From the human T2T-CHM13v2.0 reference genome, Homo sapiens, in the NCBI RefSeq assembly GCF_009914755.1, contig NC_060934.1: a stretch of 64,000 nt of DNA. One strand, 5' to 3'. Position numbers and translations under genes: made by a program. The stretch's first letter is position 1; the number at the start of each line of letters is the position of its first letter. Shown here piece by piece: positions 1-64,000 of this stretch. The notes under the pieces are model-generated. The model was given only the letters and a program-made list of their open reading frames with translations. It was not told the origin of the DNA and did not search any database.

Positions 1-1918
<1,918 letters not shown>

Positions 1919-2164
1919 TGTGTATTATAAACTCTGAGGCAATCACAAAAAATTGAAAAAAGTATTAATGATATGCTAAGAGAGGACTTAAAATAGAATC
2001 ACGTAAAATGCAAATGTGAAAACAGGGAAGGCAGAGAAAAGGAAAAAAAGAGAAGACAGGTGCAAAGAATAAAAGGTTACAAATAAGGCAGGTATTAAAT
2101 GAACTATATAAATTATCAGCTTAAACACAAATGGTCTAAACACACCAGTTAAAGGACAGATTAC

Positions 2165-2230
2165 TGAGGTTACGATGAGCTATCATCGCGCCACTACACT
2201 CTAGCCTGGGCAACAGAGTGAGGCTTTATC
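2165..2230 (+). mobile_element. Old Alu monomer (FLAM/AluJ) 3' fragment
   Basis: GAGCTATCATCGCGCCACTACACTCTAGCCTGGGCAACAGAGTGAG. Confidence 0.7.
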
Positions 2231-4515
2231 TACCAATTACTGCTGTATATAGGAAACCCACTTCAAATATAAAGACTCAGACCAGTTGAAAGTGAAGGGA
2301 TAAAGAAAAGGTATGTAAATATTTATCAAAAGAAAGCTTAAGTAGCTGTATTAGTTCTGGCTTTAATTCCAGAGAAAACAGCAGAAAAAGGAAGATTATT
2401 GGGTATAATGAGGGAATTTTATAAGGATAAAGAGGTCAATTCTCCAAGGAGATATAACAGTCCTAAAACAGCATGTACCTAACAACAGTGCATCAAAATA
2501 AATGAGGCAAAAACGATAATTTTGCCTTAAATTGAATTGGAAGGAGAAATAGGCAAACCCAATATTATAGTTGGAGACCTCAAATGCTTGTCAGTAATTG
2601 ATAAATCAAGGAAGCAGAAGATCTGTAAGGATAGAGATGACCTGAGCAGCATTAAGAATCAACTTGATCTAATCGACATTTTTGGAATATTCCAGCCAAC
2701 AACAGCAATTATACATTCATCTCAAGCTCATTCATATACAATATTCAATATAGACAGTCCAGATCAGAAAACACACTTTAAAAATTTTAAAGAATAAAAA
2801 TCATACAAAGTATGTTCTTATACCACAAAAGAATTAAGCTAGAAATCAATCATTCACAGAAGGATAGGCAGAAAATTCCCAAACATTTGGAAATTAAATA
2901 ATCCAAGGGAGAACTAAGAAGTCTCAAAAATAAAGAACAATTGATATTTTGGAGTAAGTAAAAATTAAAATGCAACTTTTCAAAGTTTTGGGGATGAAGA
3001 AAAGAAAAGTGGCTCTGAGAAGAAAATTTATAGCATTAAATACATATATTTGAAAAGAAGAAATATATAAAATCAATGACCTAATCTTCTATCTTGGGAA
3101 GCTAGAGGAAGAAGAGCAAATTATACCTTAAAAAAGCAAAGAAAAGAAAATAATGAAAATTGGAGCAAATATCAGTGAAATTGAAAGGAGGAAAACAATA
3201 AACAGAATCAGCAAAATCAAAAGATCAAGAAAATTGATCAACCTCTAGCCAAGCTCACCAAGAAATAGAGAATATCAAATTGCCCAGTATAAGAAATTAA
3301 AGGGAGGTTATCACTACTGATCTTAAATAGATAATAACAGAATACCATAAATGACACTTTATCCACAAATTTAATAACTACAATGAAATGGACAATTTCC
3401 TGAAAGACACAAACTTCCAGAACTCATTCAAAGAGAAATAGATAACCCAAATGGCTCTAATTTAATAAATAAATTAATGATTAAAAATATTCTAAGAGAA
3501 AAAAAAAAGAAGGAAAGAAAGAACCAGGCCCAGATAACAAACACCAGTGGTTGCACTCATAAATTCTACCAAATAACTAAAGAAGAAATAATATCAATTC
3601 TTCACAATTTTTTTAGAAGCAGAGGGAGCATTTCCTAATCAACTCTTTTGAGGCCAGCATTACCCTAATACTAAAACCATAGAAAAATGTTACAAAACTA
3701 CAGACCAATATGTCTTAAGAACAAGGCTGCAAAAATCTTTAACAAAATATTAGAAAGTTTGTTAAGCAATATCTGAAAAGGATAACTCATTGCAACTAAG
3801 TGGCATTAAATCCAGCAATGGAAGGCTGGTTCAAATTAACAAACTAATCATTGGAATTCACCATATTAACATATTAAAGAAGAAAAACATGTAATCATAT
3901 CAATTAATGCAGAAATGCATGCAACAACAAAATTCAACACTCATTTATGATAAAAACTCCCAGCAAACTAGCAATACCGGAAAACTTCCTTGTCCTAATA
4001 AAGGGTATATATGAAATGCCTACAGTTAATCCCATACTTAATAGTGAGAGACTGATGCTTTTTTCTGAGACTGGAAACAAGGCAAAGATGTATTCTCTTA
4101 AAATTCCCATTTAACATCATACTAGAAGTCATAGCAAGTGCAATAAGACAAGAAAAATAAGTAAATGATGTGCCAATTTGAAGGATAGAAATAACACTGT
4201 ATTTATTCATATATCTAGGTAAAAACACTAAAGAATGTACAAAAAAATCCTGGAATTAATAAGCAAGTATAGGAAGATGGCAGGATGTAAGGTCAATATA
4301 CAGAAATTAATTTGTTTTTTATATACAAGCAATGAATAATTGGAATTTTAAATAAAACAAAAATACTATTGACAACAACACCAAAACTGAAGAAAATAAA
4401 GTATTTATTTATAAATCTAAAAAAAAGTACAGGATTTATATGTGAAAAACTACAAAACTCTGAATTAAAGGATCTCTAAATACATGGAGAAATATCTTAT
4501 GTTCATGTAGTAAAA

Positions 4516-5122
4516 CAGTGGTACTTTTGGCACCAGGAACCGGTTTTGTGGAGGACAAATTTTTCACAGATGGTGGGGTGCTAGGGGATGGTTTCAGGGT
4601 GTAACTATTCCACCTCAGATCATCAGGCATGAGTTAGATTCTCATAAGGAACATGCAAGCCAGATCTCTTGCATGCATCGTTCACAATAGGGTTTGTGCT
4701 CCTATGAAATCTGTATCTTATCTTACATGGAATAAGGGATTTTGTAGATGCCTTATCCATAAACTGACCTGATTCATGAAAGTAATGTGATATGATTTAA
4801 GAAAAACTCAATTGGCCATTCTTTCTGACTTTGAAGACCAAGAATTTGGGCAGCCATATAGCTGGAAAAGAAAAGACAAAAAGGAAGGAAAAGAAAAAAG
4901 AAAGAAAGAGAAAGAAAACCTTGTCATCACCTTGATTTTACCCCAGTGAGACTCATTTTGGATTTCTGACCTTCAGAACTATGCTGCTGGGATCTGACAG
5001 GAGGCAGAGCTCAGGGAGAAATGCTAGCTCACCCACCACCCACCTCCTGCCGTGCAGCCTGATTCCTAACAGGCCATGGACTGAATTGGTACTGGTCTGT
5101 GGCTGGGGGTTGGGGACTCCTA
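4516..5122 (+). mobile_element. MER1B-like hAT-Charlie DNA transposon, split by a templated insertion at ~4708-4982
   Basis: TTTTGGCACCAGGAACCGGTTTTGTGG…CTCAGATCATCAGGCA…GGGGGTTGGGGACTCC. Degenerate 8-bp TSD TAGTAAAA / TGTTAAAA. Confidence 0.8.
4708..4982. repeat. ~270-bp near-perfect inverted copy of 5698-5975
   Basis: Direct reverse-complement comparison; only a few small indels differ. Confidence 0.93.
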
Positions 5123-5626
5123 TGTTAAAAGACTCAATATTGTTAAAATGTTAATTCTTCCCAACTTGATTTTTAGTTTCAAGAATGTAATCTAAATTCA
5201 TGGTTAGTTTTGAATGTAATCCTATTCAAAATTCCAGCAATCTGTTTTTATATATTAACAAACTAGTCCTAAAAGTTATATATAAAGACAAAGGACTTAG
5301 ACTAGCCACTGCAGTATTGCAGTAGAATAATAAAGTTGGAAGACCACACTATATGATTTCAAGCCTTACTATAAAGCTATAGCAATCACGATAATGGAGT
5401 ATCGGCAAACTAATAGATGCATAAAACAATATAACATAGTAGAGAGCCCAGAAATAAACCCAAAGAAATATAATCAACTGATCTTTGACAACAGCACAAT
5501 GGCAATTCAATGGAGAAAGAGTAGTCTTTTCCACAAATGATGCTAGAATAATTGGATAGCTGTATGCAAAGAATGAAACTAGAGACACACTTTACACAAG
5601 AATTAACTCAAATGGACTGTGGTCCT

Positions 5627-6235
5627 TGTATTAATTTCCTATTTCTGCATTACCACAAATTTAGTGACTTAACACAAATCAAATTGTTATTTTATATATA
5701 GTTCTGAAGGTCAGAAATCCAAAATGAGTCTCACTGGGGTAAAATCAAGGTGATGACAAGGTTTTCTCTCTCTTTCTTTCTTTTTTCTTTTCCTTCCTTT
5801 TTGTCTTTTCTTTTCCAGCTATATGGCTGCCCAAATTCTTGTGTCTTCAAAGTCAGAAATGGCCAATTGAGTTTTTCTTAAATCATATCACATTACTTTC
5901 ATGAATCAGGTCAGTTTATGGATAAGGCATCTACAAAATCCCTTATTCCATGTAAGATAAGATACTTACAGATTTTGGGATCTATGGGAGACATATTCTG
6001 CCTATAACATTCCACCTTCTGGCCTCAAAGCACATCTATCCCACAGGCAAATACATTTGCCCCATGCCAACATTCCCATAGGCTCAATCCATCACAGTTT
6101 TAACCCAAGTCCAGAATTTCATTTTAAATCTCATCAACTCAAAACTCCCAAATCTCATCATCAAAATCATCTAAGTCAGGTATGGGTAAGGCTCCAGTTA
6201 TAATCCCTGCTAGGGCACAATTGCTTTCTATCATT
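5627..6235 (-). mobile_element. MLT1 (ERVL-MaLR) LTR (~5627-6009) plus internal-region fragment
   Basis: TGTATTAATTTCCTATT…TACCACAAATTTAGTGACTTAA…GTTCTGAAGGTCAGAAATCCAAAATGAGTCTCACTGG is the MLT1 LTR signature. Confidence 0.7.
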
Positions 6236-7099
6236 GTTTGAAGTTTTGGATTCCATTTACATGACATTTTGGAAAAGGCAAAGTGATAGAGGCATAAATG
6301 GATCAGTGGTTGACAGAAAGTTTGAGTAGGCAGGAAGGATGAATAGATGAAACACAGGTGAATTATTAGGGTGGTGAAACTATTTCTTATAATATTATAA
6401 TGGTAGATATATGGCGCCATGCATTTGTCAAAACCCATAGAACTATAAATAATAAAAAGTAAACTTTAATGTAACAAAAACGTTTAAAAAATCAGCTGCA
6501 TGGACAGTGGGTGCCAGAATGGACTGCACACTATGACAAAAAATTAGCTAATAAAATTGTATTTCAATAACTTCACTGCAGGAGAAGGGGAAAAAAGGTA
6601 CTAACCTAAGGATCATTGGAAATGAGCAGAGACTATAAAACTAAAGGCAAAAGGAACTATACAAAAGCACTGTGTGCTAGTTGGTAAGGCTGCTTTCTTT
6701 TTTTATTTTTGTTTTTTTTTAAAGTTCCAGGGTGCATGTTCAGGATGTGCAGGTTTGTTACAGAGGAAAAAGTGTGCCAAGGTGCTTTGCTGTACCTATC
6801 AACCCATCATCGAGTTATTAAGGCCAGCATGCATTAGCTTTTTTCCCTAATGTTCTCCATGTCCCCCAGCTTCCCCAACAGGCCCCAGTGAGTGTTGTTC
6901 CCTCTCTGTGTCCATGTGTTCTCATTGTTCAGCTCCCACTTATAAGTGAGAACACATGGTGCTTGGTATTCTGTTCCTGCATTACTTTGCTGAGGATAAT
7001 GGCTTCCCACTTCATCCATGTCTCTGAAAAGGACATGATCTCATTCCTGTTTATGGCTGCATAGTATTCCATAGTGCATATGTACCACATTTTCTTTAT

Positions 7100-10000
7100 T
7101 TTTTAATTTTTATTTTATTATAGTTTAAGTTCCGGGGTACATGTGCAGAACATGCAGTTTTGTTAGATAGGTATACACATGCCATGGTGGTTTGCTGCAC
7201 CCATCAACCCATCATCTACATTAGGTATTTCTCCTAATGCTATCCCTCCCCTAGCCCCCCACCCCCCAACAGGCCCTGGTGTGTGATGTTTCCCTCCATG
7301 TGTCTGTGTGTTCTCATTGTTCAACTCCCACTTATGAGTGAGAACATGCAGTGTTAGGTTTTCTGTTCTTGTGTTAGTTTGGTGAGAATGATGGTTTCCA
7401 GCTTCATCTATGCCCTTGCAAAGGAGAAGAACTCATCCTTTTTTATGGCTGCATAGTATTCCATGGTGTATATGTGCCACATTTTCTTTATCTAATCAAT
7501 CATTGATGGGCATTTGTGTTGGCTTCAAGTCTTTGCTATTCTAAATAGTGCTGCAATAAACATACAAGTGCATGTATCTTTATAGTAGAAAGATTTATAA
7601 TCCTTTGGGTATATACCCAGTAATGGGATTGCTGAGTCAAATGGAATTTCTAGTTCTAGATCCTTGAGGAATCACTGCACTGTCTTCCACAATGGTTGAA
7701 CTAATTTACACTCCCACCAACAGAGTAAAACTTTCCTATTTCTCCACATCCTCTCTGGCATCTGTTGTTTCCTGATTTTTTAATGATCACCATTCTAACT
7801 GGCGTGAGATGGTATCTCATTATGGTTTTGATCTGCATTTCTCTAATAACCAGTAATGATGAGCTTTTTTTAGTATGTTTGTTGGCCACATAAATATCTT
7901 CTTTTGAGAAGTGTCTTTTCATATCCTTTGCCCACTTTTTGATGGGATTGTTTTTTTCTTGTAAATTTTTTAAGTACTTTGTAGATTCTGGGTATTAGCC
8001 CTTTGTCAGATGAATAGATTGCAAAACTTTTCTCCCATTCTGTAGGTTGCCTGTTCACTCTGATGATAGTTTCTTTTGCTGTGCAGAAGCTCTTTAGTTT
8101 AATTAGATCCCATTTGTCAATTTTGGCTTTTGTTGCCATTGGTTTGGGTGTTTTAGTCATGAAGTTTTTGTGCATGTCTATGTCCTGAATGATATTGTCT
8201 AGGTTTTCTTCTGGAGTTTTTATGGTTTTAGGTCTTATGCTTAAGTCTTTAATCCATCTTGAGTTAATTTTTGTATAAGGTGTAAGGAAGGGGTCCGGTT
8301 ACAGCTTTCTGCCTATGGCTAGCCAATTTTCCCAACACCATTTATTAAATAGGGAATCCTTTCCCCATTGCTTGTTTTTGTCAGGTTTGTCAAAGATCAG
8401 ATGGTTGTAGATGGGTGGTGTTATTTTTGAGGCCTCTGTTCTCTTCTATTGGTCTATATATCTGTTTTGGTACCAGTACCATGCTGTTTTGGTTACTGTA
8501 GCCTTATAGCATAGATTGAAGTCAGGTAGCGTGATGCCTCCAGCTTTGTTCTTTTTGCTTACGATTGTCTTGGCTATGCAGGCTGTCTTTTGGTTCCATA
8601 TGAAATTTAAAGTAGTTTTTTCCAATTCGATGAAGAAAGTCAATGGTAACTTGATGGGGATAGCATTGAATCTATAAATTACTTTCGGCAGTATGGCCAT
8701 TTTCACAATATTGATTCTTTCTATCCATGAGCATGGAATGTTTTTCCATTTGTTTGTGTCCTCTCTTATTTCCTTGGGCAGTGGTTTGTAGTTCTCCTTG
8801 AAGAGTCCTTCACATCTCTCATAAGTTGTATTCCTAGGTATTCTATCCCCTTTGTAGCAATTGTGAATGGGAGTTCACTCATGATTTGGCACTCTGTCTG
8901 TTACTGGTGTATAGGAAAGCTTGTGATTTTTGTACATTGATTTTCTATCCTGAAACTTTGCTGAAGTTGCTTATCAACCTAAGGAGATTTTGGGCTGAGA
9001 TGATGGGGTTTTCTAAATATACAATCATGTCATCTGCAAAGAGAGACAATTTGACTTCCTCGTTTCCTAATTGAATACCCTTTATTTCTTTCTCTTGCCT
9101 CATTGCCCTGGCCAGAACTTCCAATACTACGTTGAATAGGAGTGGTGAGAGAGGGCATCCTTGTCTTGTGCCAGTTTTCAAAGGGAATGCTTCCAGTTTT
9201 TGCCCATTCAGTATGATATTGGCTGTGGGTTTGTCACAAATAGCTCTTATTATTTTGAGATACATTCCATCAATACCTAGTTTCTTGAGCGTTTTTAGCA
9301 TGAAGGGCTGTTGAATTTTTTCAAAGGCCTTTACTTCATCTACTGAGATAATCTTGTGGCTTTTGTCATTGGTTCTGTTTACGTGATAAATTACATTGAT
9401 TGGTTTGTGTATGTTGACCCAGCCTTGCATCCCAGGGATGAAGCCGATTTGATTGCGATGGATAAGTTTTTGATGTGTTGCTGGATTCAGTTTGCCAGTA
9501 TTTCATTTAGGATTTTCACATACATGTTCGTTAGGGATATTGGCCTGAAATTTTGTTGTCGTTGTGTCTTTGCCAGGTTTTGGTATCAGGATGATGCTAG
9601 CCTCATAAAATGAGTTAGGGAGGATTTCCTCTCTTTCTATTGTTTGGAATAGTTTCAGAAGGAATGGTACCATCTCCTCTTTGTACCTCTGGTAGAATTT
9701 GGCTGTGAATCCATCTGGTCCTGGACTTTTTTGGTTGGTAGGCTATTAATTACTGCCTCAATTTCAGAACTTGTTATTGGTCTATTTAGGGATTTGGCTT
9801 CTTCCTGGTTTAGTCTTAGGAGGTTGTATGTGTCCAGGAATTTATCTATATCTTCTAAATTTTCTAGTTTATTTGTGTAGAGGTGTTTATAGTATTCTCT
9901 GATGGTAGTTTGTATTTCTGTGGGATCAGTGGTGATATCCCCTTTATTTTTTTTTAATTGCCTCAATTTGATTCTTCTTTTTTCTTCTTTGTTAGTCTGG

Positions 10001-13000
10001 CTAGTGGCCTATGTATTTTGTTGATCTTTTTAAAAAACCCATCTCCTGGATTCACTGATTTTTTGAAGGGTTTTTCTTATCTCTATCTCCTTCAGTTCTG
10101 CTCTGATCTTAGTTATTTCTTGTCTTTTGCTAGCTTTTGAATTTGTTTGCTCTTGCTTCTCCAGTTCTTTTAATTGTGATTTAGGATGTCAATTTTAGAT
10201 CTTTCCTGCTTTCTCTTGTGGGAATTACTGCTATAAATTTCCCTCTACACACTGCTCTGAATGTGTCCCAGAGATTCTGGTACATTGTGTCTTTGTTCTC
10301 ATTGGTTTCAAAGAACATCTTTATTTCTGCTTTAATTTCATTATTTACCCAGTAGTCATTCAGGAGCATGTTGTTCAGTTTCCATGTAATTGTGCAGTTT
10401 GGAGTGAGTTTCTTAATCCTGAGTTCTAATTTATTGCACTGTGGTCTGAGGGGACATTTGTTATGATTTCTTTTGCATTTGCTGAGGAGTGTTTCACTTC
10501 CAATTAGGTGGTCAATTTTAGAATAAGTGCAATGTGGTGCTGAGAAAAATGTATATTCTGTTGATTTGGGGTGTAGAGTTCTGTAGATGTCTATTAGGTC
10601 CACTTGGTCCAGAGCTGAGCTCAAGTCCTGGATATCCTTGTTAATTTTCTGTCTTGTTGATCTGTCTGATATTGATAGGGGGGTGTTAAAGCCTACCACT
10701 ATTACTGTGTGGGAGTCTAATTCTCTTTTTAGCTCTCTAAGAACTCGCTTTATGTATCTGGGTTTTCCTGTATTGGGTGCATATATATTTAGGATAGTTA
10801 GCGCTTCTTGTTGCATTGATCCCTTTACCATTATGTAATGCCCTTCTTTGTCTCTTTTGATCTTTGTTGGTTGAAAGTCTGTTTTATCAGAGACCAGGAT
10901 TGCAACCCCTGCTTTTTTTTGCTTTCCATTTGCTTGGTAGATCTTCCTCCATCCCTTTATTTTGAGCCTGTGTGTGTCTTTACATGTGAGATGGGTCTCC
11001 TGAATACAGCACACTGCTGGGTCTTGACTCTTTATCCAATTTGCCAGTCTGTGTCTTTCAACTGGGGCATTTAGCCTGTTTACATTTAAGTTTGATATTT
11101 TTATGTGTGAATTTGATCCTGTCATTATGATGCTAGCTGGTTATTTTGCCCATTAGTTGATGCAGTTTCTTCATAGTGTCAATGGTCTTTACAATTTGGT
11201 TAGTTTTTGCAGGGGCTGGTGCTGGTTGTTCCTTTCCACGTTTAGTGCTTCCTTCAGGAGCTCTCATAAGGCAGGCCTGGTGGTGACAAAATCTCTCAGC
11301 ATTTGCTTGTCTGTAAAGGATTTTATTTCTCCTTCATTTATGAAACTGAGTTTGGCTGGATATGAAATTTTAGGTTGAAAATTATTCAGCAAATGTTAAA
11401 TATTGGCCCCCACTTTCTTCTGGCTTGTAGGGTTTCTGCAGAGAGATCTGCTGTTAGTCTGATGGGTTTCCCTTTGTGGGTAACCTGACCTTTCTCTCTG
11501 CCAGCCCTTATCATTTTTTCCTTCATTTCAACCTTGGTTAATCTAATGATTATGTGTCTTGGGGGTTGCTCTTCTCAAGGAGTATCTTTCTGGTGTTCTC
11601 TGTATTTCCTGAATTTGAATGTTGGCCTGTCTTGCTAGTTTGGAGACGTTCTCCTGGATAATATCCTAAAGAGTTTTTTCCAACTTGGTTCCACTCTCGC
11701 CATCACTTTCAGGTACACCAATCAAACGTAGATTTGGTCTTTTCACATGGTCCCATATTTTTTAAAGGTTTTGTTAGTTTCTTTTCACTCTTTTTTCTCT
11801 AATGTTGTCTTCTTGCTTCATTTCATTGTGTTGATCTTCAATCTCTGATATTCTTTCTTCCGCTTGATTGATTTGGCTCTTGATACTTGTGTATACTTCA
11901 CGAAGTTCTTGTGCTGTGTTTTTCAGCTCCACCAGGTCATTTATGCTCTTCTCTAAATTGGTTATTCTAATTAGCAATTGCTCTAACCTTTTTTCAAGGT
12001 TCTTAGCTTCCTTGCATTGGGTTAGAACATGTTTGTTTAGCTCAGAAGAGTTTGTTATTACCCACCTTCTGAAGCCCACTTCTGTCAATTCGTCAAACTC
12101 ATTCTCCATCCAGTTTTGTTCTCTTGCTGGTGAGGAGTTGTGATCCTTTGGAGAAGAAGAGGCGTTCTGGTTTTTGGAATTTTCAGTCTTTTTGTGCTGG
12201 TTTCTCCCCATCTTCATGGATTTATATACCTCTGGTGTTTGATGTTGGTGATCTTCAGATGGGGTCTCTGAGTGGACATCCTTTTTGTTGATGTTGATAC
12301 TATTCCTTTCTGTTTGTTAGTTTTCCTTCTAACTGTCAGGCCCCTCTGCTACAGGTCTGCTGGAGTTTGCTGGAGGTCCACTCCAGACCCTGTTTGCCTG
12401 GGTATCACCAGCAGATGCTGCAGAACAGCAAATATTGCTGCCTGTTCCTTCCCCTGGAAGCTCTGCCAGCAAGAACTCTCCTGTATGTGGTGTCTGTCGG
12501 CCGCTATTGGGAGATGTCTCCCAGTTAGCATACATGCGGGTAAGGGACCCACTTGAGGAGGCAGTCTGTCCCTTATCAGAGCTTGAATGCTGTGCTGGGA
12601 GACCTGCTGCTCTCTTCAGAGCTGTCAGGCAGGGACGTTTAAGTCTGCTGAAGCTGTGCCCACAGCCACCCCTTCCCCCAGGTGCTCTGTCCTAGGGAGA
12701 TGGGGGTTTTATCCATAAGTCCCTGACTGGGGCAGCTGCCTTTTTTTCAGAGATGTTCTGCCCAGAGAGGAGAAATCTAGAGTCTGGCTGCAGCGGCCTT
12801 GCTGAATTGTGGTGTGGTCTGCCTAGCTCAAACTTCCTGGCAGTGTTGTTTACACTGTGAGGGTAAAACTGCCTACTCAAGCCTCGGCAAAGTGGATGGC
12901 CCTTCCCCCACCAAGTTCAAGCATCCCAGATCAATGTCAGACTGCTGTGCTGGCAATGAGAATTTCATTGGATCTTAGCTTTCTGGGCTCCATGGGGTTG

Positions 13001-13528
13001 GGACCCAGTGAGCCAGACCACTTGGCTCCTTGGCTTCAGCCCCCTTTCCAGGGGAGTGAACGGTTCTGTCTCACTGGTGTTCCAGGTGCCACTGGGGTAC
13101 GAATAAAAAAAAAAAGAAACTCTTGCAGCTTGCTCAGTGTCTGCCCAAATGGCTGCCCAGTTTGTGCTCAAAACCCAGGGCCCTGGTGGCATAGGCACCA
13201 CAGGGAATTTCCTGGTCTGCTGGTTGTGAGGACTGTGGGAAAAGCGCAGTATCTGGGCCATAGTGCACCATTCTTCCTGGTACATTCTCTCACGGCTTCC
13301 CTTGGCTAGGGGAGGGAAATCCTCCAACCCCTTGTGCTTCCCGGGTGAGGCGACACCCCATCCTGCTTTGGCTCACACTCCATGGGCTGTACCCACTCTC
13401 CAACCAGTCCCAATTAGATGAACTGCATACCTCAGTTGGAGATGCAGAAATCACCTGCTTTCTGTGTCAATTTCACTGGGAGCTGCAGACCAGAACTCTT
13501 CCTATTCAGCCATCTTGCCAGTGACTCC
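7100..13528 (-). mobile_element. Full-length L1PA7-like element; ORF1 and ORF2 disrupted
   Basis: 5'UTR, ORF1 (MGRNQ…ENEFDELTEVGFRRWVITNSSEL), ORF2 start MTGSNSH at 11125, 3'UTR and tail. 15-bp TSD CCACATTTTCTTTAT at 7085-7099 and 13529-13543. Confidence 0.92.
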
Positions 13529-13824
13529 CCACATTTTCTTTATCCAGTCTATCATTGTGAGCATTTGGATTGATTCCATGTCTTTGCTATTGTGAATGGT
13601 GCTGCAGTGAACATACATGTGCATGTGTCTTTATATTAGAATGATTTATATTTCTTTGGTATATATCCAGTAATGAGATTGCTGGGTCAAATGATATTTC
13701 TGGTTCTAAATTTTTGAGGGATTGCCACACTGTCTTCCACAATGGTTGAACTAATTTACATTCCCATCAACAGTGTAAAAGTATTCCTATTTCTTTGCAA
13801 CCTTGCCAGCACCTGTTGTTTCTT

Positions 13825-14083
13825 TTTTTTTGAGACAGAGTCTCACTCTGTCACCCAGGCTGGAGTGCAGTGGCGTGATCTCGGCTCACTGCAAGTTCTG
13901 CCTCCTGGGTTCACGCCATTCTCCTGCCCCAGCCTCCCCTCCCGAGTAACTGGGACTACAGGCACCCGCCACCACGCCCAGCTAATTTTTTGTATTTTTA
14001 GTAGAGATGGGGTTTCACCATGTTGGCCAGGATGGTCTTGACCTCCTGACCTCGTGATCTGCCTGCCTCGGCCTCCCAAAGTG
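13825..14083 (-). mobile_element. 5'-truncated AluY/Sc-type SINE
   Basis: Alu body with GGGTTCACGCCATTCTCC. TSD A(C/T)CTGTTGTTTCTT at 13811-13824 and 14084-14097. Confidence 0.88.
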
Positions 14084-15753
14084 ATCTGTTGTTTCTTGAC
14101 TTTTTAATAATCACCATTCTGACTGGCGTGAGATGGTATCTCATTGTGGTTTTAATTTGCATTTCTCTAATGACCAGTAATTTTGAGCTTTTTTCATATT
14201 TGACCACATGTATGTCTTTTTTTGAGAGGTGTCTGTTCACATCCTTTGCCCACTTTTTAATGTGTTTGTTTTTGTTTTCTTGTAAATTTGCTTAAGTTCC
14301 TTGTAGATTCTGAATATATTAGACCTCTGTCTGATGGAGAGATTGCGAAAATTTTCTCCCATTCTGTAGGTTGTCTACTCACTCTGATGATAGTTTCTTT
14401 TGCTGTGCAGAAGCTCTTTAGTTTAATTAGATCCCATTTGTCAACTTTTACTTTTGTTCCAATTGCTTTGGCGATTTCATTATAAAATATTTGCACATGC
14501 CTCTGTCCTGACTGGTATTGCCTAGATTTTCTTCTAGGGTTTTTATAGTTTTGGGTTTTACATTTAAGTCTTTTATCCATCTTGAGTTGATTTTTGTTTA
14601 AGGTGTAAAGAAGGGATCCAGTTTCAATTTTCTTCATATGGCTAGCCAGTTTTCACAGAACCATTTATTAAATAGGGAATCCTTTCCCTATTGCTCTTTT
14701 TTGTCAGATTTGTCAAAGATCAGATGGTTGAAGATATTCAGTTTTATTTCTGAGTTCCCCATTCTGTTCCATTGGTCTATGTGCCTGTTTTTGTGCCAGT
14801 ACCATGCTCTTTTAGTTACGATAGCCTTGTAGTATAGTTTGAAATCTGGTAGAGTGATGCCTCCAGTTTTGTTCTTTTTGCTTAGGATTGTCTTGGCTCT
14901 TTTTTGGTTCCATGTGAATTTTAAAATAGTTTTCTTTTAATTCTATGAAGAATGTCAATGGTAGTTTAATAGTAATAGCATTGGATCTATAAATTGTTTT
15001 GGGCAGTATGGCCATTTTCATGATATTGATTCTTCCTAACCATGAGCATGGAATGTTTTTCCATCTGCTTGTGCCTCTCTGATTTCCTTAAACAGTGGTT
15101 TGTAGTTCTCCTTGAAGAGGTTCTTCACTTCCCTTGTTAGCTGTATTCCTAGATATTTTGTTTTCTTTGTGGCAATTGTGAATTCCCATTCACATAATTT
15201 GGCTCTCTGCTTGTCTGTTATTGGTATATAGGAATGCTTGATATTTTTGCCCATTGATTTTGTATCCTGAGACTTTGCTGAAGTTGCTTATCAGCCTAAG
15301 AAGATTTTGGGCTGAGTCAATGAGGTTTTCTAGATGCAGGATCATGTCATCTGCAAACAAAGACAATTTGACTTCCTCTCTTCCTATTTGAATACCCTTT
15401 GTTTCTTTCGCTTGCCGGATTGTCCTGGTTGGAACTGCCAACACTATGTTGATTTGGAGTGGTGACAGAGAGCATCCATGTCTCATGCCAGTTTTCAAGG
15501 GAGAATGCTTCTTGCTTTTGCCCATTCAGTATGATATTGGCTGTGGGTTTGTCATAAAGGCTCTTATTATTTTGAGGTATGTTCCTTCAATACCTAGTTT
15601 ATTGAGAGTTTTTAACATGAAGGTAATTTGAATTTTATTGAAGTTCTCTTCTGCATCTATTGAGATAATCGTGGTTTTTGTCTTTAATTCTCTTTATGTG
15701 ATGAATTACATTTATTGATTTGTGTGTGTTGAACCAGAGTAAGGCTGCTTTCT

Positions 15754-17145
15754 ACAGGGGTATTGGTTAATGATTTTGAAACCACAACGCAGGGATAATG
15801 GAATCAAATAATTGATGGATGCAGGATGATGGAAGCCAATTTTCTCACTGTTGGAGGAGGAGGTTGAGGAAGCTTAGAGTGATCATGTGGTCCTGGATTA
15901 GAGTTGGATATTTTAGTATTAACTCCTATTTAGCTTAATATAGATAGCAATGAGTCCCTAGGGGAATATTTATAGATATGAGTATAGTCATGGGTTAGGA
16001 CACTCAAATATCTCTCCTTGCTCTGTTGGTTAGCAGGGCTTGGAAGCAATGGAATCCCAGAAGTATGGAACACACACATCACCCAGATTCTGACTTCTAA
16101 TACCAGTCTCTAAAGAAAGGAACAAGACATCCTGGCAGATACTGTGGATTCTAGGGCTGGGCAGGGCATATAGAAGAAGAGCCTGGCATGTCTCATAGTG
16201 CCAGAATGTAAGTATATAGCACACACACAAGCGCACAAACACTCAACAACGGGGTGTATCAAAGTGACACAGTAGCCAACTGAAAGAGCTCCTAGTGGCC
16301 ACAGGTGGAATAATTTCAGCAACAAAATTAATAAAGTAGTACTAGATTATGACCTCATGTATATAATAAATATGCATGAGATCATATTGGTATCAACATA
16401 TGATTGAATATATAACTAAAAATAAGGGAGAGCAAACAAACCTCTCATGTAGAAGAATTTAAAATAATTTATGTAGATACCCCTGTCTCAAGGAGGTAGA
16501 ATATAACTCCCCCTCCCCTAAGTGTTGGCTGCATACGGTGACTTACCTCCAAAGAGTACTGGATGGGAAATGGGAAAAAGAGTAACTTTACAGTAGAGAA
16601 ACCAGACAGACCCCCTCAGCCAGGTGAGCAAGGCAGACAAAGTTAAGTTATGTCAGTGGCATGTGCCTTTACCTCAGTGGTTTTTCCCTCAAATCCTGCA
16701 ACTCCAATCTAATCATGGGGAAAATACCAGGCAAAGTCCACCTGATGGACCTTCTACAAAATAGCTGAAAAGTCTTCCCCAAAACTCCCCAAACTGTCAA
16801 AGTCATTTAAACAAGGTCATCCTGACAAAGTCTGAGAACTTGTCACAGCCATAGAGGAGCTGAAGGATACACAACGACTAAATGTTATGCGGTGTCCAGG
16901 ATGGGATTCCAGTACAGAAAAAGGATATGTGGTAAGACCTGAGGAAGCATCCATAAAGTATGGATTTTAGCTAATAATAATCAATAGTGGCTTCTTGGTT
17001 GTGACAGATGACCCCTACCCATGTAACATATGAACACTAGGAAAAACTGAGTGTCGGGTATGTGTGGACCTCTTGTACTACTATCTTCACAATTTTCTAT
17101 GAATCCAAACCTATTCTAAAATTCAAGGTTTATTTTTGAAAAAGT
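15754..17145 (+). mobile_element. Continuation of the ancient L1MC/MD-like 3' region
   Basis: Resumes right after the TSD; L1MC-type 3'UTR motifs ending …CTATTCTAAAATTCAAGGTTTATTTT. Confidence 0.6.
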
Positions 17146-19304
17146 CAATCGAGATTATGCAAGTGAAGGGAAGGGAGCGGGAATAAAATGAAGGCAGGAG
17201 GTCTGTGCATGCAAAGCCCTAGCTGGGAGAGATGGGAGAGGAGGAGAGAAAGAATGACTGGCCCGTAGAAGTTCTTCAAAAACATGGGTTTAGGAACTGG
17301 TAGAGGCTGATTTCAACATTACTTAGTGCTACTGATCTTTAAAATGCTAATTATTTTCCATTACCTTTGCTTTTAGTGGACATTTTCCCTACTATGAAGC
17401 ACAAGCAAGCAAAATTGTGTTTTCAACAGGCAATGTCTGTGCATTGCCTCTTGTTGAGGGCACCCCAAAGTACGTTGAACCAGCAGAGGGAAGATGTCAG
17501 GGAAAGGCCGTGTCCTGGTGGAGGATGAGGTGGGTGACCCCAGATGTCAGAGGACAGGAGGCAGAGCAGATCCACCAAACCTGCTGAGAGGGACCACCCA
17601 TTCTGCCCTGCTGTCTCCTGCAGCCAGGGCCAGATGGCAGAGGCTGTGCTTTCTTCCTCTGGTGAGTCATAGAGGCCACTAGCATCCTGAAAGGGAGGCC
17701 ACCAAGGTCTGGGCTTCTGCCATCTAGCCAGACTGTGACTTCCTGGAAATCAGCCACTGCAGAGCTCTAGTTTTGGGTGGCCATGGTTGCGGGTCTGTGG
17801 GCTGCTGCTGATGCTCCAGCCTATGGCCACAGTGAACACCCAGGTCCCAGCCAACTGCCTCCCAGAGGACTGCTGGATGGAGGCGGCTGCACATTCTCTC
17901 CTGCTCCTGCAAAGCAACCCAACTCCCATGCCCCATATCCTGAAACAAAGACCATGTGCTCTACAGTGTGGACAAGCATGTCAGTTCAGCATGAAAGGAG
18001 AGGTGGTCCAATGACGTAGTCACATGACAGCCCACAACCCCGCCGCCCCCGTGGCCCTGCTCTCATCTTGGCCTCAATGGTTCACAGACATCCCAGGCCC
18101 AGCTGGTAAAGGCTGGCATTCATCATCGCACTTTTCTCAGATTCTTGGCTTCAGTTCCCTAGCAGAGACCTTGGCCTTTACCACAGTTTAAAGATGTGCC
18201 TTTTAATGATTGAGTCAGTTTCAATTTTCAGCAGCTGCTTTAAGACAGCTTAGGCTAATTATTGTGTGATCATAAAAAAAATCACCTATGGATCTTGTTA
18301 AATTTACAGATGTTCCTGAGTCCCATCCCAAAGGAGAGTCCTGGGGATAAGTATTTTTAATATGCTTCCTGGGATGCAGATCTAAGTGCCTAGGAAATGA
18401 TGTAGAAAGTTCGAGCATGGTTTTTTTTCTAAGTTCTAGTTCTGCACTTCTTAAAAAAATTAGAAAGGGGAGGAAAGGGAGGTTGAAAATCTGAAACTAA
18501 GTGTTACAAAACGTCAGTTAGCAGAAACCTAAGAGACCAAGTTCTCCAATCCTTTCTTTTCACAGGAACAGAGCTGGGACCAGCGAGGTGAAGGGTCTCA
18601 CTGAGGTCATTCAACTACAAAATGCCAGAGCAGGAGTGGAGGCCAAGTCCCCAGGCTCCAATTCATGACCTCAAGGTGAAAAGATCTCCCGAGACAGATA
18701 ACAGTTCTCATTTAAGCAAGAATTAAAAATAAAACCTCTCAGTGCTTTAAGACTGTGTTTCCACTAGGCAGTTTATTGTACCCTGTAGATCTGCAAACAC
18801 TCCCAAAGATGCCTAAACAAAGGCTGCAGTCATCACTCTGTTGGCTGGGCTGACTTGCTTTCTCCTTCTCCAAACTCTCCTTTGCTCCAAACCTCTTCAC
18901 CCCACCCACCCATTAGTTGTCCTCCCAAGTCCTTTTTGAGCTTGGTCCCAGCCTCATGCTCTCTCCCCAGTCCCCAGTCCAAGATGACTCTGGAGTTCGT
19001 AGCCTCAGCTTGCTGTCCCTGGACAGAGCCTGGGACACCTGACGAACCAGTAGGACCAAGGAGTGGGGTTCTGCTCTGTGGGGATCCAGGAGAGTTGCCT
19101 CTGATTTCTAAGGGAGCACTGCTTTCCAAACAGAGGCAAGTCACAGAGCTCTCTCCGAAGCTATCAGGCTCACCCTTAGGGTCAGCTTAGAGGGAGGCTA
19201 AGGTTATAGGGGGTTGACTGGGCACTGAACACTGGTCACTGAACACTTCTGATGTCTCTCTCTATCCCTGCAACCATCCTAGTAATGACAGAAGAGCATG
19301 GAGG

Positions 19305-19490
19305 TACTGTTTTTGAATAGTTACTATGTGTCACCCACTGGGTTATTTGACACATTTATTTATTATTTCCAATTCTCACAACAGCCTCATGAGACAATGG
19401 TGTTCAGAGAGGTTAAGTAGCTGGCCCCAGTCTCACAGCCTGCAAGATTTGCTGCCAGGACTGGAATATGAGAGCAAAGCTTTGGCTCCT
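19305..19490 (-). mobile_element. MIR SINE
   Basis: TACTATGTGTC…TCTCACAACAGCCTCATGAG…TTCAGAGAGGTTAAGTAGCTGGCCC core. Confidence 0.6.
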
Positions 19491-19839
19491 TCACAGTCAA
19501 GCTCCCTCTCATCTGCAAACTGGAAAGCACATTGTTCAACTCCTAACCGCTCTCTAGGAACATTTTTGGTTCCATGCCCATCCTGGAGGTTTTCTCTAGA
19601 AATAGTAGTTCTAGATGACATTCCAATATCTCTTGATTGCTCAATACCCAAGCCATAAAGAACAAGGGAGAACCATGCATGTTTCCCTCAATTACTTCAT
19701 AATTTTATGATTACCTGGGGTCAAGAGAATGGTGGGAGGAGCTGAGGCTACAGGGACTCACAGGTCCTCTTGGTCTGTTCTCAGGAGAGGAGCAGGCTAT
19801 AAGGAAGGCTGTTGGGCCCTGAGGACCAACCATGGTAAT

Positions 19840-20045
19840 TAGGTTTGTTCTGAGCCTGTGTGTCAGGCAATGTGCTGGATGCTTTCCTAGCATGAGCTCA
19901 CTGAAGCATCACAGGACCCCTACTGCTGTGATCCCCATTTTCAAGCAAGGATAGGAGGCCTACGGAGTCTAAAACTCCCCTGAGTTAAGAGAGCTACGGA
20001 GTATCAGAGCCAGGATTCAGATGCAGGTCTGTCTGACATCACAGC
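19840..20045 (-). mobile_element. MIR SINE
   Basis: TGTGTCAGGCAATGTGCT…ATCCCCATTTT…CAGAGCCAGGATTCAGATGCAGGTCTGTCTGAC. Confidence 0.55.
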
Positions 20046-20069
20046 CTGTGCATGTGATCCCTGCAGTAG

Positions 20070-20411
<342 letters not shown>

Positions 20412-21293
20412 TAGGCAAAGGATTTCCTAAGCACCTACACTGCAATAGGTTGTATGAGGCCTTGGAGGTGTGAAGATGAATAGAACATTGACCTTGCCTT
20501 CTGTGGTTACTCCAGAACGGTGGAACGGACATGGATGGTTAAAGGCAGCATGCCATCTCCTCAACACACTGTGTAAGTTGAGGGATAGGAGGAGTTCATT
20601 CTCTTTCCTCAAGGGTGCCACGTAGGCAGAGGAATGGAGGCACATAGGAGAGCAACAGGAAAGGGCACACCTTGGGCAGGGGCAGCACCATGCTTTGTCT
20701 CACTATCCATCTTCGTTCGCTGTGTACTCTGCACCAGGTGGGCCCAGACAGGGATAAAACATTTCTCATCCTCAGGCATCACGTGGTCCCTGAGACATGC
20801 AGTGCAGAAACAAACAAATAGAGTGAATGCTTGCCGTGTTCACGTGTGTGTGTGTGTGTGTTTGTCTGCACAATGCAGGGAAAGGAGAAGTGCGAGTGAT
20901 GAGGCTGGAACAGAGCTGTGAATAAGACTTGAACGATTTTGAGCATCAAAATCCAAAATTGCTATTTTCTTTTGTAGACATAGAGTTCTGTCATTTAAAA
21001 CAGTGGAGAATCAACATCATCCCTATCAACACTTTTTCTCCAAGTATGAAAGAAAGACTTGACAAAGTTATCACATCCCGCCACCCCTCATCCATTCTTT
21101 CCCACACAAATCCTCTCCTTTACAGCCCCCAGCCCTAAGCGGGGAACTGGAGCTCCACCGCACACACCTCACCTCCTCTTGCTGGGCTTGGCTGGTTCTT
21201 CCTCCTCATCACCTCCTTTTTGCCACGTCTGTGCTGCTGGTCAGCACCTCATTTTCTCAGCTGGCCAATTGCAAATGTCCTCTAATTGGTCTC

Positions 21294-21800
21294 TGTTGTT
21301 AGCTGAGTTGTGTCTCCCAAAAAGATCTGTTCATGTCCTAACCCCTGGTACCTGTGAGTGTGACCTTATTAGAAATAAGGTCTTTGCAATGTGATCAGGT
21401 TAGGATGATGTCATGTTGGAACAGACATTCAATATGAAATTTGATATGACTGAAATTCAATATGACTAGTGTCGTTACATGCAGAAGGAAAGAGACACAA
21501 ACCCAGGCTCAGACACCAGGAGAACGCCACATGATGACAGGGCACTGAGCAATGCGTCTGTAAGCCAGGGACTGACAGGGACTGCCAGGGAATGCCAGGG
21601 AATGCCAGGGATTGCCAGCAACATCAGAAGCTAAGATAAAGGCTTGGGATAGATTTTTCCTAGAGCTTTCTGAGGAACGTGGACCTGCGATGCCTTGATT
21701 TTGGAACTCTGGCCTCTGCTACTGTGAGAAAATGAATTTCTATGTTTTGCAGCCACCCTGTTTGTGGTCATTTGTTAGGGAAGCCCCAGGAAAGGAATAT
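21294..21800 (+). mobile_element. MLT1C-like solo LTR, containing a 10-bp tandem (GCCAGGGAAT)-like run at ~21564-21617
   Basis: GTCCTAACCCCTGGTACCTGTGAGTGTGACCTTATT…ACTGTGAGAAAATGAATTTCTATGTTT. Confidence 0.75.
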
Positions 21801-22269
21801 GGTCTCCTTGCCTCCATATTTGCCTCCCACCCCCTGCATCCCCCATGGAGCTATCAGGTTGATCTTTCTAAATTGCAAATTTTCCCCAGTCATTTTCTCA
21901 TTTAAGGGTGTTAGTGGCTCCCCATTCTTTGCTTATCTCAGAATAAAATCCCAAAAACCCTCAGCTCTGTGACTGCCTCACTCTCATTTCTAACTTATGT
22001 TCCAAGTGTACTATGGGAAATTTTTTGTTTATTTTTCTGCGATAGAAATGTCTGCATTTTATTTTCTGTCTATTGACTTCTCATCCCTACATTATCTCAA
22101 GTGGCTGGATCATGCCCCTCCTACGTGCCCCTCTATCACTATGTCTGGAATAAGGAAGTGAAGAACAAGCGTTTGTTGGATAAGTGAATAGATGGATGAA
22201 TAACAGATTCAGGGAAAGCCAAGGCTCTTATTGCTGTCACAATGCAGAGTTCAGAACAGCATAAAAGGA

Positions 22270-22460
22270 TTTGAATCAGAGAAAAGTGGGGCTTTTCACT
22301 CTTTTCTTTACTGTTTGTGTGACTCGGGGAAAAATTGCTTAACCTCTGAGATTCATCTGTAAAGGCGATCTGTAGAGGCGATAATACATTCGCCATAGAA
22401 GCACTGAGAACATGAAGCAAGCTGGTGCGGGTGAATGAGAGGCTGTGCAATGCCTGGAGC
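22270..22460 (+). mobile_element. MIR SINE
   Basis: CTTACTGTTTGTGTGACTCGGGGAAAAATTGCTTAACCTCTGAG…CATCTGTAAAGG. Confidence 0.5.
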
Positions 22461-22914
22461 AAGCCACAGGGCTGACTCTTCCTTTCCCAGTTAAACCCAC
22501 ATGTTCATTATGTAACTGTGGATTAGAGTACTCCACATCTGAAGTCTCATAAATGCTAAGCAGAAATTGGCCTTTGTTTTGGACATACACAGGAGTGACC
22601 TCTGCAGTGAAAACTTCCCTAATTACTTGTGCAGAACAATAGCAAAAGCCACGAGGAGGTCCATTTAAACACGGGAGGGGCAATTAATCACAGCCCATTG
22701 GAATATTGCTTTTGGTCCTGAACTCAGTTTGCCTTACATACAGGAAATGAAATGCAGTAATTATGGTCGTCACTTGAGACTCCAGAGTCCTGGCTTCAAT
22801 TCCCCAATCCTTCATCATTTCATTTTGGCTGTGTCTATAGAACACCAAGACATCTGGCTAAAAAGTGAAAAATGCCATCCATTTTTCAACTCATGATTCA
22901 TTGCATATTCTACC

Positions 22915-23650
22915 TTTCCTTTTTTTATTGTGGTGCAATACCCATAATGTTTACTCTTTAACTGTTTTTAGGTGTGCAGTTTGGTCGTGTTAAGTACATT
23001 CACACTGTTATGTAACCATCACCACCATTCATTTCCAGAACTTTCATCATCCCAGCAGAAACTCTGTCTCCATTAAATAATAACTTTCACTCTCTCCCTC
23101 CCCTCAGACCCTGGCAACCACCATTCTCCTTCCTGCATCTGTGAATTTGATTAGGTACCTCATGTAAGTGGAATCATGCAGTATGCATCCTTTCATAAAT
23201 GACTGATTTAACTTAGCATAATGTCTTCAAGGTTCATGCATGTTGCAGCATGTGTCAGAATTTCACTCCTTTTTAAAGGTAAATAATATTCTATTGTATG
23301 TTTATACCACATTTTATTTATATATCATTTGTTGATGAACACTTGGGTTGCTTCTTCCTTTGGCTTTTTAAATACTGCTGCTCTGAACATGTGTGTGCAA
23401 ATATCTGTTCAAGTCCTTGCTTGTTTTTAATTCTTTTGGGTATATACCCAGAAGTGGAATTGTGGGATTATATGGTAATTCTGTTTCTAGTTTTTTGAGG
23501 AACTGCCATACTGTTTTCCACAGCAGTTGCCACATTCTACATTCCCACCAGCAGGGCACAAGAGTTCCAATTTCTCCACATCCTCACGATTACTTGTTAT
23601 TTATTTATATATTTTTTTGCTAATAGCCATACCAATGGGTGTGAAGTTCA
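22915..23650 (-). mobile_element. L1MB 3'-end fragment
   Basis: AGTACATTCACACTGTTATGTAACCATCACCACC. Minus ORF 23368-23559 resembles the ORF2 C-terminus (WQFLKKL…[12 protein letters not shown]). Confidence 0.8.
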
Positions 23651-24784
23651 CCTTTTTCATGTGTTGCAAGAATTTACTTTTACATGTTAATTCATTTATG
23701 CATTTGATGTCTTTTTTCCCCCATCATGTATTACAGTAGGTTTATCTGAACATCTTGCCCAACCTTTCTTCAGCACTCTGCCAAGTATTCTGGATTTTCA
23801 CATTTCTGACCACTGCATCCTAAAAATTTCTACAGCTCAACTGTATATTTGCAGAACACAGCACAATTAAAAGTCAAGAAGGAGGAGACAGTAAAGGACG
23901 ATGAGCAAGTATGAAGAGATTCTTCCTTCCCACACTGAGTGCTGTGGTCAGTGCCCCTGTGTCTGTGAGCCAGGTGCCGACTCCCACCCAGTACTCTGGT
24001 GATATCTGCTGGCCTCCGTGATTGCTGCTTCGTGAGGTTTCATTGCTGGGAGGTCTGTGAGCTTCCGGAGGAAGTGGAGGGCCACTTACCAATCTGTGTA
24101 TCCTTAGTACTCAATCAAGACCAACCCAGCAAATGCTCAACAATTTTTTTTTCTAATCAACTTCATTTAATTAAAGTAAATGAATTAGTGAATATGTAAT
24201 ATTCTTCTATAAGCAGAGGAAGTAGTCAGAAAAGCAAACTAAATTTTCTTGTCAAAATAATTCTATCTTCAGGAGAATTTACAAACTTCCCTATGTGGAG
24301 TTTCAATTCACGTGATTTTATTGACGGTAGCTTACTTGGTCTCCTAGCATACCGAAAACTTCCCCAAGGCTGTTTTAAATGTTGATTTGAATCTAAACAC
24401 CTAATTACTGGTCCCTGACTGGAGATACGGCTCCAGAGGCCCCGCAGTGCTGGCCGCTGCCAAGAGCTGCCTGGCAGTGATGGATTGTGCAGCTTGCTAG
24501 CCCCGCCAGCTGGGGGCCCAAGACTTCCTACAGAAGTGCCCAGTGGGGAGGCATGCTCGAGGGGCCTGACTCCTCGTTCCTGCCTGTGTTTTGTATTTGG
24601 GTCCACTTTTGTTTATTTTTGAGTCAATACCAGAGACAGAAAGGCCATAAGTTCTTCTGTTGACACAAGTACAGTCTTCAGCTTTGTAATGTTCATCCTT
24701 TCCCACCAAGAACAAGAGCTCTGGGGTGACAGTGGCCAGTTCCTGAACTTCCACCAGTATCTCCGACTGAGTTCTGACCTACCA

Positions 24785-25293
24785 CGTTGGGAGACAATTC
24801 CCCAAGTGCCTTTCCTGTTTCTCCTGACTGAGGTATTAGCTGCTTTTGTCCCAGACTGCCCTTTCAAGGATGTTTATAGAGAGAGCAGTCTGGAAGATAG
24901 TATACCCGCTACAGAGCAAAGGGCAAGTGTGCTTGCTGTCCAGTGAAATAAAAATAAAGTGTCCCTCTGGAGAAAAGGTTAGGCAGGTTTGCTTCCTACA
25001 TATTATAAAATACTCATATTCCTTAAACTCTGCTTCTCAGCTGTGATGCAAACTCACTGGATGTGCAGTGTCCACCGGGTCCCCTCTGTATCCTCTCAAT
25101 GGAATTTTTGGGGGGCAAAGGGAATGGATTCTAATGTCATGTTTCTTGCTGTACTGTAAGGAATAAAGTCTTTTGTCTCTGACTCAGGAGTCTCATATCT
25201 TTTGCCATCATCCAGGAAACTGTGGCAGGCTAACTAGTTACTATGTAAATAGGGTAAAATCTCACATCTGCAACCCTTCATGATTCATAATAC
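24785..25293 (+). mobile_element. LTR40-like (ERVL) solo LTR
   Basis: GTTGGGAGACAATTC start, TATAAAA, AATAAAGTCTTTTGTCTCTGACTCAGGAGTCTC, GTGGCAGGCTAAC…AGGGTAAAATCTCA. Confidence 0.7.
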
Positions 25294-26289
25294 ACGCTGA
25301 TGTCAGCTTTATAAGATGTTAACTAATTATGCCTTGATCCTCGCCTCATGCTGCCTTCCTCTGCCCAGGCCTAGGTCAAGTGCTCACCACACATATCTGT
25401 TCTCCACAATGTCTGTTATCCTATCCAGCACTGACTGCTGGGACCAGACTACACATGTCTGCACTGGGCCTGGTCATGAGGGAAGGGAGAAAGTTATTCT
25501 GAGGATCAAATGGATCCTGTAGGCTCTTCTGGAAATGTTGGTTGATAATGGGAATAATATTTTCATTCCCCACTTAAATTTCATTCTCCAGGTGTCTTCT
25601 CCCTCCAGGGCCATGCCATGAACTGTGTTATCCCAGGGAAGTTTAGCACTGGTATCTCTAGAACACATAGGTCATTGAACAATGTTAGTCTCAAAGTTAA
25701 CTTTCTCAAGTATTTAGGGGTGCAAGTAGTCTTGACAGCCAGCTAGGCCTTCACCTGGGGGCAGGCCGTGGGATTTTTGTTGAGGTCACAGGGAAGGAGC
25801 GGCAGTCCCGCCTGTGGTGCGTCCTGGTGCATGGCTGCATCCTCTGCGAGTGAGAAACATTTTCTGGTTCTCAAAAAGGTTACTTGTTGGCTAGCAGAGA
25901 AAAAGTCTTTATAAAAGAAGAAAGAGAGGATTTTTAAATTCTCAACCTACCAGGTTTAGACATAAAGACTTAGGCTTTCCAAGGTTCTGATCATAGAATT
26001 TTATTGCAAGTCATACTGCAGAAAGAGAGAGGACTGGGGACATAAAGTGAAGGAGTTCTCCAACCAGACTGAATGAGGAACAAGAGGCCCTGCCCTGCCT
26101 ACCCTGGGCCTGGGCCACGAGCTGGTGAGGAGGGAATAGGATGTAGAGGGAGGGCAAGGAAGCCACACCTGGGTCCACAGCCCACAACACGGAGGGGCTG
26201 GCCCTAAGTTAGAGCATAGTCAGAAGCAGGCAAGGAGGCTATTTGCACCAAGGGAAGGCAGCCACTGACATCTACCTGGATGCTTCTGA

Positions 26290-26720
26290 AGCCTTCTGTA
26301 ACTCTGGTCACCTGGCCTTCATGTTGTTTTGCAAACAGATCAGACATTCTTGTCTCAGGACTTTTGCACGAGCTGTTCCCTTTGTCTGAAAGATTCTTCT
26401 ACCAGATATTCTCATTGCTCACCATTTTTCAATTCTAAGTCTCCATGCAAATCTTTTCAAATATTACTTTATTGAGAAGGCTTCCCTGACAGTGTATTTA
26501 AAACAGCACCCTCCTATCCCAACAATCTCCATTGCCCTTCAGGGATATCCTTTCCTTGACAGCACCTATCACTGTCTGGTATGCGGTTGATCGTATTGTT
26601 GGCTTGCTGTCTTTTTGCTCCCATGGGGCAGGGAACTTTGTTTTGTGTGCTACTGGATCTCCAGTGCCTACAGTAGTGCCTGGCATGATGATCCCTTGAT
26701 GCACATTTGTTGAATGAATA
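26290..26720 (+). mobile_element. L2a 3' end
   Basis: CTCAGGACTTTTGCAC…CAGTAGTGCCTGGCA…ATTTGTTGAATGAAT. Confidence 0.7.
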
Positions 26721-27926
26721 CCCGAGTGAACGAGGCTCCAGGTTCATGAGAGAAGCTCTGCCTTGGCTCAGTGTCAGCCTCAATACAGGCTGGGAGTACT
26801 GAGAGGTGTCTAACAGTCAAGTCTGAGCCATCTTCTTGGCCCTAGGCCAAGCATGCATGGGGTCCAGGAGCTCCCACTTGCCACATAAGTGCATTTGAAG
26901 TGCAATGTGGATCAGCAGCAATCTCGTGTCTGGAAGAGATAGCTGCAGGAGCCAGAAGCGAGGTCGGGCCAGCATCAGCAGGGGTGGGTGGTACCTCCCT
27001 GCAATGAGAGCAGCCAGGATCACCATCGCCTCTGTGTCCTGACCACAGCCCAGGCAGAGCTTACAGACCAACAGGCAGGCTGCATACTGACCATGGATTG
27101 GCTGCTGCTTCTGCAGTGCCCAGGGCTCACACCCAGACCCCTATCTGGAGAAAGAGAGAGGCAGTGACAACCTAATGGACAGCTGAACTTGGAATTGACT
27201 GTTCACTAAAAGGGACCATTCAAGCCAAAAACAAATAGTTATGTGCTCACTGGGAACCACGGTTGCCTTCCTTTGCTCCCTAACTCCAATCCCCAGCTGA
27301 CGGGGTTTGCGTGGAAGACTAAGCAGTTGTAGGAAAATTTAAACAAACGTGTAAAATGTCTTTGTGCATGAGGGCAGTGAGTTAAATGTGGGACCCAGTC
27401 ATCACCCTGAGCCTGATATACACTTGATGAGAGCCCCCAGGGAGGTGCGCCCGAAGCAAGGTGGCCTATGGTATGTTTTCTTTCCAAAGCTCCCGCTTAG
27501 ATTAGGTTGGCTATGTTCACCGGGTCACTAGCTAAGTGTACAGCTGTCTCCTGCAGACGCCTTGGAGCGCTTCCTGGTGGGCACGGGCTATGGTGGCTCC
27601 TAGGGAGTGGAAGTGTTTCCTGCCCAACCACTTACTGACGGGTACGCCTTTGGAACTCTGCAGATTGCTCGGCTCTCTGGGGATCCCACGAGAGGCTCTG
27701 GAATTACCTCCTGGTGGAGGTAAGCAAAACTTAGGCAAGAGCCTGAACCATCTGGGAGCTGCCTGGAGCAGGAGAATTTCTAATCCGTTATCATGAGAAT
27801 AAGACCTAAGTAATCAAAAATGCTGTCAACGTGAATTTTGAGTTTCAGTGAAAACCAGACCAATTAGTTAAAGGATTAAATTGGTGAATATGATAGTTTC
27901 TACTGCTACCAACAGACTGTCAGAGA

Positions 27927-28153
27927 GCAGCGGTCCTCAATTGGGGGCAACTGTGGCCCTGCCCCAGGGACATCTGGGAGTGTCTGGAGGCACTGTGGGT
28001 TGTCACAGCTCAGGGGGTTGACACTGGTGCCCAGTGTACTGGAGCCCAGCTGCTGCTAACATTCTAGGATGCACAGCACAGGCCTCCACAGCTCCTCACA
28101 GCCAAGTAGGGGCTGGCCCTGAATGCTCACAGTGCCGGGTATGAGAAACCCAG
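27927..28153 (+). mobile_element. MER20 hAT-Charlie element
   Basis: CAGCGGTCCTCAATTGGGGGCAA…CCCCAGGGACATCTGG…GTTGTCACA…TGAGAAACCC. Confidence 0.75.
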
Positions 28154-28424
28154 CCATAGAGGTTTGCTTTTGCAAGGCCCTTTAGAATCTGTTCTTTCAA
28201 TGGTATTTCCCAAATGCCCTGTGAGGTAAGACAGGTAGTTATCATTGTGCCCATTTCACAGGGGGCCAAGGCTCAGAGCTGGCAAGTGACCTGCTTAGGC
28301 CCATGGAGCAAAGGACAGGGGAACAGCTCTCTCTCCACCACCAGCTCCTTTAGGGTCACCTGGCCAGGCCTGGGAACTTTTCTACTCAGTATCTGCTAGT
28401 TTTGAAAAAAGAAATAAAAACATA

Positions 28425-28990
28425 ACATTTATTAAGAGTCTACTGTGTGTCAGGCACAAAGACCAAAATTGTTGCTCTCAGGGACATTACAGGCTGGCAG
28501 GGCAGCAGTCAACAAACAAGGTAATGTGTAAAACACATGGCACACCAGATTGCAGGGGTGGAGGAGAAGAGGCGTGGAAGGAGGAGGTGTGGTGGAGCTG
28601 AACTAACGTTTTAGGCAGTGTGACCAGAGAAGACCTCAGCCGGGTGGCATTTGAGTGAAGACCTGAACCAAGTGAGGAAGCCAGCCATGTTGCTGTCTGG
28701 GGAAGAGGGTCCAGGTGCAGGGTCAGCAGGGGCAAAGGGCAGGCCTGGCATGCATGAGGTCCAGCATGGCTGACAGAGCACTAGGGAGAGGGAGAGAGCA
28801 GAAGAGGCCACAGACAAGAGTGGGGGAAAGGTGGGTGGGGCACATCGTAGACTCGCGAAGGTCATTTGAAGGACCTTGGCTTTCATCAGAAAAATAGGTA
28901 GCCACTGCAGGATCTGAGCAGCAGCTCGGCTGAGTCTTTGGATTTTAACTGGATCACTCTGGCTGCTGTGTGGAGGACGGACTGAAGGAA
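28425..28990 (-). mobile_element. L2 fragment
   Basis: CATTTATTAAGAGTCTACTGTGTGTCAGGCAC…GGATCACTCTGGCTGCTGTGTGGAG. Confidence 0.6.
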
Positions 28991-30697
28991 GAGGCACTGA
29001 ATGTGTTCAGTTTCATTTTTGCCAATCCTAATTTCCTCAATACCTCTTTTTAAAAATGAATTCTGTGATGATGTGAGGAAAAGATATGGTTGTGCAGGAG
29101 TACCAAGGAGAGCCCGAAGAATGGAGCTCATTGGTGAGCCAGAAGAAAAGCAGCTATCAGACAGGAGGATGTGGGCAGAAAACTGAGCGTGCTGGCCGGG
29201 GCTTCCGCATGGATCAGGGGCTCCAGCCGTGCTTGGAGCAGGTGGTGAACGCAGAACCCAGGATCCCGGTGCATCTGTGGGGCTCCATGTGGACAGAGGC
29301 TGCCTGGCTGGGGAATGATGTCATTTCCTCTAGGATTAGCCAGCTTCTCCAGAAAATTCAGAAAATTATTCTTCTCTGATTAGTTTTCATTTCATCATGA
29401 TGTGTTCGTCATTACTTTACCTGTCTTAGTCAAAAACTTACAGCCTGTTTATATTAAGATGTAAGCCCCTGAACTTGGGATTCTCAGGAACTGAGTCTAA
29501 ACTTCCCATTAAATTGTACCGATGTTTGTTAAGAAAGCTATGTTGCCAACATAATGGGGCAGGTCATTTGAACAAAATTTATTACACCATTCTTGAGTCT
29601 TTAGGGATAGGAGTTTTGATTTCCTTATCATAAAACCAAAAATGCAGAGGAGTGCGATGAGTTAACCCATTATCATTGCATCATAAAAAAAAACAACCAG
29701 TGTATATTTATGTGGCTGCTCCTCAGGGTAGGGAGAAGAGAGAGACAGAGAGGTCTTGGGCCATGTTTGCAGGGGGATATGTCAGCCTACTGTCTGAGAA
29801 GCAGTGTGACCTTCCCAGGGAGAGATTTACAGTCTATGTAACATAAAACCTAAGGCAGACATCCAAACTTGGAAGCCAAACTTGGCCACCAGTGCATTTC
29901 GTGCAATTGGTCTCCATGGAGTTTCAGGAGAAAACAATATGAAAACTGGGAGGTGGTATATAAAAGTTCACATTTCCAGGTTTCCTTGAAAAATGAGAAC
30001 ATCTTACAAAACCAGGCACACCCTTCAGTGTGGAGATGATGATGCAGACGTGAGAAGCAGCCTCATGTGGGTACCTTCACCTCCACTGCACCCCCCATGT
30101 CCTCAGCTAAGGGGCAGAGGATTGCTGTTCATTTATCATCATACTTGCATGTTTTCCCCCTTTAGTAGGGAAATTGTTATCTATCTTTATGTTTCTATCA
30201 AAAGTGGGAAGTTAAAAGAGATGCATGTTTCCAAAAAAGTGATGGTAGTGTCTTCTTTGTGGAAAGGAAGAGCATCCCCACGTATCTTGGAGCACATTAT
30301 GGTTGCTTGAACTTTTCCTTCCTCCCAGCGATTTCTCATTTACTGAGCAGCTGGGCCACTGTAGCACTCAGGGGATGTGATCAGTCTTCATCAGCCTTGG
30401 GATGCCAAGGCTCCCTCAGGGGGTAGGTCGGGCCCTCTGGATCACTGAGAGCCTGACTCATGGAGTAGCACCCAGACCTTGGGCAATGTCGTGGAGAGCT
30501 GAGGGGGCTGGGATTTGCAGCCTGAGCAGAGAGTTAGGGCAGAAAGTGTCTAGAGCCTCAAGGCAGCTTGGGTAATGACTTCAGCACTGGGGCTAGGAGA
30601 GGCTGGGCCTCTACGACAAGCCACCAACAGTGACCTTCCCTGTGATGCCAGATCATGTGGAATCTACAGTTTGCAGTGTGGACCCAAACTCTTCTGA

Positions 30698-31027
<330 letters not shown>

Positions 31028-32346
31028 TCTCTCTGCATCCTTTGATGCTTCCCTTTGCCCTCCCAACCTCACCAAATGAGAGAGAGGCCTAAGGGAATTG
31101 GGAGAGCTGCTGCATTCTGCCTAACGAGAGAAACTCCTGGGAAAGCAGCGTTCTGAATGTGGGGCTTGTACAGAGTCAGGGCCAAGGGAAGTGGGCATAG
31201 CCTGCAGGGCTGGTCTGCTTCTCTCTGTAGGATGCAGGGCCAGCAGCTGTCCTTGGCCCTCTCCCATGTATCCTCAGGTGGGCCCCTGAATAAGAAATTC
31301 CCAAAAGTAGAAGGCACGATGTCCATATTTCTCCAGCACTTTGAATTTTCCAAAATGTCTCCCAGGACATTTCCTCCTCTGCCTCTCATCCCACCCTCAT
31401 GAGATTGGCAAGGGGGGCTGGCCAGATGAATTCAAAGGGTCATGTGGCTTCAAACCACTTCTATTTGAATTGAGAACCATTACCATGTATTTTGATCTAC
31501 TGCAGCCAAGTTCTTTTATGAATGGCTTCGTTTAAGCTGATATATAAAGAGAGAGTGCATTGCTCATATGCTCCACCTAAAGGGGCTGTGGTGTCATGGG
31601 CCCGCCCCCAAACCTGTAGAATCAGTGATTCCTGAAACCCCACTCTCCCCCAGCCCCTGGTGTGGGCCTTGCATCAGTTCAACATGACAAGTATCTATTA
31701 AAGGAGGCGGACATCTCCTCTATTCTGAGTCTTTAACTCATAATAAAATCCCTCACTTCCCTCTGCTGTGTCTGTCTGCAGTGGGTGCCAGCCCCCGGGA
31801 GGAGGGCTTCAGAAAAACAAGCCCCCAAAACAAGTCTCCATTCTTACTGTCCTTCTCCCCACTCTGGCGCACCTGTGTGGAGAGCAGGCCAGGTGAGCTC
31901 CCCGGAGGCTGTCCGGTCCAGCTTTCCTCCCTTTTGGAGGTAGGGTTTCCACCATTTCCTCCATGAGATTCACCCCCAGTTTATCATCTCTGACATTTAC
32001 AGCAGGAAGATTGGGGTCACTAGGACTCCTGGGCTGGGGAATGGAGCCGCTGACTCACACAGAGACTTACAGGGTGGGTAGAATCCGAGCAACTCAATAC
32101 CCAGAAGGCATCTGAGGATCAATACAGCAGGAATCACAGCTCATCTCTGGAAGGGCAGCAGCCCTGAGGCCAGCAGGGCATGAGTTTACAGAGCCATTCC
32201 AGGACCTGTGATTTACGGCAGACTGGTCAGACAGGCAGAGAGGCCTGAGCTCTGTGGCTCTCTGAACAGAAACAACTCACCCTGGGGGAAGGGAAGTGAC
32301 CAGGGCCAGCTTTCTCTCCCCACAGGTCTGTCTCCCTCCCACCTGT

Positions 32347-32620
32347 TCTTTTTAAATAACATACTTATTGAGACATAATTCACATATCATACAAGTAACC
32401 TATTTAAAGTATAAAATTCGGTGGGCTCTTTATATTCACAGATTTGTGGAACCATCTGTGCCCATTTGGCTCCACTCCCTAGGCAGTCACTTTCTCTCTC
32501 TATGGATTTGCCTGGTGTGGACACTTCAAATACTACGTGGGCCTTTGTGGTTGGCTCCTTTCATTTAATATAATGTTTATAAAGCTCATCCATGTTGTAG
32601 CATGTATCAGGACTTCATTC
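32347..32620 (-). mobile_element. L1MB/ME 3'-end fragment
   Basis: TTATTGAGACATAATTCACATATCATACAA…CTCATCCATGTTGTAGCATGTATCAG. Confidence 0.65.
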
Positions 32621-34380
<1,760 letters not shown>

Positions 34381-37299
34381 ATACAATTGAAAGTCTCCCT
34401 GCATCTGCCATCAACCCACTTCTATGTAACTGAGTCCTGCACTGTCCCGTGAATGAGTTCTGGGGCCATAAGGGCTGTATTTTTGTTGTATTTTTAAATT
34501 TTCAATTATTTTCCAGATTGAAAAGTGATACATGTACATCATAGAAAATCTGGAAAAAAAGAGCAATACAAAAGAAACTGTGTTGCCTGTAATTTCACCA
34601 CTCACAAAGAATATATGCATATATGTATGTATGTATGAGTGTGTGTATCTATATTATCCATATATCCTTCCCGTCTCTATATCTGTATAGCGGAAAGTTT
34701 TTCTCTTATAGAAAATAACACTATTCTGTGTCTAACATAGTTGTAACATGTCTTTTTCCTATAGAATATATTCCTTCTCCAAATCATTAAATGTTCGTTC
34801 TTCATCTCTTTTAGTTGTTACATAGTGTTTAATCACATTCATGTAAAGGAAGTGCATCAGTTACTTTTGGACAACCCATGCTTGGCACAGTATGCCATAG
34901 GTGCTCGATGAATGTTGGATGAATGAATGGACAGAGCCATGTGACCAGCTGGAAGTCCACAATGCCTGGCGAGTCCCTCGCTGAGAATTAAATTGTCCAG
35001 CCAGGACCCATAAAGGAAGAAAGAGCCCGTGTCCAGGCTTGTGGGAAATCACCAGGAAGGGTCATGGCTCTGTGTTCTCGGCTCTCCCAGAATTGGTCCT
35101 CCAGATCCCACTGGGAAGGAAGGCCCACTTCTGGCACACCCTAGAAGGCTCACTGCAAGATACCTTGCAATTCTGTCTTCCCTTCAAACTCCTTCTTGCA
35201 CCTCCAGGCCATCACGCATTGACTCATGTGGTTGTTCAGTCTGCACCGTCTACCCAGTATTTCCTAATGGCAGCCCCAATCTGACATCGGCTCCAGTCGC
35301 AGGGACACCTCCGGTGTGCACGTTCCCTGACCCCCTCTAACACCTCCACTGTGCCCCCCTTTTTCCCCAGCACTCAGTGCAAGTGTCAGACAGAAGCCTT
35401 GGCCATCTGCTGGATTAATGTGTTCTTATGTCTGCCTCATGCATTAGACTCCAGATTCCCGGCCTCAGCCCTCTGTGAATGCCTGTGGAAGGAGTAACAC
35501 GCAGGGCGAGACCAGCTTGCCTCTGCAGAGGAGCAGAGAGCTTCACGCCCCACAGCCACTGACCTCACAGCTCAGAGGGGAGTGGGTGGCAGCTGCCTGG
35601 ACTGGGGTTGGTGTCCCTGGAAAACATTTGCCCTTGCTTTGCCTTGTCTCCAATGCCAGAGAGTTGCCAGAGAGCAGGAAGAAGACAAGGATCCCTTGGC
35701 ATGTTTCCTAACCATGCTTTATGAAAGAGAAAGTCATCTTTATTACATTTAATTTAGAGAAGGGGGTTATGGGCACTTCATCTGGTGCTCACTTCAGAGC
35801 AGCTGTTCAGCATTACTGAGGAGAAGGATGAGTGACTTGTGTTCCTTGCTTCATGCCAGATAATCCAAAGAATAGACACAATGGCGTCTCTCCTGACAGG
35901 CAGAGTTCCTGGAACCAGGAAGCTTTCTTCCAAATCCCCTAGGCCTAAGTCCCAAGATTTTTCTTCTTTTTGTCCCAAGGCTTGATTTAGTCAATAGATA
36001 TTTCCTAGTGCTCACTCTGAGCCTGGTCCAGGGCTGCAGCTGGGAGCTGGAGCTCAGGATGAGTCAACCAGGAGCTGCCATGTGGCAATGGACTGTCCAC
36101 TATGAGAGAGCACAGGAGCAGAGCTGTAACTGCAAATTTAAGCAGCAAAAGGATTTGCTGAGTGTGTACAGAGATACTCCCACAACTCAGGGGAAGGCTG
36201 GTGAGCAAGGCTTGGAACCAAGGGAGGTTAGACAACAGGAAAAGCAGCTGAGATAAGCCACGATTTCCATTGTTTTTGGAAGCCATTCCTGGGCCTTTGG
36301 CTGTCTTGAATATTTTCTCAAGTGTCCCTAAACATTTGTGTCACTCTCTCTGGATTTAAGGTACTACATGGGAGCGACCCAGTGGACAAATTTACATCAT
36401 TTGCCTGCACTGTGGATGGTGACTGTGTGCAGAGAGAACTGGCTGGTCCTTTTGGATTCTGAGGAGAGAGTGACCTCACAGTGGCACCTGCCTACAGCCA
36501 GCATTTCTATTCAGATTTCTTCCTTTAAAATTGGTCTTCTGGTTATAGAAGGGAGATATACCTAGAAGAGGTATACCCAGAATCTTCAAAGGTAAGGATG
36601 AAGTTCCATCTCTTAAGCTGGACATGAATTTTTTGGTGTGTGTGGGGGTCATTTCTCAACTCAATACAGTGGGATACATATATGTATCACTCCCAGGCCT
36701 CAACAGAAAGCCAGCCCAGGACACAAGCTGTGGGGGAGTCTGTCTGCAATTTCCAGATTTGCAGGTAGATGCCTTCTAAAGATGTTTGCATTTTAAATTT
36801 TTTACTTTCCAATGACTTCATTTTAAATTTAAAAATAAATTCCTGGTGGTAAAGGTTATCTGTCTTTCTGGCTACAGTTAAGGCAGAGTTTGCTTAAATC
36901 TTGCAAAGAAAAACTTTGACCTGTCAGTAACTGGAAGAAACACATTTCTAATCTCAAGAAAATTGTAGTCAACTCACTCTAGGGTTTCCAGCCAAGTAAC
37001 AAGGATTTAGAGTCCAGAAATATGGTGGTCCTGAGCTGTCTAGTCACATCTTCCTTAAACTACAGCTGAGTCACAGTTACTCTGCAGAATGAAGAATGAT
37101 TGCCAAGCTTCTCATGGTGTTCTCATATCTCCTTCCTCCACACACACATAGTGAGACTCCTCTGGGAGTGTGCGTTTGATTAGTGTCGAAGCATTTTCAG
37201 CATCACTCATTGTTTTTATTAGTGCTTATCCATTTTTTCCCCTGGATAACCCAAACATAGAGTTTCACCTGAGCATCATTAGAATTTCAAGTTGCTGCT

Positions 37300-37920
37300 A
37301 CAAATATGTACTTATTCAGCATATACTTTTTGAGTGCCTACCAAACTGTAGCCATGGGGATGAGGACAAAGACCTGGCCCTTTCTTGGAGATTATCTTCT
37401 GGGGTGAGAGATGGGTCAGCAAAGGGCAAGTAGAATTCAGCGTGGGAAGGGCTCTGAGTGGGTTAATCACAGGGCATCACAGGAGTGTGTGCAGGGGTCT
37501 CAATCTTGACCAGGGAAGTTGAGGTGAGTGGCCTAGGCTGAGGCAGCAGGAGGATATGGAGGGAAAGAAGCATGGGAGAGAGTTTAGAGGGCAGAGTTGC
37601 TTGGACCCTGGACTGTGTGGATGTGGGGTGCAATGCTGTGGGAGGACAATGTGCAGGGAGACCCTGCTGGGGCCACCTTGTAGAGGGGCCCCCTGTCCTT
37701 TTTATAAGAGACAAGAGGCAGGTTGTTTGGAGGAGCAGGGCGGGGAAGAGAATGAGTTCAGCTTCAGAACACATTGGTTTTGTTGCCAAAGGAATATTTA
37801 AGTGGAGCTTTCCAGTTGAGAGTTTGAATTCCGGGAGCACCGAGAGGGAGACTTACATTTCAAAGTTATCAGCACATATATGATCCACAAATGGGAGTAG
37901 ATAAGTGAATCCAGAGACAA
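37300..37920 (-). mobile_element. L2 fragment
   Basis: ATTCAGCATATACTTTTTGAGTGCCTACC…ATGAGTTCAGCTTCAGAACACATTG. Confidence 0.5.
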
Positions 37921-38259
37921 GGTTCAGTGAGAAGAAAAGTTGTCCTAAGACAGGATCCAAAGCACGTCCTAAGACAGAACTGCCAACAGATAGGTGGGGG
38001 AGGAACAGTCCTTGAGAGAAGCATTCCCCACAGGGCAGTCAATATTTTGTCCAAATGAACTTGCAGCTCCCCGGTAAATCTCTGTTCTCAGAGTGTGGTG
38101 GCTCTTTGATTGAATTCAGAGCTCAGCTCAGCTGGGGAAGCAGCGGGGGCGGTGGGGGTGGGCAGTGGGGAAGGGAGGAAACCTATTCCCAGGACGGTAC
38201 TGAACCAACAGCAAGTTGCTGGCAACATCTCAGCTGCCTAAGGCTGTAATTTTATTTAG

Positions 38260-39172
38260 GGCAAACAAGAGTCCAGCTGGGAATTGAAAAGGAAATCCTG
38301 GACAACTAGACTACCATAGGAAACTGAGCAATTCTGGCATAGTCCTGGAGATCTAATAAGCTGTACACTTCCCCAAGGCTGTGCACATGCATAGGAAGGA
38401 TCTGGAAAAGAGAAGTCACCAGTGTCTTACCTTTGGCTGACCACAAGGCCCTGCACAAGGAGGAAATGAAAGCTAATGCTACACTGAAAAATGCCTGAAG
38501 TTTGAAGACTTAACTTCTCACACAGATCTCCTTGGCAAATGGTTGAAGACATGCAGGCAAGGCATTTCAGGAAATTTCCCCACCAATCATTGGCTGACCA
38601 ATAAATTATGCTGACCCAGGTATGACCCCAGGAATCCAGGCTTAAAAATAGAAAAAAAGAACTTAAAAAAGTAGCAAAAACTTCATAGCCACACACCACA
38701 AGTAATATAGAATCTACAAATTTAGTCCAGAAAAGTCACTAAACCAGTAATTAGCAATGAGGAAAAACAATAACAATAAGCCAGCAACAAAAAATAAATC
38801 TTGGGGAAGGAATCTGATATCACAGTTGTTGCAATATAGAATATCAACTCACATGTCCAACTTTCAACAAAAAAATTATGAGGCATACAAAGAAATAAGA
38901 AAGTATGACACATGTATAGGAACAAAAGCAAGCAACAGAAAATGTCCTTGAGAAGGCAGATTCTGGGTTTACTATACAAAGACTTTAAATCAGTTATTTT
39001 ATACATGTACAAAGATAAACATTTATAATATAAATGCAAATATTTCTATGTTGTAAATATATATTTATATAATATAAATATTTACATTCACATACCATGT
39101 CCAAAACATCAAAAGAAAGTATGACATGGATGTCTTACCAAATAGAGAATATCAATAAAGACAGAGATTTAA
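38260..39172 (+). mobile_element. Ancient L1ME-type 5' region and ORF1 start; resumes at ~52860
   Basis: GACTTTAAATCAGTTATT…AAATAGAGAATATCAATAAAG are L1M ORF1-type motifs. Confidence 0.5.
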
Positions 39173-41570
39173 GGCGTTCCAAGATGGCCAAATAGGAACA
39201 GCTCTGGTCTGCAGCTCCCAGCATGATCAATGTAGAAGACAGGTGATTTCTACATTTCCAACTAAGGTACCTGGTTCATCTCATTGGGACCGGTTGGACA
39301 GTGGGTGCAGCCCATGAAGGGCAAGCCGAAGCAGGAGGGCAGGGTGTTGCCTCACCCGGGAAGCACAAGGGTTCGGGGAATTTCCCTTTCCTAGCCAAAG
39401 GAAGCTGTGACAGATTATCTGGAAAAACGGGACACTCCTGCCCAAATACTGTGCTTTTCCCAAGGTCTTGCAACCGGCAGACAAGGTGATTCTCTCCCGT
39501 GCCTGGCTCAGCAGCTCCCATACCCACAAATCCTTGCTCACTGCTAGAGCAGCAGTATGAGATTGAGCTGTGAGATGGCAGCCTAGCTGGGGGAGGGGTG
39601 TCTGCCATTGCTGAGGCTTGAGTAGGTAAAAAAAGTGGCCCAGGAAGCTTGAACTGGGTGGAGCCCACCGCAGCTCAACAAGCCCTACTGCCTCTGGACT
39701 CCACCTCTGCGGGCAGGGCATAGCTGAATAAAAGGCAGCAGACAACTTCTGCAGACTTAAACCTCCCTGTCTGACAGCTCTGAAGAGAGCAGTGATTCTG
39801 TCAGCATGGCATTTGAGCTCTGAGAATGGACAGACTGCCTCCTCAAGTGGGTCTCTGACCGCTGTGTAGCCTAACTGGAAGACACCTCCCAGTAGGGGTT
39901 GACTGACACTTTGTATAGGCAGCTGCCCCTCTGGGACGAAACATCCAGAGGAAGGATCAGGCAGCAATATTTGCTGTTCTGCAATATTTGCTGTTCTGCA
40001 GCTTCTGCTGGTGATACCCAGGCAAACAGGTCTGGAGTGGAACTCCAGCAAATGCCAACAGACTTGCAGCTGAGGGACCTGACTGTTAGAAGGAAAACTA
40101 ACAAACAGAAAGGAATAGCATCAACATCAACAAAAAGGACATCCACACCAAAACCCCATCTGTAGGTCACCATCATCAAAGACCAAAAGTAGATAAAACC
40201 ACAAAGATGGGGAGAAACCAGAGCTGAAAAGCTGAAAATTGTAAAAATCAGAGCACCTCTTCTCCTCCAAAGGATCACAGCTCCTCACCAGCAATGGAAC
40301 AAAGCTAGATGGGAAATGACTTTGATGAGTTGACAGAAGTAGGCTTCAGAAGGTCGGTAATAACAAACTTCTCCGAGCTAAAGGAGGATGTTAGAACCCA
40401 TTGCAAAGAAGCTAAAAACCTTGAAAAAAGATTAGGTGAATGGCTAACTAGAATAAACAACGTAGAGAAGACCTTAAATGACCTGACGGAGCTAAAAGCC
40501 ATGGAACAAGAACTTCGTGATGCACGCACAGGCTTCAATAGCCAATTCGATCAAGTGGAAGAAAGGGTATCAGTGACTGAAGATCAAATTAATGAGATAA
40601 AGTGAGAAGAGAAATTTAGAGACAAAAGAGTAAAAAGAAATGAAAGAAGGCTCCAACAAATATGGGACTATGTGAAAAGACCAAATCTACGTTTGATTGG
40701 TGTACTGGAAAGTGATGGGGAGAATGGAAACAAGTTGGAAAACACTCTTCAGGATATTATCCAGGAGAACTTCCCCAACCTAGCAAGGCAGGCCAACATT
40801 CAAATTCAGGAAATACAGAGAACGCCACAAAGATGCTCCTCAAGAAGAGCAACCCCAAAACACATAATTGTCAGATTCACCAAGTTTGAAATGAAGGAAA
40901 AGGTGTTAAGGGCAGCCAAAGAGAAAGGTGAAGTTACCCACAAAGGGAAGCCCATCAGACTAAAAGCAGATCTCTCAGCAGAAACCCTACAAGCCAGAAG
41001 AGAATGGGGGCCAATATTCAACATTCTTAAAGAAAAGAATTTTCAACACAGAATTTCATATCCAGCCAAACTAAGCCTCGTAAGTGAAGGAGAAATAAAA
41101 TCCTTTACAGAGAACCAAATGCTCAGAGATTTTGTCACCACCAGGCCTGCCTTACAAGAGCTCCTGAAGGAAGCACTCAACATGGAAAGAAACAATCAGT
41201 ACCAGCCACTGCAAAAACAAGCCAAATTGTAAAGGCTATCGATGCTATGAAGAAACTGCATCAATTAACAGGCAAAATAACCAGCAAACATCATAATGAC
41301 AGGATAAAATTCACACATAACAATATTAACCTTAAATGTAAATGGGGTAAATGTCCCGATTAAAAGACACAGATGGGCTAATTGGATAAAGAGTCAAGAT
41401 CCAGCAGTGTGCCGTATTCAGGAGACCCATTTCACGTGCAAAGACTCACATAGGCTCAAAATAAAGAGATGGAGGAAGATCTACTAAGCAAATTGAAAGC
41501 AAAAAAAAAAAAAAAAAGTGGGGGTTGCAATCCTAGTCTCTGATAAACAGACTTTCTTTTTTTTTTTTTT

Positions 41571-41667
41571 AAACAATTATTCATTTTTGTTTAAGACATC
41601 AGGAGTACTAATAAAGAACCAACTGGTAAACTGCTGATAATTCCATATAATATATCTAGCACTACAA
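41571..41667 (-). other. ~97-bp unique sequence between the inner TSD and the outer poly(A): candidate 3' transduction
   Basis: Non-L1 sequence lying between two A-tails. Confidence 0.8.
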
Positions 41668-41894
41668 CTACACTGAATCATTTTTTTTTTATATACTTTA
41701 AGTTTTAGGGTACATGTGCACATTGTGCAGGTTAGTTACATATGTATACATGTGCCATGCTGGTGCGCTGCACCCACTAACTCGTCATCTAGCATTAGGT
41801 ATATCTCCCAATGCTATCCCTCCCCCCTCCCCCCACCCCACCACAGTCCCCAGAGTGTGATATTCCCCTTCCTGTGTCCATGTGATCTCATTGT

Positions 41895-45737
<3,843 letters not shown>

Positions 45738-45785
45738 TTATTTTGCTCGTTAGTTGATGCAGTTTCTTCCTAGTCTCGATGGTCT

Positions 45786-46802
45786 TTACATTTTGGCATG
45801 ATTTTGCAGCGGCTGGTACCGGTTGTTCCTTTCCATGTTTAGCGCTTCCTTCAGGAGCTCTTTTAGGGCAGGCCTGGTGGTGACAAAATCTCTCAGCATT
45901 TGCTTGTCTGTAAAGTATTTTATTTCTCCTTCACTTATGAAGCTTAGTTTGGCTGGATATGAAATTCTGTGTTGAAAATTCTTTTCTTTAAGAATGTTGA
46001 ATATTGGCCCCCACTCTCTTCTGGCTTGTAGGGTTTCTGCCAAGAGATCTGCTGTTAGTCTGATGGGCTTCCCTTTGTAGGTAACCCGACCTTTCTCTCT
46101 GGCTGCCCTTAACATTTTTTCCTTCATTTCAACTTTGGTGAATCTGACAATTATGTGTCTTGGAGTTGCTCTTCTTGAGGAGTATCTTTGTGGCATTCTC
46201 TGTATTTCCTGAATCTGAACGTTGGCCTGCCTTGCTAGATTGGGGAAGTTCTCCTGGATAATATCCTGCAGAGTGTTTTCCAACTTGGTTCCATTCTCTG
46301 CCTCACTTTCAGGTACACCAATCAGACGTAGATTTGGTCTTTTCACGTAGTCCCATATTTCTTGGAGGCTTTGCTCATTTCTTTTTATTCTTTTTTCTCC
46401 AAACTTCCCTTCTCACTTCATTTCATTCATTTCATCTTCCATCACTGATACCCTTTCTTCCAGTTGATCGCATCGGCTCCTGAGGCTTCTGCATTCTTCA
46501 CGTAGTTCTCGAGCCTTGGTTTTCAGCTCCATCAGCTCCTTTAAGCACTTCTCTGTATTGGTTATTCTAGTTATACATTCTTCTAAATTTTTCTCAAAGT
46601 TTTCAACTTCTTTGCCTTTGGTTTGAATGTCCTCCTGTAGCTCAGAGTAATTTGATCGTCTGAAGCCTTCTTCTCTCAGCTCGTCAACATCATTCTCCAT
46701 CCAGCTTTGTTCCGTTGCTGGTGAGGAACTGCGTTCCTTTGGAGGAGGAGAGGTGCTCTGCGTTTTAGAGTTTCCAGTTTTTCTGTTCTGTTTTTTCCCC
46801 AT
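45786..46802 (-). pseudogene. LINE-1 ORF1 (1017 nt, frame intact) with a single premature TGA at codon 130 (46413-46415)
   Basis: MGKKQNRK…EMNEMK* then in-frame EGKFGEKRIKRNEQSLQEIWDYVKRPNL…QNHAKM; consistent with CGA>TGA. Confidence 0.9.
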
Positions 46803-47193
46803 CTTTGTGGTTTTGTCTACTTTTGGTCTTTGATGATGGTGATGTACAGATGGGTTTTCGGTGTGGATGTCCTTTCTGTTTGTTAGTTTTCCTTCTAACA
46901 GACAGGACCCTCAGCTGCAGGTCTGTTGGAATACCCTGCCGTGTGAGGTGTCAGTGTGCCCCTGCTGGGTGGTGCCTCCCAGTTAGGCTGCTCGGGGGTC
47001 AGGGGTCAGGGATCCACTTGAGGAGGCAGTCTGCCCGTTCTCAGATCTCCAGCTGCGTGCTGGGAGAAGCATTGCTCTCTTCAAAGCTCAGATGGAAATG
47101 CAGAAATCACCCGTCTTCTGCGTGGCTCACGCTGGGAGCTGTAGACCGGAGCTGTTCCTATTCGGCCATCTTAGCTCCTCCCCCTACACTGAA

Positions 47194-47387
47194 TCATTTA
47201 TTTTGAGCCAGGGCTTGAAGCAGACAATCCAAGCATCCTTCTAAACTATCCTCGGTCTTGTCAACAGCTGTTATCTTCAGCTTCTTCAAGGTATCACTGA
47301 GATTATCCATGTTGCTCCCCGAGGGTGAGGAACCGGCGGGGCGAGGCGAAGGTCTGTGGTGCGGGCGGCGCAGCTCTGTGTCCTCCC
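47194..47387 (-). pseudogene. RAP1GDS1: Processed 5' fragment of RAP1GDS1 (SmgGDS): 77 nt of GC-rich 5'UTR plus codons 1-37, then K and stop
   Basis: ATG at 47310 translates MDNLSDTLKKLKITAVDKTEDSLEGCLDCLLQALAQN, which I recognise as the SmgGDS N-terminus. The UTR retains many CpGs. Confidence 0.9.
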
Positions 47388-48126
47388 TAAAACAGACTTT
47401 CAACCAACAAAGATCAAAAGAGACAAAGAAGGCCATTACATAATGGTAAAGGGATCAATTCAACAAGAAGAGCTAACTATCCTGAATATATACGCACCCA
47501 ATACAGGAGCACACAGATTCATAAAGCAAGTCCATAGAGACCTACAAAGAGATTTATATTCCCAGTCAATAATAATGGGAGACTTTAACATCCCACTGTC
47601 AATATTAGACAGATCAATGAGACAGAAGTTTAACAAGGATATCCATGACCTGAACTCAGCTCTGCAACAAGCAGATCTAATAGACATCTACGGAACTCTC
47701 CAACCCAAATCAACAGAATACACATTCTTCTCATCCCCACATCACATTTATTCTAAAATTTACCACATAATTGGAAATAAAACACTCCTCAGCAAATGTA
47801 AAAGAACAGAAATCACAACAGACTGTCTGTCAGACCACAGTGCAATCAAATTAGAACTCAGGATTAAGATACTCACTCAAAACCACATAACTACATGAAA
47901 ACTGAACAACTTGCTCCTGAATGACTACTGGGTAAATAATGAAATGAAGGTAGAAATAAAGATGTTCCTTGAAAGCAATGAGAACGAAGACACAACATCC
48001 CAGAATCTCTGGGACACATTTAAAGCAGTGTGTAGAGGGAAATTTATAGCACTAAATGCCCACAAGAGAAAGCAGGAAAGATCTAAAATCGACACCCTAA
48101 CATCACAATTAAAACAGCCAGAGTAG

Positions 48127-48216
<90 letters not shown>

Positions 48217-51200
48217 TAAAAAATCAATGAATCTAGGAGCTGTTTTTTTGAAAAGATCCACAAATAGACCACTAGAAAAACTAATAAAGAAGAAAAGAAA
48301 GAAGAATCAAACTGATGCAATAAAAAGTGATAAAGGGGATATCACCACCAATCCCACAGAAATACAGACTACCATCAGAGAATACTATAAACACCTCTAA
48401 GCAAATAAACTAGAAAATCTAGAAGAAAGGGATAAATTCCTGGACACATACACCCTCCCAAGACTAAACCAGGAAGAAGTTGAATCTCTGAATAGACCAA
48501 TAACAGACTCTGAAATTGAGGCAATAATTAATAGCTTACCAACCAAAAAAAGTCCAGGACCAGATGGATTCACAGCCAAATTCTACCAGAGGTACAAAGA
48601 GGAGCTGGTACGATTCCTTCTGAAACTATTCCAATCAATAGAAAAAGAGAGAATCCTCCCTAACTCATTTTATGAGGCCAACATCATCCTGATACCAAAG
48701 TCTGGCAGAGACACAACAACAAAAAAGAGAATTTTAGACCAATATCCTTGATGAACATCGATGTGAAAATCCTCAATAAAATACTCGCAAACCAAATCCA
48801 GCAGCACATGAAAAAGCTTATCCACCATGATCAAGTCGGCTTCATCCCTGGGATGCAAGGCTGGTTCAACATATGCAAATCAATAAACATAATCCATCGC
48901 GTAAACAGAACCAATGACAAAAACCACATGGTTATTTCAATAGATGCAGAAAAGGCCTTTGACAAAATTCAATAGCCCTTCATGCTAAAAACTCTCAATA
49001 AACTCGTTATTGATGGAACGTATCTCAAAAGAATGAGAGCTATTTATGACAAACCCACAGCCAATATCATACTGAGGGGGCCAAAACTGGAAGCATTCCC
49101 TTTGAAAACTGGCACAAGACAGGGATGCCCTCTCTAACCATTCCTATTCAATATAGTGTTGGAAGTTCTGGCCAGGGAAGTCAGGCAAGAGAAAGAAAGA
49201 AAGGGTATTCAATTAGGAAATGAGGAGGTCAAATTGTCCCTGTTTGCAGAAGACATGATTGTATATTAGGAAACCCCATCATCTCAGCCCAAAATCTCCT
49301 TAAGCTGATAAGCAACTTCAGCAAAGTCTCAGGACACAAAATCAATGTGCAGAAATCACAAGCATTCCTATACACAATTAACAGACAAACAGAGAGCCAA
49401 ATCATGAGTGAACTCCCATTCACAATTGCTACAAAGAGAATAAAATACCTAAGAATCAAACTTACAAGGGATGTGAAGGACCTCTTCAAAGTGAACTACA
49501 AATCACTGCTCAAGGAAACAAAAGAGGACACAAACAAATGGAAGAATATGCCATGCTCATGGATAGGAAGAATCAATATTGTGAAAATGGCCACACTGCC
49601 CAAGGTAATTTATAGATTCAATGCCATCCCCATCAAGCTACCAATGACTTTCTTCACAGAATTGGAAAAAACTGCTTTAAAGTTCATATGGAACCGAAAA
49701 AGATCCCTCATTGCCAAGACAATCCTAAGCAAAAAGAACAAAGCTGGAGGCATCACACTACCTGACTTCAAACTTTACTATAAGGCTACAGTAACCAAAA
49801 CAGCATGGTACGGGTACCAAAACAGATATATAGATCAATAGAAGAGAACAGAGTCCTCAGAAATAATACCACACATCCACAACCATCTGATCTTTAACAA
49901 ACCTGACAAAAACAAGCAATGGGGAAAGGATACCCAATTTAATAAATGGTGCTGGGAAAACTAGCTAGTCATATGTAGAAAGCTGAAACTGGATCCCTTC
50001 CTTACAATTTATACAAAAATTAATTCAAGATGGATTAAAGACTTAAATGTTAGACCTAAAACCATAAAAACCCTGGAAGAAAACCTAGACAATACCTTTC
50101 AGGACATAGGCATGGGGAAGGACTTCATGACTAAAACACCAAAAGCAATGGCAACAAAAGCCAAAATAGACAAATGGGATCTAATTAAACTAAAGAGCTG
50201 CACAGCAAAAGAAACTACCATCAGAGTGCACAGGCAACCTACAGAATGGTGGAAAATTTTTGCAATCTACCCCTCTAACAAAGGGCTAATATCCAGAATC
50301 TACAAAGAACTCAAACAAATTTACAAGAAAAAAACAAACAACCCCATTAATAAGTGGGCGATGTATATGAACAGACACTTCTCAAAAGAATACATCTATG
50401 CCACCAACACACACTTGAAAAAATGCTCATCATCACTGGTCATCAGAGAAATGCAAATAAAAACTACAGCAAGATACCGTCTCATGCCAGTTAGAATGGC
50501 AATCATTAAAAAGTCAGGAAACAACAGATGCTGGAGAGGATGTGGAGAAATAGGAATGCTTTTACGCTGTTGGTGCTAGTGTAAATTAGTTCAACCACTG
50601 TGGAAGACAGCGTGGTAATTCCTCAAGGATCTAGAACTAGAAGTACCATTTGACCCAGCAATCCCATTACTGGGCATATACCCAAAGGATTATAAATCAT
50701 GCTACTATAAAGACACATGCACACATATGTTTATTGCAGCACTATTCACAAGAGCAAAGAGTTGGAACCAACCCAAATGTCCACCAATGATAGACTGGAT
50801 TAAGAAAACGTGGCACATATACACCATGGAATACTATGCAGCCATAAAAAAGGATGAGTTTATGTCCTTCGCAGGGACATGGATAAAGCTGGAAACCATC
50901 ATTCTCAGCAAACTATAAGAAGGACAGAAAACCAAACACTGCATGTTCTCACTCATAGGTGGGAATTGAACAATGAGATCACTTGGTTACAGGGCAGGGA
51001 ACATCACACCCTGGGGCCTGTCTTGGGGTGGAGTGCTGGGGTAAGGATAGCATCAGGAGAAATACCTAATGTAAATGGTGAGTTGATGAGTGCAGCAAAC
51101 CAATATGGCACATGTATACCTATATATCAAACCTGCACATTGTGCACATGTAACCTAGAGCTTAAAGTATAATAAAAAAGAGGGAGAGAGAAATTAATAT

Positions 51201-51225
51201 ATACAAACACAAACACATACACACC

Positions 51226-52425
51226 TGAGAGACCTTCCAAAAATTTGTGGAAAAATGGAATTGAAATATAAAACCAAAAATATCAACTTTATTTCTCAAG
51301 AGAAGCTCCATGAAGTTTAAGACACTCTTATAAGTGATGATACTAGCCCTAAAGCACTGAGGGTCCTAGGAATTTAACCATGTCAATGTAATATTTTTTA
51401 CGTTGTTAACTGAAGAAAAATGGGTGCCCTTTACAGATTTTTTTTGAGATTAGTAAATGAAAAGAAGTCGGAAAGAGCCAAATCAGGACTGAATGTGAAT
51501 GTCTAATGATTTTCCCTTGAAACTTGCACAAAATTGCCCTTGTTTGATAAGAGAAATGAAGAGGACCACCACTGTGGTGTAAAAGACCTCTCTGCTGAAG
51601 CTTTCTTGGGCATTTTTCTACTGCAGCTTTGGCTAACATTTTCAAAACACACTCTTAATCATCAGATGTTATCGTTCTTTGGCCCTCCTGAAAGTCAACA
51701 AGCAAAATGCCTTGAGCATCTCCCCACACTGTTGCCATGACCTTTGTTCTTGACTAGTCCACTTTTGCTTTAACTGGGTCACTTCCGCCTCTGGATAGGC
51801 ATTGCTTTGATTGTGCTTTGTCTTCAGGATTGTACTGAAAAAGCCATATTTCACGGGTTTAAAATTTCCACTGAAAAGTTTTGCCCTTGTCTGCAGCTGA
51901 TATGGGTGAAACAATTTTGGCACCCACAAGGGGAAAGTTATCTGAACTTTAATTTTCCAGTCAGAATTGTATATAAGCTGAACCAATAGAAAGGTCTATA
52001 GCATTGGCTACTGTTTGTGCTGTTAATCATTGGTTGTCTTCAATTAGGGCATGAGCAAAATGACTTTTTCCTTACAAATTGGTGTTCATGGTTTGCTGTT
52101 ACAGGCTTCATTTTCCACATTATCTCACCGCTTCTTAAAATGAGTTATCCATTTGTAAATTGCTCATTTCTTTAGGTCATTGTCCCCATAAGTAAAGCAT
52201 CAATGATTCCACTCTTCTTCTACTCAAGCTTCACCATCAACTTGATGTTTTTTTTTCCTGCTTCAATTTTAGCAGAATTCATGTTGACTTGGCAGGAGCT
52301 CTTTTCAAACTGAAGGCTAATTTTTCTTAGTGCCTCACACTAGACTAGGCATGTTCTAACAAATTAGCATGAGTTTATTTTAATGCAAAAAATAAAATCC
52401 ACATCTAGTTTTTCAATGAACTCCT
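51226..52425 (-). mobile_element. HSMAR2 mariner transposon, degenerate
   Basis: Reverse complement gives ATGAATTCTGCTAAAATTGAAGC…TTATGGGGACAATG…TTTACAAATGGATAACTC (Hsmar2 transposase N-terminus); TIR-like CTTCCAAAAATTTGTGGAAAA. Confidence 0.8.
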
Positions 52426-52590
52426 TCCCTCCCTCCCTCCCTTCCTTCCTTCTTTCCTTCCTCTCTCTTCCTTCTCTTTCTTTCTCCTTCCTTCCTTTCT
52501 TCCTTTCTTTCTTTTTCTTTCTTTCCTTCTTTCTTTTCTTTCTTTCTCTCTCTCCTTCCTTCCTTCATCCTTCTCTTTCTTTTTTTCCCC
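52423..52590. repeat. CT-rich (TTCC/TTTC)n simple repeat, probably derived from the Alu tail
   Basis: Seen directly. Confidence 0.85.
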
Positions 52591-52594
52591 CAGC

Positions 52595-52858
<264 letters not shown>

Positions 52859-52859
52859 A

Positions 52860-54930
52860 AGAAGTCATTAGAGAAATTCAACAACAGATTTGAGCTGGCA
52901 AAATAATCAGTTAACTTAATGATAAATCCACTCTGAGGAGCAGAAAGAAAAAATAATGAGGAAAAGTGAAGAGAACCTCAGCAACCATACCAACATACAT
53001 ATAATGCTGCCATACTGCTTCAGAGGGAATGAGAAAAGAAAGAGGTAGAAAAAATATGTGATAAAATAATGTCTGAAAAGTTTGATGAAAAACATTAATC
53101 TGTACCTTCACGAAGCTCAGTGAACTCCAAGTGGAGTAAACTCCAAAGGATCCACACATGGACATATCATAGTCAAATTGATGAAAATCAAAGACAGAAA
53201 AAATCTTGAAGGCAGCAAAAGAAAGGCAATTAATCAAGTACAAGGAATATGAAAAAGGTTAACAGTTGACTTCTCATCAGAAACCACAGAGGCCATTAAA
53301 CGGCAGGATGACATCTTTGGAGTACTAAAGGAAAAAGCCTCTCAGCCAAGAATTCTGTACCTAGCTAAATCTCCTTCAAGAATGAGGGAAAATAAAGACA
53401 ATTCTACAAAGACAAAAATGGAGATAATCTGTTGCTAGCAGACCTACCCAAGATAAATACTATCCAGAGTGCTTCAGGCTAAAATAAAAGAAGACTGGAC
53501 AGTAATTCAAATCTGCATACAGGAACAAAGAACACTAGTCAAGATGTAACTACTCAGATATTATAAAACATAATATAAATATGTTTTTGTTTCCAAATAT
53601 TTTTTCTTTACCTGTTTTAAAAGACTGCATGAAAGGTAATTACAAAATTATGCTTATAGAGTTATATAAAGATATAGTAATAATTTTTATGAAGCTAATA
53701 ATACAAAGGAACAAGAGAGAAAAAAATTATTGTGGAGTAAAATATTAGGACACTTGAAATTAACTTAGCATATTTTAACTAAGTTAAGATGCTACTTGTA
53801 GTCCCCAGGACAATGACTAAAAAAATATATGATGGTGAAACCCTGTCTCTACTAAAAATACAAAAAAATTAGCCAGGCGAGGTGGCACGTGCCTGTAATC
53901 CCAGCTACTCTGGAGGCTGAGGCAGAGAATTGCTTAAACCTGGAGGGGCGGAGGTTGCAGTGAGCCGAGATCGCGCCACTGCACTCCAGCCTGGGTGACA
54001 GAGCGAGACTCCATCTCAAAAAAAAAAAAAAAGAAAAAAAAGAAAATATCTCACAAAAGTGCAGTAAAAGAAATAAGAGAATAAAAGACACAGTAGAAAA
54101 TATCTATTTAATACAAAAAGGCAGGAAATCAAGAGATTGAGAAACAAAAGACATAAGACATAGATGAAACAAAAAGTAAAATGATGAATATAAATCCAAC
54201 TTTATTAGTAATAGCATTAATTTTAATTAATTACCCCGATTAAAAGGCATAAGAATGGACTTTAAAATGATCCAACCGTATACTCTCTATGAGACACATG
54301 CTTTATATTCAAAGATACACATGTTAAAAAGGGAAAAATATAGCAAAAAGGAAGCAAACAAAAGAGAGCTTTAAGATAAAAATGGTTACTAGAGAAAAAG
54401 AGGGACATTTTATAATGATATCAGGGTTAATCCATCAGGAAAATATAATGATTATGAACATATATGTACTTAACAACAGAGACCCAAAATACATGAAGAA
54501 AAATCTGACAAAAGTAAAGGTAAAAATAGATAATTCAACAATAATTGTTAAAGACTTCACTACTTCAGTACAAATAATTGACAGAACAACTAGGTAGAAG
54601 TTTAACAAGAAAATAGAAAACTTGAATAATATTATAAACCAACTAAACTTAACAGACCTCTGTAGAACATTCCACCCAAAAACAACAGAATGTTTGTCTT
54701 AAGAGGACATAAATTATCCTCCAGAATAGACCATATTTTAGGCCACAAAATAAATCTTAATAAGTTTAAAAGTCTTGAAATTATACAAAATATTTTTTTC
54801 AACCTTATTGGAATGAAATTAGAACAAACAACAGAAAAAAAGAAATTCTCAAATATCTTAAAATTAACTAACATATTCCTAAATGAATGTGTCAAAGAAG
54901 GAATTATAAGAAAAATTAGAAAAAAATAAG
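52860..54930 (+). mobile_element. Ancient L1ME ORF1 and ORF2-EN remnant
   Basis: ORF 54382-54597 (KEGHFIMI…NIYV…DF) and ORF 54690-54929 (SRIDHILGHK). Confidence 0.75.
53832..54045 (+). mobile_element. 5'-truncated AluS
   Basis: ATGGTGAAACCCTGTCTCTAC…GAGACTCCATCTC followed by an A-tail. Confidence 0.88.
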
Positions 54931-54934
54931 TTTG

Positions 54935-55357
54935 AATAACTTAAATATCTATCAAGAGATGAATGGATAAACAAAAGTGGTAAATCTAGTCAATGGAGTA
55001 TTATTCAGCCATAAAAAGGAATGAAGTACTGATACATGCTATGACACAAATAAACCTTGAAAAATTATGCAAAGTGGAAAAAATCATTTATTATATAATT
55101 AAATGTATGTAAAATGCCCAGAATAGGCAAGTCTGTAGAGACAGAAAGTAGATTAATGTGATTGCCAGGGTCTAGGGGGAGAAAGGAATGAAGAGTGAGG
55201 ATTAGTGACTACTAATGGATGTTTCTTTTTTCACTGATGAAAAATTGTTTTGAATTTAATAGTGGTGGTAGTTGCACAATCTAGTGACTATGTGAAAAAA
55301 CACTGAATAGAAGACCTTAAATAGGTGTATTTTACAGTAAGTGAATTATACCTCTAA
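54935..55357 (+). mobile_element. L1MB7/8-like 3' end
   Basis: GCCATAAAAAGGAATGAAGTACTGATACATGC…GTGAATTATACCTC. Confidence 0.75.
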
Positions 55358-55359
55358 AG

Positions 55360-56750
55360 AGAGCAAAGAGTCATAGATGAAAAGGAGGAAATGGACCAGA
55401 CTGAGGAGAGTACTTGTATTTTGATATGGATTCGTCTCTCCCTGCCCCACTCATGAACTGTAACTCTAGACTTTGGAAATAACACAGCAGGCAACAAAGT
55501 GGATTTTTGAAAGGTAGTGAGAAGACGGTGAGCTGAATTCAGATGTCGGGACTGGAGGAAGAGCACTGTAGAAAGGATGTCTTAAATCCTCCACTTGACA
55601 GAAGAAAAGACCCAGGCCCAGTGTTTCTCACCCCACCCAGCAACAGAAGGCACCCAGCTGGGCTCTTTCCTACATAGATTGAAATAGAGTTCCTATGAAA
55701 AGATGACCTGCTTGGTAATCAATTGAGGACCCCACTAACAATAAGCAAAAAGGGGAAGAGCTCTCCTCCTCCTGAGACTCTGGGGCCTGAGACTTCCCTC
55801 CTTCACTGAGAGGCCTTGTGGACCAGGTGGCATTGGCAAGAGGGATATACCCACAATCAGTGGCATGCCTGGGAAGCTTCTTTGGCCCTGTGGGGCTGAC
55901 ACTCTTCTCCCGCTAGAGATACCAGGGCAGGTAGGGGTCACTGGTAGAGGGATCCCTCCACAGCAAACAGGCAGGCCTGGGAAGCACTCTAATTTCCTCA
56001 GATGCAGGGGAAATCCTGCCACAACAAGTGCCTGGCCAGGAAAACCTCTTCTGCATGGACCCCAGATTTCCTTCCTTTAATGGGAAAGCCATAGGTAGGC
56101 AAAGAAACCTGGTAAGAGAGGCCCAGCTACAGCAAGCAGCCTGGTCCAGGAAACCTGATGGTTTCGATGAGCCAGAGACTTTCCTTCCCTGTCCAGTAGC
56201 ACAGGGGAAGTGTCTAACCATAGAAGCCTCTTTGGATGTTCCTTGGATATAGAGTTCTTCTATCCACCAGGAAAATGCCAGGGAGGAAAGATGTACCCAG
56301 AGAAAACAAGCAGCCCTGCCCACTTAGTCTTGAGAGTATCTTTGTCCCTGTGGGGCTGAAAATCTCTTACTGAGAGACATTGGAGAACCCTGGGGGGTGA
56401 GGGGTGATGTCTGGCAAGAGGCTGTAGGTCATGTCAAAACAAGCACTCAGCCAAGAGCACAGTCCATTTCTCAACAGACAGGGAGGATGCCACCATAACA
56501 AAAGTCCTTCTAGGAAAGACTCTGTCTTGCAAGCAGTACAACCAGGGACCTAAGAGCCACCAGACTAACAGTCCAACTGACATAGCAAAAGCTCTGAAAA
56601 CTAGACTGTCATTGGAACCACATCCCACAAAATTGGCCAATACCTGGCTGGTGAAACTAAACCAGGTGACCTCCTGCTAAAATAATAGGTAAATAGGACC
56701 TGAGTCTCCTAACATCAACCATCATTGAAGAACCAAGAAAACTATGTGAA
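55360..56750 (+). mobile_element. Ancient L1M 5'UTR-like sequence, followed by ORF1 remnants at ~57480-58910
   Basis: Homologous to 33490-34380; downstream L1M ORF1-like motifs. Confidence 0.5.
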
Positions 56751-56754
56751 TGAG

Positions 56755-56796
56755 TATATTAGTCAGGATTCTCCTGAGAAAAAGAACCAATAGGAT

Positions 56797-56846
<50 letters not shown>

Positions 56847-57470
56847 TAGTGCTGGGGGTGTTTAGGTCCTCCACTTGACAGAAGAAAAAGACCCAGATGC
56901 AGTGTTTCCCACCACACCCAGCAACAGAAGGCACCCAGCTAGGCCCTTTCCTACTCAGATTGAAGTAGAGTTCCTATGAACTCTGGGGGATATTACATAT
57001 ATATAATATATAATATAATAATATGCATTTTTACATATATAAATATATACATATGTATCTATCATATATATCATGTATATGTGTATATATATATATATAG
57101 AGAGAGAAGGAAATTTATTTTAAGGAATTGGCTTACATGATTATGGAGGTTGGCAAGTTCAAAATGTGCAGGGTAGGCTTGCAAGATGGAAGCCCAGGGA
57201 AGAGCCAATGTTGCAGTTCAGGCCCAAAGACCATCTTCTGCAGAACTCTCTTTTGCTCGGGGAAGTGAGTCATTTGTTCTATTCAGGCCTTCAACTGATT
57301 GATCGAGGCCCACCCACATTATGGAAATCAATCTGCTTTAGTTTAAAGTCTGTCAATTTATATGTTAATCTCGTCCAAACCCACTCTCATAGAAATATCC
57401 GGAATAATGTTTGACCACATACCTGAGCATTATGTCCGAGCCATGTTGACACATAAAATTAACCATCATA
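56755..57470 (-). mobile_element. MLT2 (ERVL) LTR with (TG)n/(TA)n microsatellite
   Basis: ATTAGTCAGGATTCTCC…AAGAACCAATAGGA…TTTAAGGAATTGGCTTAC…ATAAAATTAACCATCA. Confidence 0.8.
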
Positions 57471-57989
57471 ATGAGAGAAGACAACCAAAGTATACCAATG
57501 TCAATATGAATCTTATGTTGGAATTTTCTGATAAAAATTGTAAAGAGGGCACTATAAAAATGTACCAACAATCAACTACAAGTTCTCTTAAAACAAATTA
57601 GAAAAGAGAAAATTTCAGCAAAGAAATAGAGACTACAAAAAGAACCAAATGGAAATTTTAGAAACAAAAATACAATAACCAAAATAAAAAGCTATCTGGA
57701 TGGATTCAATGGTAGAGTGGAAATAACAGAGGATAGAATCAGTGAACATGACAACAGATCAATAAAACTTACCTGGTCTGAATAATAAAAAAAAATTAGA
57801 ATAACAAATAAGACAAAAATCAGAGACTGAGGGACCTGTAGGATAATAACAAATGGTTCAACATTTTTATTATCAGAGTCCAGGAGAAGAGTACAAAGAG
57901 AATGGGGCTGAAAGAGTAATCAAAGAAATAAGAAAGAAAACTTCCTAACATTGGTGGAAGACAAAATCCCACAGATTTAAGAAGCTGAG

Positions 57990-58725
57990 TGTCTTAGTCT
58001 ATTTGGGCTTCTATAAGAGAATACCATAGACTAGGTGGCTTATGAACAAAAGAAATTTATTTCTCATAGTTCTAGAGGCTGGGAAGTCCAAAATCAAAGT
58101 GCTGGAAGATTTGGTGTCCAGTGAAGTCCTGCTTCCTGGTTCACAGATGTCTCTCCTTTCCCTGTGCCTCATATGGTGGAAAGAACAAGGGAGTTCTCTG
58201 GCCTCTTCTTGTAAGGACCCTAATCCCATTCACAAGGGCTCTGTATTCATGACCTAATCACATCCTGATATGGTCTGAATATATCCCCCAATATTCATGT
58301 GTTGAAGATTTAATCCCCAATGCAAAAGTGACTTTAGATGAGGCCTTTGGGAGACGTTTAGGCTATGAGAGCTCCACTTCACAAATGGATTAATGTCATA
58401 ATAAAAGAGCTTGATGAAGCGAGTTCATCCCTTTTTGCCCTTCAACCTTCTTCCACATGTGGACACAATATTCCTCCCCACACCAGAAGATAACAGCAAG
58501 CAGGCTTTCACCAGAAACCAGAGGCTGGCATTTTGACCTTGATCTTCCCAGTCCCTAGAACTGTGAGAGATAAACTTCTGTTTCTTATAAATTACCCAGT
58601 CTCAGGTAGTCTGTCATAGCAGCACAGATGGACTAAGACAGCTCCCAAAGCCCCACCTCCAAAAATCACATTGGGAGTTAGGTTTCAATATATACATTTT
58701 CAGGGGACAAGCATTGTCTATAGCA
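57990..58725 (-). mobile_element. MLT1A-like LTR containing a nested MST LTR
   Basis: TGTCTTAGTCTATTTGGG…TAGCA; 5-bp TSD CTGAG at 57985-57989 and 58726-58730. Confidence 0.8.
58266..58640 (+). mobile_element. MST (MSTC/D-like) LTR
   Basis: TGATATGGTCTGAAT…ATAAATTACCCAGTCTCAGGTA…GGACTAAGACA. Confidence 0.8.
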
Positions 58726-58937
58726 CTGAGCAAATACAAAAGAATATAAACCAAATAAATCCATGCCAATACACATTCTAACTAAACTTCAAAAAATTAA
58801 AACAAAAACAAAAAATCTTCAAAGCAGTCAGAGAGAAATAACACATTTCCCAGAGGTAGTTGTAATGACAGTGTATTTCTCATTTGAAATAATAGAGGTC
58901 AGAATAAAGTAGCATTTTAAATAATTAAAATGCTTAT

Positions 58938-61455
<2,518 letters not shown>

Positions 61456-61489
61456 AAAAGGGCACAGTATATTTGTATTCAGAAAACAA

Positions 61490-63885
61490 GCAAACAAACA
61501 AAAACCTTTCAGCTGGCAATTCTATGTCCAGCTAAACTATCCTTGGGAATGAGTTTTCAGGTAAAACTAAGAGAATTTGACATTAGCAGCACTACCCTTA
61601 AAATTGACATAAGAAATTCTTCAAACAAGTGAATGATAAGAGAATCTTGTAGCATCAGGAAGAAAGAAGGCAAAATGAAAAGAGCAGAAATACAAGAGGT
61701 TATCCTATTTTACATGAGTTTTATAAATCATATTTGATTATTAAAAGGAAAATTATAACATCCTCTGATACTCAAGACAATGATATTTTAAAGTAGGCAA
61801 GGTAAAGCAACCTAAATGGAAGTGAGGTATCCACATTTCCCTTGAAGTGGTAACATGTTGATATCAGTAGACTTTGATAAGTCACATATGTACATTATAG
61901 TACTCAAGCAATAACTCAGAAAATTATATAAAGAGATATGCTCCAAATCATTACAAATAAATAAAAATTGAATCCTGAAAAATATTGAATTGACTTGCAG
62001 GAACAGGAAGGCAAGGATGTAAAACATAGGACCAAAAGAAGCAAACAGAAAATAATTGCTAAAATAATAGAACACTTCATTGCTAACTTAACAATAATTA
62101 TCATGAGTACAAACCATCTAAAAACACCAATCAAAAGACAGAGATTAGTAGAATAAATTAAAAATATTACCTAAGAAAATGTTGTTTTGAAGCAACTTGC
62201 TTAAATTTCAAATGACGTATGCAGATAAAGTGAATGATGAAAAAATATTCCATGCAAATATTAATAAAAAGTAAAAGTGGCTATATTAATATCTGATAAA
62301 ATTTACTTTAAAAACAAGAAAACTTCCAGTAATTCATAGTGATAAAAGAGACATCTACCAGAAAGATGTAACAAACCTAAACATGCACACACCAAACAAC
62401 ACACCTTCAAAATACATGAAGCAACAATGGATAGAGCTGAAAAGATAAATAGATAAATCTGCAGTTACATGTGAACATTTACCTAAACCTCACTGTTTAT
62501 ATAAAAAAAACTCAAAATCAATCGCATGTTTTTTTAATTGTGAAATGCAAAATTATCCAACTTTTTGAAATAAAATTAAACACAGGAGAAAATCTTCAGT
62601 TCTTAGACTTGGCACCAAGTGCAAAACTCATAAAAGGAAAAATCTTTTTAAAATTTATACAATTAAACTTTTTTCTAACATGAAATTTTTTGCTTTGTGA
62701 GGATAAAAAGACAAGCTACAGATTGGAGAAAATGTTTGCAAACCACGTATCTGACAAAGAACTAATATCCAGAATATATAAAGAACTCTCCAAACTCAAT
62801 AGTAAAAAAAAAAAAAATTCACGATCGAATTAGAAAGTGGGCAAAATATGTAAACACGTTTCACTGAAGAGGGTATACAAATAATCACATCAAAAGATGT
62901 TCAATATCATTAGCCTTCAAGTAAATACAAATTAAAACCTTGATGAGATCTCATGCCACACCTATAAGAATGTCTAAAATAAAAAATACAGTGATAGTGA
63001 TAACACCAAATGCTGGTGAATATTTGGAGGAACTACATCACTCTTACATTACTTGTGGGAATGTAAAATGGTTCGACCACTCTGGGAAACAGATTGGCAG
63101 TTTCCAATAAAACTCAACATAAAATTACTGTACAACTCAGCAATTACACTCTTGGACATTTATCCCACAGCAATGGAAATTTATGTGCATGCAAAAAGTT
63201 GTATATGAATGTACATAGCAGCTTTATTTATAATAGTAAAAAACTAGAAAGAACCCAGATTTCTCAGGGGGTGAATGATTAAACAAACTGTGGTACATCC
63301 ATACCATAAAATACTACTCAGCCATAAAAGGAAAGAACTATCCATATATGCAAAGACTTGCATGATCTTAAGAAAATTGTGCTGGATGAGAAAAGCCAAT
63401 CTCAGAAGCTTGCATACCATATGATTCCATTTGTATGACATTCTTGCAGTGATAAAATTATAGAGATGAAAGAATAGAGGGATAAAATTGTAGGCATGGA
63501 AAACCGATTGGTGGTTGCCTGGGGGTAGAGATGGAATGGGAAAAGATGTAAATGTGCTTATAAAAGTGCCACACCAAGTTTCTCATGGTGATGGAACCGT
63601 TCTGTATCTTGACTATAGCAGAGGATAAACAAACCTACAAGTGTGATAAAATTGTGTAGAACCAAATGCATACATACACGAGTACAAGGAAAAACTGGTG
63701 AAATCTCAGCAAAATTAGGGGTGTATCAATGTCAGTATCATGGTTGTGATATTGTTCTACAGTTTTGCAAAATGTTACCATTGGGGGAAACTGGATCAAT
63801 GGTACATGAGACCTCTCTGTATTACTTCTTTGACTGCATGTGAATCTACAGTTATCTCAGTAAAAGCCTCTATTAAAAAAAAAAA
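61490..63885 (+). mobile_element. Ancient L1MC/MD fragments (ORF1 end, ORF2 pieces, 3' end)
   Basis: CTGACAAAGAACTAATATCCAGAATATATAAAG…TGTTACCATTGGGGGAAACTGG…GTGAATCTACAGTTATCTCA. Confidence 0.7.
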
Positions 63886-64000
63886 GACAGAGGGGAGGTA
63901 GAAATTGTAGGAGAGCACAGAGGTAGTGGCAATTAAGAAGATGAAGGGGACAATAAGTCTTTGAAAAAAGGACACAATAAAATACATTTAAATATATTAT

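What the first reader, a model, noticed from the sequence alone, without database searches (positions are those of the whole stretch)
46803..47183. L1 5'UTR is spliced (SpIRE97/622): a promoter-deficient L1 apparently carried by a host promoter
Seen: the 5'UTR is only 381 nt instead of ~900. The first 97 nt (47183-47087, …TTTCCATCTGAG) join directly to CTTTGAAGAGAG (47086 onward). The unspliced L1PA6 in this window shows the matching donor (…ACTAAG|GTACC, GT at 39267) and acceptor (CTGACAG|CTCTGAAG, AG at 39776-39777), so the deletion is a clean GT-AG intron. Established: this is the SpIRE97/622 class, which loses much of the sense promoter, the antisense promoter and ORF0 and is considered a dead end. 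Inference: either the RNA underwent three splicing events, or the source was already a SpIRE that re-mobilised by borrowing the RAP1GDS1 promoter. The second case would be an exception to the dead-end view.
Basis: partly seen in the sequence, partly recalled or inferred. Interest (0 to 1): 0.8.

Follow-up and report, generated by a model that had tools for sequence, protein, structure and literature searches.

The report
Spliced L1 re-mobilised by RAP1GDS1 promoter
This is a human L1 retrotransposon copy whose own promoter had already been spliced out in its parent on chromosome 4, and which jumped anyway because the host gene RAP1GDS1 transcribed it; this is real, but this exact case is already in print.

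Summary
On the minus strand an L1PA2 starts at 47183. Its 5'UTR is 381 nt, and the break lies between 47087 and 47086. In 6 of 6 unspliced L1 5'UTRs examined, that break sits directly before a GT and directly after an AG. This is the SpIRE97/622 deletion.

The element carries RAP1GDS1 exons 1 and 2, then 15 nt of chr4 intron, at its 5' end. It carries about 110 nt of chr4 intron at its 3' end, and its own TSD lies outside all of this. The source L1 in RAP1GDS1 intron 2 on chr4 aligns colinearly over 5.6 kb with the same deletion. So a SpIRE was transcribed from the host promoter, spliced exon 2 to a cryptic acceptor 15 nt upstream, and retrotransposed.

This is already published. Larson 2018 lists the element as SpIRE(97/622)-79. 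Law et al. (Cell Genomics 2026) describe this RAP1GDS1/L1PA2 source and its chr10 and chr1 daughters.

Small additions found here:
- a shared 3' transduction;
- a third, 5'-truncated daughter on chr2;
- three different poly(A) sites;
- ORF lesions that are all private to single copies;
- a still-open ORF2 in the chr10 copy.

Novelty: already known. Interest is low to moderate.

The parts
47390..47401 (-). 5' target-site duplication of the chr10 insertion (GAAAGTCTGTTT). One extra T at 47389 lies before the transduced sequence.
   Evidence: The same 12-mer recurs at 41556-41545. Law et al. Table S5 gives the same TSD.
47307..47388 (-). RAP1GDS1 exon 1 (82 nt, from near the transcription start to ...CAACATGG); 5' transduction.
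   Evidence: chr4 hit at 98% identity; the chr4 exon is followed by GT. Coordinates.
47199..47306 (-). RAP1GDS1 exon 2 (108 nt), joined exactly to exon 1; 5' transduction.
   Evidence: chr4 hit at 99% identity; the chr4 exon is preceded by AG and followed by GT. Coordinates.
47184..47198 (-). 15 nt of chr4 RAP1GDS1 intron 2 lying directly upstream of the source L1 (contains the source's own 5' TSD). On chr4 it is preceded by ...ctcttttcag, the cryptic acceptor.
   Evidence: Larson S1 Data empty site of clone 35. [quoted passage not shown]
47087..47183 (-). L1 5'UTR, first 97 nt, ending at the splice donor position.
46803..47086 (-). L1 5'UTR from the acceptor (L1.3 position 622 in Larson's numbering) to the base before the ORF1 ATG, 284 nt.
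47194..47310 (-). Upstream ORF opened by the RAP1GDS1 start codon: 38 codons, stop inside the 15-nt chr4 flank.
45786..46802 (-). L1 ORF1 region, interrupted by one in-frame stop (open pieces of 129 and 136 codons).
41895..45722 (-). L1 ORF2, still one open frame of 1275 codons, with endonuclease and reverse-transcriptase domains.
   Evidence: Pfam Exo_endo_phos 5.7e-19 and RVT_1 5.3e-46.
41681..41894 (-). L1 3'UTR and the source element's own A-tract (about 41690-41681).
41571..41680 (-). 3' transduction: the source's 3' TSD copy (41680-41668) followed by chr4 intron sequence downstream of the source L1.
   Evidence: (chr4 hit at 99% identity).
41557..41570 (-). Poly(A) tail of the retrotransposed chimeric RNA (14 A).
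41545..41556 (-). 3' target-site duplication of the chr10 insertion.
   Evidence: Law et al. Table S5.
39170..41544 (+). It continues on the plus strand beyond 47401 (checked to 47700). The SpIRE composite is nested in it in opposite orientation.
   Evidence: The two flanks match adjacent, 13-nt overlapping positions of L1 ORF2 in antisense to the query..

Best explanation
The chr10 element is a daughter of a SpIRE97/622 that sits, in sense orientation, in intron 2 of RAP1GDS1 on chr4.

The parent arrived there already lacking about 524 nt of its 5'UTR, and so most of its internal promoter. It was then transcribed as part of the RAP1GDS1 pre-mRNA. The RNA was processed and inserted as follows:
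1. Exon 1 was spliced to exon 2.
2. Exon 2 was spliced to a cryptic acceptor (...ctcttttcag|) 15 nt upstream of the L1.
3. The RNA ran through the L1, past its own poly(A) signal, and was polyadenylated about 110 nt downstream in the intron.
4. This chimeric mRNA was inserted by L1 target-primed reverse transcription into an older L1 on chr10, at a TT/GAAA site, making a 12-14 nt TSD.

Shown by the sequence:
- every junction;
- the spliced state of the source;
- the independence of the daughters.

Inferred:
- The RNA used its own ORF1p and ORF2p in cis. No disabling lesion is shared between copies, so both ORFs were probably open when the source fired.
- ORF1 was reached by reinitiation or leaky scanning past the 38-codon RAP1GDS1 upstream ORF.

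The daughter is again promoter-poor. It carries only transcribed RAP1GDS1 sequence, not the promoter, so the lineage depends on the one chr4 locus.
For: (1) The break is flush with GT..AG in 6 of 6 unspliced L1 5'UTRs.

(2) A 131-nt 3' barcode query gave 6 of 6 scored hits: chr10 itself, chr4, three on chr1 and one on chr2. A 217-nt 5' query gave 6 of 6: chr10 itself, the three chr1 copies, and chr4 exon 1 and exon 2 as separate hits about 32 kb apart.

(3) The chr4 splice sites are canonical at all three joins. Exon 1 is followed by GT. Exon 2 lies between AG and GT. The 15-nt flank is preceded by a pyrimidine tract and AG.

(4) The chr4 L1 is colinear with the chr10 copy: 5632 columns at 98.1% identity. 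The five copies are 5625-5637 nt long and differ by 1.10-2.10%.

(5) The source's TSD (GATTCAGTGTAG) flanks the L1 inside the daughters. The daughters' own, different TSDs lie outside the transduced parts.

(6) The events are independent. The chr1 copies start 14 nt further upstream in exon 1 and end 6 nt further downstream than the chr10 copy. The chr2 copy is 5'-truncated and runs about 92 nt further still. The TSDs differ: GAAAGTCTGTTT, AAAAAATAAATAAA(T) and AAAATGCAGAAACTA.

(7) ORF lesions are private in all 5 copies. ORF2 of chr10 is open over 1275 codons.

(8) Experiment in print: a SpIRE97/622 construct retrotransposes at about 70% of wild type with a CMV promoter and about 7% without (Larson section 'Intra-5'UTR splicing decreases...').

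(9) Law et al. reach the same reading for this locus and report three long RNA reads joining RAP1GDS1 exons to the intronic L1 (section 14 read whole).
Against: Nothing in the sequence contradicts this reading. Four points remain open.
- Cis versus trans mobilisation cannot be decided from sequence.
- For the 5'-truncated chr2 daughter the promoter used is unknown.
- The residual activity of the spliced 5'UTR (about 7% in Larson's assay) means the source was not strictly dead by itself. The host exons nevertheless show which promoter made the two full-length daughters.
- The chr4 copy was examined in one assembly here, plus hg38 through the two papers, so I cannot exclude an unspliced allele elsewhere. 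A shared TSD makes such an allele very unlikely.
Confidence: 0.95

Rival explanations
1. The source was a full-length L1, and each retrotransposed RNA was spliced three times (exon 1-2, exon 2 to the cryptic acceptor, and 97/622).
For: The 97/622 sites are real splice sites that L1 RNAs use (Larson). A pre-mRNA already being spliced could use them.
Against: The chr4 source itself carries the deletion and is catalogued as a SpIRE in hg38. Two independent full-length daughters and the source would all have had to acquire the same rare event separately.
Confidence: 0.02
2. The host exons were added by reverse-transcriptase template switching from the L1 RNA 5' end onto a RAP1GDS1 mRNA, as in U6/L1 chimeras, and not by read-through transcription.
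For: Such chimeras exist (Law et al. abstract, listing). The host part is a spliced mRNA.
Against: 15 nt of chr4 intron lie between exon 2 and the L1, and they begin exactly after an AG acceptor. The same join occurs in two independent insertions. The mRNA and the L1 come from the same gene in the same orientation.
Confidence: 0.01
3. The chimeric RNA was mobilised in trans by proteins of another L1, like a processed pseudogene, and not by its own ORF1p and ORF2p.
For: The 38-codon upstream ORF may reduce ORF1 translation. All present copies have a broken ORF1.
Against: None of the lesions is shared between copies, so the ORFs were probably open at the time. ORF2 of chr10 is still open. Cis preference is the rule for L1 (Larson Discussion). 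Three daughters from one locus fits cis better.
Confidence: 0.12
4. The chr10 copy arose by DNA-level duplication of the chr1 copy, or the reverse, and not by a separate retrotransposition.
For: The three chr1 copies are such duplicates: their flanks are near-identical and they share one TSD. Law et al. say the same.
Against: chr10 and chr1 have different TSDs, different 5' ends, different poly(A) sites and unrelated flanks.
Confidence: 0.01

Closest known systems
RAP1GDS1/L1PA2 chimeric insertions of Law et al., Cell Genomics 2026 (PMC13174262; preprint 10.1101/2025.02.02.635956)
   Same: It is the same object. Their Table S5 row gives hg38 chr10:44482819-44488319(-), TSD GAAAGTCTGTTT, EN motif TT/GAAA, RAP1GDS1 exons 1-2 plus 15 nt of chr4. 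They name the intronic SpIRE as the source, the cryptic acceptor 15 bp upstream, and one chr10 plus three chr1 copies.
   Different: In the passages and the section I read, the 3' transduction, the different poly(A) sites and the 5'-truncated chr2 daughter are not mentioned. Their figures are not held, and of their supplementary tables I saw only the passages returned by one term search, so I cannot say these are absent there.
SpIRE97/622 of Larson et al., PLoS Biol 2018 (PMC5860796)
   Same: The deletion has the same breakpoints. The element is their SpIRE(97/622)-79, the source is -35 and one chr1 copy is -6.
   Different: Their table marks all three 'Transduction: No'. It gives TSDs of 16, 12 and 14 nt that are all the source's TSD. 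Their 'empty site' for -79 and -6 is built from RAP1GDS1 exon sequence. So 3 of their 116 entries are one lineage rather than three splicing events.
SVA elements that acquired MAST2 exon 1 by splicing (5'-transducing SVA groups)
   Same: It works alike: a host gene's first exon is spliced onto a retrotransposon RNA, and the chimera is then copied many times.
   Different: This is recalled knowledge. I saw only a search listing of papers that hold these terms. There the acquired exon travels with regulatory sequence and founded a large family. Here the daughters appear to stay dependent on the single chr4 locus, and only three events are seen.
Ordinary L1 5' and 3' transduction
   Same: Read-through from an upstream promoter and past the weak L1 poly(A) signal carries flanking DNA to the new site.
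   Different: The 5' flank here is spliced host exons, not contiguous DNA, and the carried L1 lacks most of its own promoter.

Membership tests
SpIRE97/622 | 5'UTR deletion whose ends coincide with the donor G98U99 and the acceptor A620G621 | tested here: met
   The break is flush with GT and AG in 6 of 6 unspliced L1 5'UTRs. The definition is from Larson section 7.
SpIRE97/622 | Hallmarks of L1 integration: TSD, poly(A), endonuclease-type target | tested here: met
   12-14 nt TSD at 47401-47390 and 41556-41545, a 14-nt A tail, and a TT/GAAA target. These enclose the transduced flanks, not the L1 alone.
SpIRE97/622 | Arose by retrotransposition of an L1 RNA spliced in that round | tested here: not met
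   The splice was inherited. The chr4 source already has it. The element belongs to the class by structure but is second generation.
SpIRE97/622 | Reduced promoter activity of the spliced 5'UTR | not testable with these tools
   Shown for an L1.3-based construct by Larson (about 7% retrotransposition without CMV). It has not been measured for this copy.
Host-promoter-driven, exon-spliced L1 chimera (5' transduction of mRNA) | Host exons joined at annotated donor and acceptor sites, with the first exon included | tested here: met
   Exon 1 and exon 2 map to chr4 with GT/AG borders.
Host-promoter-driven, exon-spliced L1 chimera (5' transduction of mRNA) | A source L1 inside the same gene, in the same orientation, downstream of the transduced exons | tested here: met
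   The chr4 L1 lies about 27 kb downstream of exon 2 on the same strand. Larson lists its orientation as 'Same'.
Host-promoter-driven, exon-spliced L1 chimera (5' transduction of mRNA) | The chimeric RNA exists in cells | not testable with these tools
   Law et al. report three long reads, two from brain and one from testis.

The most novel reading that the evidence does not exclude
The RAP1GDS1 SpIRE was not a one-off. It fired at least three times: two different 5' ends, three different poly(A) sites, and daughters on chr10, chr1 and chr2. Three of the 116 catalogued SpIRE97/622 are this one lineage.

If the same TSD mis-assignment hides further parent-daughter pairs in the catalogue, a measurable share of SpIREs would be copies of SpIREs driven by host promoters, not fresh splicing events. 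The 'dead-end' rule and the estimated rate of 5'UTR splicing would then both need revising.
Probability: 0.15. Interest if true: 0.5.

Novelty: already known. Interest (0 to 1): 0.25.

Why it matters
An L1 lineage normally survives only if each copy carries its own promoter, and SpIREs were put forward as dead ends for that reason. This locus shows that a promoter-poor L1 can still multiply if a strongly expressed host gene transcribes it and splices it in. That route may also bypass silencing aimed at the L1 promoter.

The point has already been made in print for this very locus, so the value here is confirmation from an independent reading. The minor additions are a third daughter, the 3' barcode, evidence that both ORFs were open when the source fired, and a correction to three rows of the 2018 catalogue.

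Tried and rejected
- A single global alignment of the spliced 5'UTR to the in-window L1 placed the break a few bases off, because the two elements are only about 80-87% alike near the junction. Separate local alignments of the two halves resolved it.
- I first took the flanking L1 to be in the same orientation as the SpIRE.
- My first coordinates for the TSD and exon 1 were off by one. One search corrected them.
- I did not find an unspliced L1PA2 for comparison. The genome search with the in-window intron stretch returned only relatives of about 88% identity, so the 6 of 6 test rests on older L1PA copies.
- Rough dating from private substitutions over about 5.6 kb: chr10 56, chr4 34, chr1 stem 8, chr1 tips 17, 32 and 41. 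With the 0.17% per Myr rate quoted in Law's methods this suggests events some 3-6 Myr ago, with chr10 the earlier one. The chr1 tips are very unequal and CpG sites inflate the counts, so I do not rely on it.

Full report
**What is there.** The window's minus strand between 47401 and 41545 holds one composite insertion. In its own 5'-to-3' order it consists of:

| Part | Window coordinates |
|---|---|
| 5' TSD, GAAAGTCTGTTT | 47401-47390 |
| 82 nt matching RAP1GDS1 exon 1 | 47388-47307 |
| 108 nt matching RAP1GDS1 exon 2 | 47306-47199 |
| 15 nt of chr4 intron | 47198-47184 |
| L1, from its first base | from 47183 |
| First A-tract | about 41690-41681 |
| About 110 nt of chr4 intron | 41680-41571 |
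| Tail of 14 A | 41570-41557 |
| 3' TSD (same 12-mer as the 5' TSD) | 41556-41545 |

The two outer flanks match adjacent positions of L1 ORF2, overlapping by 13 nt, in antisense to the insertion. The target was therefore the older plus-strand L1 whose 5' end lies at about 39170.

**The observation.** The L1 5'UTR is 381 nt (47183-46803), and the break lies between 47087 and 47086.
- Separate local alignments of the two halves to the unspliced in-window L1 end and begin exactly at GT (39267-39268) and after AG (39776-39777). The unspliced L1 holds 511 nt between them.
- I repeated the test on the 6 loci returned by a genome search with that stretch: the in-window copy and 5 others, out of 40 scored of 5685 candidates. 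In 6 of 6 the flanking bases were the same, GTACCT and TCTGACAG, with 506-511 nt between.
- These comparators are older L1PA copies of about 88% identity. I did not obtain an unspliced L1PA2.
- Larson et al. 2018 define SpIRE97/622 by G98U99/A620G621 and found 116 of them (section 7). Their S1 Table lists this element as SpIRE(97/622)-79, PA2, hg38 chr10:44482732, 5501 bp.

**The source.**
- The 3' barcode (131 nt) hit six places of six scored: chr10 itself, chr4:101640890, three on chr1 and one on chr2.
- The 5' part (217 nt) hit chr10 itself, the same three chr1 places over 205 nt each, and chr4 twice, as separate exon 1 and exon 2 hits about 32 kb apart.
- On chr4, exon 1 is followed by GT and exon 2 lies between AG and GT. 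The 15-nt flank of the intronic L1 is preceded by ...gattctcttttcag. All three joins in the chimera are therefore canonical splice joins.
- The chr4 L1 aligns to window 47198-41570 without a large gap: 5632 columns at 98.1% identity.
- In a five-copy alignment the copies are 5625-5637 nt long and differ by 1.10-2.10%. The only gap run of 5 or more is in the A-tract.
- The source is therefore itself a SpIRE97/622. It is Larson's SpIRE(97/622)-35, in RAP1GDS1, orientation 'Same'.

**Independent events.**

| Daughter | 5' end | 3' end of chr4 sequence | Own TSD |
|---|---|---|---|
| chr10 | at AGGGAGG in exon 1 | ...TTGTTT(A) | GAAAGTCTGTTT |
| chr1 (three copies) | 14 nt further upstream in exon 1 | 6 nt further downstream | AAAAAATAAATAAA(T) |
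| chr2 | 5'-truncated, about 270 nt of L1 | about 92 nt further than chr10 | AAAATGCAGAAACTA |

- The three chr1 copies share flanks and one TSD. [quoted passage not shown]
- The chr2 copy still holds the source's 3' TSD copy.
- At least three RNAs from the chr4 locus were therefore inserted, and two of them demonstrably started at the RAP1GDS1 promoter. For the chr2 copy the promoter is unknown.

**State of the genes.**
- In the chr10 copy ORF1 has one in-frame stop, leaving open pieces of 129 and 136 codons.
- ORF2 of the chr10 copy is one open frame of 1275 codons. It carries Pfam endonuclease and reverse-transcriptase domains.
- The chr4 source and the three chr1 copies have stops or frameshifts in both ORFs.
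- No lesion is shared between any two of the five copies. By parsimony both ORFs were open when the source fired. This is an inference, and it favours mobilisation in cis.
- The RAP1GDS1 start codon opens a 38-codon upstream ORF that ends inside the 15-nt chr4 flank. How ORF1 was translated behind it is not known.

**What is in print.** For Larson et al. I read the abstract, sections 7, 14 and 17 part 1, both parts of the S1 Table, and passages of S1 Data.
- They show that a 97/622 construct retrotransposes at about 70% of wild type with a CMV promoter and about 7% without.
- Their table marks -79, -35 and -6 as having no transduction and gives TSDs of 16, 12 and 14 nt. From the listed cleavage sites, and from the 'empty sites' printed for -79 and -6, these are all the chr4 source's TSD, and the 'empty sites' consist of RAP1GDS1 exon sequence. 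The parent-daughter relation was not drawn there.

For Law et al. 2026 I read passages, section 14 whole, and passages of Table S5.
- They describe this case exactly: two independent RAP1GDS1/L1PA2 insertions (chr10, and chr1 in three copies).
- They describe a source in intron 2 with a cryptic acceptor 15 bp upstream, and a 5'UTR deletion corresponding to a known SpIRE.
- They report an active promoter and three long RNA reads joining the exons to the L1.
- They claim the first case of a transcriptionally disabled intronic L1 co-opting an external promoter.
- Their Table S5 row for chr10 agrees with my TSD and exon coordinates.
- A full-text search for RAP1GDS1, LINE-1 and transduction found 7 papers, of which only this one is relevant.

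Within Law et al. I searched for 'transduction', 'chromosome 2' and 'polyadenylation'. This returned only 5' transduction passages, no mention of chromosome 2 and no mention of polyadenylation. The following may therefore be unreported:
- the 3' barcode;
- the three poly(A) sites;
- the chr2 daughter.

Their figures are not held, and I saw only the supplement passages that one term search returned, so I cannot be sure. The private-lesion argument and the correction of three catalogue rows are also small additions.

**Verdict.** The case is already known, so interest is low to moderate.

Noticed in passing
window 41895-45722 (minus): ORF2 of this several-million-year-old L1PA2 copy is still one open frame of 1275 codons with endonuclease and reverse-transcriptase domains. 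ORF1 has a single in-frame stop. The other four family copies have a broken ORF2.
   Followed up: partly
L011 9254 to about 9740 (T2T chr2, from about 233045853): This is a 5'-truncated daughter of the chr4 SpIRE. It holds about 270 nt of L1 3' end, the source's 3' TSD copy, about 200 nt of chr4 intron, an A-rich tail and its own TSD AAAATGCAGAAACTA. It is not mentioned in the parts of Law et al. that I read.
   Followed up: partly
Larson 2018 S1 Table and S1 Data, rows SpIRE(97/622)-6, -35, -79: The three rows are one lineage: the source, plus two daughters of which one was later duplicated. The TSDs given for -6 and -79 are the source's TSD carried inside the transduced flanks, and both are marked 'Transduction: No'.
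   Followed up: yes
The SpIRE composite is nested in its ORF2 region in opposite orientation.
   Followed up: yes
window 47194-47310 (minus): The RAP1GDS1 start codon and first 37 codons are kept and run into a stop inside the 15-nt chr4 flank. This gives a 38-codon upstream ORF about 390 nt before the ORF1 ATG.
   Followed up: partly
L008, L009, L010 (T2T chr1 at about 205.59, 121.32 and 144.09 Mb): The three segmentally duplicated chr1 copies have very unequal private substitution counts over 5.6 kb (17, 32 and 41), with only 8 shared. The two pericentromeric copies have changed faster, or have exchanged sequence with other L1s.
   Followed up: no
window 46850-47206 (plus): There is an ATG-started open frame of 118 codons antisense to the spliced 5'UTR and the chr4 flank. 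It is probably chance.
   Followed up: no
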